A stretch of 64,000 bases of DNA from an uncultured bacterium (GTDB lineage: Bacteria; Bipolaricaulota; Bipolaricaulia; UBA7950; UBA9294). Positions 1 through 64,000 of the stretch are shown here, one piece after another; the first letter of the stretch is position 1; each line of letters starts with the position of its first letter. The notes beneath the pieces are model-generated. The model had not been told where the DNA came from. It was given only the letters and a program-made list of their open reading frames with translations, and searched no databases. The DNA is taken from positions 43,064 to 107,063 of the forward strand of contig CAIOGO010000020.1 of NCBI GenBank assembly GCA_903857865.1, written 5' to 3'. The translations under genes and the position numbers were made by a program.

Positions 1-254
1 TCCTCCTGCACCAAGTGTTCGGCGGCGCGCAAGGACAGGCGGCGGACGTGAAGATCCAGACCGCGGAGCTGCTGCGCATGCGCGATCTACTTACCCGCAT
101 CCTCTCCGAACACACCGGGAAGTCGCCGAAGCAGATCACCAAGGACACGGACCGCGACTACTTCATGACCGCGGAACAGGCTGTGGACTACGGACTGATC
201 GATCGCATCGTTCTCCCACGGTCGCAGACGAATCCCGCTAGCACGGCAGCGTAG
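1..254 (+). CDS. clpP: ATP-dependent Clp protease proteolytic subunit, C-terminal fragment (5' end outside window)
   Basis: Frame of ORF 15..254; tail ...DYFMTAEQAVDYGLIDRIV resembles ClpP C-terminus; G/C-rich third codon positions. Confidence 0.75.
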   Translation, partial: LLHQVFGGAQGQAADVKIQTAELLRMRDLLTRILSEHTGKSPKQITKDTDRDYFMTAEQAVDYGLIDRIVLPRSQTNPASTAA

Positions 255-310
255 CCCCGCCCTCCAACGAGGGTTCGCTCGTCTGCGCTCGGATTCGATA
301 GACTGACGCC

Positions 311-1350
311 ATGCGCACCGGCGTGGCGGACCTTCCCCTGCACAACGGCCGCGCTCCGCGTTGGCTGTTCGCTCGGATGGCGAAGCTCGCCGGCGAGATG
401 GTCGAGCTGCTCGTCGTCGAGCAAGGGCCGAGCGGGTTGCTCGAGAAGCTGAGCGACCCCTACTGGTTCCAGGCGTTCGGCTGCGTCCTCGGCTTCGACT
501 GGCACTCCAGTGGACTGACCACAACCACGTGCGGCGCGATCAAGGAAGGCGCACGCCGGACGAGATCGTTTCCTGGTGCGAGAAGACAGGCGGCGACCCG
601 GTTCCCCTTGTCGCGGCGAGCCGAACGTCGGCCAAGGTCGACAGCGCCGCCGTGCAGGACGGCTATCAAATCTACCACCACGCCTTCTTCTTCGATCGCG
701 ACGGGGAGTGGGCCGTTGTCCAGCAAGGGATGAACGAAACGAACGGCATGGCTCGTCGCTACCACTGGGTCTCAAGCCGGCTCGACGACTTCGTCTGCGA
801 GCCGCACGCCGCCATCTGCTGCGACCGTCGCGCACCGACGCTGAACCTCGTGGCCCGCGACAGTGCATCCGCACGCACGACGGCGGCCGAACTCGCGAGA
901 GAGACCCCCGTCCGGCTTGTGTCCGAACTCATCCGGCTCAAGCACCTCGCGCTGCCGCGACGGCATGCCATTCTCATGGCCGACATCGCCCCCGACTGCC
1001 TCGGTGCCATCCTGACGAAGACGTATGAAGCGCAGGCGGCCGACTTCCGAGAGCTGCTGATGCTGCCGGGAGTCGGCGCGAAGACCCTGCGGGCGCTCTC
1101 ACTCGTCGCAGAACTCGTCTACGGCGCGGCGCCCAGCTTCGACGATCCGGCGCGGTTCGCATTCGCGCACGGTGGAAAGGACGGGATCCCGTATCCCGTC
1201 GACCGACCTCTCTACGACCAGACGATCGACCTCATGCAGCGCGCCGTCCGGCGCGCCAAGCTGGAGCCGAAGGAGGAGCTGCAGGCGCTCCGGCGCCTCG
1301 ACCGCTTCTTCCTTCCGGCCCCAACGGGAAGGCAGGAGCCGCCTCCGTGA
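311..1350 (+). pseudogene. DUF763-family protein interrupted by a frameshift near 545-560
   Basis: N-terminal part in frame of ORF 311..733 (HNGRAPRWLF...WFQAFGCVLGFDWHSSGLTTTTCGAIKEG); continuation in frame of ORF 361..1350 (TPDEIVSW...QDGYQIYHHAFFFDRDGEWAVVQQGMNE); the two frames must be joined to give a full-length family member. Confidence 0.55.
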
Positions 1351-1455
1351 AGCCAGTCGCCTTCGTGCGTGGAAACACCAGCGAAGCCAAGGCGAGCGAG
1401 CTGCGGACGACGCGAGAGGTGCGCTTCTCGACGAGAGCACTGGCTGCCGTCGTCG

Positions 1456-2838
1456 CTACTTGTGCACCCGGCGCAGGAACTCCTCGATCTCGGGCATGCC
1501 GCCCTGGAAGATGAGGTACCCGTCGTGCGGTTCGCGCTCGGTGATCTCGCCGGCGATCGGTGTCAACATCAGTTCGCGCACGCGTTCGAGGTCGCTCGTT
1601 TGGCCGAGGGCCCACGCAAGCTTGATGTAGGCGACCTCGGGGAGCATGTTCTCGGTGGGGATGATGCCCTTCGCCATCAGGTCGCGCCCGGTGTCGTAGA
1701 CGAACATGTGGACGTAGCCCCACAGGGTTTGCACGGTCATGTAGATGGCCACGCCAGCGGCCACGGCGCGCTCGATGGCGGGATAGACGGGTTTGTTGAT
1801 GTGCCCGAGCCCTGTCCCGGCGATGACGATGCCCTTGTACCCGTGCTCGACGAGCGAGTCGATGATGTCGGGATGCATGTTGGGGTAGTAGTAGGTCAGC
1901 GTCACCCGCTCTTCGAAGAAGGGCAGGATGTCGACGTGCCGGTCGGCGCGGCGGTGCGCGTAGTCCTGGCGCAGCGGCTTGACCCCGTCGCGCGTGACGG
2001 TGGCGAGCGGGATGTCGCCGACGGTGCGGAAGGTCGAGCGGTAGGACGAGTGCATCTTGCGGACGCGTGTCGCGCGGTGCAGCAGGCCGTACTCGTCTGA
2101 GGTCGGGCCGAACATGCACACCATGACCTCGGCGATGTCCGACGTCGCGGCCGTGGTCGTGGCGTGGATGAGATTCCGCGCCGCGTCCGACGACGGGCGG
2201 TCGGCCGACCGCTGCGAGCCGACCATGACGATCGGCACCGGCGAGTGCTGCACCATGAACGCAAGCGCGCTCGCGGTGTGGTGCATCGTGTCCGTCCCGT
2301 GGCCGATGACGATGCCGTCGATTCCGTTCTCGATCTCGCGGCCGATCGCCTTGGCGAGCTCGATGTACTGCGACGGCCCCATGTTCTCGGAGAAGACAGC
2401 GAACAGCTTCTCGGTCGAGAGGTTGCAGATGTCGGCCAGCTCCGGGACGGCGCCGTACAGCTCGCCGGGCGAGAACGCGGGGATCACCGCGCCGGTTCGA
2501 TAGTCGAGACGCGACGCGATCGTCCCTCCCGTGCCGAGGAGCTTGACGTTGGGCTTGTCTGGCGATGTCGGGAACTCCTTCTCTGGGATCTTGTAGTGCG
2601 CTTCGCGGCGGCCCAGTTCCTGGATCGCGCGGATCGTGCGCACGTCGATGCCGACGTTGTAGCCCGTGGCGAGCTTGAGGACGAGGTGGCGCGAGTCGTC
2701 GAATTCGGAGCGCGGGAGCACGATCCCGCGGAAGTGGCCGCGCGTCGACTCGACATCGACGTCGCTCCAGACCCCCACCTGGAATCGCGTTAGGACGTCG
2801 AGAGCCTCGCCCTTGTAGCCCTTGTGGGCGTCGCTCAT
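1456..2838 (-). CDS. gatD: Glu-tRNA(Gln) amidotransferase subunit D (asparaginase-domain, archaeal type)
   Basis: Asparaginase signatures LLGTGGTIAS and GIVIGHGTDTM; ATG at 2838 overlaps upstream gatE stop as ATGA; ORF track extends 7 codons further to GTG at 2859. Confidence 0.8.
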   Translation of the reverse strand: MSDAHKGYKGEALDVLTRFQVGVWSDVDVESTRGHFRGIVLPRSEFDDSRHLVLKLATGYNVGIDVRTIRAIQELGRREAHYKIPEKEFPTSPDKPNVKLLGTGGTIASRLDYRTGAVIPAFSPGELYGAVPELADICNLSTEKLFAVFSENMGPSQYIELAKAIGREIENGIDGIVIGHGTDTMHHTASALAFMVQHSPVPIVMVGSQRSADRPSSDAARNLIHATTTAATSDIAEVMVCMFGPTSDEYGLLHRATRVRKMHSSYRSTFRTVGDIPLATVTRDGVKPLRQDYAHRRADRHVDILPFFEERVTLTYYYPNMHPDIIDSLVEHGYKGIVIAGTGLGHINKPVYPAIERAVAAGVAIYMTVQTLWGYVHMFVYDTGRDLMAKGIIPTENMLPEVAYIKLAWALGQTSDLERVRELMLTPIAGEITEREPHDGYLIFQGGMPEIEEFLRRVHK

Positions 2839-4775
2839 CGTGTCGCCTCCTCGACCCACGCCGCGGTGTCGCGGAGCGGGACGTTGCCCATCGCGAGCGG
2901 GCGGATGCAGCCCATCAACGCGCGAACGCGCGCTTCCGGTTCAGGATGGCGAGCGACGAACGCCTTGGCGCAACGAGCGATCTGCGCGCGGATCTCCTTC
3001 GGCGTCGCCTTTCGGTAGCCGACGCGGCCGAGAAGGTCGTCGAACGTCGCGGCCGGCTCGAGAAGCGCAAGCGGCACGAGGAGTCGCAGGATCTCACGAG
3101 TAAGGTCGCGCTCTGCCGCCTCGACGATGACCCAGCGCACGCGCTCGACGTCGATCTCGCGGGCGCCCATGGCGTGCCGGACGTTGTGGCCGAGGAGCGT
3201 TGCCGCGAACGCGGAATCGACCTTGCGCTCGACGAGCCAGGCGAGGGTCGGCGATAGGTCGCGGCGGAGGATGTAGGCGTGCACGTCCTCGGGAGCGCTC
3301 CAGGCGCGGAGCGCCGCCATCCGGCGATCGACGGACTCCGGCAGGCGGGCGCGCGTTCGCTCGATCGCCTCTTCCTCGATCGGGATCGGCGCGGAGTCGG
3401 TGTCGGGGTACATGCGGTCCGGACCCGGCAGCACCCGCTCGAAGATCGTCGTCCCGTTGGGAAGCCCCTTGCGTGTCTCGTTGGGTACGCCTTGGAACGC
3501 GAGGCGGCACCGCTCGACGAGCGTGTCGACGGCGGTCGGGAGGTCAGCCGCCGGGCCCCAAACGAGGACGACTCCGTCATTCGACTTCGCGCCAACACGG
3601 ATCGCCAGCGTCCGCCACGCGGCGGGCGAGATGGCCGAGGCGGGTTGGTCGGGGTGGGCGAGATTCGGCACCGCGATGCAGGCCACAACCTTCAGTCGAT
3701 CGGAGAACTCGTCGGCGAACGTGCGCCCCGGGTTGGTGAAGAACGACAGGAGGCCGCCGAAGCGCGGCAGCCGAAAGATCACCGCGGACGCTGTTGACGG
3801 GACGATGCCGTCGACGAGATGGCGATCCGCATCGCCGAGGGGGACGTGCGTCGCCGTCCACGCGGTGGGGGCGCTCACGCGTCGCCGGAGCTCATCGCGG
3901 ATGAGCAGAAGAGCCTTCTGACGGAACGCCTCATTGTGCGTCAGCTCGGGGATCCAGCGGATGTGTTGCACACCCTTGATCTCGACTCGGGTCCCGCCCT
4001 CGACGCTGACGTTGACGTCCTCGCGCGCGGCGCCGATGCCCACGTTGACGTGCCGCGTGCTGCGCGCAAGGTAGCGAATGTAGTTCGCCGCTTCGGCCGC
4101 CTCGTCCGGGGTCAGAAGCTCGGGCTCCGTCACCGTCTCGATGAGCGGCATGCCGAGGCGATCGGTCGTGTAGGTTCGCTCGTGCCCCACGTCGCTCACC
4201 TCGCGGCACGAGTCCTCTTCGACGCTCAGCTGACGCACGCCGACGCGCTTGCCGGCGACGGGCAGATGGCCGTCGATGCCGATGATCGCCGTGCGCTGGA
4301 ATCCGGTGGGGATGCTGCCATCCAGGTACTGCTTCCGCGCGATGTGGAGCTCGCCGACGATGCTCGTGTTGAGGAGCAGGGCGACCTCGATCGCAATGTC
4401 GATGGCCTGTCGGTTGACGGCGAACGGCGGGGTATCGTCGATGTCGTACGTGCACGCCGTCTCGCCCTTGATGCGGTAGATGATATTCTTCTTGGTCTTG
4501 TACTCCATGAGCGCCGTGCCGTCGTACTCGCCCAGTTCGCTCAGCGTTGGGCGCATGTGGCGGACAAGTTGGGCGTCGTAGTCGTCGCCGTCCTGGTAGT
4601 GCCCGGCCGGGCAGCGGCAGAAGAGCTTCTTCGTCGTGCGGAGTTGCTGGTGCACCTCGAGCCCGCAGCGGAACCCGAGCGTGCGGTAGGTTTCCTGCGT
4701 CGCCTCGGCGCGGCGGACGTAGCCGAGGAGATTGTGGCTGTCCGGATTCTCGGAGATCGCGTCGTCCTTCTTCAT
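2835..4775 (-). CDS. gatE: Glu-tRNA(Gln) amidotransferase subunit E (GatB/E catalytic domain plus AspRS-like insertion domain)
   Basis: GLEVHQQL motif near N-terminus, long insertion domain, translationally coupled to gatD; start set at MKKDD (aa 36 of track ORF 2835..4880). Confidence 0.8.
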   Translation of the reverse strand: MKKDDAISENPDSHNLLGYVRRAEATQETYRTLGFRCGLEVHQQLRTTKKLFCRCPAGHYQDGDDYDAQLVRHMRPTLSELGEYDGTALMEYKTKKNIIYRIKGETACTYDIDDTPPFAVNRQAIDIAIEVALLLNTSIVGELHIARKQYLDGSIPTGFQRTAIIGIDGHLPVAGKRVGVRQLSVEEDSCREVSDVGHERTYTTDRLGMPLIETVTEPELLTPDEAAEAANYIRYLARSTRHVNVGIGAAREDVNVSVEGGTRVEIKGVQHIRWIPELTHNEAFRQKALLLIRDELRRRVSAPTAWTATHVPLGDADRHLVDGIVPSTASAVIFRLPRFGGLLSFFTNPGRTFADEFSDRLKVVACIAVPNLAHPDQPASAISPAAWRTLAIRVGAKSNDGVVLVWGPAADLPTAVDTLVERCRLAFQGVPNETRKGLPNGTTIFERVLPGPDRMYPDTDSAPIPIEEEAIERTRARLPESVDRRMAALRAWSAPEDVHAYILRRDLSPTLAWLVERKVDSAFAATLLGHNVRHAMGAREIDVERVRWVIVEAAERDLTREILRLLVPLALLEPAATFDDLLGRVGYRKATPKEIRAQIARCAKAFVARHPEPEARVRALMGCIRPLAMGNVPLRDTAAWVEEATR

Positions 4776-4874
4776 GATGGTCCGCGCAGGACGGACGCGA
4801 GTTCGTCTCGGCCGGTCGCGCGCCGGAGGAAAGGATAGATGCAGACAGCGTCCGCCGCAAGGTTCGCACAGTGC

Positions 4875-4902
4875 TTGCATTGGAAGTGCGGCTCGGTATA
4901 CT
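4875..4902 (+). promoter_or_regulatory. Sigma-70-like promoter (TTGCAT-16 nt-TATACT) for the plus-strand small-ORF/GNAT/ABC operon, divergent from gatE
   Basis: Hexamers TTGCAT (4875-4880) and TATACT (4897-4902) read directly in the sequence; same -10 hexamer recurs at two other operon heads in this window. Confidence 0.45.
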
Positions 4903-4995
4903 GGCGCTCACTCAATCCAGCGAATGAGCCGCCGCGTCACTCTCGATGCGGCGGGCGGCGAGAGCCCTGACGGGCCACGTGCAAGGAGGCGGTCC

Positions 4996-5079
4996 ATGAT
5001 TGTGGTCGGTAGTCGATCCCGATCCGCTGCCTCGTTGGCCGAGGCTCGCGGAGCCGCGCTCGCCGCACTCTCCTTCTAG
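4996..5079 (+). CDS. Candidate small ORF (27 aa, MIVVGSRSRSAASLAEARGAALAALSF) in the leader of the GNAT/ABC operon
   Basis: ATG preceded by AAGGAGG with 6-nt spacer; lies between the predicted promoter and the GNAT start; third-position G+C lower than neighbouring genes, so coding status uncertain. Confidence 0.3.
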   Translation: MIVVGSRSRSAASLAEARGAALAALSF

Positions 5080-5185
5080 GTTCCCGCGGCGAAACGCCGA
5101 CTGCGGAGCCCTTCGTCTGAGACACCCCTTTGGTGCGACAGCGGAATGCCGTCACCATCTGTCCGGCCCCCATGAGAAGGAAGTC

Positions 5186-6205
5186 ATGATGTCCCTGAGA
5201 TTGCCTGAAGGATACACCGATCGTCCGGCCCGGCTGTCCGATGCCGAACCGCTGACGCAGATGTTCAACGCCGACTCCCAACGCCTGTTCGGCGTGAACC
5301 AGCATGACGCCGAGAACCTCGCCACCGAATGGCAGACGCCCGGATTCGATCTGGGCCGCGACACCCGCGTCGTGCTCGCACCGTCGGGAAAGCCGGCGGG
5401 GTACGCCGAAGTCTGGGATACGGACGCGCCCCACGTCCGGCTCTGGAGCTGGGGCTGCGTCGACCCGCAGGAGCGCGGCCGCGGCGTCGGCTCCACGCTC
5501 GTCGCTTGGCAGGAGGGGCGCGGCCGCGCGGCGCTCGACGTGGCGCCGTCTGGATCTCGCGTCAGTCTGCGCCAGTCGGTGTCGAGCCTAGACGAGCCTG
5601 CGGGACGTCTCCTTGAGTTCAGCGGGTACGCGGCCATTCGCCACAACTTCCAGATGAAGATCGAACTGGACCGGGCCACGCCGGCGCCTGTGTGGCCAGG
5701 CGGGGTCACTGTTCGGACCTTCGACCCAGCTCGCGACCTTCTCCCGATGGTCGAAGCCATCCGGGCCGCATTCCGCGACCACTGGGGCTACGTGGAGTCG
5801 CCTCTCGAAAGCAGCCTTGCCGTCTGGCGCCACATCGTGACCGAAGAGAAGAGCTTCGATGCAAGCCTCTGGTTCCTCGCGGAGCACGACGGCGACATCG
5901 TCGCCGTGGCTTTGTGCTCGGCGATGGAGCCGGAGGACCCCGACCTTGGCTACGTGAACACGCTCGGCGTCGTCCGGCCGTGGCGCCGGCGAGGAATCGG
6001 ACTCGCGCTCCTCCATCACGCGTTCGCGGAACTTGGGCGCCGGGGCAAGAGGCGCGTCGCTCTCGGCGTCGATGGTGCGAGCCTTACCGGTGCCGTCCGC
6101 CTGTACGAGCGGGCAGGAATGCACGTCGAGCGGCGCCGCGTCCTCTACGAGAAGGAACTCCGCGCCGGGGTGGATCTGACGACGCAAAGCCTGGAGACGT
6201 CGTGA
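5186..6205 (+). CDS. Two-domain GNAT N-acetyltransferase (mycothiol-synthase-like architecture)
   Basis: Two acetyl-CoA-binding-like segments (QERGRGVGSTLV and RPWRRRGIGLALL); RBS GAAGGAAG before ATG at 5186 (track ORF starts at 5000). Confidence 0.8.
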   Translation: MMSLRLPEGYTDRPARLSDAEPLTQMFNADSQRLFGVNQHDAENLATEWQTPGFDLGRDTRVVLAPSGKPAGYAEVWDTDAPHVRLWSWGCVDPQERGRGVGSTLVAWQEGRGRAALDVAPSGSRVSLRQSVSSLDEPAGRLLEFSGYAAIRHNFQMKIELDRATPAPVWPGGVTVRTFDPARDLLPMVEAIRAAFRDHWGYVESPLESSLAVWRHIVTEEKSFDASLWFLAEHDGDIVAVALCSAMEPEDPDLGYVNTLGVVRPWRRRGIGLALLHHAFAELGRRGKRRVALGVDGASLTGAVRLYERAGMHVERRRVLYEKELRAGVDLTTQSLETS

Positions 6206-7986
6206 AACTGCCGCTTCGAGAAGGGCTGACCCTGCTTGGCCGCTACGTGCGGCCCCAAGCGCGCTGGGTCGTCGCGCTCGCCGCCCTCGTCCTGGCGACA
6301 ATCGGCCTTCGCTTGGCGAACCCGCAAATCCTGCGAGAGTTCATCGACACGGCGATGGCCGGGGGAGAGCGTGCGGTGCTGATCCGAGACGCCCTCCTCT
6401 TCTTCGGCATCGCGGTCGCGGCCCAGCTCTTGTCCGTGGCGGCTACCTACGTCGGCGAGACCGTCGCTTGGTCGGCGACCAACGCGTTGCGCCTCGATCT
6501 CCTTCGGCACGCCTTGGCTCTCGACGCGACCTTTCACAAGGATCACACGCCAGGGCAGCTCATCGAGCGCATCGACGGCGATGTCGCCACGCTGTCGAAC
6601 TTCTTCTCACGCTTCACGATTGACATCCTCGGCAACGCCATCCTGGTGGCCGGTATCATCGGGCTCTTGTTCCGCGAGGACTGGCGCATCGGCCTACCGA
6701 TCCTCGCATTCGCCGCCTTCACCGTATGGCTGCTCGGGCGCATCCGCAAGGTCGCCGTCCCGCACTGGACCGCCTACCGCAAGCTGGTCGCCGAGTTCTT
6801 CGGATTCCTCGGAGAACGCCTCGGCGGGACGGAGGACCTCCGGGCGAACGGTGCCGTCGGGTACACGTTGCGGCGCTTCTTCGCGTTCTGCCGCCGTCTC
6901 TTCCCGGCGTACCGCTGGTCCAGCGTCGCCGGGTACTCGATGTGGATAGCCAACGTCGCCCTGTTCACCGGCGGGTTCGCCATCGCCTTCGGCGTGGGCG
7001 CCACCCTGTGGAGAGCCTCGATCATCACGCTCGGCACCGTGTACCTGGTGTTCCACTACACGGAGCTTCTGCAGGGCCCCATCTCGCAGATGCGCGAGCA
7101 GATCACCGATCTCCAGCGCGCCGAGGCCGGGATCCGCCGAATCCGGACCCTGCTTGCCGCGTCGTCCGCGATCCGCGACGAGGGCAAGTCGGCGCTCCCC
7201 GACGGCCCGCTCTCGGTTGCGTTCGAGAGCGTCACGTTTGCCTATCAGCCGTCGCGCCGCGAAGACGGACCCGCCGAAAACGAGCCCGAGCCGACCGCCG
7301 CCCTGCGCGACGTCCGGCTCACCGTGCCCGCGGGCACGACGCTCGGACTCCTGGGGCGCACGGGAAGCGGCAAGACGACCCTTGCGCGCCTCGTCGCGCG
7401 TCTCTACGACTGCCAGCAGGGCGTCGTCGAGGTGGGCCGCATCCCCGTGGCCGACGTCCCGCTCGCCGACCTCCGCCGCCGCGTGCGGATGGTGTCTCAG
7501 GATGTGCAGATCTTCCGCGCCTCGGTGCGCGAGAACGTCCGCCTGTTCGACCCAACGGTGTCCGACGAGCGGATCCTCGCCGCGTTGGGCGAGCTCGGCC
7601 TGCGCGACTGGGCGCTGGCCCTGCCGCAGGGACTCGACACGGTCGTCGGAACGTCTGACGCCGGGCTGTCGGCCGGGCAGAGCCAACTCCTCGCCTTGGC
7701 GCGGGCTTTCCTCGCGGACCCCGGTGTGGTCATTCTCGACGAGGCCTCGTCGCGCCTCGATCCCGCGACGGAAGCCCTGCTCGAACGAGCGGTGGACCGA
7801 CTCCTCGCCGGGCGCACGGCGATTCTGATCGCACACCGCCTGTCGACAGTCCGCCGCGCCGATCGGATCGCCATCCTCGAGGACGGCCGGGTCATCGAAT
7901 CTGGCGAGCGCGAGGCGCTCGCCCGTGACCCACACTCCCGCCTCGCTCGGCTCCTGGAGACCGGAATGGAGGAGGTGCTCGCGTGA
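6202..7986 (+). CDS. ABC exporter, fused permease/ATP-binding protein (heterodimer partner 1)
   Basis: N-terminal TM segments; Walker [10 protein letters not shown], signature LSAGQSQLL, Walker [10 protein letters not shown]; GTG start overlaps GNAT stop as GTGA. Confidence 0.85.
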
Positions 7987-9761
7987 GCCCGCTCGCGGCC
8001 TTCGTCCGTCTGATCCGCTTCCGGCCCTGGCTCTACGCCGCGGACGCCGTGGCCTGGTCGGCCATCATGCTGACCGAGCTCGGCGCCGGCTACGTGGCCA
8101 AGCTCTTCTTTGACTCGATCACGGGCAACGCGGCGGCTGGCCTGACGCTCGCGTCAGTCGTCGCCCTTGTGGCCGGCGCGGGGCTCGCCCGCATCGTCTC
8201 GATCCTCGCGGGGGCCCTGATCGACATCCGACACCGATTCTCGATCCGCGTTCTTCTGCAGCGCAATTTGCTCGCCTCGGTGCTCGCTAAGCCCGGCGCC
8301 CGCGCCCTCCCCGGCGCCGTCGGGGAGGCGCTCAACACCGTGCGCGACGACGTCGAGGTCGTCGAGAACCTCCTCAGTTGGCTGATCGACCAGTTCTCGT
8401 TCGTGTCTTATTGCGCGGTTGCGCTGGCCATCCTGCTCAGCATCGATGCGCGCGTGACGCTGGTCGTCGTGCTTCCGCTCGTCCTGGTCCTCATCGGCGC
8501 CCGCGCCGTCTCCAAGCGAGTTCGCCGGTTCCGAGAGGCGAGCCGCGCCGCGACCGAGCGCGTCACCGGGGCGATTGGCGAGGCGATGGACGGCGTTCAG
8601 GCGATCCAGCTCGCCGGCGCGGAGGAGCACGTGGTCGCGCACATCGAGGGGCTGAACCGCGTGAGGCTGCGCGCCGCCGTTCGCGACCGCCTGTTGTCGC
8701 AGTCGTTCCACTCGTTCTTCTGGAACGCGGCAACGCTCTCGACCGGCCTGATCCTTCTGGCAGCCGCGGACGGTCTGCGGAGCGGAACGTTCACGGTCGG
8801 CGACTTCGCCCTCTTCGTCACCTACGTCGGCGTCCTCACCGAGGTGATTGCCGCGTTCGGCGACTTCCTCATCCACTTCCAGCAGGCGAAGGTGTCGCTC
8901 GAGCGTATGGCCGCGCTCATCGAGGGCACGCGCGCCGACGTCGTGGCGCACCACCCGATTCATCTGACGGGGCCGCTTCCCGACGCCGCCGATGCGACCG
9001 GCCCCCCTGAGCCCCTGGAACGCCTCACGGTCGAGGAAATGACCGTTCGCCCCGCCCCGGCCGGCGACTTCTCGCTCGATCGCGCCTCGTTTTCGATCGC
9101 GCGGGGTGAGTTCGTCGTGGTGACCGGCCGGATCGGCGCCGGGAAGTCCACCCTGGTACGCGGTTTGCTCGGCCTCCTCCCCATCGAAGGGGGGCGCATT
9201 CTGTGGAATGGACAGGTTGTCGTGGATCCGGGCTCGTTCTTCGTCCCGCCCCGCTGCGCCTACACGCCCCAGGTCCCTCGGCTGTTCAGCGAGAGCCTAC
9301 GCGACAACCTGCTCCTGGGGCAGGAGGTTGCCCAGGGCGATCTCGACGGCGCCGTCCGCCTCGCTGTGCTCGAGGACGACATCGCACGGTTTGAGAACGG
9401 CCTCGACACGATCGTTGGACCCCGCGGGGTCAAGCTTTCCGGCGGTCAGCGCCAACGCGCGGCGGCGGCGAGGATGTTCCTGCCGAATCCGGAGCTCATG
9501 GTGCTCGACGACGTGTCGAGCGCGCTCGACGTCGAGACCGAGCGGGCGCTGTGGCAACGCGCGACTGCCCTTTCCGGCCGGACGTGGCTTGTGGTGTCCC
9601 ACCGACGTCCAGTGCTGCGGCGCGCGGACCGCATCCTCGTCCTGAAGGATGGGCGGATCGACGCCGAAGGTACGCTCGACGAGCTCCTCGCCACGAGCGA
9701 CGAGATGCGTCGACTTTGGCACGGCGAGGCCGGCGGCGAGGCGGAAGCGGCGGGAGAGTGA
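7983..9761 (+). CDS. ABC exporter, fused permease/ATP-binding protein (heterodimer partner 2)
   Basis: TM domain then Walker [10 protein letters not shown], signature LSGGQRQR, Walker [10 protein letters not shown]; start overlaps upstream stop as GTGA. Confidence 0.85.
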
Positions 9762-9862
9762 CGCGCATCACGTTCATCTAGTCCCGAATTGACTTTCCGC
9801 GTTCCCGCGTGTAGCCTCGTCGCGGGGAAAGGGGAGGGGCCGCGCGCGGAGGTGCGCAAGCA

Positions 9863-10630
9863 ATGAACAACACGTTCGTGATGTGGCTCGTTGGCGCCGC
9901 CATCGCGGGCTTAGGCCTTCTCCTGCTCCTCGGAACGCCCGCCGGCGTCTCAACGGAGGCCGCGGGCTCTTCCGCACTCACAGCGAATGGCGCGTCTCCC
10001 GCATCGGAAACGACCTACTGGAAAGACGCAACGCCTGCATCGATCGCCACGGCCCCGACGGCCCTGCTCCTGGCGGCGCCTACAGCGTGCCCATCCTGCG
10101 GGACCGTATCCATGCACGCCAACACCGCTGCGACTCTTGCGGCCCCTGCGCCGTGCTCGTCGTGTGCGGTCACGTCTTCGCGGGCAACCGTCGTTGCATC
10201 GTTGCCGGTCGGCAGCTGCGCCGCTGCGGTTCCGCAAAGGGGGCTGGCCGGGGGATGTGGCCTGTCGATCGCTCCGTGCGCCGAGACCCCGTGCCGCGCG
10301 TTGACCGCCTCCTGCAACCTCGCTTGCGGACCCGAAGTCCCGTGCCGAGACCGCCCCGGGATCAACCGGAACGGCCCGATGTGCGTGGACGAGTGTTCGT
10401 TCGTGCAGCTCTACTCGACGGTCCCTCTGCCCGCCTGCAGCGCGATTCACTTCGCGTGGGCAGCCACTCGAGGTCAATTCCTCGACCCGGCGGCGCCCGA
10501 CCCGATCTACTATGCGCCCGGATCGGCGTTTCCCGGAGGAGAGGACGTCCTCGTCACGCTGACCGTAACGGATGCGCAGGGCAACGAGTACTCCGACCAG
10601 ATCAAACTGCACGTCAACAACTCGCGGTAG
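9863..10630 (+). CDS. Cysteine-rich (20 Cys) secreted or membrane-anchored protein with C-terminal beta-sandwich-like segment, unknown function
   Basis: Hydrophobic N-terminus MWLVGAAIAGLGLLLLLG; G/C-rich third positions unlike the Arg-rich overlapping frames; multiple CxxC/CxC spacings. Confidence 0.6.
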   Translation: MNNTFVMWLVGAAIAGLGLLLLLGTPAGVSTEAAGSSALTANGASPASETTYWKDATPASIATAPTALLLAAPTACPSCGTVSMHANTAATLAAPAPCSSCAVTSSRATVVASLPVGSCAAAVPQRGLAGGCGLSIAPCAETPCRALTASCNLACGPEVPCRDRPGINRNGPMCVDECSFVQLYSTVPLPACSAIHFAWAATRGQFLDPAAPDPIYYAPGSAFPGGEDVLVTLTVTDAQGNEYSDQIKLHVNNSR

Positions 10631-10662
10631 CCGAGCCGAAGCCGCCGGGAGATGGGGGACGC

Positions 10663-11265
10663 ATGACTCGCATTCGGGCGGCGCTTCTCGACATGGACGG
10701 CACGATCTTCGATTCGAAGATCGATTTGGGTGCCGTTCGCCGCGTCCTCGGCCTGCCGCGCGACGGACGTTCCTTCCTCGAACAGCTGTCCGACCTTCCT
10801 CGGGAGACACAGGACAAGGGCATGGCCATGCTCGTGGAAGCGGAAGCGCGTGGCGCTGCGGACGGCGTTCTTCTTCCCGGCGCGGAGGAGCTCATCGAGT
10901 CCCTACGAGCGCACGGCGTCCGCTGCGCGCTCGTCACGAACAACTCGCGTGCGAGCGCCGACACTGTGCTCCGGCGGCATCCGCTGCCGTTCGATCTCGT
11001 TCTCACCCGCGACGACGGCGCGGCGAAACCGAACCCCGGCATCTTCTCCGTGGCGCTCGCGCGCCTCGGCGCAACCGGGCGCGAGGCTCTTGCGATCGGG
11101 GACGCTCACCTCGACCTCCTCGCGGCGTATCGCGCCGGCGTCGCCGAGATCATCCTCGTGAGCCCACCGCCATGGGTTCTCGACTTCATTCCCGAGGACA
11201 TTCCCCATCGACGGGCGGCGGATCTGCGCGAGGCTCAGGGGATCGCCGAGTCCCTTCTTGGCTAG
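10663..11265 (+). CDS. HAD-superfamily hydrolase (phosphatase-like)
   Basis: Motif I LLDMDGTIF, motif II VTNNS, motif IV GDAHLD; start taken at MTRIR inside track ORF 9883..11265. Confidence 0.8.
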   Translation: MTRIRAALLDMDGTIFDSKIDLGAVRRVLGLPRDGRSFLEQLSDLPRETQDKGMAMLVEAEARGAADGVLLPGAEELIESLRAHGVRCALVTNNSRASADTVLRRHPLPFDLVLTRDDGAAKPNPGIFSVALARLGATGREALAIGDAHLDLLAAYRAGVAEIILVSPPPWVLDFIPEDIPHRRAADLREAQGIAESLLG

Positions 11266-11280
11266 CGTACCGCGAGCGAG

Positions 11281-12699
11281 CTACGGCGCGAGCCGCGACC
11301 AGAGGGTCCCCTGAGGCGTGTCCTTGAGTTCGACTCCCAACTCCGCGAGCTGGTCGCGAACGCGGTCGGACAAGTCGAATGCCTTGCGGGCGCGCAGTTC
11401 CCGCCGAAGTCCGACCAGGAGATCGAGAAGACCCGCCTCAATCGACGAGGACGATGCGCCCGCCGGCTGGAAGAGGCCGAGCGGCCACCCGAGTTCGCGC
11501 AGGAGCTCGACCGCATCGCGCAAGGCCAGGCGATCGATGCCTACGGCCTCGGCTCGGAAGCGATTTGTCTCGCTCACGAGGTCCTGGAGAACCGCCACGC
11601 CGTCGACTGTGTTGAAGTCGTCGTCCAGCGCTTCCACGAAGCGCTCGCGGAAGCGCGCGAGCGACTGCGAGAACGCCTGTCCGGCCGGCCCCATTTCGCC
11701 ATCGCTTTGACGCAGTTCCGCCTCGATGTCGTCGATCAGTCGGCGAACACGGGCCACCGCGGCTTGCGCGGCGCGCAACCCGTCCTCCGAGAAATCCAGC
11801 GGCTTCCGGTAGTGTCGGGAGAGGTAGAAGTATTCGACCGTCTCCGCGTCGTACGCCTCGAGGATTTGGTACGCGTAGCGGAAGTTGCCGAGCGACTTGT
11901 GCATCTCCTCACCGCCGAAGTGGAGCATTCCGTTGTGAAGCCAAAAGCGGAAGAAGGGCGCGTCGCTCGATGCCGTCGCCTGCGCGATCTCGTTCTCGTG
12001 GTGCGGGAACATGAGGTCGTTGCCGCCAGCGTGAATGTCGAGGTGTTCTCCAAGATGCGCTCGCGACATGACCACACACTCGGTGTGCCAGCCCGGCCGC
12101 CCCGGCCCCCACGGCGACGGCCACTCGGGCTCGCCGGGTCTAGCTGCCTTCCACAGGGTGAAGTCGAGCGGATCCTCCTTCGACTCGGATACCCTGACTC
12201 GCGACCCCGCCTCTTGGTCGGCGAGCCGCCGCCCGGACAGCGCGCCGTAGTCGGCGACGCTTGCGACGCGGAAGTACACGTCGCCATCTCGCTCGTAGGC
12301 GTGGCCCTTCTCGACGAGGCCGGCGATGAACTGCACCATCTCCTCGACGTAGTCCGTCGCGAGGGGACTCGCCGTGGGCCGGTCGACCCCGAGCGCTTCG
12401 AGAAGGTCGAAGTAGGCGCGCGTGTACGTCTCGGCGATCGTCGCAACCGTCTGGCTGGTCTCGATCGAGCGCTTGATCAGCCGATCGTCGATGTCGGTCA
12501 CATTCTGCACGTAGAGGACGCGCCATCCCTTGAAGCGCTCGAAGTAGCGACGCAGCGCGCTGAACACGAGGACGGGACGAACGTTTCCGATGTGCAGGTG
12601 GTCGTAGACGGTGGGGCCACAGACGTAGATCCCTACGGTCCGGCCGTGTTGCGGTGCAAAGGGATCGAGGCGCTTCGTGAGTGTGTTGTAGAGCTTCAT
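11281..12699 (-). CDS. cysS: Cysteine--tRNA ligase
   Basis: HIGN (HIGH) motif, class I synthetase KMSKS-like HKSLGN, typical length. Confidence 0.9.
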   Translation of the reverse strand: MKLYNTLTKRLDPFAPQHGRTVGIYVCGPTVYDHLHIGNVRPVLVFSALRRYFERFKGWRVLYVQNVTDIDDRLIKRSIETSQTVATIAETYTRAYFDLLEALGVDRPTASPLATDYVEEMVQFIAGLVEKGHAYERDGDVYFRVASVADYGALSGRRLADQEAGSRVRVSESKEDPLDFTLWKAARPGEPEWPSPWGPGRPGWHTECVVMSRAHLGEHLDIHAGGNDLMFPHHENEIAQATASSDAPFFRFWLHNGMLHFGGEEMHKSLGNFRYAYQILEAYDAETVEYFYLSRHYRKPLDFSEDGLRAAQAAVARVRRLIDDIEAELRQSDGEMGPAGQAFSQSLARFRERFVEALDDDFNTVDGVAVLQDLVSETNRFRAEAVGIDRLALRDAVELLRELGWPLGLFQPAGASSSSIEAGLLDLLVGLRRELRARKAFDLSDRVRDQLAELGVELKDTPQGTLWSRLAP

Positions 12700-12775
12700 G
12701 GTCCCACCTCCCAGGCGGCATTATAGGTTCGGAACCGGGGTTCCGCCACGGTTCGAGCGCGCCGCTGACCGACGT

Positions 12776-13846
12776 CTACCGTCGTTCGACTCGTACGACG
12801 TATCGCGAGAGGATCGGCAAAAGAGCCAGCCCGCCGATGAGGAATGTCCCGCAGATCACCCAGAACCGAAGCTCGCTCATGTCCATGACGCCCGTCGCGT
12901 AGCGCATGACGTCGGCCATATACCGCAAGGGCATGGCCATGCTCAGCGCGCGGAGGAACGAGGGCATGATCTCGATCGGGAAGTAGATGCCCGAGACGAA
13001 CATCATGAGCATGGACAAGACGTTGGCCAGATTGCTCGCGCTCGACGGTTGGCGAACGACGAGCGTGATCACCGTCCCGAGTCCCATCGTTCCCACCGTG
13101 GCGGCGACGAGGAACACTGTGTAGTGCAGCCAACTCACATGGAACCTCACGTGGAACAAGGCCATCGCCGTGACCAGCGTCGCGAGCGTGGAGAGGAAGA
13201 CCACGCCCAACCGTACGACGACGATGGCCGCGAGAAGGGCGACGGGGGACATCGGCGTGACGACCAGCCGTTCCAGGAGTCGGCGCTGCTTCATCGACGT
13301 GACGTGTCCGGCGACGGCGAACAGGCCCGCCGAGAGGATGGAGAACGCCAGGATGCCGGGAACGACGAGCGTGAACCAGTCAGCGCTTGCCTCTCCACCC
13401 TCCACCACCGGGACTACGTCGAGGAGCGGTCGGCGACCTTGGTTGGCGAGATCGAAGCGAGCGGCGATGCCTCGCGCGAGCTCCTCGAACGCGAAGTTCT
13501 CTTGCGTCCGGCGGACATCGTAGACGAACGTGAGCGTGGCTCCGTCCCACACGGCGCCGAAGTCGACGTCACGGGCATCGATCGCCTTCTCAAGATCGCC
13601 TGGCGCAGTGTACCGCTGGAGCTGCGCCACCCCGACCTCCGCGAGTACGCTCTCCAAGCGGCTCCCATCGACGTGCGCCGGAATGACGAGGCCGAGCTTG
13701 GATCCGCTCGCCGAGCCGATGCCGCCCATCAAGTAGCCAAAGATGACGATGAACAGGAGTGGGAAGAGGAACGTGAACGTGAGCGCCGCCTTGTCCCGCA
13801 GGAAGACACTCAGCTCGGACCGCACGAGGGCTCGGAAGGCGGTCAT
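12776..13846 (-). CDS. ABC-2 type transporter permease
   Basis: Multi-TM protein starting MTAFRALV; ATG overlaps upstream permease stop as ATGA; upstream 140 codons of track ORF 12776..14266 rejected. Confidence 0.75.
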   Translation of the reverse strand: MTAFRALVRSELSVFLRDKAALTFTFLFPLLFIVIFGYLMGGIGSASGSKLGLVIPAHVDGSRLESVLAEVGVAQLQRYTAPGDLEKAIDARDVDFGAVWDGATLTFVYDVRRTQENFAFEELARGIAARFDLANQGRRPLLDVVPVVEGGEASADWFTLVVPGILAFSILSAGLFAVAGHVTSMKQRRLLERLVVTPMSPVALLAAIVVVRLGVVFLSTLATLVTAMALFHVRFHVSWLHYTVFLVAATVGTMGLGTVITLVVRQPSSASNLANVLSMLMMFVSGIYFPIEIMPSFLRALSMAMPLRYMADVMRYATGVMDMSELRFWVICGTFLIGGLALLPILSRYVVRVERR

Positions 13847-15063
13847 CGTCCCACGTCCCACTTGAGTCGGAACGAAGCCACGATGGCGCAGCCGACGATC
13901 CACGCGCACGGGACGGCGAGCGACACGGCGACGGGGAACGACGCCGTGCTCACGTCGGCGCTGGCTCGAAGGCCATCTGCGAGGTACGTGACGGGATTCG
14001 CCATCATGATGACGCGAAGGGCTGGAGGAACCGAGCCCGTCGGGAAGAAGAGCCCGCCCAGGAACATCAGCGGCATGTTGACGATGTTGGCGATCGCCAT
14101 GCCCGCGTTCGGCGTGGGCGCCAGGGCGGCCACAAGGAACCCCAGAGCGAGGAACGTGACCACGCTCAGGACGAGGTAGAGCATCGGGAGGGGCTGGAAC
14201 AGGTTCACGTGCGCGCCGAACGCGAACCGGCCAAGGAGCCATACGCAAACGAACTGGAGGGCGCACAACCCGAGGTGGCCGAGCGAGAACCCAGCAAGGA
14301 ACCTTGGGGCGTCGAGCGGCGTAACCCAGTACGCGCGGAGGATCCGGCGCTCTCGGCCGAAGAGGATCGTCCCCGGAACGCTGAACAGCCCGGCGGTGAA
14401 GAAGCCCATGAGGACAACGCCGGGAACGAGGAAATCGACGTAGCCCACGGATCGGTTCTCCGACCCCACCTCTTGGCGCCCGACCAGGACGGCGCGGGCA
14501 GCGTCGAAGAGTCCGAGCTGCGTGAGAATCTGCTTGTCGACGCCAACGAGGACCTCCTCGATGATGCCCAGCGCCATGTCCGAGGACGTGCGGCCGCCGC
14601 TCGTGTGGACGATCACCCGCGCTGGCGCCCCCTCGACAACCGTCGAGCCGCGCGCCGCCGCGAGGAGCGTGTCGGAGAATCCGGCAGGGATCTCCACGAC
14701 GGCATCGCGCTTGCCGACCTTGAGAGCCTCGATCTCGCTCGCGAGGTACGCCGCGGCGTCCGTGTCCTCGCGAGCGGGCTCGTGCATCCGGAAGAGGGGC
14801 TCCTTGCCCAACGCTCCGGGCTGGCTCAGCTCGCGGAACGTGCCGGCCACGAGCGCACCGAAGTCGACGCGCCCCGCAGAGCCCTGGTCGAGGTTCACGA
14901 CCGCAATGTTGAACGTCAGGCTCGTCGTCTGGCCGACGTTCGTAAAGATGGCGGCTAGAAGCGCGAGCAGGAAGAGCGGGAAGACGAGGAACCAGAACAA
15001 GGTGATGCGCTCGCGCAACGCGATGGCAAGATGGGCACGCGCCAGGTAGACGATGCCTCTCAC
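13843..15063 (-). CDS. ABC-2 type transporter permease
   Basis: Multi-TM protein with large extracytoplasmic loop; abuts the ABC ATPase stop. Confidence 0.75.
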   Translation of the reverse strand: MRGIVYLARAHLAIALRERITLFWFLVFPLFLLALLAAIFTNVGQTTSLTFNIAVVNLDQGSAGRVDFGALVAGTFRELSQPGALGKEPLFRMHEPAREDTDAAAYLASEIEALKVGKRDAVVEIPAGFSDTLLAAARGSTVVEGAPARVIVHTSGGRTSSDMALGIIEEVLVGVDKQILTQLGLFDAARAVLVGRQEVGSENRSVGYVDFLVPGVVLMGFFTAGLFSVPGTILFGRERRILRAYWVTPLDAPRFLAGFSLGHLGLCALQFVCVWLLGRFAFGAHVNLFQPLPMLYLVLSVVTFLALGFLVAALAPTPNAGMAIANIVNMPLMFLGGLFFPTGSVPPALRVIMMANPVTYLADGLRASADVSTASFPVAVSLAVPCAWIVGCAIVASFRLKWDVGR

Positions 15064-15980
15064 GTCCGCAGCCTCCGCCCGGTCAAGGAGAGGAAGACAT
15101 CTTCAAGGTTCGGCTGGCGGACCGCCATTTCCGCGAGCGGCGTGCCGCTCGCCCGGGACCAGTCAAGCAGTCGCCCGAGCGTGGCGACGAGGTCGCTCGT
15201 CTTCACGGAGACAAGGCCCCCTTCTCCGCGAACGATTGTGCAGCACGGGGACAGCGTCTCCGGTAACGCGGAGTCCTCGGCCGCGACGAAGTCGACGATC
15301 GTCTCCTGACCGAGGCGCGCGGTCAGTTCGCGCGGCGAACCTTGGGCGATCACCTTCCCGTGATCCATGATGCACACCATCTGGGACAGCGTCTCCGCCT
15401 CCTCCATGTAGTGCGTCGTGAGGATGATCGTCTTTCCGGACGCTGTGAGGCCCGACACGATGGACCAGATGTTGCGCCGCGCCTGAGGATCGAGCCCCGT
15501 CGTCGGCTCGTCGAGGAAGACGAGCTCGGGATCGTTGATCAACGCCACGCCGATGGCCAGCCTCTGCTTCTGTCCGCCGGACAGCGTCTTGACGAACGCG
15601 TTGGCCTTCTCCTCGAGCGAGATCGCGCGCAGCATCTCGTCCGGCGAGCGCGGCGATCGAAAGAACGAAGCGAAGAGACGCAGCACCTCGCGCACCTTCA
15701 GGTACGGCTCGAAGTTGCCCTCCTGAAGCAGGACGCCGATTCGCTCCTTCGTCGCGCGATCGATGCGGCGCAGTTGCTGGCCGAAAATCTCAATCGATCC
15801 CGAGTCCGCTTCGCGGATCCCTTCGAGGATCTCGAGCGTCGTCGTCTTCCCCGCGCCGTTCGGGCCGAGCAGCGTGAACACCTCAGCCTTCGGCACCGAG
15901 AAGGAGACGTCGTCCACGGCGTGAACGTCTCCGTAGTGCTTGATGAGGTTCGACACCTTCATCAGGGCTGCTGGCTCCAT
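15060..15980 (-). CDS. ABC transporter ATP-binding protein (ABC-2 family)
   Basis: Walker A GPNGAGKTT, signature LSGGQKQR, Walker B LVFLDEPTTGLD; start placed at second Met after AGGTGA (15980; alternatives 15986 or 15962). Confidence 0.8.
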   Translation of the reverse strand: MEPAALMKVSNLIKHYGDVHAVDDVSFSVPKAEVFTLLGPNGAGKTTTLEILEGIREADSGSIEIFGQQLRRIDRATKERIGVLLQEGNFEPYLKVREVLRLFASFFRSPRSPDEMLRAISLEEKANAFVKTLSGGQKQRLAIGVALINDPELVFLDEPTTGLDPQARRNIWSIVSGLTASGKTIILTTHYMEEAETLSQMVCIMDHGKVIAQGSPRELTARLGQETIVDFVAAEDSALPETLSPCCTIVRGEGGLVSVKTSDLVATLGRLLDWSRASGTPLAEMAVRQPNLEDVFLSLTGRRLRT

Positions 15981-16216
15981 CTCCATCACCTCGTGGCGTG
16001 GAGTATACCTGGATAGAGGGGGACCAGCCCCAACCACCGGAGGAGTTGGTGCGGGGCGCTTCACCCTCGCACAGCCGAGATCGCAGCCATACGTCGCAGA
16101 CAAGCTGCGACGCTACACAGGCTGGAGCGGAATCGCCGGGGGGCGCTGCGCCACCGGCGCGCCCCCGGCCCACAACACCCCGCACTGCCGTGCCAACTTC
16201 CGTTCAGACGGCAAGG

Positions 16217-17116
16217 TTATGGCGCTGTCCTCACGAGGCGGAAGCCCAGGTTGCCGAGCTCGTAGTCGGGCCAGTAGTTCCCGCGATTCGCGACGCGGCA
16301 GCCGTTCGCGTAGACGTACCAGCTGCCGCCGCGTAGCACGCGGTCCGTCCCCGACGCCGGGCCACGCGGGTCGCTGCCGGACGAGGACGCGTAGGTCGAT
16401 TCGCCGTACCAGTCCCAGCACCACTCCCACACGTTCCCCGCCATGTCGTAGAGGCCGTACCCGTTCGGGGCGAAGCACCCCACAGGTGTCGTCCCGTCGT
16501 AATAGCCGTTGTAGTTCGCGCGGCTCTCGTCGATGTCGCTCCACGGGTACCGCCGTCCCGCGGCTTCGCCCCGCGCCGCCTTCTCCCACTCCGCCTCCGT
16601 CGGGAGCCGATAGCCGCTTGCGCTCCAGCTGCAGTTCGGGGTGCTCTCGCCCGTGCGGTACACGCTCCCACTCTCCGTGTAGCACGGCTCGAGCCCCTCC
16701 TTCTCGCTCCTCGCATTGGCCCACTTCACCGCCTCGTACCATGTGACGTTGTACACCGGATGATCCGTCGCCTTACCCTCCCCATCTGCAGGCCCGATGT
16801 CGTAGCCGTGAGCCGCCGCCCAGCTCGCGACCTCGTCCCACAACGCCTTCGTGATCTCGTAGCGGTCCATGGTGAACGCGCTTGCCGCCACCGTGTGCAC
16901 TGGGAGCTCGTCGGAGTACCCGTCGCCGAAGCTATCGCCCATCTGGAAACTGCCCGCCGGAATCAAGACCATCTCCACTGCCCTGTACTCCGGTTGATCC
17001 GCGGGCACTGACGCTTGCGCGGCGGGCAACCCATCTACGTTTGCCGCCACCGCGAGCGCCACGAGCACGCCACGCAAGATCCCTCTTCCCGCTTGGCTTT
17101 GTTCCATGATGAGCAT
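16217..17116 (-). CDS. Formylglycine-generating enzyme (FGE-sulfatase) family protein, secreted
   Basis: N-terminal signal-like segment; FGE-family stretches RGGSWY, GFRLV, YGLYDMAGNVWEW. Confidence 0.75.
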   Translation of the reverse strand: MLIMEQSQAGRGILRGVLVALAVAANVDGLPAAQASVPADQPEYRAVEMVLIPAGSFQMGDSFGDGYSDELPVHTVAASAFTMDRYEITKALWDEVASWAAAHGYDIGPADGEGKATDHPVYNVTWYEAVKWANARSEKEGLEPCYTESGSVYRTGESTPNCSWSASGYRLPTEAEWEKAARGEAAGRRYPWSDIDESRANYNGYYDGTTPVGCFAPNGYGLYDMAGNVWEWCWDWYGESTYASSSGSDPRGPASGTDRVLRGGSWYVYANGCRVANRGNYWPDYELGNLGFRLVRTAP

Positions 17117-17123
17117 CGGTCAA

Positions 17124-17978
17124 CTATAGCCGTCGCCGTGAAGGCTCGGCCTTGCCCGCACATAAGTCGGCGAATGAGGCCGCGATCCACGTTGGGTGCA
17201 CGCCGCCTCGAGCGATGTCGTCCAGCGAGTCGACGCCGGAGAGGACAAAGGCGGAGTCGACGCCGGCAGCCTGCGCGCCGGCGATGTCCGTGTCGAGGCG
17301 GTCGCCGATCATGAGAACCCGGCTTGCGGGAAGGCCGAGAAGATCAAGCGCGACCTCGAATGCAACTGGCGACGGTTTCCCGACAACGTGCTCCGCCGCG
17401 AAGCCCATCCCCCGCAACGCACCGACGATGGCGCCGGCGCCCGGCACGAGGCCGTCGGCCGTCGGGAACGTGGCGTCCTCATTCGTGGCGAGAATCTTCG
17501 CGCCGCCGACGAGCGCACGAAGAGCCTGAGAGAGCTTGGCGTAGGTCACGTCCCGATCCATGCCCGCGACGACCCACGTCGCGCCCTCGGGTCGGGCGGC
17601 GAGGCGATGGCCGGAAAGCAGCATTTCGTCTCGCACGCCGTCCTCTCCCAGAACCCATACGTCGACCGGGCCGTAGTGGCGAGCGAGGTATCGCGCGGCG
17701 AGGAACGCCGATCCGAGGATGTCGTCGGGAGAGACTGCGAAGCCTAGCCTCCCGAGATGCTCGGCCAGCTCGCCGCGCGATCGAGTGGAATTGTTGGTCA
17801 GGACCAGCGTCCGCCCGCGGGCTCGCAACGCCCCGAATCCCTCGACGGCTCCCGGCAGCGCGTCCCTGCCCCGCGTGAGAACTCCGTCCACATCGATGAG
17901 GAACGCACCGTAGCGCCCGAGAACGGCGTTGGGAACAGTGGCCACATCGGGTGACAACGACTCGCCCATGGGGGGCAT
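17124..17978 (-). CDS. HAD-IIA family hydrolase (NagD-like sugar phosphatase)
   Basis: LIDVDGVL motif I, LTNNS, GDRLDTD motif IV. Confidence 0.75.
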   Translation of the reverse strand: MPPMGESLSPDVATVPNAVLGRYGAFLIDVDGVLTRGRDALPGAVEGFGALRARGRTLVLTNNSTRSRGELAEHLGRLGFAVSPDDILGSAFLAARYLARHYGPVDVWVLGEDGVRDEMLLSGHRLAARPEGATWVVAGMDRDVTYAKLSQALRALVGGAKILATNEDATFPTADGLVPGAGAIVGALRGMGFAAEHVVGKPSPVAFEVALDLLGLPASRVLMIGDRLDTDIAGAQAAGVDSAFVLSGVDSLDDIARGGVHPTWIAASFADLCAGKAEPSRRRL

Positions 17979-17982
17979 CGGC

Positions 17983-18921
17983 CTACTCCTCCACGGAGAC
18001 GACGATCTCGTCGTAGTACACCTGGCACGCCTCCGTCAGGCTCTCGTCCCCGAGGAGGAGCCACGTCGTTGCCCCGCGGCTCGGGTCCGCGTCCATCGTT
18101 CCGGTCTGCCACACGGCCCCGTCGACAGAGAACTCGTACTGGCCTGCCGAGTAGGAGAACGCGTACGTGTGCCACTCATACACCGGAGGCGTGAAGGCCA
18201 CGGGATGGCCGACCTCCGTTCCCGCGGCCGACGGCTCTCGGATCACCGACCCGCCGTACGTGCTCGAGAAGACGTAGTACGGAAGCCCTACGGGCGGGAG
18301 ATCCATCCCGCTCCGCCCGGGCGCGATGACGAACGTGTGTTGGCCCTGCGTTTGGAGCGGCATCGCTCGGACGGAGAAGACGACCCGTTGGCCGATGCGA
18401 AGCGGCGGGAGATCCAGGCGCGTCGCGCGGCGATGGAGGGTCTCCGTCGCGCTGTTCACGTACAGCACGTGGCCTGGCCCGCCGCTGATGGACTCGATGC
18501 GGCTCTCGCCTTGGACGGCCCACGTCGGGTCGAGCGGCCACCGCCCGAGGGCCGCGTCGCCGTCCGAGAACTCCTCGAGGAAGAGTCGCGTGCCGCTGCG
18601 TGCATAGACTGTGAGATCCTTCTCGATCCGCTCTGTCCGTCCCTGCCCATCCTCGACGGTGAGCCGGACGGTGTAAGTGCCCGGCCGAGCGAACGTCGTG
18701 GTCAGTGTCCGTCCATGTTCGACGAGGCCGTTTACGTCCCAGCGGTAGTCGACGATGTCGCCGTCCGACGGGCTGCCGTCAAGGTCGACGCGGTCGCCGG
18801 CGTACACCACCACGGGGCGGACGTCGAAGTCCGCCACCGGCGGCCCCACGAGCAGCGCGCAGCCACCCAGAGCGAGCACGATGACCGCGACGGTGAGAAG
18901 GCTGGACGCAGCTCTCCTCAC
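17983..18921 (-). CDS. Lipoprotein with PKD-like domain
   Basis: Signal peptide with lipobox LALGGC; PKD-like segment GDRVDLDGSPSDGDIVDYRWDVNG...YTVRLTVEDGQG. Confidence 0.65.
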   Translation of the reverse strand: MRRAASSLLTVAVIVLALGGCALLVGPPVADFDVRPVVVYAGDRVDLDGSPSDGDIVDYRWDVNGLVEHGRTLTTTFARPGTYTVRLTVEDGQGRTERIEKDLTVYARSGTRLFLEEFSDGDAALGRWPLDPTWAVQGESRIESISGGPGHVLYVNSATETLHRRATRLDLPPLRIGQRVVFSVRAMPLQTQGQHTFVIAPGRSGMDLPPVGLPYYVFSSTYGGSVIREPSAAGTEVGHPVAFTPPVYEWHTYAFSYSAGQYEFSVDGAVWQTGTMDADPSRGATTWLLLGDESLTEACQVYYDEIVVSVEE

Positions 18922-20021
18922 GTCCCCACCTCCATCAACCGATCCTTAGGAAACGCCGTAATGACCTCGCAGCCGGTTTCCGTGACGACGACGTCGTCCT
19001 CGATCCGCACGCCCCCGAATCCCGGGATGTAGATCCCCGGCTCGACGGTCGTCACCATTCCGACGGCCAGAGTGTCTTTGCTCAGCGTGCTGAGGCTCGG
19101 ACGTTCGTGCACCTCGAGTCCAATCCCGTGGCCGAGCCCGTGGCCGAAGCGGTCTCCGTGCCCAGCGTCGGTGATCACCGGGCGCGCCACGGCGTCGACG
19201 GCCACTCCGGTGACACCCGCGCGGACGGCGCTGATCGCCTCCATGTTCGCGCGCAGCACGATCTCGTAGATTTCGCGGGCTTGTTTCGTCGCCGACCCCA
19301 CCGCCACGGTCCGCGTGATGTCCGAGCGGTATCCGTCGACGCACGCCCCGAAGTCGAACAACAGCAGGTCACCGCACCGTAGCGAACGGCGCCCGAGGGC
19401 CGGATTGTAGTGATTGAGCGCCGTGTTGTCGGCGCAGGAGACGTTGGTTTCAAACCCGACGCCGTCCGATCCGGCGGTCCTCATCAGCCATTCGAGACGC
19501 AGCGCGATGTCGGCCTCGTTCATCCCGACGCGAATCTCAGGCAAGAGGTCGCCGAACGCCGAATCCGCCAACGTGGCCGCTTTGCGCAGACTCTCGATCT
19601 CGCCCTCTGTCTTCACCGCCCGCAGATCGTTCGTCGGGTCCGCCACGTCGACAAGCGTGAACTGGCCGAGCTTCCGGAGAGCGTCGAACCAGCTGTACGT
19701 CGCGCGGCGCGCGGCGAAGACCACGGTCTCAAGACCGCGAGCGAGGATCTCCGCTGCGGCGTCCTTGGCCATCCAATCTCGGCATTCGTGGACGCGCAAT
19801 TCGCCCACCTCGCGCTTCGCTTGCTCGGTGTAGCGGGAGTCGGTGAGAAGGATGCCGTCGTCTCCCGAGAGCAGCAGGGTTCCTTCCCCCGTGAACCCCG
19901 TGAGATAGCGCAGGGTGGCGCGGTCGGAGTGCTCGTAGTTGTAGGCAATGAAGGCCTTCCCCGCCAAGCTCTCGATGAGAGCCCTTCGGCGGTTCGCGTA
20001 GACTGTCCGGTCGCTCGTCAC
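18918..20021 (-). CDS. Xaa-Pro aminopeptidase / M24B family metallopeptidase
   Basis: M24 metal-ligand region HGLGHGIGLEVHE and VEPGIY; GTG start 9 nt after AAGGAAGGGG; upstream 254 codons of track ORF 18918..20783 rejected. Confidence 0.8.
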   Translation of the reverse strand: MTSDRTVYANRRRALIESLAGKAFIAYNYEHSDRATLRYLTGFTGEGTLLLSGDDGILLTDSRYTEQAKREVGELRVHECRDWMAKDAAAEILARGLETVVFAARRATYSWFDALRKLGQFTLVDVADPTNDLRAVKTEGEIESLRKAATLADSAFGDLLPEIRVGMNEADIALRLEWLMRTAGSDGVGFETNVSCADNTALNHYNPALGRRSLRCGDLLLFDFGACVDGYRSDITRTVAVGSATKQAREIYEIVLRANMEAISAVRAGVTGVAVDAVARPVITDAGHGDRFGHGLGHGIGLEVHERPSLSTLSKDTLAVGMVTTVEPGIYIPGFGGVRIEDDVVVTETGCEVITAFPKDRLMEVGT

Positions 20022-20100
20022 GATGACCCCTTCCTTAAGGATTTCGCGATGTCTCGTGCATCGCTTCGCCGATCCTTTGAGACTACACGCGGAAAGCCAC

Positions 20101-20129
20101 TTGTCAATGAAAAAAGCGACCGCTATACT
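20101..20129 (+). promoter_or_regulatory. Promoter TTGTCA-17 nt-TATACT immediately upstream of pheS (leaderless or near-leaderless mRNA)
   Basis: -10 hexamer ends 9 nt before the pheS ATG at 20139; no Shine-Dalgarno in between. Confidence 0.45.
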
Positions 20130-20138
20130 CCCCGCCAA

Positions 20139-21146
20139 ATGAGCGACCTGACGGATCTCGGGAAGAGAATTGCAGACCTGAACGGGGAGATGGCGCGCGG
20201 GCTTGCTGAGGCGAGCGATGTCCAGACGCTGGAGCGCTTTCGCGTCGAGTATCTGGGGCGCAAGGGACGCATCGCGCAACTCTTCAGGGTGCTCGCGGAG
20301 GTTGCGCCCGACGACAAACGGGAAGCCGGCCGTCTGCTCAACGAGTTGAAGGACGGAGCGACGAGCGCGTTCGAGGAGCGCGCTGCGCGCTTGACGTCGA
20401 GCGAACTTCAAGAGCGGCTGTTGCGGGAGAGCGTCGACGTGACCTTGCCCGGAGTCTGTCGGCCGTTCGGCCACCTCCACCCTCTGACTCAGGTGCAGCG
20501 CGAGATCGAGTCGATCTTCATGCGAATGGGCTTCGACGTGGCGACCGGACCGGAGATCGAGACCGAGTACTACAACTTCGAGGCCCTCAACATCCCGGCT
20601 GACCACCCGGCGCGCGCCGACTGGGATACGTTCTACATCAGCGACACGACGCTCCTCCGCCCCCACACGTCGCCGGTGCAGATCCACGTCATGGAGTCGA
20701 CTCCGCCTCCCGTGCGGATCATTTGCCCGGGACGCTGCTATCGCCGGGATGCTCAGGATGCGACGCACTCGCCTGTCTTCCACCAGATCGAACTCCTGTG
20801 GGTCGAGGAGGGGTTGTCACTCGCCAACCTCAAATACGTCCTCGAGCTGTTCACGCGGGAGTTCTTCGGTGAGGGCTACTTGATGCGGTTCTCGGGCGAC
20901 TTCTTCCCCTTTACCGAGCCCTCCGTCCAAGTCCACATCAAAGCACCCGGCGCAGCCGGATGGATGGAGATCATGGGGGCGGGTATGGTCGATCCCGCAG
21001 TCCTCACCGCGGTGGGCTACGACCCGGAGTGTGTGAGCGGCTTCGCCTTCGGCCTCGGCATCGAACGCATGGCCATGCTGAAGTACGGGATCGACGACAT
21101 CCGGGCCTTCCTGACGAACGACCTCCGCTTCATTCGCCAGTTCTAG
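20139..21146 (+). CDS. pheS: Phenylalanine--tRNA ligase alpha subunit (bacterial type)
   Basis: N-terminus MSDLTDL...RVEYLGRKG, class II motifs FRPHTSPVQ and GFAFGLGIERMAMLKYGI; no pheT downstream in this window. Confidence 0.9.
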   Translation: MSDLTDLGKRIADLNGEMARGLAEASDVQTLERFRVEYLGRKGRIAQLFRVLAEVAPDDKREAGRLLNELKDGATSAFEERAARLTSSELQERLLRESVDVTLPGVCRPFGHLHPLTQVQREIESIFMRMGFDVATGPEIETEYYNFEALNIPADHPARADWDTFYISDTTLLRPHTSPVQIHVMESTPPPVRIICPGRCYRRDAQDATHSPVFHQIELLWVEEGLSLANLKYVLELFTREFFGEGYLMRFSGDFFPFTEPSVQVHIKAPGAAGWMEIMGAGMVDPAVLTAVGYDPECVSGFAFGLGIERMAMLKYGIDDIRAFLTNDLRFIRQF

Positions 21147-21185
21147 GGGGCGTCAGCCCCAGGCCGCGGCCTGCCGCGTTCCTCT

Positions 21186-22421
21186 TCAGTTCTTCACAAA
21201 GGCCAGAACTGCGTTCTGTCCGCCGAATCCGAACGAGTTGGAGAGCGCGACGCGGATCGGAAGCGCGGTCGGGACCGGCGTGTAGTCGAGATCGCAGTTG
21301 GGATCGGGGGTCTCGTAGTTCCTCGTGGCGGGGATGAATCCGTTCTCCATGGAGAGGAGCGTCGCGATCGCCTCGACGCCCCCCGCCGCCCCGAGCAGGT
21401 GCCCGATTTGGGACTTGGTCGAGCTGATCTTCGTCCGCGCCGCGGCCGCCCCAAACGCCCGCTTGATGGCCACGGTCTCAATCCGATCGTTCGGCTCGGT
21501 CGACGTCCCGTGCGCGTTGATGTAGTCAACGTCCGACGGGGAGACGTCGGCCTGCCGGAGCGCAAGCTCGATCGCGCGGCGCGCACCGTCGCCGTCCTCG
21601 GCGGGCGACGTGATGTGGAACGCGTCGGAGGTCATGCCGAACCCGGCAAGCTCGGCGTAGATCCTGGCGCCTCGGGCGACGGCCCGATCGTAGTCCTCCA
21701 GCACGACGAACCCCGCGCCTTCGCCCATCACGAACCCGTCGCGGTCCAGATCAAACGGACGGGACGCGCGCTCCGGCTCGTCGTTGCGCTTGGAGACCGC
21801 ACCGATGCGCGCGAAGCCGGCGAACGTGATCCGCAGCAGAACCGCCTCGGCTCCGCCCGCCAGCGCAGCATCCGCGATCCCGGACGATACGAGGTGCGCA
21901 GCCAATCCGATGGCGTGAGCGCCGCTCGCACAGGCAGAGACGATGCCGAAGCTTGCGCCCCGAAAGCCGTGCCGAATCGAGATCTCGCCCGCGAGGGCGT
22001 TCGGCATGAGGCTCGTCACGAAGAAGGGGCTGACGCGCCGCGGCCCACGGTCGAGCATCTCGCGGAAGTTGATCTCGAAGGTTTCCATCCCCCCGATCCC
22101 CGTTCCAGAGATCACGGCGATCCGGTCGGGATCGTAGTCGGCGGCAGCGAAGCGCGCGTCCTCGAGCGCCAAGGACGAGGCGGCGAGCGCGAACTGCGTG
22201 GAGCGGTCGATGCGGCGCGCGTGCTTCGCGTCGACGTAGACCAAGGGATCGAAGTCGCGCACCGGGGCTCCGATCTTCACATCGATGCCGTCGAGGTCAA
22301 CCAAGTCGTCGACACGACAGACGCCACTGCGGCCCGAGCGCAGGCCGTCCCAGAACGCGCTCTTCCCAATCCCGATCGGCGTGACCGGCCCGAGCCCGGT
22401 GACCGCCACGCGTCTAGTCAT
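21186..22421 (-). CDS. fabF: 3-oxoacyl-[ACP] synthase II
   Basis: KAS fold with active-site SACASGAHAIG, HGTST, GHLLGAAG, SFGFGGQNA. Confidence 0.9.
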   Translation of the reverse strand: MTRRVAVTGLGPVTPIGIGKSAFWDGLRSGRSGVCRVDDLVDLDGIDVKIGAPVRDFDPLVYVDAKHARRIDRSTQFALAASSLALEDARFAAADYDPDRIAVISGTGIGGMETFEINFREMLDRGPRRVSPFFVTSLMPNALAGEISIRHGFRGASFGIVSACASGAHAIGLAAHLVSSGIADAALAGGAEAVLLRITFAGFARIGAVSKRNDEPERASRPFDLDRDGFVMGEGAGFVVLEDYDRAVARGARIYAELAGFGMTSDAFHITSPAEDGDGARRAIELALRQADVSPSDVDYINAHGTSTEPNDRIETVAIKRAFGAAAARTKISSTKSQIGHLLGAAGGVEAIATLLSMENGFIPATRNYETPDPNCDLDYTPVPTALPIRVALSNSFGFGGQNAVLAFVKN

Positions 22422-22785
22422 GGCTTCCCGCCACCTTCTCGAGCAGCCTCAGACGGGCCCGCGCCGCCTCTCGCTCCGCGTCCGAGCCCACGGCGCCCGT
22501 AGCGCGGCGCCGAGCGGCCGCGAGATCGATCTCCTCGCGCGGCACGATCTCGGAGCCAAGAATGACGATCCGGTCGCCCTCTACCGCCAAGGTTCCCCCG
22601 AAACAGGCGAACTGCCTCTCCCCCGATGCCGTCTGGATTCGAACCGGACCCGCCGCGAGTTCAGCCAACAGCGGGGCATGATGCGGCAAGACCGCGAACT
22701 CCCCTCTCGGACTGCGCGCCGTCACCGAGGTGGTCTCCCCTTCGAAGAACGTCCGGTCCGGCGAGCGAAGCTGACAATGCAGCAT
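22414..22785 (-). CDS. atpC: F-type ATP synthase epsilon-subunit-like protein (orphan copy)
   Basis: Pattern GEFAVLPHHAPLLAEL...GPVRI...GGTLAV and Ala/Arg-rich C-terminal helix matches AtpC; start taken at MLHCQL; no other atp genes adjacent. Confidence 0.65.
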   Translation of the reverse strand: MLHCQLRSPDRTFFEGETTSVTARSPRGEFAVLPHHAPLLAELAAGPVRIQTASGERQFACFGGTLAVEGDRIVILGSEIVPREEIDLAAARRRATGAVGSDAEREAARARLRLLEKVAGSHD

Positions 22786-22798
22786 GGCACCCCCTTCG

Positions 22799-23485
22799 TC
22801 ACGCAGCGGACGTGGACTCGTCAAGTCCGGACAAGATGTCCGCCGTCCGACTCGCCCCGATGCGCGACGCGCCCGCCTGGATCATGGCAATGGCCGTCGC
22901 CGTGTCGCGGATCCCGCCGGCAGCTTTCACGCCCACCTTGGGACCCACGACGCGCCGCAACAGAGCCACATCGGCCGTCGTCGCTCCCGCAGATCCAAAT
23001 CCCGTCGAGGTCTTGACGTAGTCGGCTCCGGCCTGCACCGCCAGCTCTGCGCCCTTCCTCTTCTCATCATCGGTCAAGAAGCAGGTTTCGAGGATGACCT
23101 TGACCACCACTGGACGTCCGGCCCGCCGCGCCACGACGCAGACCGCAGCCACGTCCGCACGGACCGCCTCGAAGTCGCCCTCCTTCAGAGCCCCGACGGG
23201 AATCACCATGTCGATCTCATCGGCCCCACAGGTCACCGCTTGCTGTGCCTCGAACGCCTTCACTGCGGCCGTCGTCATCCCCTGAGGGAAGCCGACGACG
23301 ACGCACAGCTTGACAGGGCTCCCGACCAGCCGTTCGCGGGCAAGGCCGGCATGCCGGAGGTCGACGCACACGGCGGTCACACCCAGCTGTACGGCTTCCG
23401 CGCACAATCGCTCGACGCCGTCACACGTCGCCGTCGGGCCGAGGAGCGTGTGGTCGATGTACGATGCAAGTTCGGATCTCTTCAT
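22799..23485 (-). CDS. deoC: Deoxyribose-phosphate aldolase
   Basis: DeoC-like LASYIDHTLL, active-site region YVKTSTGF, GVKAAGGIR; RBS GGGGGAGGA before ATG at 23485. Confidence 0.85.
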   Translation of the reverse strand: MKRSELASYIDHTLLGPTATCDGVERLCAEAVQLGVTAVCVDLRHAGLARERLVGSPVKLCVVVGFPQGMTTAAVKAFEAQQAVTCGADEIDMVIPVGALKEGDFEAVRADVAAVCVVARRAGRPVVVKVILETCFLTDDEKRKGAELAVQAGADYVKTSTGFGSAGATTADVALLRRVVGPKVGVKAAGGIRDTATAIAMIQAGASRIGASRTADILSGLDESTSAA

Positions 23486-23507
23486 CAAGCCGTCCTCCCC
23501 CTTCCGC

Positions 23508-24368
23508 CTAGCCGTGGCCAAGCGCCGCCCCTCGATCCACTTTCTCGAGGAGTTGAAAGCTTCGCCCTCCCTCGTGGACAAGGCCCACGAGAAGATACCC
23601 GGTCCCGAGCAGCTGTTCGAACACCTCGCGAGTCCCGGCACGCCATCGCCTGGCTTCGGCTGGATTCTCGTCGCGAAGGAGGTCGACATCGACGGGGATC
23701 TCAACGAGCACCTTCGCGAAACCCGGCTCGAGCTTGACGTCGACGAGAAAACGATGGCCGGAGGAGGTCGCCGTCGTGCGGGTCGCGACAGCCATCTCGT
23801 GGAGCCTCACTCGTGCGTGAGACGCGGGTCGGCCCTCCTCGAGAAGGGCCAGCGTTCGCGGAGAACGCAGCCACCACTCCACATCCACGCGATCGGTGGC
23901 CAGGCCGCGATTCGCACTGTCGGATAACTCTCCGAAGACGTTGCGCTCGTAGGTCGTTCCAATGGCACCGGCTTTGTTCCAGAGGAGGTGAGACTCTTGG
24001 CTGCGGAGCGGATCGACCCACGCGCGGACGACGTCGATCCCCTCTTCCTGTGCGAACCGGCGTTCAGCCTCCCGCAGAGAAGAGCCGACTCCCCGGTTCC
24101 TCGCCTCGGGCGATACGCCGAAGACGTGCGAGAAGAGCGCTCCGAACCCCTCCCACGTCGACGAGAGATCCACAATGGCCCCAGCGAGTTCGCGCGTCGC
24201 TGTCCCGGACCTGACACCCAGGAGGAGTCCTCCGCTCTCCGCGACAGCCCGCAACGAGGGGACCGAAAGGACCGACGCGGAGGCACGATCTCCGAACAGG
24301 CGACGCTGTAGGCGCTCGCACGCCGCGAGGTCGTCTAGCGTCCGCAGGCGCTCAACGGCGATAGTCAT
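23508..24368 (-). CDS. Hypothetical protein (possible acyl-CoA N-acyltransferase fold)
   Basis: Coding-like codon bias; RNRGVGSSL resembles a GNAT CoA-binding loop; no firm family assignment. Confidence 0.5.
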   Translation of the reverse strand: MTIAVERLRTLDDLAACERLQRRLFGDRASASVLSVPSLRAVAESGGLLLGVRSGTATRELAGAIVDLSSTWEGFGALFSHVFGVSPEARNRGVGSSLREAERRFAQEEGIDVVRAWVDPLRSQESHLLWNKAGAIGTTYERNVFGELSDSANRGLATDRVDVEWWLRSPRTLALLEEGRPASHARVRLHEMAVATRTTATSSGHRFLVDVKLEPGFAKVLVEIPVDVDLLRDENPAEARRWRAGTREVFEQLLGTGYLLVGLVHEGGRSFQLLEKVDRGAALGHG

Positions 24369-27111
24369 CGGGTTGCTCGACGTGACGGCCTCGCTTGTCC
24401 GCGTATAGACGCCGGTCGGCCTCTTCGAGGATCGCTTCCAGAGAGCGTTTTTCTCGCGGCTGGCGGGTGTAGATCCCGATGCTCAGGCCGAGGGGGATCT
24501 CGCCGACGCCCGTCCGGCGAGGCAGATGCGTCATCTGCTCTCGTAGCCGAGAGGCAACGAGCGCGGCTTCGCTCTCCCCGGTTTCCGGCATGAAAATGAG
24601 GAACTCGTCGCCGCCGTAACGGATGACCCCATCAGATGCACGAACCTGGTCGAGGAGGACGCGCGACATCTCCTGGAGAACCTCGTCGCCCTTGAGGTGG
24701 CCGAAGCGGTTGTTCACGGCGCGGAAGTTGTCGACATCGATCATCATGACAGTGAACGGACGCGCGTAGCGATCGCTTCTCGAAAGCTCGGGAGCAATGA
24801 TCGAGTTGAAGTAGTGGCGATTGAACAGGCCGGTCAGCGGATCGCGGACCGCCTGTTCGCGCAGCGACTGCTGCGACGAGAGGTTGGCGAGCGCCGTGGC
24901 GAGATGGTTCGCAATCACCTCGAGGAGGACCCGATCCTCGTCGTCAAAGAAGCTCGGCTGAGGGCTCTCGATGTTGAGCACGCCGACAAGCTGGGCGGCG
25001 AACAGCAAGGGTACAGCGATCTCGGAACGCGTGCCCGGGAGGGCCTCGAAGTAGCGCGGATCCGAGCTGACGTCGTTGACCAGGGCGAATCGTCGGTTGC
25101 GTGCGACCCACGAGACGATGCCCTTTTCAGCCGGAAGCGTCCAGCCTGTCCCTACACCACGCTCGGGGTACGGGCCGCGCAAGCCGGCGACCGAGAGTCG
25201 ACCGTCCTTCCCGTGCAGAAAGACGGACGCGAGAGGGTAGTTGAACGGCTCAGCGAGGAAATCGAGCGCGCTCGCGACAATCTGATCGACGCTCGTTGCC
25301 TCAGAGACCCGCTGCCCCAGAGCGTAGATGCGCGAGAACGCCTCACGCCGTTCGAGCGCCGACAGGGCGATCGAGAGCTGGCTCGCAACGGAGGAGAGAA
25401 CCGCGAGATCCTGCTCGCCGAACGCGGCGAGGCGCTCGGACTCGACGTCAAGGACTCCGCGGACCCCCTTACGACCGCGGATGGGGATTGCGGCCACGGA
25501 TCGAATGGACGCGCGGGACCCGCGGTAGCGCGGGTCCGACGAGACGTCGTCGACCACGACGGGCTCAAGGTAGCGGACGACCCATCGCGTCAGCCCTTCA
25601 CCCTCCACCGGCCCTCGCGAGCCCCGCGCTGGCATCTCATCGCGGTGGAACGCCTTGCTGGCCGTGGCGCCCCCCAGGACAAGCGAGTCGCCCTCTCGCA
25701 GCCAGACGGCGGAGTAGTCGTAGCCCATGTCGTCGCAGACCCGGAGGGTAGCGGCATCGCACAGTTCCGTTGCCAACCGGATGTGTGCGATCTGGTCGCC
25801 AAAACGCGACAGGCCGTGGAGTCGCTCGTTCTGGACACGCAACTGGTTCAGCTTGTACACCCGCTCGACGGCGAGGGCCGCGAAGCTCGCCAGGTGCGCA
25901 ATCGGCTCGATCGACGCCAACGTGGGCGCGTTCTGGTCTATCGGATCGTCGACCGAGATGCAGCCGACGATGCCCGCCGTCCCGCGCAGAGGGATGAAGA
26001 GGAAGTCATCGACGTGCCATCCTTCCATCGACACCGTCCCGATGATCCCCAAGTTCTGCTCCCATGGGACTCGGTCGTGAGGTATGTAGTAGGCGGGACC
26101 CAGCCGGAACTCGTCCGAGAACGCCTTGCGCCGGTTGGCCGGCGAGAAGTGGCCTTGCTCGAGGAGCGTCCGCCGATCCTCTGGCGACAGCCCCGAGCAG
26201 AGCGTCTTGGCGACCTCGCCATCGATCGGAGAGGGAGCCAAGAGGTCGTAGAGGCTGAGTACGGCTCTACGGAAGCCGCTGTACTCCGTGATCGTGTCGA
26301 GCACGAGTTGGAGGATCCGATCGACATCTTGCTCGCCGAGAATGACCTCGCCGAGCTCGAGAACTACGCGGTGGAGACGGGCGAGCCGCACCTCCGTGGT
26401 CACATCCCGCGCTGTCCCCTCGACGCGTACGCCGCAGCTCGTTTCCATACGCTTCGAGACGATCTCCACGGCGCGCTCTTCTCCGTCCCTAGCGATGAAG
26501 TGGTACGCGCTGGCCTCGCTCGCCGTAGCGCCCTGGAACCTCTCGGAGAGCGCCTCGAGGAGCCTCCGCGCGTCCTGCGGAGCCACGAGATCCTTGACGC
26601 TCATCCCGAGGAGTTCGTCCGCCGAGTACTTCAACGCACTGACCACGTACTCATTGGCGTATGTGAGCCTCTCGCCCTCGACCTCGAACACGCCGATGGG
26701 AGCTTGGTCCATCAGCTGCCGAAACCGCTCGTAGTCCGCATTCCGGGTCCGGCGCTCGCAGGCGCACTGAACCGCAGCGCGCACCGACGACAGCAACGCA
26801 GCTTCGCCGACAGGGAACGGGATCCAGCTTGCGGCTCCGCACCCGTAGGGGGAAACCGCATCGGTCGCGGGGTCCGCCCCATCGATCAGCCCAAGCACAT
26901 CCGCTGCGCCTGACGACAAGCCGACGACATCCCCGAGAGAGTCCATGGCGCTCACGAGGCAGATGACAAGGTCGAACGTCCCAGCACCCTCTCGCCGCCC
27001 GCCCTCCGATGTCTCGACCCTGTACCCAGCTCTCGCCAGACTCCGGGCAAGATCGTTCACTCGTTCGGCATCCCGCCCGACAAGAAGCAGAGATCCTGTA
27101 CATGCCGTCAT
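24352..27111 (-). CDS. Multidomain signalling protein: receiver-like domain, PAS, GAF domains and GGDEF diguanylate cyclase
   Basis: C-terminal GGDEF (RYGGDEFLIF) preceded by GAF/PAS-like segments; N-terminal receiver-like fold with apparent substitutions at usual Asp positions. Confidence 0.8.
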   Translation of the reverse strand: MTACTGSLLLVGRDAERVNDLARSLARAGYRVETSEGGRREGAGTFDLVICLVSAMDSLGDVVGLSSGAADVLGLIDGADPATDAVSPYGCGAASWIPFPVGEAALLSSVRAAVQCACERRTRNADYERFRQLMDQAPIGVFEVEGERLTYANEYVVSALKYSADELLGMSVKDLVAPQDARRLLEALSERFQGATASEASAYHFIARDGEERAVEIVSKRMETSCGVRVEGTARDVTTEVRLARLHRVVLELGEVILGEQDVDRILQLVLDTITEYSGFRRAVLSLYDLLAPSPIDGEVAKTLCSGLSPEDRRTLLEQGHFSPANRRKAFSDEFRLGPAYYIPHDRVPWEQNLGIIGTVSMEGWHVDDFLFIPLRGTAGIVGCISVDDPIDQNAPTLASIEPIAHLASFAALAVERVYKLNQLRVQNERLHGLSRFGDQIAHIRLATELCDAATLRVCDDMGYDYSAVWLREGDSLVLGGATASKAFHRDEMPARGSRGPVEGEGLTRWVVRYLEPVVVDDVSSDPRYRGSRASIRSVAAIPIRGRKGVRGVLDVESERLAAFGEQDLAVLSSVASQLSIALSALERREAFSRIYALGQRVSEATSVDQIVASALDFLAEPFNYPLASVFLHGKDGRLSVAGLRGPYPERGVGTGWTLPAEKGIVSWVARNRRFALVNDVSSDPRYFEALPGTRSEIAVPLLFAAQLVGVLNIESPQPSFFDDEDRVLLEVIANHLATALANLSSQQSLREQAVRDPLTGLFNRHYFNSIIAPELSRSDRYARPFTVMMIDVDNFRAVNNRFGHLKGDEVLQEMSRVLLDQVRASDGVIRYGGDEFLIFMPETGESEAALVASRLREQMTHLPRRTGVGEIPLGLSIGIYTRQPREKRSLEAILEEADRRLYADKRGRHVEQPDDYRR

Positions 27112-27114
27112 CGT

Positions 27115-28017
27115 CTACGCCGCTCCTGTCAGTTCGCGTATCTCCGCATCGCTTCTCGTCCATCCATGGCGCACGGCGACCACGATCTGCAGGAACACGT
27201 GCCTCCGCAGGAGTCGCTCGATATCCCTTCGAGCCCTGGCTCCGATCGACCGGACGCGACTCGCGCCCCGGCCGATGAGGATGCCTTTCTGGGAATCCCG
27301 ATCGACGATGATCTCGGCCTGGATCTCCACCAGGCCATCCTCGCGCTCACGCAGCCACTTCACGTGGACAGCGAGTGAATAGGGGATCTCCTCGTATGTG
27401 ACTTCCATGACCTTCTCGCGAATGATCTCCTCGATCTGGAAGCTCTCCGTGCGATCACAGCGAGTCTCCGCCGGGTAAAGCGGAGGGGACTCCGGCAGAT
27501 GCGCGACAATCGTCGCCACGGCCTCGTCGAGGCCCTGCCCGGTCACTGCGGACATCGGGATGAGTTCGGTGACGACCTCCAACTCCGCGTACGCGAGCAA
27601 CGTCTCCTCGAGATCGCCGCCGCGAGCCCGGTCGATCTTGTTGACCAACACGAGAACGGGACGCTCGTCTCTCGTCAGCCGCGCAAGCGCGGCGCGATCG
27701 ACTTCGTGCACCGTGCGCCACGGCTCGACCATGTACACAACTACATCAACGTCTCGCATGCTGCGGGACGCCTCGCGCATCAGGTGACGACCCAGGCGGT
27801 TCCGCGGACGATGAAGCCCCGGCGTGTCCACGAAGACGATCTGGGACGCGTCGGTCGTCCGGACGCAACGGATGCTGTTGCGCGTCGACTGGGGCCTTGC
27901 GGACGTGATGAGGAGCTTCTCCCCCATCACGGCGTTGAGGAACGTCGATTTCCCCACGTTGGTCTGCCCCAGAACCCCGACGAAACCGCAACGGAACAAT
28001 CGCGCCTCGTTTCCCAT
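27115..28017 (-). CDS. era: GTPase Era
   Basis: G1 GQTNVGKST, G3 DTPG, G4 NKID, C-terminal KH domain. Confidence 0.9.
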   Translation of the reverse strand: MGNEARLFRCGFVGVLGQTNVGKSTFLNAVMGEKLLITSARPQSTRNSIRCVRTTDASQIVFVDTPGLHRPRNRLGRHLMREASRSMRDVDVVVYMVEPWRTVHEVDRAALARLTRDERPVLVLVNKIDRARGGDLEETLLAYAELEVVTELIPMSAVTGQGLDEAVATIVAHLPESPPLYPAETRCDRTESFQIEEIIREKVMEVTYEEIPYSLAVHVKWLREREDGLVEIQAEIIVDRDSQKGILIGRGASRVRSIGARARRDIERLLRRHVFLQIVVAVRHGWTRSDAEIRELTGAA

Positions 28018-28105
28018 ACCTTCGCCTCAAATAGACGACCCCGCCGCACATCCCCTCGTGCCTCCTGGGGTCGACGAACCTCAAGTATACGCGGCCAGGA
28101 CTGCA

Positions 28106-28134
28106 TTGTAAAGCGCACGCGCTCGGCCTATACT
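28106..28134 (+). promoter_or_regulatory. Promoter TTGTAA-17 nt-TATACT heading the amidohydrolase-ispE-cmk-plsC-rpsA operon, divergent from era
   Basis: Hexamers read directly; -10 ends 14 nt before the ATG at 28149 with no Shine-Dalgarno. Confidence 0.45.
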
Positions 28135-28148
28135 CACCGCCGATCCCG

Positions 28149-29318
28149 ATGATCACGCTCGTGACGAACATCCGCCAACTGGTGACCCCGCGTGGGACCG
28201 AGCCTGCCGCCGGAGCGGCGATGAGCGAAGTCCAGGTCCAGACGGGCGTGACCCTTGTGATTCGCGACGACCGAATCGTGGCCGTGGAGCCCACCGGAGC
28301 CACCCTCAAGGGAGATCACGTGATCGACGCGAGGGGAGGCGTCGTCGTCCCCGGCCTCGTCGACGCTTGTTTGACGGCGCAGTCGAGCGGTGTGCGCGGC
28401 GAGGTCGCGACTCATGTCCTTCCCGGAGCGTCGGAGTCCCAGGAGGAGCGAGACCTCAGGCAGCTGCGCGTCGGAATGGAGACTCTCCTACGGCACGGGA
28501 CGACGAGCTCGGAGATTCGGGCCGAGGCTCGCGATGGAGATGCCGCCCTCGAGAGGATTCTTGCCGGTATCCAACAGCTCGTCCGGTGCGTCCCGTTGCG
28601 GCTGTCGGCGGCGTTCCTCGGTGCGCCGCAAGTCGGCATGGGATCGGAGCGTTCGGACCGCATCACGAAGCTGATTGGCGAGACCATTCCCACGGTGAGT
28701 CGCCGCCACTTGGCGTCGACGTGCGTCCTCCTCTGCGGCGAGGGCGGGTTCGGCCGGAAGGAGGGACGAGCTGTGCTTCGCGCTGCGCGCGGCGCGGGCC
28801 TGACGCTCAAGATTCAGGCTGCGGGCGCCGACGCAGACGCCATCCTCTTGGCCTTCGAGCTCGAGGCGGCGTCCGTCGACCACTTGGCGAGCTCCGCCCC
28901 GGATGCGAAACAGCTCTCGTTGCTCAAGAAGGCAGGCACGATCCCCGTTCTCCTTCCCGCGGAGCCTGTCGCGCGGGAAGGCTCGTGGGGGACCGCAAGG
29001 CCGTTCGTCGACGCTGGACTCGCCGTCGCGCTCGGCTCGTCGGCCGATCTAGGCTCCGGAGGGGTCTTCTCGATGTGGACGGGGGTGGCGCTCGCGGTAC
29101 GAAAACTCGGCCTCTCCCTGGCCGAGGCCATCACCGCGGCCACGCTCAATGCGGCGGCCGCGATCGGATCGAGCCACCAGGTCGGCACTCTCGAGCCAGG
29201 CAAGTTCGCGGACCTCGTCATTCTGAACGTCGACGACTATCGCGCGATCCCCAGCTTCATCGTTGGCCTTCCTATTCGAGCCGTCATCGTCGGAGGAACG
29301 GAGCTATTCCTACCATGA
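28149..29318 (+). CDS. Amidohydrolase-superfamily protein (imidazolonepropionase-like) lacking the canonical HxH metal motif
   Basis: PGLVDACLTAQ where the family normally has the two-His motif after PGxVD; later conserved segments partly retained. Confidence 0.7.
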   Translation: MITLVTNIRQLVTPRGTEPAAGAAMSEVQVQTGVTLVIRDDRIVAVEPTGATLKGDHVIDARGGVVVPGLVDACLTAQSSGVRGEVATHVLPGASESQEERDLRQLRVGMETLLRHGTTSSEIRAEARDGDAALERILAGIQQLVRCVPLRLSAAFLGAPQVGMGSERSDRITKLIGETIPTVSRRHLASTCVLLCGEGGFGRKEGRAVLRAARGAGLTLKIQAAGADADAILLAFELEAASVDHLASSAPDAKQLSLLKKAGTIPVLLPAEPVAREGSWGTARPFVDAGLAVALGSSADLGSGGVFSMWTGVALAVRKLGLSLAEAITAATLNAAAAIGSSHQVGTLEPGKFADLVILNVDDYRAIPSFIVGLPIRAVIVGGTELFLP

Positions 29319-30157
29319 GGGCAACGTCGTTAGCCTTCGCCAAACTCAACCTCTTCCTCGCGGTGCACGGGCGGCGGGAGGACGGGTTTCATGAGATCGA
29401 ATCGATTGTCCAGACCATCGACCTCGCCGATCGAATCGAGGTTGACGTCCGCCCGGGCACAGGCATCGTCGTGGAGAACACACTCGCCGACATCCCAGGT
29501 CCGGATCTCGCAGAGCGCGCCGCGGCGACATGCCTGGCCGTGAAGGAGGTCTCGCTCCACGTGGAGATCCGAATCCAGAAGGGCATTCCAGCGGGTGCCG
29601 GACTCGGTGGAGGATCGTCCGATGCCGCCGCCGTGCTCCAGTCCCTCGACCGCCTCGTTCCGCCTCGCCTTGCCGACGAGGAGCTGAGGAAACTCGCAGC
29701 CGGGATCGGCTCGGACGTCCCCCTCTTTCTCGTCGGCGGCTGCGTCCGCATCACGGGGCGAGGGGAGATCGTCGAACGGCTCCCCGGCACGCGCCGCGAG
29801 CGATTCGTGGTCGTCGTCCCTCCGATGCGATGTCCAACAGCCGACGTCTACAGAGCGTGGGCGGCGCATCGCCCCCCGCGTCCGGGCACTGCATCCGCTC
29901 TTGGATCGAACGATCTCCTGGCTCCCGCTCTCGCCGTGCGCCCGCAACTTCGCCGCTACGAAGAGGCCGTCGCCCACAGCGGAGGGCTGTACTCCGGCAT
30001 GAGCGGAAGCGGGTCCTCCTTCTACGTCGCTTTCTCTGCCGAAGATCGAGCCGACACATGCGGGCGCGAATTGCGGGAGACACTGCCGGAGTGCGCCGTG
30101 TTCGTCTGCGGCCCGACGTGCGCCGGAGTGGTGGAGCTGGAACCGGAGGGCCCATGA
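29315..30157 (+). CDS. ispE: 4-diphosphocytidyl-2-C-methyl-D-erythritol kinase
   Basis: AKLNLFL N-terminus, GHMP kinase motif PAGAGLGGGSSDAAA; ATGA overlap with upstream stop. Confidence 0.85.
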   Translation: MRATSLAFAKLNLFLAVHGRREDGFHEIESIVQTIDLADRIEVDVRPGTGIVVENTLADIPGPDLAERAAATCLAVKEVSLHVEIRIQKGIPAGAGLGGGSSDAAAVLQSLDRLVPPRLADEELRKLAAGIGSDVPLFLVGGCVRITGRGEIVERLPGTRRERFVVVVPPMRCPTADVYRAWAAHRPPRPGTASALGSNDLLAPALAVRPQLRRYEEAVAHSGGLYSGMSGSGSSFYVAFSAEDRADTCGRELRETLPECAVFVCGPTCAGVVELEPEGP

Positions 30158-30780
30158 GGATCGCGATTGACGGTCCGGCGGCGTCGGGGAAGACATCGGT
30201 CGGGCGAACGCTGGCGCAGCAATTCGGCTGTCGGTTCATCGAAACCGGGAACATGTACCGCGCGGTGGCGCTCGCCATGGCGCGCGGGCTTCCTTTGGAC
30301 GCCATGACCATCGACATCACGGAGGACGAGCGACTTCTGCTCAACGGAGAGGATGTGACGGGCCTGCTCCATACACCCGAACTGGACCAGCGTTCGTCGG
30401 AGGTCGCGACGAGGCCCGACGTTCGCACCAGGCTCGTCGCCCTGCAACGAGAGATGGCCGGCCGCCGCGATGTGGTCATGGAGGGCCGCGACATCGGGAC
30501 CGTGGTCCTCCCCGACGCCGACGTCAAGATCTTCCTTCGCGCAAGCTCCGACATCCGCGCGAGGCGGCGAGCCGGCGAGCGCGGCGATCACGATCTCGCG
30601 GGGACCATAGAGCAGCTTCGCTCCCGTGACGAACGGGACTCGACCCGGGCCATCGCGCCCTTGAACCCCGCTTCGGACGCAACTATAATCGACACCGATC
30701 AAAAGACCCTCGCAGAGGTCATTTCCGCAGCAGCTGACCTGGTCAAGGAGCATCTGAACGAGCGTTGGCACGGCGTCTAG
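30154..30780 (+). CDS. cmk: Cytidylate kinase
   Basis: P-loop IAIDGPAASGKTSV, typical length; ATGA overlap with ispE stop. Confidence 0.9.
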   Translation: MRIAIDGPAASGKTSVGRTLAQQFGCRFIETGNMYRAVALAMARGLPLDAMTIDITEDERLLLNGEDVTGLLHTPELDQRSSEVATRPDVRTRLVALQREMAGRRDVVMEGRDIGTVVLPDADVKIFLRASSDIRARRRAGERGDHDLAGTIEQLRSRDERDSTRAIAPLNPASDATIIDTDQKTLAEVISAAADLVKEHLNERWHGV

Positions 30781-31394
30781 GAATTGCATTCAAGAACGGC
30801 CTCTACACCGTTTTCGTCGTTCTTGCTGGCGTTGCGCTGCGGATCCTCTTTCGTCTTCGGGTCGAGGGACGATCGAACGTCTCGCGCAGCGAAGGCTACA
30901 TCGTTGTAGCTCGCCATCGTAGCTACTGGGACATCCCGATGGTCACAGCGGCGCTCGGCGCGACGAACCGGGTTCACTTCATCGCCCGCAAGGGATTGAT
31001 GAAATCGAATCCGCTCGTTCAACCGTTGATCCGAGCGTACTCCACGGTCATCGACCGCGAGCACTTCGGGTTGGCGGACTTCCGCCAGGTGCTTGACGCT
31101 GTCGGGCGAAAGCGCTTGGTCTTCATCTTCCCCGAGGGGACCACCCGGCACCGAGTTGACGCAAAGGGCGGCGCGGTGTACTTTGCATCGGCAGCCGGAA
31201 AGAGAATCCTTCCGATCAACATCCGGGCGGTTGGACCGTACCCGCCGAAGTACCCGTTCCAGTTTCCACGGGTGACCGTGTCGATCGGGGCGCCGATCGC
31301 CGTCGCCGACCTGGAAGGTGAGGCAGACGTCCGACGGTCGGAGAAGCTGCGCGACATGAGCGAGCGGCTCATGAAGAAGGTCGACTCCGTGTAG
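30765..31394 (+). CDS. plsC: 1-acyl-sn-glycerol-3-phosphate acyltransferase
   Basis: Acyltransferase motifs HRSYWD and FPEGTT; apparent TTG start overlapping cmk end, start uncertain. Confidence 0.75.
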   Translation: MARRLGIAFKNGLYTVFVVLAGVALRILFRLRVEGRSNVSRSEGYIVVARHRSYWDIPMVTAALGATNRVHFIARKGLMKSNPLVQPLIRAYSTVIDREHFGLADFRQVLDAVGRKRLVFIFPEGTTRHRVDAKGGAVYFASAAGKRILPINIRAVGPYPPKYPFQFPRVTVSIGAPIAVADLEGEADVRRSEKLRDMSERLMKKVDSV

Positions 31395-31414
31395 CTTGAT
31401 CTCTAGGGGTCAGT

Positions 31415-33259
31415 GTGGAAGCGATCCGGCAGGCGAAAGCCTGGCCGGGCGGCGCAGTGTGGATCTGGCAGTGGAGAATGGAACAGAAAATCAAGATGGA
31501 GGACGCTTTCTCTGAAAGCGATGTGAAGATGTACAGTCGCGGAGACACGATCTCCGGGACTGTCGTCCAAGTAGGCGACAGCGAGATCCTTGTCGACATC
31601 GGCTACAAGTCGGAAGGAATCCTGCCGGTGTCGGAGCTGTCCCCCTTCCGAGCGGGCGGGAAGATCGATGCGGGCGAGCAGATCGAGGTGCTCGTCACGT
31701 ACATCGATGAGGAGAAGGGGACCGTCTACGCGTCCGAGAAGCAGGCCGAATACGAGAAGCGCATCGACGGCCTCGAGGCCGCGTACCAAGAGGGCCACGT
31801 TATCGAGGGCGAGATTACAGGCGAGGTCAAGGGGGCCGGGTACCACGTAAATCTCGATGGCATCCGCGCCTTTCTGCCAGGCTCGCACCTCGGCAGCGAC
31901 CTGCCGAGCAGCATTGAGGAGCTGCGCGGGAAGAGAATTGCGTTCCGGATTCTCGAGCTCTCTCGCCGTGACAAGAACCTGGTCGTCTCGCACAAGGAGT
32001 ACATCAAGGACCGCGAGCGCACGAAGCGCAAGGCGCTCTTCGACTCGCTCCAGCCGGATCAGGAGATCGAGGGCGTCGTCCGCAGCGTCGTCGACTTCGG
32101 TCTGTTCGTCGATATCGGTGGTTTCGAAGGGCTCGTCCATCGATCGGAGATTGCGTGGAAGGACCTCCCCGTCCCTCCGTCCGAGTATAGAGTCGGCACG
32201 CACACCAAGGTGAAGGTCATCGACTTCGATCGTGAGAAGGGCAAGGTCTCCCTCTCGATTAAGCGTCTGCGCCCGAATCCGTGGAGCGGCATCTCGGAGC
32301 GCTACGCGACGGGCTCGCAGGTCGAAGGGAAGGTCGTCAGCGTCACCGACTTCGGCGCGTTCGTCGAGCTCGAACAAGACATCGAAGGGCTCGTCCACAT
32401 CTCAGAACTTTCGTGGGGACACCCGGAGAATCCGAAGGACGTCGTCAAAGAGGGCGACATGGTGCCCGTCATCATCCTCAGCTGTGATGAGGAGGCGCGC
32501 CGCATCAGCCTGTCGTTGCGGCGAACGCAGCGCGACCCGTGGGAGAGCGTCGAGACGAAGTACGCTCGCGGCCAGGTTGTCGCGGGAACCGTCACGAAGA
32601 TCACGGACTTTGGGGCGTTCGTGAAGCTCGAAGAGGGTGTCGAGGGACTGGTCCACGTCTCGGAGATCGACTGGGGGCATGTTAACCACCCGCGCGACGT
32701 CCTGAAGGAAGGCGAGAGCGTCCAAGTCAAGATCCTCAGCGCGGACCCGCGCGAGCGTCGCATCTCGCTCAGCATCCGCGAGCTCAAGGATAACCCGTGG
32801 CGGCGATTCATCGACAAGTTCTCGATCGATGATGTTGTGGACGGCGAGATCACCGAGATCAAAGAGTTCGGCGCCTTCATGAAGATCACCGACGAAGTCG
32901 ACGGGCTGATTCACGTCTCCGAGATCTCGAACGAGCGCATCGCCACCCCCGCCGACGTCCTCGCCGTGGGTCAGAAGATCCAAGCGAAGATCATCGGCAT
33001 CAACGAGGAGAAGCACCAGGTTCGCCTCAGCATGCGCAACCTGTTCGGCCCACCGGAGGTTCCCGCTGTCCCGACCGACGACGAAGACCGGGACCGCGCC
33101 GGACGAGGCAAGCGACGCCGCGCGACGCCCGCAGGAAAGGAACGGCCGGCGCGAGCGAGAGAGAAGGTTGATCGACGCTTCCTCGACGAGGGCGGCCACG
33201 AGTCGCTCAGCATGCGCGATCTCTTGGGCAAGACTGGGTTTGACGACGAGGCTCAATAG
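31415..33259 (+). CDS. rpsA: 30S ribosomal protein S1
   Basis: Six tandem S1 domains (repeated G.V..ItdfGaFV..e.gveGLvH.SEi); start could be GTG 31415, ATG 31478 or ATG 31496. Confidence 0.9.
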   Translation: MEAIRQAKAWPGGAVWIWQWRMEQKIKMEDAFSESDVKMYSRGDTISGTVVQVGDSEILVDIGYKSEGILPVSELSPFRAGGKIDAGEQIEVLVTYIDEEKGTVYASEKQAEYEKRIDGLEAAYQEGHVIEGEITGEVKGAGYHVNLDGIRAFLPGSHLGSDLPSSIEELRGKRIAFRILELSRRDKNLVVSHKEYIKDRERTKRKALFDSLQPDQEIEGVVRSVVDFGLFVDIGGFEGLVHRSEIAWKDLPVPPSEYRVGTHTKVKVIDFDREKGKVSLSIKRLRPNPWSGISERYATGSQVEGKVVSVTDFGAFVELEQDIEGLVHISELSWGHPENPKDVVKEGDMVPVIILSCDEEARRISLSLRRTQRDPWESVETKYARGQVVAGTVTKITDFGAFVKLEEGVEGLVHVSEIDWGHVNHPRDVLKEGESVQVKILSADPRERRISLSIRELKDNPWRRFIDKFSIDDVVDGEITEIKEFGAFMKITDEVDGLIHVSEISNERIATPADVLAVGQKIQAKIIGINEEKHQVRLSMRNLFGPPEVPAVPTDDEDRDRAGRGKRRRATPAGKERPARAREKVDRRFLDEGGHESLSMRDLLGKTGFDDEAQ

Positions 33260-33295
33260 GAAGACGAGAGCAGGTTGCAAGGAGGCTTGTAGAAG

Positions 33296-33607
33296 ATGAA
33301 CAAGGGCGAATTCATCGATCGGCTGGCGGAGAAGTCGAACCTTACGAAAAAGGAAGCGCGGAAGCTGCTTGACAACGTGCTTGATCTGGTTCAGGACTCC
33401 CTCCTGACTGGCGACGAAGTCAAGCTGGTGGGGTTCGGGAAGTTCGCCGTGCGCGCACGCAAGGCGAGCAGCCGCATCAATCCGCAGACCAAGCGGCCGA
33501 TTCAGGTGGAAGCGAAGGTCGTCCCGCTGTTCAAGCCGGGGAAGGAGCTGAAGCGCCGAATCGAGAAGGCGCTCAAGGCGGCGCCGAAGGGCGTCACAAG
33601 AAAGTAG
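33296..33607 (+). CDS. hup: HU family DNA-binding protein with Lys-rich C-terminal tail
   Basis: MNKGEFIDRLAEKSNLTKKEA...GFGKF...R.A.SRINPQT; RBS AAGGAGG before ATG. Confidence 0.9.
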   Translation: MNKGEFIDRLAEKSNLTKKEARKLLDNVLDLVQDSLLTGDEVKLVGFGKFAVRARKASSRINPQTKRPIQVEAKVVPLFKPGKELKRRIEKALKAAPKGVTRK

Positions 33608-33713
33608 CTTTCCTCGTTGGTCGGATTCTCATGGGGTGCCGGGCCGTGCGCCTGGCATCCCATTCTTCTCGCCGATCCGCGACGCGCCGCACCCGGGCCT
33701 ATGGAAGGGGTGC

Positions 33714-34346
33714 TTACGCGTTCGATTCTACCGAGAGAACGCGCAGACGCTCGGCCTCGACGATCGCGCTGAGCTCCCGAACGGCGTTCTCGATCGTGTC
33801 GTTGATCACGAGGTAGTCGAAGATCGGCAGGGCCTCGATCTCGCGCGACGCCACCCGAAGGCGCTCGGCGATCGCCGCCTCGCTTTCCGACCCGCGGGCG
33901 CGCAGTCGCTCGCCCAGCTGATCGAGGGAGGGTGGGGCGAAGAAGACGAACACGAGAACGGTCCCCGGCACCCCAACGCGGCGGAGCTCGCAGGCACCTT
34001 GGGTGTCGATGTTCAGGACGATATCGAACCCCTTGGCCGCAAGCCGCGTGATCTCGCATTCCGACGTGCCGTACTGGTCGCCGAGGTAGATCACGTGCTC
34101 GATGAACGCGCCCGCGGCGACCATTCGGTCGAAGTCGACGGTAGAGACGAAGTGGTAGTCGACCCCGTCTTCTTCGCCGGGGCGCGGCGGCCGCGTCGTG
34201 TGCGATACGGAGTAGACGAGGTCCGGGGTGTCGGTGAGAAGACGGTCGATCGCCGTGTTCTTCCCGGCTCCGGAAGGCCCGGAGACGACAAGCGCGAGAC
34301 CACTCCCCGTCCCTCTGCGGCGGGCGGCGAGCCCGCTACTCGACAT
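33714..34346 (-). CDS. gmk: Guanylate kinase
   Basis: P-loop GPSGAGK, TTRPPRPGEEDGVDYHF. Confidence 0.9.
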   Translation of the reverse strand: MSSSGLAARRRGTGSGLALVVSGPSGAGKNTAIDRLLTDTPDLVYSVSHTTRPPRPGEEDGVDYHFVSTVDFDRMVAAGAFIEHVIYLGDQYGTSECEITRLAAKGFDIVLNIDTQGACELRRVGVPGTVLVFVFFAPPSLDQLGERLRARGSESEAAIAERLRVASREIEALPIFDYLVINDTIENAVRELSAIVEAERLRVLSVESNA

Positions 34347-35199
34347 TCTGCACCTGCTCTTTCAGCTGTTCGATCGCAACCTTCATGTCGACCGTGAGGC
34401 CCGCAACCTCCCCATCTCGCACCTTCGAGCCGAGCGTGTTCACCTCGCGCAAGAGTTCCTGGGCGAGGAAGTCGAGCTCCTTGCCGACGGGGCCGCCACG
34501 CGAGAGGAGCTGGCGGACCCGAGCGACGTGGCCGCGCAGTCGGACGAGCTCCTCCTGGACGTCAAATCGATCCACGCACAGCACAATCTCCGACTCGATG
34601 CGGTCGGGGTCGACACGCAGACCCAGCTCGTCGATGCGCGCGTGGAGCTTGTCGCGCAGATCGTCCTGGATTCCCGGGAGACGGGCCTCGGCTTGCGTGC
34701 CTCGCGCCTCAAGCACATCGAGCAGGCGAGCGATCTCTTCCCCGAGCAAGTGCCCCTCTCGGCTGCGCGTCGCATCTAGGGCTCGGATGGCTTCTCCCAG
34801 AGCCGCCTCGACGGCGGGCCAGAGAGCCTCCTCGGCCTCTTGCGGCGCCTGCAGTCCGCCGGCGCGAATGAGGTCAGCCAACGTGAGGGGCTCGCGAAGC
34901 CCAAACTCCGCGCGCGCGCCTTCGAGCGCCCGCACGACGCGACGTGCCGCGTCGCGATCGAAGCCCAAGGCCGCCCCCGTCCCTACCTCTTCGCTGATCG
35001 TGAGCCAGACGCCGACGTCTCCACGGTGAAGCGCCGCGCGCACCTTCTCCTCAATCTGGGACTGCAGCCAGGGGCGGTCGGACAGCGACCGAAGGCGGAT
35101 CGAAAGGTAGCGGTGATTCACGGAGCGAAGCGTCGCCTCGACGCGCCAGCCGCCCACCGCCGCGGCTCCGCGGCCAAACCCCGTCATGCTGCGAATCAT
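34336..35199 (-). CDS. yicC: YicC family stress-induced protein
   Basis: N-terminus MIRSMTGFGRG, NHRYL; RBS AAGGAGAA before ATG at 35199; track ORF extended to 35355. Confidence 0.85.
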   Translation of the reverse strand: MIRSMTGFGRGAAAVGGWRVEATLRSVNHRYLSIRLRSLSDRPWLQSQIEEKVRAALHRGDVGVWLTISEEVGTGAALGFDRDAARRVVRALEGARAEFGLREPLTLADLIRAGGLQAPQEAEEALWPAVEAALGEAIRALDATRSREGHLLGEEIARLLDVLEARGTQAEARLPGIQDDLRDKLHARIDELGLRVDPDRIESEIVLCVDRFDVQEELVRLRGHVARVRQLLSRGGPVGKELDFLAQELLREVNTLGSKVRDGEVAGLTVDMKVAIEQLKEQVQNVE

Positions 35200-36026
35200 G
35201 AGTTCTCCTTGGCGAACAGGACCGCCGCGTACCCGACGACCGCCGACCGGTCGCCGGTGATGTCGCCCGATGTCGCGTAGTCGACGAGCGACGACCTCCC
35301 CAAGCCGAGAGTCCGGGCGAGCAGGAGAAGGACAGTGATCGCCCCCGCGCCACAAATGGAGAGCCCGCGCTCGATCGTGTGCCGATAGAAGCCCTGAGCG
35401 TCTCCAGCCAGGATAAGGTCGAGCGCCGATCGGTCGAGGGCACGTGCCGCCGCGTCCGGCTCGTAGTGCGTGAAATCACTGGACGCCACAACCCATACCC
35501 GGTCAGAGCCGAGCGCCTCCCCGAGCCGCCTCGCTCCTTCGTTCAGCGCTGACCACGGTGCGAGCTGGACGCACACCGGCACGACGGGTGTCGGCTCCGG
35601 GAAAAGGACCTGCAGGAAGGGCAGGACGACCTCCATGGAGTGCTCGCGGCGGAAGGCGTCGGGGCTGCGCGACACCCCGAGCGACACCAGACGCTCGATC
35701 GTCCCATCGTCCAGGGGAACGTCCCCGAGCGGGGTCCGCCACGCTGCGTCGCCGGGCACCACGAGTGCGTCGCCCAGCCGACTGTGGCTCGCTCCCAGGA
35801 TAATGACCGCTTCGGGCCGCCCGAACGCGGTAGCGGCGCGCAACCCGGCGCCCGCGACCCGTCCCGAGTACTCATAGCCGGCGTGCGGCACGATGAGCCC
35901 GACAGAGGATGGAGCGCGTGCAGGCGTCGGTTCCCCCAGAAGTCCCTCCACGAGCGCACGTAGGCGCGCTCGCTCCCCGGGGTAGAACGACCCCGCGACC
36001 ACCGGCTGCCGCACACCACTTCCCAT
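35196..36026 (-). CDS. MEMO1-family protein (AmmeMemoRadiSam system protein B-like)
   Basis: VVAGSFYPG, IVPHAGYEYSG, SSDFTHY; ATGA overlap with yicC; track ORF continues to 36449 across a tRNA and is truncated here. Confidence 0.75.
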   Translation of the reverse strand: MGSGVRQPVVAGSFYPGERARLRALVEGLLGEPTPARAPSSVGLIVPHAGYEYSGRVAGAGLRAATAFGRPEAVIILGASHSRLGDALVVPGDAAWRTPLGDVPLDDGTIERLVSLGVSRSPDAFRREHSMEVVLPFLQVLFPEPTPVVPVCVQLAPWSALNEGARRLGEALGSDRVWVVASSDFTHYEPDAAARALDRSALDLILAGDAQGFYRHTIERGLSICGAGAITVLLLLARTLGLGRSSLVDYATSGDITGDRSAVVGYAAVLFAKENS

Positions 36027-36110
36027 GCCGCCATTGTACCCACGCTCGTCCGCCCAGCCCAAGCGGGTCTTGACGAGAGCGCGCACCCTCGCGTACCATG
36101 CCGTCTCGTC

Positions 36111-36181
36111 TGGGAGATCGTTCAATGGCAGGACAGCAGGCTCTGGCCCTGTTAATGGGGGTTCGAATCCTCCTCTCCCAA
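36111..36181 (+). tRNA. tRNA-Gln (anticodon CUG)
   Basis: Manual fold: 7-bp acceptor TGGGAGA/TCTCCCA, D-arm GTTC-AATGGCA-GGAC, anticodon arm GCAGG-CTCTGGC-CCTGT with CTG centred after U33, T-arm GGGGG-TTCGAAT-CCTCC; no encoded CCA. Confidence 0.85.
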
Positions 36182-36226
36182 AAGGGAACCCTGAGGAGAT
36201 CCTCCTTCTCAGGGTTCCCTTTTGGG
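36182..36226 (+). terminator. Intrinsic-terminator-like hairpin directly after tRNA-Gln
   Basis: Perfect 15-bp inverted repeat AAAGGGAACCCTGAG / CTCAGGGTTCCCTTT with 12-nt loop followed by TTTTGGG. Confidence 0.5.
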
Positions 36227-36434
36227 TGCGGCGGTGAGAAGTCCCACCCCGAGGAAGGAGTTCGCGTCGGCGAACTCCCCAGTGACTGGAGAACCGAAGA
36301 GCCACTCCAGTCGCCATCCTCCTCTCCCGGTTCTGGGCGGTGAGAACCCCCAAGAGAAAGAAGGAGTTTGCGGCCACAGACTCCCGAGCAACTGGAGAGC
36401 CGAAGAACCGCTCCCGTTGCCATCCTCCTCTCCC
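36224..36434 (+). repeat. Two tandem ~105-nt units, each ending in a copy of the tRNA-Gln 3' end (ATCCTCCTCTCCC)
   Basis: ATCCTCCTCTCCC at 36167-36179 (in tRNA), 36316-36328 and 36422-36434; units also share GCGGTGAGAA, GAAGGAGTT.GCG and ACTGGAGA.CCGAAGA.CC blocks. Confidence 0.6.
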
Positions 36435-36660
36435 AACAGGTACGTGCAACGTCTGTTCCTGTCCGCGTTGACGTGCTCGCTGTTCTGATTGGCATATCTC
36501 AGACCTTCGGAGTCACTTCGCGGATTCGATCTCCTGTCCTTTCCTGCAGAAGAGTGCTGCTCGTGGATTCTGCGCCCAGCCCACTCCATCATTGGCAGGA
36601 GGACTGACTCACTGGATCGCCGGGCAAGCGCGCACACCGGGAATGCGAGGAGGGGACCCC

Positions 36661-37119
36661 ATGAAGTGCTTGACAATCAACCCCGAAGCCATCGACATCG
36701 ATGCCCTGGTAGAACGTGGAACATCACTCCACGGCCATTGCGGCCCATTCCTCGTGCTCGGCATCCGTATGGGTCTGCAGGCGCTCACTTTGCTTCATCA
36801 TCCAGGCTACTTCGGCCTCCGTGCCGAATCCGAGGCCGGTTCAACGCCACCACTCTCATGCCTCAATGACGGCATACAGGTCGGCTCTGGGTGCACGATG
36901 GGCAAAGGGAATCTCAGCATCGTCGGCAACAGCCGACCCCGCGTTCGCTTTGTTGCTGACGACGGCGCAAGTATCAGTATCGAGATCCGAGCCGATGTTC
37001 TTCGCGCTGTGCAACGTGGGGAGATTGACGAGCTCGGGACGCTATTGCGTCGCCGTCCCGCTGATGAGTTGTTCGCGTGGACAAGTCCGACCTCACCCAG
37101 TACAGCGTCATCATCGTGA
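36661..37119 (+). CDS. FmdE/FwdE-family protein
   Basis: HGHCGPFLVLGIRMG matches the FwdE-family HGHxCP...G.RM core; RBS GAGGAGGGG before ATG at 36661. Confidence 0.65.
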   Translation: MKCLTINPEAIDIDALVERGTSLHGHCGPFLVLGIRMGLQALTLLHHPGYFGLRAESEAGSTPPLSCLNDGIQVGSGCTMGKGNLSIVGNSRPRVRFVADDGASISIEIRADVLRAVQRGEIDELGTLLRRRPADELFAWTSPTSPSTASSS

Positions 37120-37381
37120 CTCGCATCCTGGAACCCGAGCGGGAGCCAGAGTCCTAAGATCGTCCTCCACTCCCAACTGGCAGCTACACGTTCGTACTCT
37201 TGCGTAGGTGCATGCATTTTCCCGGTCCGTGAGGCGCCACCTCGAATGCTCCGCTCGCCAATTGTGTTGCGGAAGTCAGTTTGTTCCTGGTCTAGCAGTG
37301 ACTGTTACACCCCGGTCATGAGGCGGGGTCCACTTCGAGGATTATGAACGTATGTGTATAATGCTCTCCTGCGGGGCGATC

Positions 37382-37843
37382 ATGGCGAGACCACAGTGTT
37401 GTCGAAGAATCGCAGCGATGCCTATTGCAGAAGCGTTTGGGCCGGTTCCCGCTTCGGCTTGCGCGCCTGATCAAGTCGTCATCACCCTCGACGAGTTCGA
37501 GGCGGTGCGCCTCGCCGATCTCGAGGAGCTCTACCAGGAACGCGCCGCCGAGAGGATGGGCGTTTCACGGCCCACGTTCAGCCGGATCATCGAGTCTGCA
37601 CACCGGAGGATTGCCGAGGCCCTGGTCAGTGGCAAGAGTCTGAGGATTGAGGGCGGTTCCGTTCGTGTACACCCGACGGGGCCATCTCGCTGCCGGCAGT
37701 GTGGACGGGAGTCGGCCGGTACGTATGAGTGCCCGCATTGCCGTGGAGACTGCAGCGTGAAGACCACGCATAAGACAGGGTCTGCTGCCTCGCAAACGAA
37801 CAAACGCAGACGCAGCCGGACCGAATCTGACCGCATTACGTAG
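37382..37843 (+). CDS. DUF134 (UPF0251) predicted DNA-binding protein with C-terminal Cys cluster
   Basis: ITLDEFEAVRLADLEELYQERAAERMGVSRPTFSRIIESAHRRIAEALVSG typical of DUF134; C-terminal CRQCG...CPHC; start among three Met candidates. Confidence 0.65.
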   Translation: MARPQCCRRIAAMPIAEAFGPVPASACAPDQVVITLDEFEAVRLADLEELYQERAAERMGVSRPTFSRIIESAHRRIAEALVSGKSLRIEGGSVRVHPTGPSRCRQCGRESAGTYECPHCRGDCSVKTTHKTGSAASQTNKRRRSRTESDRIT

Positions 37844-37881
37844 GCTGGGTACCTGGAGCACCCGGCAAAGGAGACGAGAAG

Positions 37882-38268
37882 ATGAACCTCTGCATTCCAG
37901 TGACCGAGGGCAAACGGCTTCAAAGCCCAGTGAGTGGGCACTTCGGGTCGGCGCCGTTCTTCGCGATCGTCGACCGAGACACAGGAGCCTGTCGCATTGT
38001 CCCGAATAGAGACGCCCAGCACAGCCATGGCGCATGCCAGCCACTCGCGAGTCTCGCCGGCGAAGGGGTAGACGCTGTCGTTGTTGGCGGCATAGGTGCG
38101 GGCGCGCTGAGCAAGCTGCAAGCAGCAGGCGTCAGCGTCTTCCTGTCAGAGGAGCCGACGGTCGAGGCCGTCCTAGCGGCTCTCAAGGCCGGAACACTGC
38201 AGCTGGCAACGCCCGCCACTTCCTGTGCGCACCGCCAGCACGGGCACTGTCCTGAGGAAGCCGCGTGA
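37882..38268 (+). CDS. NifB/NifX-like (dinitrogenase FeMo-cofactor-binding fold) family protein
   Basis: Small protein with GHFGSAPFFAIVD...VDAVVVGGIGAGA pattern typical of the family; RBS AAAGGAGA before ATG. Confidence 0.65.
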   Translation: MNLCIPVTEGKRLQSPVSGHFGSAPFFAIVDRDTGACRIVPNRDAQHSHGACQPLASLAGEGVDAVVVGGIGAGALSKLQAAGVSVFLSEEPTVEAVLAALKAGTLQLATPATSCAHRQHGHCPEEAA

Positions 38269-38321
38269 TGGAGTCGGGAGGAACGCCCGAGGGTAGATTC
38301 ATCGGGTGGTAGCCTTCGCCT

Positions 38322-38786
38322 GTGCAGCCACCCTGGAGGACAGCGTTGGACACGATCATCCTGTATGCGATAGCTGTCGCCTTGCTAGCGGTTTCTGCGG
38401 CCAGGGATCGCGAGAAAGCGAAACGAGCCATCCTGAAGGGCGCGAAGGCCTTCGAGAGCATACTGCCGCAGCTTGTGACGGTTCTGCTTGCCGTTGCTGC
38501 CGTCCTCGCGGTCTTCAACCCGGAGATAGTCTCGCGGGTGATCGGCGAACGATCGGGGTTCTTCGGCATCCTTGCTGCTTCCGTCGTCGGGGGGATTGCC
38601 CTCATCCCCGGGTTCGGTGCCTTCCCCGCTGCGGCGGAACTCCTGAGGAGCGGCGCGGGGACGATGCAGATCGCGGCTTTCGTGTCGTCCTTGATGATGG
38701 TTGGCGTTGTGACCCTGCCCATGGAGATCAGGTACTTCGGTCGGCGTGCGGCTATCGCGCGGAACTTGCTCGCTTGCGATTCATGA
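38322..38786 (+). CDS. Small integral membrane protein (permease-like), unknown function
   Basis: Three to four predicted TM stretches; start uncertain. Confidence 0.5.
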   Translation: MQPPWRTALDTIILYAIAVALLAVSAARDREKAKRAILKGAKAFESILPQLVTVLLAVAAVLAVFNPEIVSRVIGERSGFFGILAASVVGGIALIPGFGAFPAAAELLRSGAGTMQIAAFVSSLMMVGVVTLPMEIRYFGRRAAIARNLLACDS

Positions 38787-38937
38787 ATCAGCATCCTCGA
38801 CCCCTCCGCAGCGAATACCCCGCTAGGGTAATCCTCTGCCAGACTTCGGGTCCTTGAGGTTGGTCGGACATCTGATCTAGTCGCACCCGATACACTGAGG
38901 CGGTCGGATTCTGCTATCCTCCCCTCAAGGAGGGAGC

Positions 38938-39555
38938 GTGAAGAGGGCGGCGCTGCTCGCGGTCGAGTTGATTCTTTGTTCGATTCCGCTTCTTGCTGGC
39001 CTTCCCAGCCTTCCTGTTCATGCTGACTCGTCAGACGTAGTCAATCCACTTGTCGCAGGTTCTGCCTATCGGGGTGCACCTGAGGTCCGATACGCTGCGA
39101 TCACGGCTGAGAAGGCGCAGGACCTCGCCACGATTGTCGGCAACATCGCTCCAGTTTCTCAGGAGACAAGAGTGCGCAGGAATATCGCCCATGCATCATT
39201 CTGCCTTCCTCAGAATGTGCTTGGGACTCTCTACTACGGGTTGCTCCAGCTCACTGGGAATGTTGTGGGCACTGCAGATATGAACGAGATGAAGATCATC
39301 GTGACCAGAACCCCCTTCGGCGTTTCATTGGGGAGGTACATCTTCGTCAGCACGTCCCTGCAGACTGAGAACACTGTAAGGCATGAGTATGGCCATACTA
39401 TGCAGGGCTACAAGCATGGCCCCTTCTACCTCCCGTTTGAGGGTTTGGTATCCCTTGTTCAGGCGGCCATCTCGCTGATCTCGCCCTCTTTCGCGAATCG
39501 CTACTTCGACAGGTGGCCTGAGAACGAGGCGAATGAACTCAGCGGGGTCAAATGA
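38938..39555 (+). CDS. Secreted hypothetical protein (signal peptide, possible HxxxH metal site)
   Basis: N-terminal signal-like LAVELILCSIPLLAGLPSLPVHA; visibly lower G+C than core genes; RBS AAGGAGGGAG before GTG. Confidence 0.5.
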   Translation: MKRAALLAVELILCSIPLLAGLPSLPVHADSSDVVNPLVAGSAYRGAPEVRYAAITAEKAQDLATIVGNIAPVSQETRVRRNIAHASFCLPQNVLGTLYYGLLQLTGNVVGTADMNEMKIIVTRTPFGVSLGRYIFVSTSLQTENTVRHEYGHTMQGYKHGPFYLPFEGLVSLVQAAISLISPSFANRYFDRWPENEANELSGVK

Positions 39556-39848
39556 GAGGCTGGCCTGTCCTCCAACCTCCGGTTCAACTCCAGCCTAGTA
39601 CCTCCCGTGGTAACTTCAGGCTCCACGCTGTCACCCGGTAGTCAGGATGAAGATTCCGGTTACGCCCATGCAGGCTCCTCGGCAGCGGCGCTTCTTCTCC
39701 CCAGGGGCGTTTCATGGTCCGCGGCCAGTCCCTCAAGCTCTTCGGCTTCTCTGCAGACGGTGCAGCGCTTCTCCGATGGCCTCGACTGCCACCGTAGCCT
39801 CCCTCCTCCGGAACGCAAGCCAAGGTGAGAATACCCTCGCTCTGCGGC

Positions 39849-40958
39849 TCAGCCTTCGGGGGATAGGTCCGTTCTAGGGTCGGTCTTCGCGAGGGCGGCC
39901 TCGAGTTCGCCGAGGAGCTCGGCGATGAGGTCCTTGACCGAGACGATCTTGTCGATCCGGTGGGCGTTCTGCCCACAGAAGACGAGGCCGTGGTCCACGT
40001 CTCCCCGACAGGCGTTCAGAAGGGCCTGGGCGATGCAGAACTTGGCCTCCGCGACCTTGCAGGCGGTCAGGCAATGGTACGGGCAATGGACCTGCGGAGG
40101 GTCCGCCTTCTCGAGGTCTACTAGAAACTTGTTCCGGATGGCGCGCCCAGGGAGACCGACGGGGCTCTTGATGATGACAATGTCCTCTTCCCTGGCGTCG
40201 AGATAGGTCTGCTTAAAGGCTTTGGCGGCATCACACTCCCAGGTGCAGACGAATCTCGTGGCCATCTGGACTCCGGATGCGCCAAGCCGCAGCATGCGGG
40301 CGATGTCGTGCCCGTCGTAGATGCCCCCAGCGGCGATGACCGGGATCGCCTTACCGTGGCGCTCTTCGTAAGGCTTCACGGTCTCTAGCACCTGGGGCAC
40401 GAGGGTCTCGAGTGCGAAGTCCTCCACATGCTGGAGTTCATCGCGGGAGAATCCGAGGTGTCCTCCTGCGAGGGGGCCCTCGAGGATGAAAGCGTCGGCG
40501 GTCCTCTCGTAGCGCTTCGCCCAAGCGCGAAGGATCAGGTCTGCGGCGCGAGCTGAGCTGACGATGGGAACGAGGTTCACCGAGGGGTCCGGGACCATCT
40601 CGGGCAGCCGCATCGGAAGACCTGCGCCAAAGACAATCATCTTGATGCCTTCTTCGACGGCCGTCTCCACAAGAACCTCGACGTTCCTGACTGCGCCCAT
40701 GAAGTTGACCGCGAGGATCCCCTGGGTCATGGATCGTGCCTTGCGGATCTCCGCCCGCAAGGCCTCGCAGGAGACGCGCTCGTAGTCCCGCGCGCCCCGC
40801 TCGAGATCGCCGAGCCCGATGCTGGAGATCGTGCCGATGCCGCCTTCCTCAGCCACTGCCGCAGCGAGGGACGCCATCGAGATCCTGACCCCCATCCCCC
40901 CTTGGACGATGGGGATATCGGCAATGAGGTCTCCGATACGAAGCTTTGGGATGCTCAT
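39849..40958 (-). CDS. Enoyl-[ACP] reductase FabK-like / nitronate monooxygenase family flavoprotein
   Basis: IVQGGMG N-terminal motif, AAGGI.DG FMN-binding region; RBS AAGGAAGAGAGG before ATG at 40958; ATGA overlap with upstream KAS gene. Confidence 0.8.
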   Translation of the reverse strand: MSIPKLRIGDLIADIPIVQGGMGVRISMASLAAAVAEEGGIGTISSIGLGDLERGARDYERVSCEALRAEIRKARSMTQGILAVNFMGAVRNVEVLVETAVEEGIKMIVFGAGLPMRLPEMVPDPSVNLVPIVSSARAADLILRAWAKRYERTADAFILEGPLAGGHLGFSRDELQHVEDFALETLVPQVLETVKPYEERHGKAIPVIAAGGIYDGHDIARMLRLGASGVQMATRFVCTWECDAAKAFKQTYLDAREEDIVIIKSPVGLPGRAIRNKFLVDLEKADPPQVHCPYHCLTACKVAEAKFCIAQALLNACRGDVDHGLVFCGQNAHRIDKIVSVKDLIAELLGELEAALAKTDPRTDLSPEG

Positions 40959-42262
40959 AGGCACCTCTCTTCCTTGAATCGCCTGACGACGAGGCAGGCG
41001 TTCCCGCCGCCGAAGCCGAACGACTGGGTCATCGCGACGTCGGGCTCGGTGAGCTCGGCTCCTTGGGTCACGTAGTCCAGGGGGCAATCCGGATCCGCTC
41101 GCTCATAGTTGATCGTCGAAGGGATCCAGCCGGTGGAGATACTCAGCACGGTGGCCGCGAACTCGACCGCCCCGGCCGCGGCGAGCAGGTGGCCGATCAT
41201 CGACTTGATCGAGCTGATCTTGAGTTTCGTGGCGTGGACTCCGAAGAGCCTCATCACCGCCGCGCTTTCGATCTTGTCGTTCAACACGGTGGACGTACCG
41301 TGGGCATTGATGTAGTCGACGTCCGTGGGGGCAACGCCGGCGTCGCGCAGCGCTCCCTGCATCGCGCGGAGCATGCCGTCGCCGTCGGGCTCCGGCGCGG
41401 TGATGTGGAACGCATCGGCCGTGTTGCCGTAACCCGTCAACTCAGCGTAGATCGGCGCCTGACGTCCGAGCGCGTGGTCGAGCCTCTCCAACACGACCAC
41501 ACCGGCTCCCTCGCCCATGACGAACCCATCGCGGTCCTTGTCGAACGGGCGGCTGGCGTGTTCGACATCGTCATTTCTGGTGGACATTGACCGTGTCCCG
41601 CAAAAACTGCCAAAAGGCAGCGGGCTCACACTGGCCTCCGCCCCTCCGGCCAGCATGATGTCGGCGTCGCCCCTTTCGAGGATGCGGTACGCATCGCCGA
41701 TGGCGTTCGCCCCGGTGGAGCAAGCAACGGACGGCGCGGACAGAGGGCCCTTCAGGCCATGGGTGATGGACACCATGCACGCAGCGGTGTTGATGAGGAC
41801 TTTGGTGACGACGAAGGGGCCCAGAGCGCGCGGGCCCTTCGCCAAGAGCTGGGCGTGTTCGGTCTCGATGGTCTGCGTGCCGCCGATGCCCGAGCCGATG
41901 ATCACACCTGCCCGGCACCTGTCGTAGTCCGCCCCCTGCAGGCGGGCATCCCGCATGGCCAGGTCCGCGGCCACAAGGGCGAACTGCGTGAACCGGTCCA
42001 CGCGTCGGGCAACCTTCTCGTCAAGCCAGTCTTCGGCACGGAAGTCCTTCACCTCTCCAGCCATCTGCGATCGATAGGCGGCCGGATCGAACAGGGTCAC
42101 GCGTGAAATGCCGTTTTGTCCGGCGAGCAGCTTCTCCCAGAAGGCCTCACGCCCTATGCCGATGGGGGTTGCGACGCCGATGCCGGTCACGACCACCCGA
42201 TGTCGCTGCAGGACGCGAGCCTCCCCACGGCCGCTCACCGATCCCAACCCCCCGACCCGCAA
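40955..42262 (-). CDS. 3-oxoacyl-[ACP] synthase II paralog
   Basis: KAS motifs VACSTGANAIG, HGTST, GHLLAAAG, SFGFGGGNA; true start probably an internal GTG a few codons in. Confidence 0.85.
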   Translation of the reverse strand: MRVGGLGSVSGRGEARVLQRHRVVVTGIGVATPIGIGREAFWEKLLAGQNGISRVTLFDPAAYRSQMAGEVKDFRAEDWLDEKVARRVDRFTQFALVAADLAMRDARLQGADYDRCRAGVIIGSGIGGTQTIETEHAQLLAKGPRALGPFVVTKVLINTAACMVSITHGLKGPLSAPSVACSTGANAIGDAYRILERGDADIMLAGGAEASVSPLPFGSFCGTRSMSTRNDDVEHASRPFDKDRDGFVMGEGAGVVVLERLDHALGRQAPIYAELTGYGNTADAFHITAPEPDGDGMLRAMQGALRDAGVAPTDVDYINAHGTSTVLNDKIESAAVMRLFGVHATKLKISSIKSMIGHLLAAAGAVEFAATVLSISTGWIPSTINYERADPDCPLDYVTQGAELTEPDVAMTQSFGFGGGNACLVVRRFKEERCL

Positions 42263-42533
42263 TCTGACAGCAGCGGGTATGAAGACCGTCGGCTGGCGGT
42301 GTGTGCGTCAAGTGGCGGCAACGCCGGCGACCCTTGCTCTCTACCCACCATCGCTCTAGCCTCCTTGCCGTGTGTTCAGCGTAACCGGCAGAGTCACGCC
42401 AGGGCAACCTCGCCGATCACATGGCGGTTCTTGGAGTTTCCTCGATATAGGAGCACCTGCAAGGCATGGGACAAGGGGGGACGCGCGGATCGGAAAGGAA
42501 GCTCACGGAGTGCTACGGCAAAGGCCGCCGAGC

Positions 42534-43313
42534 TCACCCGAGCAGCAGTCTGTCGTCGGCCACCTCTCGCTGCGCGAAGAACTCGACGAGCTGAGGAACG
42601 CTCGCCGTTCTCTTCTCCTCTCCGGCAAGCTCGTAGAGGACCTCTCCCCTGTGCATCATGACGAGGCGATTCCCTACCTCGAGCGCCTGCGCCATGTTGT
42701 GGGTGACCATGAGCACGGTCAGACCCAGTCGCTCAACGAAGTCACAAGTCAACTGAGTGATCAGCGCGGCATTCCGCGGATCGAGCGCCGCCGTGTGTTC
42801 GTCGAGGAGGAGAACCTCGGGGCGGGCCAGCGTCGCCATCAGTACCGCGAGGGCTTGGCGCTCGCCGCCGGAGAGCAAGGACACCCGGCAATCCAAACGC
42901 TGTTCAAGTCCGATGCCAAGAGCCTCGAGACGGCGGTGGATCTCGTGGCGCAACCTGCGGGAGAGCGCCGGCCGCAGCGTCCGAGTCCCTCTCGACGCTG
43001 CGAGAGCAAGATTCTCCGCGACGGACATGGAGGGCGCCGTTCCTGCAAGCGGGTTCTGGACGATCCAGCTCACTCGCCGTGCCCGTCGATAGGCCGGCGC
43101 AGCGCTCACGTCATCCTCGCCAAGAACGATGCGCCCCGACGTGAGGGGGACGACGCCCGCGATCAGGTTCAGAAGGGTGCTCTTGCCGGCGCCGTTCGAG
43201 CCGATGATCGTGAGGAAGTCCCCGCGGGCCAGGAAGAGGCTCACCTCGCGTACAGCGACCACCGTGTCGGGACCAGAGCGGTACGTCTTGGAGACCTGTT
43301 CGATCCTCAGCAT
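42534..43313 (-). CDS. ABC transporter ATP-binding protein (uptake system)
   Basis: Walker A GSNGAGKST, signature LSGGERQ, Walker B LLLDEHTAALD. Confidence 0.85.
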   Translation of the reverse strand: MLRIEQVSKTYRSGPDTVVAVREVSLFLARGDFLTIIGSNGAGKSTLLNLIAGVVPLTSGRIVLGEDDVSAAPAYRRARRVSWIVQNPLAGTAPSMSVAENLALAASRGTRTLRPALSRRLRHEIHRRLEALGIGLEQRLDCRVSLLSGGERQALAVLMATLARPEVLLLDEHTAALDPRNAALITQLTCDFVERLGLTVLMVTHNMAQALEVGNRLVMMHRGEVLYELAGEEKRTASVPQLVEFFAQREVADDRLLLG

Positions 43314-44203
43314 GAGCTCACCTTCCGCAGCCGCCGCTCGCGGACGGCCGGGATAACGAGCGCCAGAATGACGAGAAGGGCTGTGATCAGCTTGAGATCG
43401 CTCGCCTGAAACCCCACGGCGTAGCCGTAGCGCAGTGCGATCACTACGGCCATCCGGTAGACGAGTGACCCAACCAGGACGCTGGCCGTCATCCAGCCCA
43501 CTCGCCGCGACCGGATGAGGGATCCGCCGAGGATGACGGCCGCGAGTCCCGTCACGATCGTCCCAATCCCCATCCCGATATCGGCGAATCCCCCGTACTG
43601 CGCGACGAGCGCCCCGGAGAGGGCGACAAGGCCGTTCGACAAGGCAAGGCCAAGCATCTTCATCGCGCGCGGATCGACGGCGTGGGCACTGACCATGGCC
43701 TCGTTGTCTCCGGCCGCTCGCAAGGCGAATCCGACCTCGGTCTTGAGGAAGAAGTCAAGGCCAAGCTTCACGGCCAGGGTGAGCAACGCGACGAACGCGA
43801 GGATGGCCAAGGGTCCGAGAGGCGACCAAGAGCCATCGACGACCTGCATCGCCGTCGAAGCGCGAAGCAGAGACAGGTTGGGACGCCCCATGATTCGCAG
43901 GTTGATCGAGTAGAGCATGATCATGGTGAGAACGCCGGCGAGCAGGCTGCTGATCCCAAGGCGGGTGTTGAGGAACCCCGTGACCATCCCCGCTGCCGCT
44001 CCGGCAAGGAATGCTGCGGCCAGCGCGAGGAAAGGATCACCGCCGTTCAAAATGAGGAGTGAGGCGATGGCCGCCCCGGTCACGAAGCTCCCGTCGACGG
44101 TCAGGTCGGGGAACTGCAGGACCCGATACGTCAGGAAGACGCCGAGAGCGGCGATCCCGTACGCCAGGCCTTGCTCAATCGCGTGCATCAGGAGTTCTGC
44201 CAT
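43307..44203 (-). CDS. ABC transporter permease
   Basis: Multi-TM protein tightly linked to ATPase and binding protein. Confidence 0.8.
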   Translation of the reverse strand: MAELLMHAIEQGLAYGIAALGVFLTYRVLQFPDLTVDGSFVTGAAIASLLILNGGDPFLALAAAFLAGAAAGMVTGFLNTRLGISSLLAGVLTMIMLYSINLRIMGRPNLSLLRASTAMQVVDGSWSPLGPLAILAFVALLTLAVKLGLDFFLKTEVGFALRAAGDNEAMVSAHAVDPRAMKMLGLALSNGLVALSGALVAQYGGFADIGMGIGTIVTGLAAVILGGSLIRSRRVGWMTASVLVGSLVYRMAVVIALRYGYAVGFQASDLKLITALLVILALVIPAVRERRLRKVSSC

Positions 44204-44221
44204 CGCCTCTCCTCTCTCTTG

Positions 44222-45226
44222 TTACAGGCTCTTCCGTTCCCACGAGGCGCCGCCGTAGAGAATGGCCGACGCTTGTTCGATGACCGCTGCGGGGAAGACG
44301 AGACCGATTCGCGCCGCTTGATCGAGGTTGAGGTGGACTTCCGCTCGCGGCTGGTAGGTCACGGGGATGGTGTCCGGGCGCACGCCCGAGAGAACCCGTA
44401 GCACGATGTCTCCTACCACGAGCCCGTGCTGGTAGTAGTCGAAGCCGGCCGCGAGGGTCGCGTGGGCCAGGCTCGTCGGATCGGCCACAAGGAACGGAAC
44501 TCCCGCTGCCTCCGACGCCGCCAGGACGGAGTCAATGGCCGAGACGACCGTGTTGTCGGTCGTAACGTAGAAGGCATCGACTCGTCCGACCAGCGATTGC
44601 GCGGCCATCTGGACGTTGGCCGACGAGTCGGCCGCCGCCGTCAGGATGGTGACTCCGACGCTCGCCGCCGCCGCCTGGGCCATAGCCGTCAGGATGGCCG
44701 AATTGGCCTCGCCCGGGTTGTAGACCATGCCCACTCTCGTGATCCCCGGACTTACGTCGCGGAGAAGCTGGAGGTGAGCAGCCACGGGGATCATGTCCGA
44801 GACTCCCGTGACGTTCTGGTTCGTGCTGGGATCGGTTGCGCTCGGCACAAGACCGGCGCCGACCGGATCCGTCACGGCAGCATAGATCACGGGCGTACTG
44901 GTCCCGCGGAAGACCTGAACCGCCGCTTGCGCCGTCGGCGTTGCGATCGCTACCACGAGAGCCACACCTCGGGCCTGGTAGTCTTGCGCGATGGCCACGG
45001 CAGTTCCCGGGTCCCCTTGGGCGCTAGCGAGGAGATACTCCACATCAACGCCACGTTCGTAGCCAGCCGCTGTCAGCGCGTCGATGACGCCCTGTTCGAC
45101 GGCATCGAGCGCTGGATGCTCGACGATTTTGCAGATCCCTATCTTGATCGGCGCGGCCGACAGACCGAGCCCCATCGCGCAACACACCAGACCAACAACA
45201 AGCAGGGCCGAAAGACCTCTTTTCAC
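44222..45226 (-). CDS. ABC transporter substrate-binding lipoprotein
   Basis: Signal peptide with lipobox-like LVCCAMG; periplasmic binding fold; RBS AAGGAG before GTG at 45226. Confidence 0.8.
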   Translation of the reverse strand: MKRGLSALLVVGLVCCAMGLGLSAAPIKIGICKIVEHPALDAVEQGVIDALTAAGYERGVDVEYLLASAQGDPGTAVAIAQDYQARGVALVVAIATPTAQAAVQVFRGTSTPVIYAAVTDPVGAGLVPSATDPSTNQNVTGVSDMIPVAAHLQLLRDVSPGITRVGMVYNPGEANSAILTAMAQAAAASVGVTILTAAADSSANVQMAAQSLVGRVDAFYVTTDNTVVSAIDSVLAASEAAGVPFLVADPTSLAHATLAAGFDYYQHGLVVGDIVLRVLSGVRPDTIPVTYQPRAEVHLNLDQAARIGLVFPAAVIEQASAILYGGASWERKSL

Positions 45227-45366
45227 GTCTACTCCTTTGCGTGTATTCTTTCGGCGGGCCCCAATGAGCCCGCCAGGGCCGTTGGTGTTTCACCCACGCC
45301 GCCCGCAGGAATTCCGCAAGAGTGCCCTGCGGGCGGTACTCCTACCTTCCTGTTCGCCCACCTCCT

Positions 45367-45405
45367 CCAAAAAGGAGGCGACTGCGGGCAGTGCCCGCAG
45401 TCGCC
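45367..45405 (-). terminator. Intrinsic-terminator-like hairpin inside the leader of the ABC uptake operon (attenuator or end of a small RNA)
   Basis: Inverted repeat GGCGACTGCGGGCA / TGCCCGCAGTCGCC followed on the minus strand by CCTTTTTGG, about 150 nt upstream of the binding-protein start. Confidence 0.5.
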
Positions 45406-45544
45406 TCTCCGGTCTCTCCTCAGCCCCGCGCGCCCGCGGCTAGTTGGCTGGGGAGAAACCGGACGTAAACCAATACCAGCAGAAGTACGATGCGCTGACG
45501 ATCCTTCTCGCGGCCATCGACCCTGTTGGAGACATGTTGTATCG

Positions 45545-45573
45545 ACTATATGCTGCATAGCGATCCGTGTCAA
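45545..45573 (-). promoter_or_regulatory. Promoter-like TTGACA-17 nt-TATAGT on the minus strand
   Basis: Near-consensus hexamers read on the reverse complement, about 310 nt upstream of the binding-protein start and about 150 nt upstream of the terminator hairpin. Confidence 0.4.
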
Positions 45574-46081
45574 TGGGTTTGCCTTCGCGTTGGCACGGGG
45601 CAACTGATCTCGCAGGCATCTTCCCGGAAGCCGGTCCACGGTCAGGATCAGGATCGGCATGAATGGACTCTGACCCCTCAGGACGATCCGGTAGAGTGCT
45701 AGAATCGCGCTCAGCGAGTCTCGAAGCTACGCAGCAACGGACAGGGAGTGGCCTCCCTCCGATCTCTCTCTACGACCGGCCAGAAAAGAGGTTCGAGACT
45801 CGTCCGCTGCGACGCGCGTCGCGGGAAGGTCTTGGGGACAGTCCGATGTACGGCTCGCCGACTGTCAGAATCTCCAGAGCGTCCCCTATCCAGCCCAAAG
45901 ACCCCAATGAGAAGGGTGCCGTTCTTCTCGGGACCCCGACGGCACACCGTCCCATGTCATTCCCGCGGCCCCACTCCATCCGTGCAGCACATCCTATCGC
46001 TGCGACCGCAGGAGATTCTCGTGCGACAGGCTCGTTGCGGTACGCGTCGGCTGTCCGGTATCCTCCGGGCGGAGGCAACCG

Positions 46082-46327
46082 ATGGCCCTATCGAAAGCTC
46101 AGGAGAAGGCGTTCGAGAAGTGGTTGGCCTCGCGTGGCGTTCGCCCGAAATGCGCGGCGTGCGGGACGGAGTCCGGATGGATGGTGCACAACGAGATCCT
46201 CTCGGCGATGGTGCTCGATCTCGACCACAAGAAGATCTCGCCATCCACCGCGGGGTTCTTCGTCCTCGTGTGCAAGCACTGCAAGCACGTGATGTTCTTC
46301 GCGGCAGCTCCCATCCTTCAGGGCTAA
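46082..46327 (+). CDS. Small CxxC...CxxC zinc-ribbon-like protein, unknown function
   Basis: 81 aa with CAACG and CKHCKH pairs; GGAGG 6 nt before ATG. Confidence 0.5.
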   Translation: MALSKAQEKAFEKWLASRGVRPKCAACGTESGWMVHNEILSAMVLDLDHKKISPSTAGFFVLVCKHCKHVMFFAAAPILQG

Positions 46328-46423
46328 GGAGTCTGGAACGCGGCGGGCGAGTGACGGACGGCCTCGATGATGGCGTGGACTTGAGTGTCAGTCTCAGCAG
46401 CGGGCAATAGGGAGGAAGCCGCC

Positions 46424-47020
46424 ATGGTCAATCAGGTTGGAGTCTTGGGAATCGTCGGAAGTCCCCGCGAGGGTGGGAATACGGACACTCTCGTGACAGA
46501 AGTGCTGCGCGGCGCAGAGGAAGCCGGTGCTCGCTCGCGCAAGCTCTTCGTCGGGCGGTACAAGATCGCGGCCTGCACGGGGTGCGGCGGGTGCGTCAAG
46601 ACCGGTCGCTGCATCAGCCGCGACGGCATGGACGAGCTCGTCCCACTCATGGAGACGCACCAGGTCTGGGTTCTCGCCACGCCCGTCTATTGGTGGGGCG
46701 CGACCGCGCAGATGAAGGTGTTCATCGACCGCTGGTTCGCCCCGTGGGTGAACCCGAAGACGCGCGAGGTGTTCCGCAACCGAGTCGCCGTCGTGGTGGC
46801 TCCCCTCGGTGACGCCAACGCGGCCGTCGCACGGCACACGACGGGCATGTTCGAGGACATCTTCGCGTTCCTCGGAATCCCGATCGCCGCGACGGTCATC
46901 GCCCCCGAGGTCGGGGGATCGGGCATCGAGGCGGGAGCCGACGTCTTGAAGCGTCCGGAGATCATGAAGGCAGCGCACGACGCCGGCCGAACGGCAGCCG
47001 AGATGGCACGCTCGAAGTAG
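46424..47020 (+). CDS. Iron-sulfur flavoprotein / NADPH-dependent FMN reductase family
   Basis: Flavodoxin-like N-terminus VLGIVGSPREGGNT and compact Cys cluster CTGCGGCVKTGRC; RBS GGGAGGAAG before ATG at 46424. Confidence 0.75.
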   Translation: MVNQVGVLGIVGSPREGGNTDTLVTEVLRGAEEAGARSRKLFVGRYKIAACTGCGGCVKTGRCISRDGMDELVPLMETHQVWVLATPVYWWGATAQMKVFIDRWFAPWVNPKTREVFRNRVAVVVAPLGDANAAVARHTTGMFEDIFAFLGIPIAATVIAPEVGGSGIEAGADVLKRPEIMKAAHDAGRTAAEMARSK

Positions 47021-47032
47021 GGCGCTGCGCCT

Positions 47033-48889
47033 CTACGTCACGTACCCGGCCTTGCGGTAGAGGGCAAGGCCCCGGCGCACGTCGTCGACAGGGACGAGGG
47101 TCCCGGCGTCGAGGGACAGGACAAGCGCAATGTCAAGTGGAGTCTGTGTCCCGTCGCAATGGTTGAGCAATCCCTCGGCCAGCGCGCGGTGGTTCGCCCC
47201 GAGACGGTCCTTGAAGAAGACGCGCTCCTCGTCCGTGAATCGGTCGGTGATCGAGTACACGAGCGGCCCGTCGATGCGGCGAGTGGGCCTCTCCTCCTCG
47301 CCTTTCAGCACAGAGACACGGCTTCCCGACGATGCGGGGCCGAGGGCGCCCCGCGTTCGCCGCAGGACGTCGACCAGCGCCCCGCGCCGCCGTCCGTCGA
47401 TCGAGGCCAGCGTGTTCGCCCGGGCCAACTCAACAGCCAGCGCCAGGTCGAGGAGGCGCGCCCCGAGCGCCGGCTCGAGGTCGCGCGCCAGGTCCGCCGC
47501 CCGCGTGAGTTCGCGGACGCTGTACGCGAGAAGCCAGCCTGCCACGCGCTCGGCCTCGTCGCCCTCCGGGCACGCGAGTGCCGCCACGACCCCCGCCAGA
47601 ATTGCCACCTGCTTCAGCCGCGTCGTATCGAGGTTGCCGACGGTGTCGAAGTCGGTGTGCCAATAGGGGTCATCGTGACCGAGCATCACCGCAGGGATTC
47701 GGTGCGGGCTCGCGGCGAACACAAGGTGATCGCTTCCGCCGCTCGGTCGGTCGAACGACCCGTGGAGCGGGCGCGCCGATCCGCGCGGCGACTCGGTCAC
47801 GCGAGACGCTGCGATCCTCGCCAGGACGGGCTCGAACAAGGCGTTGACGTAGTGAGGCGTGTGGTTCGCTGCTCGGAAGACGCGCAACGGCTCCCCGATC
47901 CTCTCCGGCGACGGGCCGACCATGTCCAAGTTGAGTGCGACCTCGACGTTGCGGAGTTCCTCGGCGTGCGCGGCCGCCCACGGCAGCGTGCCGTAGAACT
48001 CGGGCATCCACAGGAAGCGGAACCCCGTGCGAGAGTCGAACGCGTCACGACACGTTTGCAGAGTGCGCGCCAGTTCCACGAGGACCGCGCTCCCCGAGGC
48101 GTTGTCGTTCGCCGACCCGCGCGGGTGGCAGAGATGCGCCGTCAGCAGAACCTCCCGCGGCCGCGGGCCTCGGCCGCCGATCTCGGCCTCGATGACGCGC
48201 AACGCCCCGTCGCCGAACTCCGCGCCCACCTCGCCGCGGAGCGTTGCCGGCCCGGCGGCGAGTTCCTTCACCAGCCGATCGGCCGCCCGACGTGAGATAG
48301 AGAACGCAGGAACAAGATGCGGAATCTCGTCCGCCGTGGGGAAGATGCTCTGGTATTGAACCAAGTCGTGCGAGACCGCGGCCCTCTCTTGATCGGGGTA
48401 GACGACGACGCCGACCGCTCCGCGCGCCGCCGCTCGCGGGACGACGTCGCTTGCCCGTGCGCAGGCGAGCACCACCTTTCCGGCGAGGTCAGCCGTGTCG
48501 TAATCCGCATCCCCCGTCGGTGCCCCCAGGTGAACCAGCTCGCCCTCGAACGTACCCCCCGGGGAGTGCACGACGACGCCCTGGGCGACCTCCGCGAAGT
48601 CGATGAGCTTCCGCTGCGCCGGCGCCGTCTCGACCAGCGTTCCCGCTCGCACCGACCACGCCGGCGGCGACACCCACTCGTAGGTCTTCGTTCGCCCATC
48701 GGCCGGGTAGTCGTGTACCGTCGCGGCTACGCCCGCCTCGGCGAGCCTTCGACAGACCACATCGGCCGCCTCGACGTAGCCCGGCGAGCCGGGAATGCGA
48801 TGGAAGCGCGCGATCTCGGCCGCCGTCTCCAGGATGCGGACTCCCGAGACTGCCTCGGCCAACTCGCGAATTGCGTCCTCACTCCGCAT
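47033..48889 (-). CDS. M28-peptidase-like / DUF4910-type protein
   Basis: N-terminal ELARFHRIPGSPGY-type motif and central aminopeptidase-like fold; long coding-biased ORF. Confidence 0.7.
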   Translation of the reverse strand: MRSEDAIRELAEAVSGVRILETAAEIARFHRIPGSPGYVEAADVVCRRLAEAGVAATVHDYPADGRTKTYEWVSPPAWSVRAGTLVETAPAQRKLIDFAEVAQGVVVHSPGGTFEGELVHLGAPTGDADYDTADLAGKVVLACARASDVVPRAAARGAVGVVVYPDQERAAVSHDLVQYQSIFPTADEIPHLVPAFSISRRAADRLVKELAAGPATLRGEVGAEFGDGALRVIEAEIGGRGPRPREVLLTAHLCHPRGSANDNASGSAVLVELARTLQTCRDAFDSRTGFRFLWMPEFYGTLPWAAAHAEELRNVEVALNLDMVGPSPERIGEPLRVFRAANHTPHYVNALFEPVLARIAASRVTESPRGSARPLHGSFDRPSGGSDHLVFAASPHRIPAVMLGHDDPYWHTDFDTVGNLDTTRLKQVAILAGVVAALACPEGDEAERVAGWLLAYSVRELTRAADLARDLEPALGARLLDLALAVELARANTLASIDGRRRGALVDVLRRTRGALGPASSGSRVSVLKGEEERPTRRIDGPLVYSITDRFTDEERVFFKDRLGANHRALAEGLLNHCDGTQTPLDIALVLSLDAGTLVPVDDVRRGLALYRKAGYVT

Positions 48890-48907
48890 CTCACCCTCCT
48901 GCCGTGC

Positions 48908-49690
48908 CTACGCGCCTCGCCCCCCGGTTGCCCACGACGCGGGATCCTGTCGATAGTAGCGGACGAGAAGGCTGTAGACCTTCGGGTAGACCGCCTGCAA
49001 TCGCCGCGGATCCTGGAAGAACGTCTCGGTCGCCACGGCGAAGAACTCCGACGGGTCCTCCGCGCCGTACGGGTCGATGGCGGTCGCTCGCCCGGCATCC
49101 GCCTGCCGCCCCAGCTTCTCGTACGCCTCCATCATGACCGGAGACCACTCCGACCGCAGGACGGGGTCGGCGATGGGTGGCTGGCCGTTCATCTCGCCGT
49201 TCTCCGCGTCGAGTTGGTGGGCGAACTCGTGCAGGACTACATTCAGGTCGCCCTCCGGGTCGTCGCGATCCTCGACGATGTCCCTCCAGGAGAGAACGAG
49301 GCTTCCGAGGGCCCACGACTCGCCGGCCCGCTCTTCATCCTCTTCCCACACGAGACCGTTCTCGTCCTGGTCCTCTAGGCGCGCCACGTACTCGGCCGGA
49401 TACACGATGATCGAGGACAGGGTCATGAAGTAGTCCGTCTCCCGGTGGAGGAGCAGGATGCACGCCTGCGCGGCGATCGCCAACCGGACTTCGTCCGTAA
49501 CGATGAACCCGGCGGTGCCTTCGAACCGTTTCTCGGCGAGCAACACCTGGATGTGACCGTGGAGCTCGTCGCGGTCGGCCTGCGGGAGCCGACGGTAGAG
49601 CGGAACGTCGCGCTCAAGAACGATCTCCCACTCGTCGGGGAACGGCCGTTGTCTTAGCTTCGCCCGCCTCTTCGCTTTGAGTCCGAACAC
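48908..49690 (-). CDS. MtfA-like zinc metallopeptidase (M90 family)
   Basis: HEFAHQLD zinc-binding motif in a ~260 aa protein. Confidence 0.75.
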   Translation of the reverse strand: MFGLKAKRRAKLRQRPFPDEWEIVLERDVPLYRRLPQADRDELHGHIQVLLAEKRFEGTAGFIVTDEVRLAIAAQACILLLHRETDYFMTLSSIIVYPAEYVARLEDQDENGLVWEEDEERAGESWALGSLVLSWRDIVEDRDDPEGDLNVVLHEFAHQLDAENGEMNGQPPIADPVLRSEWSPVMMEAYEKLGRQADAGRATAIDPYGAEDPSEFFAVATETFFQDPRRLQAVYPKVYSLLVRYYRQDPASWATGGRGA

Positions 49691-49862
49691 TCCCCTCTCC
49701 TCCCGCGCTAGAGATGTTACATGCTATCCGCCCTACGTCTGGGAGTCCGCCCTCCCGGGACGCAGGCGCGGACGCGGAGCGCTGCAGAGAGGTTCCTATC
49801 GAAAGCTTGACGCCGTCCTGTCCACTCCGATGTGAGCGGCAGGTGCAATGCGCCGGCTGGCG

Positions 49863-50537
49863 CTAGCGCACTCGCGCTTGGACGGCCGCGAGCAGCCGGC
49901 TCCGGCGCTCTGCGTACGGCTCCTCGACCGGAGCCATCCGCGCCCCTGGAGACCACAGGGTCTTCGCGTAAGTGAGCTCGTCTTGAGCGGTCGGGAGGCC
50001 AATCTCGGAGAGGACGAGCAGCGTGTAGTAGGACGGAAACCGCTTCCAGCGACCGTTCCCACCCCGATGATTCGACAGGGTCCTGAGGCGCCACGTGATC
50101 TCGGGCGTTGCCTCGTCGCCAAAGACCGCGGCGAGGAACCGAACGTAGCCGATGAAGCTTGCGGCGCATTCTCCGATCGTACAGTCCTGCAATGCGTAGC
50201 AGGTTTCGCTCAAGCGCGCGGCCGACTTCGCCACCGCGTCGGCGATCGCGGGCTCCTCAGGCGCTAGGACGTGCAGGATGCGCCCAGCTTCTTGAGACAT
50301 CACGTGGACGGTCGCGAGCTTCGTCTTCAGGTACTCGCCGGTCGGGAGCCGCCGCTCGGCGTAGTCCTCGTCGGTAGGCTGGAAGAGCCCGGAGTTGCGG
50401 CCGGCCTGGATCTGACGTTCGAGCAGCCATTTCGCAAGCAGGCTTCCGTCAAACCTCTTCTCGCCGAATGAGAAAGCGCCGTTTGCGTCGCTCACGGCGT
50501 CGACCAAACCCCGCCATCGTGACATCTCACCTCGCAC
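49863..50537 (-). CDS. Hypothetical protein
   Basis: Coding-like codon bias; no family recognised. Confidence 0.5.
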   Translation of the reverse strand: MRGEMSRWRGLVDAVSDANGAFSFGEKRFDGSLLAKWLLERQIQAGRNSGLFQPTDEDYAERRLPTGEYLKTKLATVHVMSQEAGRILHVLAPEEPAIADAVAKSAARLSETCYALQDCTIGECAASFIGYVRFLAAVFGDEATPEITWRLRTLSNHRGGNGRWKRFPSYYTLLVLSEIGLPTAQDELTYAKTLWSPGARMAPVEEPYAERRSRLLAAVQARVR

Positions 50538-50634
50538 CCTTACCGGCCGACACCCAGCATGGACTCCGATCGTCTCGCAACCGTTTCTCTCCGGCCGGAC
50601 CTCGTATACTCAGCCCCGACCAGCGTGAAGCGAG

Positions 50635-53517
50635 GTGACGGTGCCCGAGGTCCGCGTCTACCTGTTCGGATACCCGCGTGTGGAGAGCCGAGGCAATCCC
50701 GTGTCCATTCCGCGGCGCAAGGCCCTTGCCCTGCTCGCGTACCTCAGCGTCACGCAGTCTCACCACAGCCGCGACGTGCTCGCTTCCCTGTTGTGGCCGG
50801 AAGAAGAGAGCGCCAAGTCGTACGCGTTCCTGCGGAATGCACTCTGGGTGCTGCATCAGACTCCCGTTGAACCTTGGGTCCTCGCGACACGGCACATGGT
50901 CGGCCTACGTGCCGACGAGGGTCTGTGGGTCGACGTCGCGGAGTTCCGACGTCTCTTGCAGACGTGCCGGCGCCACGCGCACCCCGACTTGGCGCTCAGC
51001 GCTCCGGACGTGGAGGCGCTACGCAGCGCCGTGGATCTCGCCCGCGATGGTTTCCTCGCGGGATTCACCGCCGACGACAGCCGCACATTCGAGGAGTGGC
51101 AGTTCAGCGAGTCCGGCGTCCTCATGCAAGAGCAGGCGCTCGCCCTGGAGAAGCTGAGCGACCACTACGAGGCGGCAGGCGACGTGGATGCGGCCTTGCT
51201 CTACGCACAGCGCCGGCTCGCCGCACAGGCGCTCGACGAGGTTGCCTACCGCAGAGTAATGCGCCTCCTCGCGAGGAGGGGAGATCGAGCCGCGGCTCTC
51301 CGCGCGTTCGAAGACTGCGTTCGGGTACTCGATGTGGAGCTCTCCCTCTCTCCCTCGGAGGAGACGCGCGCGTTGGCGGAGGCCATCCGCTCGCGCCCTT
51401 TCACGGCCGCCGCGCCGAGGACGGCCCCGCGCCGCAGCTTTCCTTCGTACCGCCTGCCTCTGGTGGGTCGCGAGAATGACGTCGCTCGCATCCTCTCCCT
51501 CCTGGACCAAGACGAGTGCCGACTCCTCACGCTCACCGGGACGGGAGGCTCCGGCAAGACGCGCCTCGCCGTGGAGATCGCCGAGCAGGCCACCGACTTC
51601 ACGGACGGAGCTGTGTTCGTCTCGCTCGTCGACATCGAGTCGCCCGCGCTGGTGCCGGCAGCGATCCTCGAAGCCCTCACGGAGACGGTCGAACCCACCG
51701 AGCCCACGGCCTCCGGCGGAGCACCCGGGCGGGCCCTCGAACTCGCCGACCACCTGTCGGACCGCGATCTCCTCGTTGTGTTGGACAACGCCGAGCATCT
51801 GGCGCGTGACGTGAGCTGGCTGGCGGACCTCGTGAACAACACGGAGCGTCCGTGCTTCCTCGTTACGTCTCGGCAAGAGTTGGGCGTGCCGGGGGAGTGG
51901 GTCCACCCCGTCGAGGGTCTGGAGTGTCCCGGCGCCGAGTCGAAGTCCCCTCCGGTGGAGTTCCCCGCAGTGCAGCTCTTTCTACAGGCCGCGCGGCGCG
52001 CCGACGCGCGCTTCACCCCATCTCCCGTAGACCTCACGGCCGTCGCGTCGATCTCCCGGCTTCTTCAAGGGAACCCCCTCGGGATAGAGCTCGCCGCTTC
52101 CTGGGCGAGGGCCATGCCGTGTGCCGACATTGCGACCGAGATCACGAGAAGCGTGGACTTCCTCAAGACCGAGCGGAAGCTCGCTCCGAGGCGCCATCGC
52201 AGCTTGCGCGCTGCGTTCCAGGGATCCTGGGACTTGCTCGATCGCGCCGGGAGGGGCGCGTTCCGCGCGCTGTCCGTGTTCCGTGGCGGCTTCACCGCCG
52301 ACAGCGCGCTTCACGTCTGCGGAGCCACCCTGCCAGTCCTGGCCGCGCTGGTGAGCAAGTCGTTGATCGAGCGAACCCCCGCCGGGCGGTATGAGATGCT
52401 CGAAGTCGTGCGCGAGTACGCCAACGAACGGTTGCGCGCGCTCCCGGAAGAGACCGCCGACATCCAGGACAAGCACGCCGACTACTTCCTTGCCCTTCTC
52501 GCGAGTCAGGAGAGTCGACTCAAGCGCTCCGGGCAGGGGGAGGCCCTCATCCTCCTCGCGACCGACGAGGCGAACTTGTACGCCGCGTGGCGACGAGCCG
52601 CCAGTCAAGGCGCGACGGAGGAATTGGCGCGCGGCGCGATGGGACTCTTCCTCTTCTGCGACATGACGACGCGTTTCGCCCAAGGTGCCAGTCTCTTCCG
52701 ATTGGCCGCCGATGCCGCCGCAGGCGCTCCCCGGAAAGAAGGACGGGCGCGGCTCGCGACCTTCCGTGGCCTCGAGGCCTGGTTCACCGCGTTCGCCGAC
52801 CCCGCCGAGGCGGCCGAACGATTCCAGGAGAGCATAGATGTCGCAGCCAAGCTTGATCTCAACAGCGACCTGGCCTTCGTTCGCGTCCTCATTGCGTTCG
52901 CAGGGAATCGGCGTGCCCCGTCCACGCCGCGGGCGAACGTCGAGGATGCGCTTCGCTTCTTCGAGGAGCGCGAACTCGCCTGGGAGACTGCCACGGCCTG
53001 CGATGCGCTGGCCCTGATTCAGGTGACGCCTGCTGCGGCTCTTGCCTTGGTCGAGCGGAGCATCGCGATGCGCGAGACCCTCGGCGACCTTTGGGGCGTT
53101 GCGCTGGGACGCTTCTCGAGAGCTGTCATACTCGCAGAGATGGGTGAATTCGAGCAGGCTCGCGCGGAACTTCAGCTCAGCGCCGAGCTCCGTGAGAACC
53201 TCGAACTTGACCCGCACGGCCTCTGCGGCTGCTATCTCGAGATGGGCGCGGTCGAAAGCAAGCTCGGCCACCTCGAGGAGAGCGCACAGGACTTCGAGAA
53301 GGCGCTCGAAATCGCTGCACGCATCCGCAGCCCATTCGTCGAGGGCAAGGCTCACGAGGGACTTGCCCGGCTCGAGTTCGAGCGCGGCCGTTCGAGCAGT
53401 GCGCGCCAGCATGTTGACCGCGCGGTCGAGTGCTACGAGGCGGCACACCGCGTGGACGACGCGCTCCGAGTGCGTCAACTCATTTCCGAGACGCCGCGTC
53501 GGCGAAAGACAGGTTGA
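50635..53517 (+). CDS. AfsR/SARP-like regulator: BTAD winged-helix domain, NB-ARC-type ATPase, TPR repeats
   Basis: N-terminal RKALALLAYL...LLWPE, Walker A GTGGSGKTRLA, Walker B LLVVLDNAEH, C-terminal helical repeats. Confidence 0.8.
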   Translation: MTVPEVRVYLFGYPRVESRGNPVSIPRRKALALLAYLSVTQSHHSRDVLASLLWPEEESAKSYAFLRNALWVLHQTPVEPWVLATRHMVGLRADEGLWVDVAEFRRLLQTCRRHAHPDLALSAPDVEALRSAVDLARDGFLAGFTADDSRTFEEWQFSESGVLMQEQALALEKLSDHYEAAGDVDAALLYAQRRLAAQALDEVAYRRVMRLLARRGDRAAALRAFEDCVRVLDVELSLSPSEETRALAEAIRSRPFTAAAPRTAPRRSFPSYRLPLVGRENDVARILSLLDQDECRLLTLTGTGGSGKTRLAVEIAEQATDFTDGAVFVSLVDIESPALVPAAILEALTETVEPTEPTASGGAPGRALELADHLSDRDLLVVLDNAEHLARDVSWLADLVNNTERPCFLVTSRQELGVPGEWVHPVEGLECPGAESKSPPVEFPAVQLFLQAARRADARFTPSPVDLTAVASISRLLQGNPLGIELAASWARAMPCADIATEITRSVDFLKTERKLAPRRHRSLRAAFQGSWDLLDRAGRGAFRALSVFRGGFTADSALHVCGATLPVLAALVSKSLIERTPAGRYEMLEVVREYANERLRALPEETADIQDKHADYFLALLASQESRLKRSGQGEALILLATDEANLYAAWRRAASQGATEELARGAMGLFLFCDMTTRFAQGASLFRLAADAAAGAPRKEGRARLATFRGLEAWFTAFADPAEAAERFQESIDVAAKLDLNSDLAFVRVLIAFAGNRRAPSTPRANVEDALRFFEERELAWETATACDALALIQVTPAAALALVERSIAMRETLGDLWGVALGRFSRAVILAEMGEFEQARAELQLSAELRENLELDPHGLCGCYLEMGAVESKLGHLEESAQDFEKALEIAARIRSPFVEGKAHEGLARLEFERGRSSSARQHVDRAVECYEAAHRVDDALRVRQLISETPRRRKTG

Positions 53518-53571
53518 AACGCCGCTCGTCGATCGCGTACGGTTTTGACTCTACACTGAGGGAGGCAACGC

Positions 53572-54771
53572 ATGAATGTCGTCATCCTGGGTGCCGGACG
53601 AGTCGGGAGCGCCATGGCGATCGATCTGGCAAAGGACAAGCGCTTCCACGTCCTCGTCGCCGACCGAGACGAACGCAGCCTCGAGGCTCTTCGCACCGGC
53701 TATGGGATTCCCGGCGAGCGAATCGACGTCTCGCTCGAAAGCTCCGTTCGCCGTGTCGTCGCGAAGGCGGATTTCGTCATCAGTGCCGTGCCCGGGTTCC
53801 TCGGATTCCGAACGCTGGAGGCCATCCTCGAAAGCGGCAAGAACGTCGTCGACATCGCCTTCTTTCCCGAGGATCCGTTCGCACTCGACGAGCTTGCGCG
53901 CGCGAAGAAGGTCACGGCACTCGTCGACTGCGGCGTCGCCCCCGGCATGAGCAACCTCCTCGTCGGTCACATCGCCGCGGGGCTCCAACGCACGGATCGT
54001 GTGCGAATCTACGTTGGCGGACTCCCGTCCGTCAGGCAGTGGCCGTACGAGTACAAGGCCGGCTTCTCGCCGATCGACGTCATCGAGGAATACACGCGCC
54101 CAGCGCGCTTCGTCCGCGGCGGCAAGGTCGAGGTGTGCCCGGCGCTGTCTGAGCTCGAGCTCATCGACTTCCCCGATCTCGGCACGCTCGAGGCGTTCGT
54201 CACCGACGGCCTGCGGACCCTCGCGCACACGATCGACGCGCCGGACATGATTGAGAAGACGATGCGCTACCCGGGCCACGCCGAGCGGATGCACATGCTC
54301 CGCGAGACGGGTTTCTTCTCCGAGACTCCTATCGACATCGACGGCGTGAGCGTGCGCCCGATCGACGTTGCCACGAGGCTCCTCTTCCCGATGTGGCAGA
54401 TGGGAGAAGGCGACGAGGACATCACGATCATGCGCATCGTCGTCGAGGGACTAGGTCCCAAGGGACTAGGTCCCAACGGACCAGGTCCCGACGGCCTCGG
54501 GCTGAAGGGAGGCGTGCGAACGACGTACGACCTCGTCGATCGGTACGACCGCGCAACCGGAACCACGGCCATGGCACGAACCACCGGCTACACGGCGACC
54601 ACGGCCGTTCGGATGCTGGCCGCCGGGCTGTTCAGCGAGCCGGGCGTCATCCCGCCGGAGCGGCTCGGACGGGACGCCGCGTGCACGGAGTTCATTCTGT
54701 CTGGACTCCGCGAGCGAGGCATCGTGTATCGCAAGTCGGTGGAGCCGCTGGAAGTCGCCGCGTCCGCGTAG
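53572..54771 (+). CDS. Saccharopine dehydrogenase family oxidoreductase
   Basis: Rossmann N-terminus VVILGAGRVG, family-like core, low-complexity Gly/Pro insertion; RBS GAGGGAGG. Confidence 0.8.
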   Translation: MNVVILGAGRVGSAMAIDLAKDKRFHVLVADRDERSLEALRTGYGIPGERIDVSLESSVRRVVAKADFVISAVPGFLGFRTLEAILESGKNVVDIAFFPEDPFALDELARAKKVTALVDCGVAPGMSNLLVGHIAAGLQRTDRVRIYVGGLPSVRQWPYEYKAGFSPIDVIEEYTRPARFVRGGKVEVCPALSELELIDFPDLGTLEAFVTDGLRTLAHTIDAPDMIEKTMRYPGHAERMHMLRETGFFSETPIDIDGVSVRPIDVATRLLFPMWQMGEGDEDITIMRIVVEGLGPKGLGPNGPGPDGLGLKGGVRTTYDLVDRYDRATGTTAMARTTGYTATTAVRMLAAGLFSEPGVIPPERLGRDAACTEFILSGLRERGIVYRKSVEPLEVAASA

Positions 54772-54814
54772 GCTCTCGCACCGGCCTGAGCCAAGGAGAC
54801 CCGCGGAGCAACCC

Positions 54815-56014
54815 TTGCCGTCTCCAGCCGCTCCAGCGATGATCTCCGGCATGCCAACCTCGAGTCCCAAGCGACAATGGACCCGCACGGGACTTCTCTT
54901 CGTCGGGCACGCGGTGAACGATGGGTTCGGCGGCTTCCTTGCCCCTCTCCTGCCCATCCTGATCTCTCGTCTCGATCTCTCGCTCGCCCTTGCAGGCCTG
55001 TTGGGCACCATCCGCATCGTGACCAACTCGGCGCTCCAGCCGAGTCTCGGCCACTTGATCGACCGCAAGCAACGCCCGAGCCTGGTGGTCGTCGGCCCTC
55101 TCCTCACCGTCGCTGCGATGTGTCTCGTCGGCCGCGCAGGGAGCTACGGTTGGCTCGTCGTTCTCCTGCTTGTCGCGGGGATTGGGACGTCCTTGTTCCA
55201 TCCGGCCGCCGCATCCCTCGTCACGGCTGGGAAGCCGGCGCGCGCCGGGTTCATGATGGCTTTCTTCTCGTCTGGAGGGACACTCGGAGCCGCCCTCGCA
55301 CCTCTCGTCATCGTTGCGTTCGCCACGGCCTTCTCGCTCGAGCGCACCCCGTGGCTCATCCTTCCCGGCTTCGCCCTCATCGCAGCCTTCGCCATTCCGC
55401 TGCGTCGCTACGTCGCCCCGCGCTCCGGACACACGCCGTGCCAGGAGACCCCAGCAGCTCTCCCGCGCCGGTTCTTCGTCCTCTGGGGCGCCATCGTCCT
55501 CGCTTCGATGACCACAACGGCGTTCTCGAGCTTCCTCGCCGTCCTCGTGGCCGAGCGAGGCGGCAGCGCGTGGGTCGGCGGCGCGGCGATCAGCGCATTC
55601 CTAATTGCCGGCGCGGTGATCGAGTTCCTCGCGGGCAACCTGTCCGATCGGTACGGCCGCAAGGGCATCATGCTCGGCTCACTCGCACTGGCGACGCCGT
55701 TCCTGCTCGCGTTTCTCCGCGGCTCCTCCACTCTCCTCCTGCCGTTTGCGGCGCTCGCCGGCGCGTTCACTCTCGCCTCCACTCCCGTCGGAATCGTCGC
55801 CGCGCACGAGTGCGTCCCTGGGCGGACGGGACTCGTGTCGGGGCTGGTGATGGGACTGGCCTGGGGTGTGGGCGGCGTCGCGCTTACACCCATCGGCTGG
55901 CTCGCCGATCGCTACGGCCTCGTTTCCGTGATGAGCTTCGTCGCTTTCCTCCCCCTCGCGGCGTCGATCCTTCTCCTCTTCTACCGAGAACCCGCACGAC
56001 AGGCTTCCGGATGA
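54815..56014 (+). CDS. MFS transporter
   Basis: Twelve predicted TM segments, DRYGRKG loop motif. Confidence 0.8.
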   Translation: MPSPAAPAMISGMPTSSPKRQWTRTGLLFVGHAVNDGFGGFLAPLLPILISRLDLSLALAGLLGTIRIVTNSALQPSLGHLIDRKQRPSLVVVGPLLTVAAMCLVGRAGSYGWLVVLLLVAGIGTSLFHPAAASLVTAGKPARAGFMMAFFSSGGTLGAALAPLVIVAFATAFSLERTPWLILPGFALIAAFAIPLRRYVAPRSGHTPCQETPAALPRRFFVLWGAIVLASMTTTAFSSFLAVLVAERGGSAWVGGAAISAFLIAGAVIEFLAGNLSDRYGRKGIMLGSLALATPFLLAFLRGSSTLLLPFAALAGAFTLASTPVGIVAAHECVPGRTGLVSGLVMGLAWGVGGVALTPIGWLADRYGLVSVMSFVAFLPLAASILLLFYREPARQASG

Positions 56015-56125
56015 TGGCGTCCTAGCCGCGGCGCGCCGCGGCGCGCCCGGTCCAGACTCGACTGCCCCTCGCGCGCGCCCCGGGCCCCCCCTGCGTTCGG
56101 AAGCGAGCATGGTGTAGAGTGAGCC

Positions 56126-56524
56126 ATGCTTCCTCGGTTCCGCAAGAGACTCTCGACGTGGGTCCTGTCGGCCAGAGTGAAGACCCACGCGTTGTTCCTA
56201 GCCGCGCGCGATCCGCGTGTGCCGCGTGCCGCCAAGGTTCTCGCAGCTCTCGTGGCCGCGTACGCGCTTAGTCCGATCGACCTCATCCCCGATTTCATCC
56301 CCGTACTCGGGCTCCTCGACGACTTCATCCTGGTGCCCCTCGGGTGCGCGTTGGTCGTTCGCCTCATCCCCGGCCCGGTCTGGCAGGAGTGCCTCGCAAC
56401 GGCGCGGAGGAACCTCGATGCGCGTCTACCGAGGAGTCGGGCAGCCGCCGCGGTCATCGTCATCGCATGGGTCGTCGCCGCAGGGCTCCTCGGACTCCTC
56501 ACCTTCCGCAGCCTCCGCCGCTAG
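56126..56524 (+). CDS. DUF1232 (YkvA-like) membrane protein
   Basis: [19 protein letters not shown] is the hallmark of DUF1232. Confidence 0.6.
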
Positions 56525-57231
56525 CCTTCCTGCGGGACAGGCGGCGAGTCTGTCTCCACCGCAAGACGCCGTTCGACGGCGACAAGGCGCGTGAGGTAGA
56601 CGGCGAGGATGAGAGCGAAGTGGCACATGATGGACGGCAACGCGCCGCTCGTCGTCGGCACGAACCACGTCGTCACCAGCGACGGCACGATGAACGCCAC
56701 CGATCCCGTGCGGAGATGGGAGAAGAGCTGCCGCGCGTTCGAGTCCGACGCAGCCTTCGCACCGTACGCCGAGAACCCGACCATGCCCAAGAGTCCGATC
56801 CAGTAGAAGCCGGAGTAGACCATGGATCGCGGTATCGTGTGCGAGTACCGGGCGAACACGGTCGAGCAGACGGATGCGGACACGAATCCCGGGTCGGCGG
56901 CAATCCACAGGACGATGCCGAGCGCCGCCGCGAACATCGCGTACGCTGCCCCGGAAACGACCCTCGACCGAGGTGTGAACAGCCTGGCCGCTAGGAGGAT
57001 GCCGGCTGGCGGCAGCCACGTCACGACGATGAACGCAAGTCGCGGAAGGAATCCGTACACGGGATTGGCAGAGCAGATCAGCACCTCAGTGATCTGGTAG
57101 CCGGCGAGCAGGAGGAGGATTGCACCCGTGATGCGCACGATGTCCTTCCGCCCCGGCCCCGACAACGCCCACACCGCCACGGCGACCTCGAACAGCGCGG
57201 TCGCCACCCCCAGTATCGGCGAGTACTGCAT
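56521..57231 (-). CDS. Integral membrane protein, unknown function
   Basis: Six or more hydrophobic segments; start at MQYSPILG preceded by AAGGAGGG (track ORF extends to 57276). Confidence 0.6.
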
Positions 57232-57742
57232 GATCCCTCCTTGCGTTCTGGCCGCAGAGTATACGATCCGCTTCACGCAATGCCACGCCAGCCGCCGGGT
57301 GCTGAGCGCCCCGCACCCGGCGCCCCACGTCTCCTGACCTGAGCGCTCAGCTTGTGCGAGCGAGCCGGAATGCGCGTGACTTGGCAGACGATGAACTGCG
57401 AGAAGGCCCTTCGCGACGGGATCAACGTGGCAACGCGGCAGCTGCCGACGAAGGGCGAAGACGAGACGATCAGAGACGCCGTGTCTCGGGGCGGGTTCTG
57501 TTCTCTGGGTTCAAGTCACAGACCCCAAGCCCGCGACTTCACGTTGAGGGGTGGAGAGACCGCCTGTCAAGAGGCTGCCGGGGGATGGGCTTCTTCGTCT
57601 CCGATCTCACGACGGCACATGGCCGGACCGTGTAAGGAAACGTCAAAAGTCAAGACCCAACAGCCCCGCGAAGCGCGTCCGCTGTACTGCGAGGTAGCCT
57701 GCTCGCTCCCTACCCGCGAACAAAGGACCAAGTCCCGGCCCC

Positions 57743-58585
57743 TTACGTCTTGGGATAGTCGCTCACGTGCCGGACGACGAGCTCGCGCGGGGAGTCCGCG
57801 GCTCGCTGCACCAGGAGCCGCACCTCCTCCCCGAGCGCATGCTTACGGATCGCGGCCTGCATCTCGGGTAGGGTGCGGACTTCTTGACCATCGACAGCGA
57901 GGAGCCGTTCTCCGCCGCGCACGCCGGCGCGCGCCAGCTCACTCTCCGGCTTGGGAACTTGGAGGACCAAGCCGGGCAATGACGTTTCCGCGGCGGCCGC
58001 CTCCCGCCAAGCAGCTACCAGGGTCTGCGTTCCCAACGCAACACACCCACAGGCACCGAGCCCGCACATGGGGCAGATGCACGAGCAATGAAGAGCGACC
58101 TGGGCCAGCTCCCAGGCCACAACGGTGGGCAGGAGGCGATTGATCGTCAGGGCCGCGTCGGCATAGGCCTTCAAGTGCTTGGGCGCGATCTCTCGAAGTG
58201 GCGGCTCATACAACCGTAGCGCCATCTCGTACAGCATCGCGTAGCTTATCGCGCCGTGGTTGAATGCAACGGAGATTTGACGCAGAGCACTCGACACCGT
58301 GGAGGGCGAACTGAACGCGAAGCTGGCGGTGGGTGTGCCGCCGCCCGGCTCGGAGCCGAGGCTCTTGATGTAGGCCGCGAGTCGGTCTCGCTGCGACTGG
58401 ACCATTGGCACGAAGCGCTCGACGGTTACCATGGCGTCGGGGTATCCGCGGGCCGCTTGTTGCTCACGCTCCAGCCTTACCTCGAGTTCGGTCTCGAAGG
58501 CGATGACCTCCGTTACCGCACGGCGCAATGCCTGTCGCCTCAGATCTACCGCCATGTCGAATCCTCCCTTCGTCCGTCTGTCCAA
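57743..58585 (-). CDS. Hypothetical protein with Cys cluster and C-terminal PDZ-like domain
   Basis: CSCICPMCGLGACGC cluster; C-terminal GLVLQVP...ARAGVRGGERLLAVDGQEV resembles PDZ; start may be the second Met at 58555. Confidence 0.55.
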   Translation of the reverse strand: MDRRTKGGFDMAVDLRRQALRRAVTEVIAFETELEVRLEREQQAARGYPDAMVTVERFVPMVQSQRDRLAAYIKSLGSEPGGGTPTASFAFSSPSTVSSALRQISVAFNHGAISYAMLYEMALRLYEPPLREIAPKHLKAYADAALTINRLLPTVVAWELAQVALHCSCICPMCGLGACGCVALGTQTLVAAWREAAAAETSLPGLVLQVPKPESELARAGVRGGERLLAVDGQEVRTLPEMQAAIRKHALGEEVRLLVQRAADSPRELVVRHVSDYPKT

Positions 58586-59201
58586 CGATGATTAGTGTGC
58601 AGGTTCGCTACATAGCGCACCGACGTCCGCCAGCCTACAAGGGCCTTCCCGCCCTTCTTCTCCTCCTGTTGTGGCGCTGCGCAGTGAAACGCAGAGCCTG
58701 GCGCGAGCCTACAGCCATGCGTTCGTTGGCAGCAAGCGCGTGGCTGCGGAAGGGGAAGCCTCTGAACTCCCCCAGATGAACTGGCCCGCGGGGCCAAAGG
58801 ACTCACCGCGGATGCATCGCTCCCAGACACGCCCAACCGACCGGAACAGGGCTTCGCACGGTGGCCAAACGGGATGCGTGATCGCAAGACCTGCCCCCGG
58901 CGCCCCATGACCCTGCGCCCCGCTACTCAAAGCATCGCGCGAACTTGGATGCGACAGTCTGCTCGCCCTGACCGACTCCGAGAAAGGCGAGGAACGCGCA
59001 TCGTGGTTTGGGATGGATGGGACCGTCCGCTTCACGCCCCTGTGACGTTGGCTGCTTGAGACTTCTGCGACGCCCGAGGAGATCAACATGAAGGCGCCCT
59101 CGCGGAGGAAGCGCTAGCCAACGGAGCCACCCCATCATGACCACCGCGATCCGCTAGAAGCTCGTGCTGGATTGCAAGACCGAACCCCGACGCCGGCGAA
59201 T

Positions 59202-59361
59202 GTCGCACACAAGGTGCGACGCTACATCGAACCTTGCGGCGACGCGCGATCCGTGGTCCGAGATCCCTGTAGCGTCGGAGCTTGCCTCCGACGGTCGCCC
59301 CTGCGGTCTTCGGGGGAGGGCCAGCGGCCCGTCGCACACAGGGTGCGACGCTACAACGTTT
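59202..59361. repeat. Two direct copies of a ~31-nt element containing a GTCGCAC/GTGCGAC hairpin, plus an inverted partial copy between them
   Basis: GTCGCACACAAGGTGCGACGCTACATCGAAC at 59202-59232 and GTCGCACACAGGGTGCGACGCTACAACGTTT at 59331-59361; inverted TGTAGCGTCGG near 59269. Confidence 0.6.
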
Positions 59362-59416
59362 CACAACCACCGCGCGTGACGTCGACGTGGTCCCGCCAAC
59401 GGACCGCGAACTCGGC

Positions 59417-59722
59417 TCACGCACTCAGGTATCGCTTGAGGTCGCGGTAGAAGTTCTCGTGCCCGCCGAGTGCAAGAAGGGTGACCGTCTTCGCTGGCGC
59501 ATCGGGCCAATACGCGAGAAGGTAGATCTGATCCGCAAGCCTGAACTTGTGAACGAACACGCCACGCAGGTCGCCCACCTTCTCCTCGCCAAGCGAGGGA
59601 TCCTGGCAGATGGCGCGGACCTGCTGGTCCACTTCGGCTCGTAGGACGGACGGAAGTCTCTTCTTGATGCGATCGAAATGGTGGACGGAGACGGGGGTAT
59701 AGGGCACGAGCGCTAGCCCCAC
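59417..59722 (-). CDS. Type II toxin, RelE/ParE superfamily
   Basis: ~100 aa basic protein overlapping an upstream RHH gene; start codon uncertain. Confidence 0.7.
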   Translation of the reverse strand: MGLALVPYTPVSVHHFDRIKKRLPSVLRAEVDQQVRAICQDPSLGEEKVGDLRGVFVHKFRLADQIYLLAYWPDAPAKTVTLLALGGHENFYRDLKRYLSA

Positions 59723-59952
59723 TCGTACGGCACGACGTCGCCATCCTTCATCTGTTCGAGAGCCTCGAGGATGTCTGCTCGGAATTGCGGATGAAGTTCG
59801 CTGTATTGGCGGACGTAGTTCTCAATCGCGAGTTGGATGACGTTGCTCGTCGTGCGGCGCTCCGCCTTCGCGATCTCTTCAATCTGCTCGCGTAGCTCCT
59901 GCGACACCTTGGCGGATACTGTCGATGTGGGCATAACGGCCCACTCTAGCAT
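59713..59952 (-). CDS. Ribbon-helix-helix (CopG/Arc family) antitoxin
   Basis: TVSAKVSQELREQIEEIAKAERRTTSNVIQLAIENYV is a typical RHH fold; directly upstream of the toxin. Confidence 0.7.
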   Translation of the reverse strand: MLEWAVMPTSTVSAKVSQELREQIEEIAKAERRTTSNVIQLAIENYVRQYSELHPQFRADILEALEQMKDGDVVPYEWG

Positions 59953-60023
59953 GGATCGTCTACTTCGTCCACTTTGTCATCCGATGTGCTGCAGTGCAAA
60001 ACCGAGCCCCGGCATCGCCGCTC

Positions 60024-60209
60024 TTAGGGGTGGGGCACGGCTAGCGACCGACAGATCTTCTTGGCCAGGATGTCGGGGATCTCGTTGTCGCGGGGAACGG
60101 CCTCCACGTAGCCGGTCCGCGGGTTCTCCCACAGCGAATGGGATGCCCCCTCGCGCTTGAAGATACAGCCGTGGCGTCGCAAATGCTGAAGCAGAGCCTG
60201 ACGCTTCAT
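60024..60209 (-). CDS. hicA: HicA-family toxin
   Basis: 61 aa, LLQHLRRHGC...REGASHSLWENP typical of HicA; 4-nt overlap with upstream HicB-like gene. Confidence 0.8.
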   Translation of the reverse strand: MKRQALLQHLRRHGCIFKREGASHSLWENPRTGYVEAVPRDNEIPDILAKKICRSLAVPHP

Positions 60210-60421
60210 CCGATCTTTACGACATCTCGAACGGCGTCCTTCGGCACTCCCCGCAGGCCCTCCTCGCGACGATCCTCAAGGATCAACTCAATCGCGGAGG
60301 CGAGACTCTGCAGACATTCCTCCCTGCTTCGGCCCTGGCCGTTGGCGCCAGGGATCTCCGGGCAGTAGCCAATGTACCACTCGCCATCCTGTTCAATGAC
60401 CGCAGTGAACTCGTTCCGCAT
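60206..60421 (-). CDS. hicB: HicB-family antitoxin
   Basis: 71 aa, FTAVIEQDGEWYIGYCPEIPGANGQGRSREEC pattern of HicB. Confidence 0.75.
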   Translation of the reverse strand: MRNEFTAVIEQDGEWYIGYCPEIPGANGQGRSREECLQSLASAIELILEDRREEGLRGVPKDAVRDVVKIG

Positions 60422-60722
60422 CGCTACCCCTCCGCCATGGCAGCGTATGGCAAGGCGATCCCGCAGTCAATCATCGGCCGCGATGCACCGCGCACAGGGA
60501 ACGGCAAGAGGCAGGGCGCGGCCCCGCTGCCCGAGGCGAGTACTTGCGCGTTCACCGCGGAGCACGCAGAGAAGCGGGTGATATTGCAGTGCAAGACCAG
60601 ACCCCGTCGCCTCACTCCCGCCACGAACGGAAGAGGAGTTCCGCAGGAACTCCCCAGCTGCCCGGCCACGCAGAGCAGCCCTTGACCAGGCGATACAGCA
60701 TCTGATCCTATCGAGCTCTTCT

Positions 60723-61094
60723 CTACGGCTTGCGGCGCTCCAGATTGACGAGAACGCGGCCGTTCTCTTGCTTGACTGCGTAGGTCTCAAGATCGTGCGT
60801 CCGGACGCCGGCCATCAGCGCGCCCGCCTTGAGGACCCTCGGGATTGGGATCCTCGGATCGCTCACCCGCTTCCCCGTCGCGAGCTCGAACCTCGCCTTG
60901 TGCAGCGGGCAGACGACACAGCCATTCTCGATCTTCCCCTCGTGGAGCGGCCCGTTCATGTGGGGGCAGCGATCGCCGAAGGCGTAGATGCCTTGCCCAA
61001 CCTTGGCGAGGGCGATCTCGCGGTCGCCCACGTCAACCTTCATCATTCCCCCGTCGGGGATCTCCCCCACCGCGGCGATGTCCTTCCATTCCAT
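60723..61094 (-). CDS. Rieske [2Fe-2S] domain protein (ferredoxin-like)
   Basis: CPHMNGPL ... CPLHKARF = Rieske CxH...CxxH ligand pairs; start taken at MEWKDI. Confidence 0.7.
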   Translation of the reverse strand: MEWKDIAAVGEIPDGGMMKVDVGDREIALAKVGQGIYAFGDRCPHMNGPLHEGKIENGCVVCPLHKARFELATGKRVSDPRIPIPRVLKAGALMAGVRTHDLETYAVKQENGRVLVNLERRKP

Positions 61095-61271
61095 GGTGAG
61101 CCTCCTTCTTTGCCGCGCACACTCTGTCACTTCAGGAGGATTGAGCCAATTCGGTCGCCCACCGCACTCTCAGAAGAGCATCAATGCGAGATTGCGGGCC
61201 TGACTCAGCGCCCTAGTCTGCCAGCTTCCGACCCCGCCGGTCGACCCCGTCGCCCTCGAAAGTCAGCCGCG

Positions 61272-61691
61272 CTAGAAGACCCCGCGGAGGAAGGCAGCGG
61301 CTTCGTCAGAGATGCCGACGATCTTGTCGGTTGCTTGGCGGTAGAACTTGAAGTTGAGCTCAGTCTCCGGGCGACCGTCGTCCCAGTCGGAGAAGGGTTT
61401 GAGCTCGCTTCGTCCAAGGCGGCGCTTCGCGAGCGCGGTGCGCCGGACGGTGATGGTGACGCGCGGCGTCTGCCGGGCGAGCCCGGACTTCAGCGGAGTT
61501 GGTTCGGCCGAGGTGACGATCCCGCTCGCGATCAGGCCCGAGCCGCCCTCGTTCTCGCTCGCGAAGATGAAGATCGTGTCGCCCGCAGCGACCTTCTTGC
61601 CGCCGTACATCGTCTTCTGGTTCGCGAACGCGAACGTCTCTGCCCCAGGGTCACGGACCTCGGCCTTGATCGCGTACGCTCTCTCCCCCAT
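61272..61691 (-). CDS. Hypothetical protein (139 aa), unknown function
   Basis: Coding-like codon bias; no recognisable family. Confidence 0.5.
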   Translation of the reverse strand: MGERAYAIKAEVRDPGAETFAFANQKTMYGGKKVAAGDTIFIFASENEGGSGLIASGIVTSAEPTPLKSGLARQTPRVTITVRRTALAKRRLGRSELKPFSDWDDGRPETELNFKFYRQATDKIVGISDEAAAFLRGVF

Positions 61692-61757
61692 TACCCTCCG
61701 AGGAACCTGTGACCACTTGTGCTCGAGTGTCCCCGATAGATGGGGACTTGAAGCGCC

Positions 61758-62243
61758 CTAGCTCACCTTCTGCGCCAGGTCCCGCGCGAAGGCTTCGGCT
61801 CGCTTGAGATCCTCGACGTTCGGCCGCTTCTTGTTGAGGCCGCCGAAGTACCGGAGGAACATGTTGGTGTTGAAGCCGGGGCAGCCGAACTCACTGACGA
61901 TCGCGTAGCCCCTGGCCTCGAGCTTCGCGCGGAGAGCCGCGTGGTTGCTGCGGATGAAGCCCTCCGTGACGATGAACGCTGGGGCGCCGCAGGTCGAGAA
62001 GATGAACGCCTTCTTGGCGTCGACCGAGGGCAGCTTGTCGGCAAGATCGAGAATCGGCTTGTAGTGCTTGCCGCTGTCGATTCCCGAGCCGAAGCCGACG
62101 AGGTCGTACCCGGCAAGCTCCGCCGGACTCACTTCGCGTGGCGCCACGATCCTTGCACCGAGAACCTCTGCGAGGACCTTGGCCACGGCTTCCGTATTCT
62201 TGTGATGGTACGAGTGCAGCACCAAGAGACTCTTGATCGACAT
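61758..62243 (-). CDS. Flavodoxin-like fold protein
   Basis: N-terminus SLLVLHSYHHKNTEAVAKVLAE typical of flavodoxin-like reductases. Confidence 0.7.
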   Translation of the reverse strand: MSIKSLLVLHSYHHKNTEAVAKVLAEVLGARIVAPREVSPAELAGYDLVGFGSGIDSGKHYKPILDLADKLPSVDAKKAFIFSTCGAPAFIVTEGFIRSNHAALRAKLEARGYAIVSEFGCPGFNTNMFLRYFGGLNKKRPNVEDLKRAEAFARDLAQKVS

Positions 62244-62392
62244 GCGCTTCCCTCCGTCTACGGGGCTTCTGTTCAGAGAGTGATTCTACTCCCGGCGTAG
62301 TCCTTCCCTGCTCACGTGCGCTCGACAATCCCTTCCGCGGGATGTCGGTGCGTTGTTGCACCCGGGACCTCGTCCCCGCACATGATGCAGGC

Positions 62393-62698
62393 TCATCCCG
62401 AGCGGACGTAGACCACCACTTCTTTCTCGAGCCGACTCCCCAGGCGATCCCGCTCGACTTGCAGGTCGTAGTGGACCTGCAAGTTCGACCAGAACGTCTC
62501 CGTCATGCCGAAATAGCGGGCCAGCCGCAGGGCTGTGTCCGGGCTGATCGCCCGCTTGCCATGCACGATCTCGTTGACACGGCGCGGAGCGACCCCGATG
62601 TCCTTCGACAGCCGATACTGGCTAATGCCAAGCGGCTCAAGGAACTCCTCCATCAGGATCTCGCCGGGATGTACTGGCGCCATCTTCTGTGCGGCCAT
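62393..62698 (-). CDS. higA: HigA-family antitoxin (XRE-type HTH)
   Basis: VHPGEIL...LGISQYRLSKDIGVAPRRVNEIVHGKRAISPDTALRLARYFG; RBS GAGGAGG before ATG at 62698, 10 nt after higB stop. Confidence 0.8.
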   Translation of the reverse strand: MAAQKMAPVHPGEILMEEFLEPLGISQYRLSKDIGVAPRRVNEIVHGKRAISPDTALRLARYFGMTETFWSNLQVHYDLQVERDRLGSRLEKEVVVYVRSG

Positions 62699-62708
62699 GG
62701 AAACCTCC

Positions 62709-62990
62709 TCAGTGGTAGTCGACCATCTCCACACCGTACGCATCGCCGCGCTTCCACTCGAAGCACAGCCGCCACTGATCATTGATTCGAATGCTGTACT
62801 GACCCTCCCGGCGGCCCGAGAGCTTCTCCAGCCGGTTTCCCGGTGGAACACGCAGGTCCTGTAACGAGCCCGCCGCATGAAGGATGGCGAGCTTCTTCCA
62901 CGCGGCTCGTCGGAGATCTGGCGAGAAGTCCGGCACCCGGTCGCGTGCGAAGACCAGCCTGGTACGCGAGTCAGCGAAGGTCCGGATCAT
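62709..62990 (-). CDS. higB: HigB-like toxin (RelE/ParE superfamily)
   Basis: 93 aa toxin-first arrangement typical of higBA. Confidence 0.8.
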   Translation of the reverse strand: MIRTFADSRTRLVFARDRVPDFSPDLRRAAWKKLAILHAAGSLQDLRVPPGNRLEKLSGRREGQYSIRINDQWRLCFEWKRGDAYGVEMVDYH

Positions 62991-62998
62991 CGTTTCGT

Positions 62999-63027
62999 AT
63001 AATAACGCTGTGCGATAATACCGTCAA
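62999..63027 (-). promoter_or_regulatory. Promoter TTGACG-17 nt-TATTAT immediately upstream of higB (leaderless mRNA)
   Basis: Read on reverse complement; -10 ends 8 nt before the higB ATG. Confidence 0.45.
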
Positions 63028-63221
63028 GGGACACTATGGCAAAGGCGCTGCCCAGAGTGAGAACTCGCCCGCCGGGCAATCCGTGGTAGGCCCCGACGCC
63101 AGAGCGCTATCCCCTCGCCAGCAGGGATCCTGATGCGATAGGCTCAATCCCGCTACCTGTACTGGGCCTATGCGAGGAGTCAAGACCTCACCCCGCCGCC
63201 GTGATCCCAACACCGATCGCC

Positions 63222-63282
63222 CGAGATGAGTATTGTGTCCCCGGAACTCGGATCGAGATGAGTATTGTGTCCCCGGAACTCG
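63222..63282. repeat. Tandem direct repeat, two ~30-nt units
   Basis: CGAGATGAGTATTGTGTCCCCGGAACTCG occurs twice back to back. Confidence 0.7.
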
Positions 63283-63387
63283 CCGCATGCCATCTACAAG
63301 ACCGGCGGACCGTTCTGCCCTCCCGCTCTGAAGGAGGCTTGACATTCGATACAGCATCTAACCCCGTCGCCCGACGCGCAGGCTGAC

Positions 63388-63879
63388 TCACCCACAGCGC
63401 AGGCGACAGAGGCTGGCGATCAGCAACAGCGTCCAGATCAGCAGCAGCGCGCCCTCCAGGACGTAGTACCAGCTCTTCTGCACGCCTTCATGTGAGAACA
63501 CCCCGGTGTGGTTCGTCATCACCGGCCCGCAGTGGTTGCGGATGTTCCCCTCCAGTTTCTTGCACCGGTCCAGCTTCTGACTCTGGTACGATCGGAAGAC
63601 GTGAGTGAACCTGAGGCTCGCCAAGTTCACGACAAGCCCCAGCGTTGCGATCCCCGCAACGAAGCTCAACCGCAGCCAATGTCCGCGTCCGCCGAAGAGC
63701 GCACTCCCGACCGCTGCAAGAAGAATCGCATTCGCCGCAGTGAAAATGCTGATGACCTGCCACAGAAGGGAGTTGTAGTGCTGCGCCGAGTCCTGCGCCG
63801 CTTTGTACTCCTGGAGCGCGACCTCCAATCTCTTCTCCTCTGGCACGATGATGGTATCAGGGTTCTCGTGACTACACAT
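63388..63879 (-). CDS. Membrane protein, unknown function
   Basis: Two long hydrophobic segments; RBS AAAGGAGAA before ATG; visibly lower G+C. Confidence 0.55.
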   Translation of the reverse strand: MCSHENPDTIIVPEEKRLEVALQEYKAAQDSAQHYNSLLWQVISIFTAANAILLAAVGSALFGGRGHWLRLSFVAGIATLGLVVNLASLRFTHVFRSYQSQKLDRCKKLEGNIRNHCGPVMTNHTGVFSHEGVQKSWYYVLEGALLLIWTLLLIASLCRLRCG

Positions 63880-64000
63880 CTCGTTCTCCTTTTCTCGCTC
63901 CTGGCGTCTGGGCCAGGTCGTCTTGGATGGCCTGCAGCTCTTCGAGCGCGGCTTGGAGGTCTTCGATGATCTCGGCGGCGAGGACGTCGGGGCGTGATGT
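63872..64000 (-). CDS. 3' end of an unidentified gene (coiled-coil-like tail) entering from beyond the window
   Basis: Open frame to the window edge reading ...LAAEIIEDLQAALEELQAIQDDLAQTPG with G/C-rich third positions; not in ORF track because it lacks an in-window start. Confidence 0.35.
   Translation of the reverse strand, partial: TSRPDVLAAEIIEDLQAALEELQAIQDDLAQTPGARKGERDV

Follow-up and report, generated by a model that had tools for sequence, protein, structure and literature searches.

The accessory island and its spacer repeat

The window (the whole stretch of DNA analysed, 64 kb) ends in a minus-strand accessory island that begins at 57.6 kb; on the contig, L001, it runs on for ~9.5 kb beyond the window. 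Within the window its genes encode a PDZ protein, ParE/RHH, HicA/HicB, a Rieske protein, a 139-aa ORF, a flavodoxin-like protein, HigB/HigA and 8xMP; beyond the window end follow MmeI-type RM, MNT/HEPN, ORF6N and HD-CE. Some island modules encode 1034-1144 aa, and the toxin-antitoxin (TA) modules carry their own sigma-70-like promoters. Copies of a short repeat lie between these minus-strand genes or 3′ of them (Table 1), in every case in non-coding spacers, as the preliminary description had claimed. The copies begin 0-25 nt past the stop codons of the upstream genes, and their distance to the next downstream gene start varies from 43 to ~400 nt.

Table 1. Repeat copies and associated features of the island, in window coordinates
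Feature	Position	Strand	Details
Co-oriented accessory genes parted by copies	57743..63879	-	Pfam scans, gene table
Copy 7, weak	57642..57676	-	minus read GCGGGGCTGTTGGGTCTTGACTTTTGAC; 1-nt indel; repeat group D16; no foreign-profile match
Copy 6, best	58874..58904	-	minus read GGCGCC-GGGGGCAGGTCTTGCGATCACGCAT; 1 mismatch to pattern; foreign-only profile E 7.7e-07
Copy 5	59165..59194	-	minus read GGCGTC-GGGGTTCGGTCTTGCAATCCAGCA; foreign profile E 3.2e-04
Copy 4, diverged	59986..60016	-	minus read GATGCC-GGGGCTCGGTTTTGCACTGCAGCAC; 3 mismatches; 74% to reference copy; no foreign-profile match
Copy 3	60580..60611	-	minus read GGCGAC-GGGGTCTGGTCTTGCACTGCAATATC; foreign profile E 4.3e-06
8-bp palindrome	60635..60653		separate repeat family (CCGGGCAGCTkGGGAG + hairpin), distinct from motif
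Second variant-C copy	60680..60712	-	minus read AGGATCAGATGCTGTATCGCCTGGTCAAGG; repeat group D12; 10 nt past Rieske stop (60723-60725)
Half copies	61218..61254	-	minus read GGCGACGGGGTCGAC + CGGCGGGGTCGGAAGCTGGCAG; tip and prefix retained, GGTCTTGC lost
Isolated half copy	63088..63100	-	GGCGTCGGGG; upstream of higBA promoter
Copy 2	63167..63200	-	minus read GGCGGC-GGGGTGAGGTCTTGACTCCTCGCAT; foreign profile E 3.8e-04; between 8xMP gene and higBA
Variant-C end with prefix	63335..63372	-	minus read GGGCGAC-GGGGTTAGATGCTGTATCG..; 15 nt past 8xMP stop

On the gene strand the consensus of the spacer motif reads GGCGnC-GGGGTCAGGTCTTGCrATCnnGCAT. The pattern TGCAAGACCNNNCCCCGNCGCC, with at most 3 mismatches, matches the window five times, always on the + strand (58883, 59173, 59995, 60590 and 63179), against 0.20 matches expected, and five or more were reached in 0 of 100 shuffles; a repeat search groups the same copies (groups D1/D2). 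The recurring intergenic motif is thus real, and its count lies above chance. Neither the pattern search nor a profile built from copies of other genomes finds any copy in window positions 1-57000. Past the window end, L001 holds four further copies, one of them inverted. The contig carries 10 single copies and one 250-bp inverted pair (L001 405-662), and 10 of 11 copies are co-directed. When the copies are aligned, GGT-TG and TGC-N6-GCA are invariant and TCTTGC..T....CA is near-invariant. The GGCGNC prefix is conserved in the island and is absent as a conserved feature from the unbiased metagenome set. Rfam at gathering thresholds returns a tRNA-Gln at 36111 as its sole match in the whole window and nothing for the motif, and relaxing the search to E<=5 over 57200-64000 gives zero matches. 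Folding, a check proposed in the preliminary description, does not set the window copies apart from shuffles (z -0.9 to +1.4), and no inverted partner was found adjoining them.

The individual copies differ in quality. Those previously listed at 59171-59194 and 60583-60611 are strong. The one at 59991-60019 is real but diverged, with three mismatches, and is missed by the foreign profile; it lies 8 nt past the hicA stop, upstream of the RHH/parE module. The listed copy at ~57650, the last of the series, lies past the conserved 3′ region of the PDZ gene and is weak, with a 1-nt indel and TTGAC in place of TTGCA. At 61230-61254 there is a half copy only: the 11-mer GGCGACGGGGT is present, as it also is at 60601-60611 and 63362-63372, but the GGTCTTGC part is missing; the half copies here start 17 nt past the stop of the 139-aa gene. 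Absent from the earlier list were the best copy (58874-58904), the copy at 63167-63200 and the half or variant copies at 63335-63372, 63088-63100 and 60680-60712. The palindrome GGAGTTCC-GCA-GGAACTCC sits exactly where it had been reported. A separate GTAG-tagged hairpin repeat is present at 59195-59360.

Matching transposon ends in other genomes

In other genomes the motif forms the terminal inverted repeats (TIRs) around genes whose products are Y1/HUH REP-associated tyrosine transposases carrying an HTH at the C terminus. The GGGG tip of the 25-30-nt repeat faces outward around such genes, the right repeat extends into the final codons of the transposase gene (..DCKT*/..DRKT*), and repeat pairs also build hairpin MITEs of 50-165 bp. 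In a Povalibacter MAG (L102), the gene at 1829-2686 (285 aa) has a Pfam Y1_Tnp match (7.5e-13) together with an HTH and scores 85.6 bits with NCBIfam REP_Tyr_transpos (cut-off 80); motif copies in opposite orientation frame it at 1720 (+) and 2667-2697 (-). The same locus carries 91-bp doublets at 5800-5890 and 6470-6560, and doublets also occur in L067, L006, L014 and L242. L163 also has such a transposase gene, with GGGGTCAGGTCTTGCGATCACGCAT as its right end, and in L050 and L221 the transposase genes are bordered by sister variants of the repeat; the transposases of L102 and L163 are merely 40% identical. Strong folding is seen for intact ends and for doublets (z -4.7 and -7.3). Groups in which the motif core occurs are Gamma- and Betaproteobacteria, Bipolaricaulota, Thermoleophilia, Gemmatimonadota and Elusimicrobia.

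Copy 6 and the L163 right end are nearly identical. Copy 5 is of the right-end type, its + strand reading ..LDCKT and resembling the 3′ end of such a transposase gene; the ~90 nt that come after it have an 84% identical counterpart in locus L267. The sub-variant of copy 3 recurs in a Bipolaricaulota locus (L009) and in L088. A profile of 30 copies from other genomes, containing no window copies, recovers four window copies (E 7.7e-07 to 3.8e-04, Table 1) and none in 1-57000. The foreign copies were themselves found with the window-derived pattern, so their similarity is partly by selection; the search pattern has no bearing on the positions 3′ of GGTCTTGC or on copies that matched loosely.

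These elements correspond to a described kind. Di Nocera et al. 2013 (PMC3733652) report that the TIRs found with TIRYT genes have GGGGWSAS in common and stand single, dimeric or grouped, and in Quentin et al. 2018 (PMC6006769) TIRYT genes constitute subclass 2.1 of TnpA_REP, with a C-terminal HTH. Foreign copies mostly read GGGGTCAG, fitting GGGGWSAS at 8/8 positions. In the window the fit is 8/8 for GGGGTGAG, 7/8 for GGGGTCTG and GGGGGCAG, 6/8 for GGGGTTCG and 5/8 for GGGGCTCG, with a perfect fit in only one of six window copies; the copy at L001 3961, beyond the window end, reads AGGGTCCG (6/8). In the passages searched of PMC3733652 and PMC6006769, neither GGGGTCAGGTCTTGCrATCnnGCAT as a consensus nor its wide distribution among phyla is mentioned, and the two papers report no TIRYT mobility assay. 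We know of no experimental demonstration that a TIRYT element moves.

Junctions and the origin of the solo copies

The GGGG tip is the exact breakpoint of two rearrangements. In a population variant (L136/L139 versus L001), an unrelated RM gene lies upstream and joins the reference exactly at the 63335..63372 copy, both versions of the swapped RM module terminating in GGGyGwC; in Viridibacterium (L105), a duplicated unit begins at the motif tip. Among metagenome matches, inner flanks are conserved and outer flanks differ. Arrays of co-oriented solo copies, 0.3-2 kb apart and set between small accessory genes, occur in the window, L105, L089, L009, L267 and L272; L267, L271 and L272, retrieved via ParE homologues, hold two to five co-oriented copies each. 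The island shares ParE/RHH, ORF6N, HigBA and MNT/HEPN modules with L267 and L276, where they are 67-93% identical and differently ordered, and the higBA-module homology with L267 begins ~10 nt downstream of the isolated half copy. The preliminary description placed the motif at cassette boundaries, which holds descriptively, since the population variant and the foreign duplication both break at the tip; a transposon end or portable homology block predicts likewise.

We interpret the copies, with a probability of roughly 75%, as single, partly decayed TIRs of TIRYT/TIRtron-type elements, here most likely immobile relics or dependent on a transposase acting in trans. TIRYT/TIRtron elements are a known but poorly characterised kind, and the present repeats are members of it, not integron sites. 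The earlier suggestion of a REP-like element was therefore essentially right, the motif being the terminal repeat of elements with a REP-associated-type Y1/HUH transposase. The transposase that such elements encode, a Y1 HUH enzyme of the "REP-associated" tyrosine type with a C-terminal HTH, belongs to the IS200/IS605 superfamily and would bind the repeat. If IS608/ISDra2 and RAYT/REP are a guide, recognition and cleavage probably depend on TGC-N6-GCA and the GGGG tip, and the element would move as single-stranded DNA and insert beside a short target, which in the island looks like GGCGNC. Strand-specific insertion would explain the 10/11 co-orientation on the contig and the fact that in several other loci all solo copies point one way. 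Copies would survive only where tolerated, between the genes of a toxin-antitoxin/defence island put together by horizontal transfer, and as repeated sequence in its spacers they coincide with module junctions.

The cognate recombinase that the preliminary description advised looking for did not emerge: tblastn found no TIRYT gene or recognisable relic in the 64-kb window and 9.9 kb beyond, and no recombinase was found within the 74 kb of contig examined. The transposase link within the host genome is therefore putative, and with no partner, no nearby transposase and hairpin potential lost, the window copies are most likely immobile relics, at best trans-dependent. Also counting against the TIRYT-relic reading, only one of six window copies fits GGGGWSAS perfectly, the strict co-orientation with 0-25-nt stop-codon spacing is unpredicted by random decay of transposon ends, and the GGCGNC prefix is conserved in the island but not in the unbiased metagenome set.

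An active part of the copies in module exchange is possible. In its full form, which we consider rather unlikely, the co-oriented copies would be working junctions at which a trans-supplied TIRYT-type HUH enzyme excises and inserts modules (TIR plus cargo), a function analogous to that of integron cassettes with a different, IS200-type chemistry. The accompanying detail, a cut at GGCGNC|GGGG and units travelling as single-stranded circles between toxin-antitoxin/defence islands, is improbable to the same degree. The recurrence of co-oriented arrays in unrelated loci, the placement just past upstream stops, the exchange of a non-homologous RM module and the start of the L105 duplication exactly at the tip, and the shuffling of modules among L001, L267 and L276 would all suit a cassette system. 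However, all contigs from ~10 samples keep an identical module order save for the one swap, three of six distinct loci retrieved via ParE homologues lack copies, PDZ homologues sit in ordinary, copy-free contexts, the window copies lack hairpins, and homologous recombination between repeats yields the same junctions.

A shared regulatory site, either a sigma-54-type promoter (GG-N10-GC, TTGCA at -12) or a common island operator as suggested earlier, is very unlikely. By reading of the alignment, GG and GC stand 10 nt apart in five copies, with TTGCA as the -12 element, and the invariant TGC-N6-GCA resembles a dimer-binding site. Compared with TGGCAC-N5-TTGCW, the spacing fits and TTGCA is there in five copies, but the -24 box is GGGGTC-like, not TGGCAC, and GA replaces GC in two copies. 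The variable distance to downstream starts offers no conserved promoter context, the TA modules have promoters of their own, and the same sequence is conserved across many phyla as mobile-element ends, inverted copies included.

Likewise very unlikely are attC sites recombined by IntI, belonging to a CALIN or a sedentary chromosomal integron, even with cassette-like content (TA pairs, small ORFans), co-oriented genes and a motif in each spacer. A home-made scan for RYYYAAC...GTTRRRY pairs with complementary inner boxes gave 0 candidates in 17 kb (L001 1-17000), in line with the earlier statement that no canonical attC core had been found, though the scan has limited sensitivity and also missed the attC-like sites of L050. 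The copies have no inverted partner and hairpin energies not above shuffles, no integrase family match (Phage_integrase) occurs among the called genes of the 20.5-kb locus L001 or the scanned window ORFs, some modules are 1034-1144 aa long, and the motif has the very sequence at which a Y1-transposase element ends. An integron-like reading of the recombination sites suggested in the preliminary description is largely refuted. Chance recurrence in a GC-rich genome, to which the 18 window occurrences of GGCGNCGGGG by itself and the individually weak 57650 and 61230 copies might point, is negligible, being refuted for the core copies by the shuffles, by foreign-profile E values down to 8e-07 and by the clustering of all window copies in 6 kb on one strand.

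The spacer repeats thereby gain a concrete identity, and annotations such as integron site, operator or unknown RNA become unnecessary. TIRYT elements have a wide distribution, with the same 25-nt end in at least six phyla. Solo ends, a tip-breaking population variant and shuffled sister islands make this a practical place to ask whether the ends still recombine and whether they help to assemble defence/TA islands. If the cassette reading were true, this would be an integron-like cassette economy on IS200-type chemistry; if the copies are mere relics, they are ordinary genome litter.

Comparison with known systems

Tn3-family repeats are 38 bp long (GGGG...TAAG) and bound a DDE transposase or a miniature derivative (TIME). 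The present motif shares the GGGGTC tip and the habit of bounding miniature derivatives, but similarity ends after the first six bases and the enclosed genes are Y1_Tnp rather than DDE transposases, so we rejected this family.

Integron attC sites carry inverted R''(RYYYAAC)/R'(GTTRRRY) cores 50-150 nt apart and paired L boxes. The island resembles an integron array in its co-oriented small accessory genes, TA pairs included, each followed by a related short site, and in the coincidence of variable-segment junctions with that site. Unlike attC, the motif is a transposon end, without R/L boxes, a folded bottom-strand hairpin or IntI.

The REP/REPIN sequences of RAYTs are likewise short repeats outside genes that go with a domesticated-looking Y1 transposase; they are frequent 3′ of genes and fold into hairpins as inverted doublets. 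A classical REP/REPIN is a GTAG/GTGG-tagged imperfect palindrome of 20-40 nt; the motif lacks the tag, its single unit here forms no stable palindrome (z -0.9 to +1.4), and its elements seem to have spread horizontally between phyla instead of being specific to a lineage.

With IS200/IS605 elements (IS608, ISDra2) the motif elements share the transposase superfamily but have no TnpB, and the ends of IS608 are sub-terminal hairpins on one strand whereas TIRYT ends are long inverted repeats. Strand-specific single-strand transposition of the IS200/IS605 style, next to a short target, would explain both the co-orientation and the conserved 5′ flank.

Compared with TIRYT/TIRtron elements, the window copies are solo, degenerate and nearly all co-oriented, with no transposase gene in 74 kb, an additional GGCGNC prefix and a concentration in one TA/defence island. 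The likeness lies in the GGGG-tipped inverted repeats (GGGGWSAS) around Y1/HUH genes with a C-terminal HTH (L102, L163, L050, L221), in the right repeat that overlaps the gene end, and in copies that stand single, dimeric or grouped in intergenic DNA.

A recurrent repeat in the spacers of the island

A search of the window with TGCAAGACCNNNCCCCGNCGCC at up to three mismatches returned five matches, all on the plus strand, against 0.20 expected, and none of 100 shuffles reached five. Repeat detection, run separately from this pattern search, clustered the same copies, whose consensus on the gene strand is GGCGnC-GGGGTCAGGTCTTGCrATCnnGCAT. A profile HMM trained on 30 foreign copies, without those of the window, recovered copies both here and on L001, the metagenome contig of the same locus that continues past the window end; the foreign set behind these E-values was chosen in part by a window-derived pattern, which has no bearing on the loosely matched copies or on the repeat's 3' half. 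In the joint alignment, GGT..TG is invariant and TCTTGC..T....CA near-invariant. The shuffles and foreign-profile E-values together rule out chance recurrence for the core copies, and neither pattern nor profile found a copy at window positions 1-57000. The preliminary description had listed five copies and a nearby palindrome: two copies stand as strong, two are present but diverged or weak, the last shrinks to a half copy whose GGCGACGGGGT is common to two further sites, and the palindrome is exactly as described.

Coordinates of motif copies and of neighbouring or related features (L001 has the same sequence as the window; its coordinate is 73880 minus the window coordinate)
Feature	Position	Pattern match	Profile E	Remark
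Motif copy	window near 57650			weak; listed previously
Motif copy	window 58866-58905	58883	7.7e-07	best copy (58874-58904); absent from earlier list
Motif copy	window 59165-59194	59173	3.2e-04	strong; listed as 59171-59194
Motif copy	window 59991-60019	59995		diverged; listed previously
Motif copy	window 60580-60612	60590	4.3e-06	strong; listed as 60583-60611
Half copy	window 61230-61254			listed previously
Motif copy	window 63167-63200	63179	3.8e-04	absent from earlier list
Motif copy	L001 3961		1.6e-04
Motif copy	L001 405-431		0.027	match at 412
Motif copy	L001 636-662		0.041	match at 652, opposite strand; inverted
Sister variant	L001 3999-4020
L102 transposase gene	1829-2686			285 aa; inverted motif copies at 1720 and 2667-2697
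PDZ gene 3' untranslated region	window 57677-57742			kept in L261 and L263 6814-6900
GTAG-tagged repeat	window 59195-59360			units 59202-59229, 59331-59358; inverted partner 59268-59299
38-nt block	window 60485-60522; L001 4051-4088			95% identity
Second repeat family	window 60635-60653 (palindrome); L001 4537-4569; L267 4880-4920, 6237-6272			L267 orientation opposite
29-nt tandem duplication	window 63222-63250, 63254-63282			32-nt spacing
L002 divergence	L002 6938-7045			~window 63033
L050 attC-like sites	3725-3775, 4467-4522
L053 IS110-family gene	2623-3663			solo TIR copy at 3647
L067 doublet	4541-4600			58 nt

All genes between 57.7 kb and the end of the window lie on the minus strand, in the order PDZ protein, ParE/RHH, HicA/HicB, Rieske protein, 139-aa ORF, flavodoxin-like protein, HigB/HigA and 8xMP membrane protein; L001 extends the series by 9.9 kb with a co-oriented MmeI-type RM enzyme, MNT/HEPN, ORF6N and a 1034-aa HD-CE protein. 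Ten of the 11 copies on the contig are co-directed, several begin 0-25 nt past an upstream stop codon, and most carry the prefix GGCGNC directly before their GGGG tip. GGCGNCGGGG is enriched ~13-fold on the copy strand between 58.9 and 63.4 kb. Metagenome copies collected without bias show no more than a weak G-rich tendency at the prefix, with C at -1. Set against GC skew, orientation is positive in 7 of 11 sequences, a count in which the window and L001 both figure though they are the same locus.

Ends of TIRYT elements in other genomes

We interpret the cluster, with a probability of roughly 75%, as solo, partly decayed terminal inverted repeats (TIRs) of TIRYT-type Y1-transposase elements in a toxin-antitoxin/defence island, a known but poorly characterised kind of sequence. 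When one genome per species was scanned with GGCGNCGGGGNNNGGTCTTGCR, the majority of the matches listed were chance matches; a subset had in common a 3' extension that the pattern leaves unspecified, with several copies per locus, its hosts among the matches listed being Gamma- and Betaproteobacteria, Bipolaricaulota, Thermoleophilia, Gemmatimonadota and Elusimicrobia. In locus L102, from Povalibacter, inverted copies stand on either side of a gene whose final residues (..LEMLDCKT and stop) are encoded by the right copy; its protein matches Pfam Y1_Tnp (7.5e-13), HTH families and the NCBIfam REP-associated tyrosine transposase (85.6 bits, cut-off 80), which bears out the earlier suggestion of a REP-like element. 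L102 also has a pair of 91-bp elements, each a left end plus a right end, and four other loci (L067, L006, L014, L242) contain inverted doublets measuring 50-165 bp. A metagenome scan with GGTCTTGCGATCRCGCAT gave at least 120 loci, with the GGGGTCA tip in about one-third of those listed; in one (L163), the TIRYT gene ends ..MRDRKT and stop within the repeat. The TIRYT genes of L050 and L221 have sister end variants, one of which is also found in L001, and L221 has a solo copy 1.1 kb from its gene.

TIRYT/TIRtron ends have GGGGWSAS in common, with repeat families that are single, dimeric or grouped (Di Nocera et al., PMC3733652), and TIRYTs are assigned to TnpA_REP subclass 2.1, whose members have an HTH at the C terminus (Quentin et al., PMC6006769). 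The term TIRYT is little used in the searchable literature, where the motif sequence itself is absent, a text search matching unrelated primers only.

The window copies are solo and degenerate. Neither a TIRYT gene nor a relic was detectable in the window or L001, where tblastn up to E 50 returned noise only and a decayed pseudogene beside the copies was rejected; the 90-nt block after the copy at 59165-59194 aligns by hand with the TIRYT HTH end too weakly to count as a relic. A recombinase was likewise absent from the ORFs scanned in the window island and L001. Predicted folding of the window copies does not exceed that of shuffled sequence (z -0.9 to +1.4); an intact left end (z -4.7) and a doublet (z -7.3) from other genomes fold strongly.

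Shuffled modules and junctions at the tip

Contigs with the window's HicB, ParE and HigB proteins keep an identical module order, except L136 and L139, where an unrelated Eco57I-like RM gene, without detectable similarity to the reference version, replaces MmeI, a 46-aa ORF and 8xMP (L136 1-600, L139 1-1500 versus L001 10508). In both, the switch to reference sequence falls exactly at GGGyGwC/GGGGTTAGATGC (window 63372), the GGGG tip of the variant-C repeat, and right of this junction identity is 99.95%. Both haplotypes are present in BUCK21-1 (SAMEA6872807/6872752) and JGI 3300023311. A duplicated unit in the Viridibacterium locus L105 also starts exactly at a tip. Among six distinct loci retrieved through ParE homologues, hence independently of the motif, three (L267, L271, L272) carry 2-5 family copies; copies are absent from the 57 kb of the window core and from 36 kb surrounding PDZ homologues.

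Solo copies are also co-directed within each of L105, L089, L009, L267, L271 and L272. Such arrays and the junctions at the tip would be consistent with cassette exchange by an HUH enzyme at the GGGG tip, a reading that we regard as improbable; homologous recombination between repeats would leave the same junctions. L267 has ParE/RHH (78%), ORF6N (67%), HigBA (93%), the TIR-plus-90-nt block (84%) and the GGAGTTCC hairpin in common with L001, in a different order, and in L276 MNT/HEPN adjoins ParE/RHH. Since identities vary widely (67-93% for the ParE/RHH, ORF6N, HigBA and MNT/HEPN modules in common) and orders differ among these three unrelated contigs, sequence comparison indicates that each module was probably acquired separately. 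The islands are therefore mosaics in which modules can be exchanged and TIRYT ends are interspersed. The ends may cause exchange, may supply homology for ordinary recombination or may accumulate where insertions are harmless, all three being compatible with the data.

In the L002 contig, from another sample, agreement with the reference breaks off 45 nt upstream of higB, at a point without a motif copy; an inserted segment, a further variant or a chimeric assembly could account for this. An apparent breakpoint near the copy at 59165-59194, the L129 contig end, is Illumina adapter. The PDZ gene was rejected as a mobile TIR-bounded cassette: homologues of 73-81% identity lie in ordinary metabolic contexts without copies. 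Its 3' untranslated region (GTTCGCGGGTAGGGAGCGAGC..CTCGCAGTAC), directly adjoined in the window by the weak motif copy, is kept in relatives with 79-81% protein identity and may be a terminator or small conserved RNA element.

Other readings, neighbouring repeats and known systems

A shared operator or sigma-54 or other promoter fits in spacing, but the -24 box is mismatched, the context variable, the predicted promoters elsewhere and the same sequence in use as transposon ends across phyla; this reading was dropped. A reading as integron attC sites fails for want of R''/R' cores by eye or (crude) attC script, inverted partner, hairpin or, among the ORFs scanned, integrase. A known RNA family (zero Rfam matches in the motif region) and a tRNA-fragment attachment site near 57495-57540 (unsupported by ARAGORN or Rfam) are dismissed.

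Other repeats share these spacers. An 860-nt gene-free spacer holds a separate, GTAG-tagged REP-like repeat, TGTAGCGTCGCACCyTGTGTGCGAC, present twice with an inverted partner, each unit a 7-bp hairpin. The palindrome belongs to a second family, CCGGGCAGCTkGGGAG then a hairpin, which the L001 member after ORF6N keeps via different stem bases (GGAGAAACC/GGTTTCTCC). The block GCCGCGCCCTGCCTCTTGCCGTyCCCTGTGCGCrGTGC occurs in two spacers, each time with a motif copy ~90 nt upstream of it, which suggests a longer shared unit of ~130 nt. The perfect duplication of CGAGATGAGTATTGTGTCCCCGGAACTCG in the 8xMP gene-higBA interval may stem from recent slippage or may serve as an iteron or operator.

Co-orientation, stop-codon proximity and the GGCGNC prefix are not accounted for by simple decay of TIRYT ends. 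On the model of IS608, strand-specific insertion of single-stranded DNA, with a short target on the 5' side of the left end, could yield both the prefix and the orientation. Repeats, among them REPs, attC sites and the ends of Tn21, are known targets of IS110 relatives; in L053 an IS110-family transposase gene (DEDD_Tnp_IS110 plus Transposase_20) begins right at a solo TIR copy. The Bipolaricaulota contig L050, besides its TIRYT element, has two attC-like imperfect palindromes (..AAC.GCATGCAGCGG...CCGCTGA.TGCGG..GTT..) after small genes, uncalled by a strict attC scan, with a solo TIR 6 nt past the second. In L067, a TIR doublet lies within the apparently continuous coding sequence of a large ATPase-type gene, much as REPs have been reported to insert inside repair genes.

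Follow-up and report, generated by a model that had tools for sequence, protein, structure and literature searches.

The two ends of IS200/IS605-type elements point the same way. REP-associated tyrosine transposases (RAYTs) have been described as domesticated single-copy genes which spread REPINs, not cargo (PMC5581495, PMC8266576). In other bacteria, we found RAYT genes bracketed by a 25-mer, GGGGTCAGGTCTTGCAATCACGCAT, that also forms inverted doublets, and the spacer repeats of the gene block described here appear, from their sequence, to be degenerate, co-oriented copies of this 25-mer. The block makes up the distal third (58.6-64.0 kb of the window, the whole 64,000-nucleotide stretch of DNA analysed) of an accessory island that spans 15 kb or more. 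The genome is related to Candidatus Bipolaricaulota MAGs, since a GGDEF/GAF protein encoded in the window falls into one cluster, at 90% or more, with a protein from such a MAG. We consider it likely that this island is strain-variable, with units separated by decayed REP-type repeats, and that it represents neither an integron nor a redox operon.

Profile searches established the gene identities in the block (Table 1). The nine genes share the minus strand, at the places given in the initial annotation, and its three co-oriented toxin-antitoxin (TA) pairs were recovered as ParE-like/RHH, HicA/HicB-like and HigB/HigA. The RHH antitoxin and ParE-like toxin genes overlap by 10 nt, and the hicB-like gene lies upstream of hicA with a 4-nt ATGA overlap; its product matches TTHA1756 (E 8e-5) and TTHA0281 (E 0.013) in the PDB. 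Between the pairs sit three single small genes, as proposed. The Rieske protein (123 aa, counted from the ATG at 61094) has a complete CPH...CPLH ligand motif and scored under the model cutoff with every NCBIfam ferredoxin-subunit model, while homologues of the flavodoxin-family protein (60-89% identity) carry precomputed PF12641 assignments. The 139-aa protein matched nothing in Pfam, NCBIfam, PADLOC or, by sequence search, the PDB; its AlphaFold2 model (pLDDT 94.9) shows a predicted EVE/PUA-like fold, and the protein probably reads modified bases.

Table 1 Features of the block in order of their position in the window.
Position	Strand	Feature	Evidence or detail
58873..58904	-	REP-like copy, best preserved in window	GGGGGCAGGTCTTGCGATCACGCAT; 2 mismatches to 25-mer of other phyla
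59164..59194	-	REP-like copy, '...ATCCAGCAC' variant	nhmmer 59165-59189, E 1.1e-4
59195..59416	-	Non-coding spacer after parE	Two 28-nt direct copies (59202-59229, 59331-59358), inverted partner between
59417..59722	-	ParE-like toxin gene (RelE/ParE superfamily)	PF15781, 98 bits
59713..59952	-	Ribbon-helix-helix (RHH) antitoxin gene	PF07878, 32.8 bits; PF01402, 23.6 bits
59990..60016	-	Degenerate REP-like copy, 71-nt hicA-RHH spacer	1 mismatch to core; nhmmer not significant, unreported
60024..60209	-	HicA-like toxin gene	PF07927, 24 bits, below cutoff 27
60206..60421	-	HicB-like (UPF0150) antitoxin gene	PF21748, 24.1 bits, below cutoff 27.3
60580..60722	-	Structured 143-nt element after Rieske gene	MFE -66.5 kcal/mol, z -3.25, shuffles as good 0/200
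60723..61094	-	Small soluble Rieske [2Fe-2S] ferredoxin gene	PF00355, 66.5 bits
61183..61215	-	Very degenerate REP-like copy upstream of Rieske gene	nhmmer only E 1.9
61272..61691	-	139-aa EVE/PUA-like protein gene	Predicted fold; highly conserved family, no Pfam model
61758..62243	-	Flavodoxin-family (Flavodoxin_3) gene	PF12641, 24 bits
62244..62392	-	Structured higA-flavodoxin spacer	MFE -64.5 kcal/mol, z -3.8, shuffles as good 0/200
62393..62698	-	HigA antitoxin gene (HTH_3)	TIGR02607, 107 bits; PF01381
62709..62990	-	HigB toxin gene	PF05015, 66.7 bits
62999..63042	-	Two overlapping sigma-70-like promoter matches	Consensus match only
63170..63200	-	REP-like copy	6 mismatches to 25-mer; nhmmer only E 7.4
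63222..63282	-	Perfect tandem duplication of 29-mer, second repeat family	CGAGTTCCGGGGACACAATACTCATCTCG; restricted to lineage
63345..63372	-	Motif just past 8xMP stop codon	GGGCGACGGGGTTAGATGCTGTATCG; REP-like by eye only, profile unreported
63388..63879	-	8xMP membrane-protein gene, last of MmeI restriction block running past window	PF24838

Long non-coding stretches with real repeats are present as described, at 58586-59416 (830 nt) and 62991-63387 (397 nt). The main repeat family, of ~30 nt, occurs on the gene strand at 58874-58904, 59164-59194, 59990-60016, 60581-60611 and 63170-63200, and its 13-base core, exact or with one mismatch, is confined to these five sites and one at 34294. Using an nhmmer profile of 108 copies from other genomes, we recovered window positions 58873-58899 (E 7.8e-7) and 60590-60607 (E 0.033), as well as 3967-3992 (E 4e-6) and 412-431 (E 1.5e-3) of contig L001, which differs from the window by a single mismatch over 10.6 kb and extends it by a further 9.9 kb. 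All profile matches with E 8e-7 to 0.03 in the window and L001 are on the gene strand, and no further match below E 8 was found over the remaining 58 kb. Three window copies (59990-60016, 61183-61215 and 63170-63200) are too degenerate for significance alone. The extended 25-mer was present in 67 of the 118 loci returned by a genome scan, 27 of these 67 having at least two copies. Inverted copies flank Y1_Tnp+HTH genes in three loci (L104, L106 and L040), those of L104 and L106 scoring 79 and 85 bits with NCBIfam REP_Tyr_transpos (cutoff 80), and the '...ATCCAGCAC' variant also adjoins a RAYT remnant in Thioalkalicoccus (L103). The better-preserved window repeats are thus homologous to a RAYT-linked family. 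No copy is present in the higA-to-flavodoxin and flavodoxin-to-139-aa spacers, and the copies therefore do not delimit every unit.

The initial annotation assigned hairpins or repeats to each spacer, but hairpins proved less widespread: folding beat shuffles in just two of eight stretches. One, 62244-62392, has an outer stem and three hairpins, with no Rfam match and no homologue among the fetched loci. In the other, 60580-60722, which resembles a REPIN, the REP-like copy at 60581-60611 and its imperfect inverted partner at 60691-60713 pair with each other and enclose three inner hairpins. The spacer after parE (59195-59416) folded no better than shuffles (z -0.7 and -1.7), and ORFs within it had no Pfam match. 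The promoter proposed for higB has a candidate in a sigma-70-like site, TTGACG-17-TATTAT, with the end of the proximal -10 at 8 nt upstream of the higB ATG, but this is a consensus match, with two such sites found against 0.7 expected. No further sigma-70-like site and no intrinsic terminator were found on the gene strand of the block.

The content of the block differs between strains and relatives. Past the window end, 8xMP is followed by an MmeI-type restriction-modification gene, a Polbeta nucleotidyltransferase pair, ORF6N and HD-CE genes. Of the lower-G+C flanks reported earlier, only the DNA beyond 64000 qualifies (0.617, compared with 0.659 elsewhere in the window); the left flank is back at the average, and the block itself is low (0.628). 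Two breakpoints were detected. At J1 (window 63372), the match of two contigs from other samples, L219 and L008, to L001 begins only at position 10508, and upstream of this point both have a different, Eco57I-like methylase gene; the adjoining motif is REP-like by eye only, because the REP profile did not report it. At J2 (63033|63032), at the upstream edge of the sigma-70-like matches and not on a repeat, contig L002 diverges, although this is one metagenome contig which could be a chimeric assembly. A related 49-kb contig encodes the flavodoxin, proteins of 110, 37 and 135 aa, and the Rieske protein, then Lactamase_B and others, and ends in the same core flank as the window (DUF1232, MFS); higBA, hicBA and parE are absent from it. 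Another variant locus has IS21-family genes directly upstream, and in the related MAG locus L011 the Rieske gene is followed by a 135-aa gene and catalase, with blastn homology to the Rieske unit of L001 starting at the 61183-61215 REP-like copy. These strain breakpoints, the relative without TA pairs, the restriction genes and the lower G+C bear out the earlier view of an addiction or defence island rather than core chromosome. The synteny comparison confirmed variable content, but the flavodoxin/139-aa/Rieske order is kept at the same locus in one relative, so the block is partly older and syntenic within the lineage.

We consider it unlikely that the copies are active junctions of an integron-independent cassette system, in which an elsewhere-encoded RAYT-type Y1 transposase cuts REP-like sequences on single-stranded DNA, and just as unlikely that gene units between two co-oriented copies would be moved or swapped in this way. 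Such a system would fit the co-orientation of every significant copy with the genes, like the two ends of IS200/IS605-type elements, the position of J1 at the first base of the motif read as REP-like, directly behind a stop codon and seen in two independent contigs, and the start of the Rieske unit common to L011 inside a copy. Co-oriented copies with ~1-kb spacing also part TA pairs in Sterolibacterium (L054) and a Burkholderiaceae MAG (L106), a Burkholderiales MAG (L041) has similar co-oriented spacing with no TA genes identified between copies, and in arrays of proteobacteria the 25-mer lies directly beside attC hairpins. However, no RAYT gene was found in the 74 kb of genome read, and the copies here are 68-87% alike, a state of decay more suggestive of old relics than of working sites. 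The REP profile did not detect the J1 motif, two unit borders are copy-free and J2 is away from any copy. The copies around RAYT genes are inverted rather than direct, and RAYTs spread REPINs rather than cargo, as noted above. Since the 25-mer adjoins genes of every kind in other genomes, its occurrence beside TA pairs may be incidental.

The proposal that the flavodoxin, 139-aa and Rieske genes form one electron-transfer module, held in place by the flanking TA pairs, is quite improbable. The related 49-kb contig keeps the three-gene order and locus, albeit with the 110- and 37-aa ORFs inserted, the 139-aa gene adjoins the Rieske gene in L011, the flavodoxin and 139-aa genes are ~1.3 kb or less apart in L017 and L138, and a catalase gene is near in L011 and L017. 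Structure prediction nevertheless argues against this module, as the EVE/PUA-like fold points to a probable nucleic-acid base reader with no cofactor-binding family match. Homologue loci generally lack the partners: among 80 other loci encoding the 139-aa family, from other metagenomes, none has a Rieske gene and one has a flavodoxin gene. The Rieske/139-aa order is also reversed in L011. The flavodoxin and 139-aa families have different histories, because the divergence gradient of the former is ordinary and largely lineage-bound, whereas the latter is near-identical among listed homologues named from two phyla. It has at least 8000 homologues at E <= 0.001, the best 120 of which are 78-89% identical to the query. 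The distributions of the three small genes are independent of one another.

An integron-type gene cassette array, whether a sedentary chromosomal integron or a CALIN (attC cluster without integrase), stabilised by TA cassettes, is highly improbable, as is the capture of each unit as a cassette by an IntI recombinase at attC sites. The genes are small and co-oriented with TA pairs interspersed, and elsewhere the 139-aa family is a genuine cassette gene, having bona fide borders (GTTAGGC ~55 nt upstream, a GCCTAAC...GTTAGGC attC past the stop codon) and typical cassette cargo as neighbours (GNAT, GFA, DUF1697, SnoaL, VapBC). However, a covariance model (R1) trained on 27 attC sites from soil and tested on held-out arrays, where it found 9 attC sites each in L208 and L204 and scored 66 to 20 bits on L208, L204, L195, L143, L012 and L067, had no match at E <= 1 in the window, L001, L011 or L017; with filters off, its best score across the island was only 9.8 bits. 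No RYYYAAC...GTTRRRY pair with L-box pairing occurs at the module junctions. In a simple attC scan, three of four plus-strand matches fell wholly or largely inside ORFs, and the fourth in the spacer upstream of the HD-CE gene. The search for an integrase beyond position 64000 called none within 9.9 kb, and none was called in the 6 kb downstream. The unit shared with L011 has its repeat on the 5' side and extends no further than the stop codon, which is the reverse of the arrangement in integron cassettes. With attC sites absent and integrase absent within reach, the canonical integron reading is largely refuted.

A vertically inherited cluster of ordinary core chromosome without special mobility is very unlikely: thirteen contigs from this population have an identical gene order, the flavodoxin family seems bound to the lineage and the genes run in the direction that a steadily falling GC skew suggests for the leading strand, but the alternative J1 junction and the relatives' differing content between the same core flanks contradict it. 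The second junction within the population, a G+C 3-4 points lower, the TA and restriction genes, and the probable cassette-pool origin of the 139-aa gene also count against it.

The locus is an accessory island of an ordinary kind with two mildly unusual details. We propose that this strain-variable island was assembled piecemeal from small self-contained units which would have arrived separately: three type II TA operons (higBA, the hicBA-like pair and the RHH/ParE-like pair), three unrelated single genes (flavodoxin-family, EVE/PUA-like and Rieske ferredoxin) and, upstream past the window end, a restriction-modification block. The 139-aa gene may have come from the integron-cassette pool. 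Decayed REP-type copies, co-oriented with the genes, would separate most units, as relics of REPIN-type insertions into spacers or as short homologies where exchange occurred. The interleaved genes would be unrelated cargo, possibly read through from the candidate higB promoter, and the TA pairs appear to be the island's most recent and most variable layer. These putative pairs may be ordinary autoregulated addiction or abortive-infection modules, which would make the island hard to lose.

Profile searches placed nine short genes on the minus strand at 59.4-63.0 kb of the window, confirming the initial annotation of three toxin-antitoxin (TA) pairs interleaved with genes for a Rieske protein, a 139-aa protein and a flavodoxin-like protein. 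Adjacent toxin and antitoxin family matches were obtained for HigB/HigA and for the ParE-like/RHH pair, and the Hic pair scored below threshold with support from a PDB match. As in the known type II TA families higBA, hicAB and parDE/relBE, the reading frames overlap or abut, higBA has the toxin first, and the antitoxins are of the HTH or RHH type. However, the HicA and HicB matches lie below the Pfam thresholds, and the ParE-like toxin belongs to PF15781 rather than to the classical PF05016. Taken with its surroundings, the feature is a real but ordinary TA/restriction island in a poorly studied phylum.

Genes of the island and matches of the REP profile in the window and in contig L001, which continues the window
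Feature	Location	Strand	Evidence
ParE-like toxin	59417-59722	-	PF15781, 98 bits
RHH antitoxin	59713-59952	-	PF07878, 33 bits; 10-nt overlap with ParE-like toxin gene
HicA-like	60024-60209	-	24 bits (cutoff 27)
HicB/UPF0150-like	60206-60421	-	24 bits (cutoff 27.3); PDB TTHA1756, E 8e-5
Rieske ferredoxin	60723-61094	-	PF00355, 66 bits
139-aa protein	61272-61691	-	unmatched in Pfam, NCBIfam, PADLOC and a sequence search of the PDB
Flavodoxin family	61758-62243	-	sub-threshold in scan; PF12641 on homologues
HigA	62393-62698	-	TIGR02607, 107 bits
HigB	62709-62990	-	PF05015, 67 bits
REP profile match	58873-58899	gene strand	E 8e-7
REP profile match	59165-59189	gene strand	E 1e-4
REP profile match	60590-60607	gene strand	E 0.03
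REP profile match	L001 3967-3992	gene strand	E 4e-6
REP profile match	L001 412-431	gene strand	E 1.5e-3

The higB ATG is preceded, at a distance of 8 nt, by the end of a sigma-70-like site (TTGACG-17-TATTAT). This agrees with the earlier proposal that higB has its own promoter, and we retain it as a candidate; neither a second sigma-70-like site nor a terminator-like site was found on the gene strand. The higBA, hicBA-like and RHH/ParE-like pairs are likely to be ordinary autoregulated addiction or abortive-infection modules, which would hinder loss of the region, and we speculate that the promoterless cargo could be expressed by read-through from the higB promoter. The spacers after the single genes had been described as carrying hairpins or repeats. 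Of the eight stretches folded, two beat their shuffled versions. One of them, the higA-flavodoxin spacer (62244-62392, minus strand), has an outer 13-bp stem around three hairpins and folds at -64.5 kcal/mol (z -3.8; matched by none of 200 shuffles), with no Rfam family, REP copy or homologue among the fetched loci. Separately, a 38-nt block, GCCGCGCCCTGCCTCTTGCCGTyCCCTGTGCGCrGTGC, occurs at window 60485-60522 and at L001:4051-4088 (95% identical), in each case ~90 nt downstream of a REP-like copy and upstream of the hicB and the ORF6N gene, respectively; it may represent a shared leader or promoter piece.

The surroundings were read from L001, which was found by exact look-up of the 8xMP protein and shows one mismatch to the window over 10.6 kb and extends 9.9 kb beyond position 64000. 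Upstream, on the same strand, lie a 46-aa ORF, a gene for an MmeI-family restriction-modification enzyme (1144 aa), and genes for a Polbeta nucleotidyltransferase with a 151-aa partner, an ORF6N protein and an HD-CE protein (1034 aa). The 46-aa ORF and the 8xMP gene (L001:9868-10492; window 63388-64000 onward) overlap the end of the MmeI-type gene and each other, and since they stay linked to it in at least five contigs they may be its accessory pair. Downstream of parE, an 830-nt stretch precedes genes for a PDZ protein, a membrane protein, DUF1232 and an MFS transporter; coding genes in this stretch were rejected, as its ORFs lack a family match, and it was treated as non-coding. A GGDEF/GAF protein encoded in the window falls into one ≥90% cluster with a protein from a Candidatus Bipolaricaulota MAG.

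These data bear out the proposed addiction or defence island. As in known islands of this class, the TA pairs adjoin a type IIL (MmeI-family) restriction enzyme and a nucleotidyltransferase pair, the content varies by strain and relative while the core flank (DUF1232, MFS) stays, and the G+C content is below that of the surrounding genome. The last point differs from the original description in that the block itself is low in G+C (0.628 versus 0.659 for the rest of the window), and not its flanks. Unlike in other such islands, no integrase, tRNA target or direct-repeat att borders occur in the 74 kb read, and non-defence cargo (the Rieske ferredoxin and flavodoxin genes) is interleaved.

Comparison of strains and relatives confirmed that the block is variable. 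Thirteen contigs of the same population share an identical gene order, yet two alternative junctions exist. At the first (J1), contigs L219 and L008, which come from two other samples, have no match to L001 before position 10508. This position corresponds to window 63372, where GGGCGACGGGGTTAG... begins ~15 nt beyond the stop codon of 8xMP. By eye this motif resembles a weak REP-like copy; the REP profile did not report it. Upstream of J1, the product encoded by both contigs is a different one that weakly matches an Eco57I methylase, which amounts to a swap of restriction genes between strains. The gene in question, of at least 492 aa (L219:2-1480, L008:1-579), replaces the MmeI/46-aa/8xMP block. 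At the second junction (J2, window 63033|63032), seen in one contig, L002 agrees with L001 as far as window 63033 and departs from it just upstream of the higB promoter; its tail has no match in the window or L001.

A related 49-kb contig retains the DUF1232/MFS flank and, in order, the flavodoxin, 110-aa, 37-aa, 135-aa (the counterpart of the 139-aa gene) and Rieske genes, but has a nucleotidyltransferase pair at the place of higBA, and Lactamase_B and redoxin genes at that of hicBA, parE and PDZ. Another variant carries IS21-family genes directly upstream. In a related MAG locus (L011), the order is Rieske, 135-aa gene and catalase; here homology to the Rieske unit of the window starts within a REP-like copy and ends at the stop codon, and homology to the 139-aa unit is confined to the ORF. 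These differences identify the TA pairs as the most variable layer and the three small genes as older residents of a variable locus. We infer that the island may have grown by separate acquisitions at this locus.

Five copies of a ~30-nt repeat family, GGCGnCGGGGnnnGGTCTTGCrATCaCGCAT on the gene strand, occur in the window, and two more plus one inverted copy occur in the extension past it. A profile built solely from 108 copies in other genomes recovered the better-preserved copies, all on the gene strand, and nothing below E 8 in the other 58 kb of the window. These copies are thus homologous to a doublet-forming 25-mer, GGGGTCAGGTCTTGCAATCACGCAT, that brackets genes for REP-associated tyrosine transposases (RAYTs) elsewhere. 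An imperfect doublet is predicted at 60580-60722, where the REP copy pairs with an imperfect inverted partner (z -3.25), and an inverted pair lies at L001 412-431 / 634-652. As in REP/REPIN-RAYT systems, the repeats are short and extragenic. In contrast to those systems, the window copies are otherwise single, decayed and all in one orientation, and are confined to the last 5.2 kb of the window rather than spread through it; a tblastn search of the window and L001 with the RAYT of locus L104 found no RAYT gene in 74 kb (best E 0.69).

Outside the island, the sole one-mismatch match to the repeat core (GCGAGACCACTCCCCG, window 34294-34309, plus strand) is probably due to chance, because the REP profile gives it no support. 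A perfect tandem duplication of a 29-mer (CGAGTTCCGGGGACACAATACTCATCTCG) is located at 63222-63282, and a related motif, GAGATCGGGGGACACATACCCTAT, follows the Rieske and 135-aa stop codons in L011 (1750-1775 and 2330-2355). Judged from sequence, the 29-mer is a second repeat family confined to this lineage. Two other explanations of the REP-like repeat were rejected. A sigma-54 promoter (GG-N10-GC) fits in spacing, but the conserved block is far too long, the repeat lies anywhere between 34 and 427 nt from a start codon, and it brackets transposase genes elsewhere. A duplicated tRNA 3′ end left by tandem island insertion is contradicted by the only tRNA, tRNA-Gln at 36111, which has no similarity to the repeat.

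Scanning 185,579 species genomes with an 18-base version of the repeat returned at least 118 loci, a number by itself close to chance expectation. Among the 118 matches listed, however, 67 carry the extended, nearly invariant 25-mer, and 27 of these 67 have at least two copies within 8 kb, often as inverted doublets. Among the hosts are Chromatiaceae, Gallionellaceae, Methylococcaceae, Burkholderiales, Nitrospirota, Rokubacteria, Actinomycetes, Pirellulaceae and Binatia. As a rule, REP families are regarded as specific to a lineage, whereas this 25-mer is near-invariant across Proteobacteria, Nitrospirota, Rokubacteria, Actinobacteria, Planctomycetes and others. A literature search did not find it in any of the papers covered. 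A gene of ~280 aa that encodes Y1_Tnp and C-terminal HTH domains lies between inverted copies in L104, L106 and L040; the genes of L104 and L106 reach 79 and 85 bits against the NCBIfam REP-associated tyrosine transposase (cutoff 80), and that of L040 was identified by similarity only. This is the arrangement of REP/REPIN-RAYT systems ('REPtrons', TnpA_REP) (PMC3116915, PMC5581495, PMC8266576).

Several further features of these loci were observed. In Thioalkalicoccus limnaeus (L103:3020-3200), a truncated RAYT gene (MARPLRIELAGGLYHVTSRGDRRE...) directly follows a REP copy of the '...ATCCAGCAC' variant, and a higBA homologue (49% and 44% identity to that of the window) lies 1.2 kb further on, followed by another copy. 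Immediately 5′ of many 25-mer copies are two to four tandem mini-repeats, nnnnnGGGGTCA (L134, L106, L116, L125, L077, L035; in L134, GGACCGGGGTCA three times), which could be footprints or binding-site iterations. Weak echoes (GGCGnCGGGG) occur in the window at 63345-63372, 63170-63200, ~63070-63095 and 61225-61260. Seven Streptomyces loci (L020, L036, L048, L057, L068, L078, L107) have in common a conserved stretch, longer than 80 nt, around GGTCTTGCAATCCCGCAT (...CACCGTGTAGCCGCCAGCGATTTACCCACTTGCCGGCGCATGCGCGAGAGA). The GGGGTCA extension is absent from this separate conserved element, which matched the search pattern by chance.

The repeats invite a rival reading, in which REP-like copies at unit borders are working sites and a RAYT-type single-strand transposase, acting in trans, moves the units between them. 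Whole units, including TA pairs and former integron cassettes, would then be excised, inserted or swapped between two co-oriented copies. If true, cassettes would be exchanged by a system running in parallel with integrons, which would account for a 25-mer that is nearly invariant across phyla and lies beside TA pairs and against the hairpins of integron cassette sites (attC), which its copies abut. The shared orientation of the copies, the position of J1 and the 5′ border of the Rieske unit inside a REP-like copy all agree with it, as do similar arrays in L054 and L106. However, the copies are decayed, some unit borders lack one, and no RAYT is within reach. Of the two junctions, J2 counts against it, and the motif at J1 escaped the REP profile. 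The gene neighbourhood of the 25-mer elsewhere is also unspecific: the idea that TA genes are its main neighbours failed, since 148 ORFs comprised 4 Y1 transposases, ~10 TA-like genes and a remainder of every kind. We therefore consider transposase-driven exchange of units distinctly unlikely, and favour separate acquisitions in which the REP-like copies would be relics of REPIN-type insertions or short homologies where exchange happened.

The initial annotation had also suggested a gene-cassette array, and the island does share with sedentary chromosomal integrons and CALINs its short, co-oriented and mostly promoterless genes (the one promoter-like site being that at higB) with TA cassettes among them. 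In addition, homologues of the 139-aa gene are true cassettes in soil metagenomes and in contigs with a protein named in NCBI from a Xanthobacteraceae MAG. A hand-written attC pattern scan was negative but insensitive; since it missed obvious positive-control sites, we used a covariance model (R1) of 27 aligned attC sites from arrays with homologues of the 139-aa gene. R1 recovered nine sites each in the held-out loci L208 and L204 (up to 66 bits), found more in L195, L143, L188, L186, L012 and L013, and also matched the proteobacterial REP loci L067, L063 and L088. It found no attC at E ≤ 1 in the window, L001, L011, L017 or L016, and with filters off the best match across the whole island (L001 1-16500) reached 9.8 bits (E 0.8). 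Beyond position 64000, where a search for an integrase or recombinase had been proposed, precomputed Pfam hits contained no integrase family over 9.9 kb, nor over 6 kb downstream, and no recombinase was called. Unlike in integrons, the unit shared with L011 has its repeat on the 5′ side. Within the limits of the sequence at hand, the lack of both attC and IntI rules out a canonical integron.

In proteobacterial arrays (L067, L087, L088, L105, L108, L063, L033), the REP 25-mer lies directly against attC sites with the junction ...CGCAT-nnn-GCCTAAC; in L067 (2365-2481), an attC model match at 2365-2454 (44 bits) abuts a REP copy at 2456-2481. REPINs may insert next to attC hairpins, or REP-only cassettes may exist.

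The suggestion that the Rieske, 139-aa and flavodoxin genes form an uncharacterised redox module is not supported. Among 80 metagenome loci with a homologue of the 139-aa protein, none carries the Rieske gene and one the flavodoxin gene. Divergence within the flavodoxin family follows an ordinary gradient, with members named from Bipolaricaulis and Thermotogota, and a 64% paralogue occurs on a 190,696-bp contig, apparently the same contig as the island. Given these counts and separate histories, the trio does not travel as a module, and the predicted fold of its middle member argues that this is not a redox protein.

That fold was obtained with AlphaFold2 (pLDDT 94.9) from a diverse alignment of homologues 44-63% identical; a shallow alignment (78-89% identical) gave an unusable model (pLDDT 46.5). 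It is a predicted PUA-like β-barrel of the kind common to EVE, ASCH and YTH domains. No Pfam family, EVE included, was matched at E ≤ 10 by the protein or three relatives of ~50% identity, and a match to L24 (E 0.29) was dismissed as chance. Invariant aromatic residues, candidates for a pocket that would bind a modified base, are F20, F22, Y29, F43, W103, F114 and Y117. Its nearest known counterparts are the EVE/PUA-like modified-base readers THYN1, the EVE-HNH enzyme VcaM4I, ASCH and YTH; EVE domains read modified bases, and prokaryotic ones typically occur in restriction and TA contexts (PMC7641849, PMC7897488). The 139-aa protein likewise is a small stand-alone protein in defence/TA surroundings, as described for fast-evolving EVE domains (PMC7641849). 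It differs in that it is not matched by the Pfam EVE model, is commonly an integron cassette, with textbook cassette borders at many of the 80 metagenome loci, and is not fast-evolving. At least 8000 homologues were found at E ≤ 0.001 (697 clusters at 50% identity); the best 120 of these are 78-89% identical to the window protein across at least two named phyla, with one Bipolaricaulota and one Xanthobacteraceae MAG among the named sources. Conservation of this degree in a mobile gene implies strong selection on its function, probably the reading of modified nucleic acids.

Recognising the island corrects a tempting misreading as an integron or redox operon. Two side findings are of moderate interest: an EVE-like cassette family without a Pfam or NCBIfam model, and a cross-phylum REP family beside TA pairs and attC sites. 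If a REP family has spread horizontally and sits at the borders of modules, this would matter for the way in which accessory islands come together.
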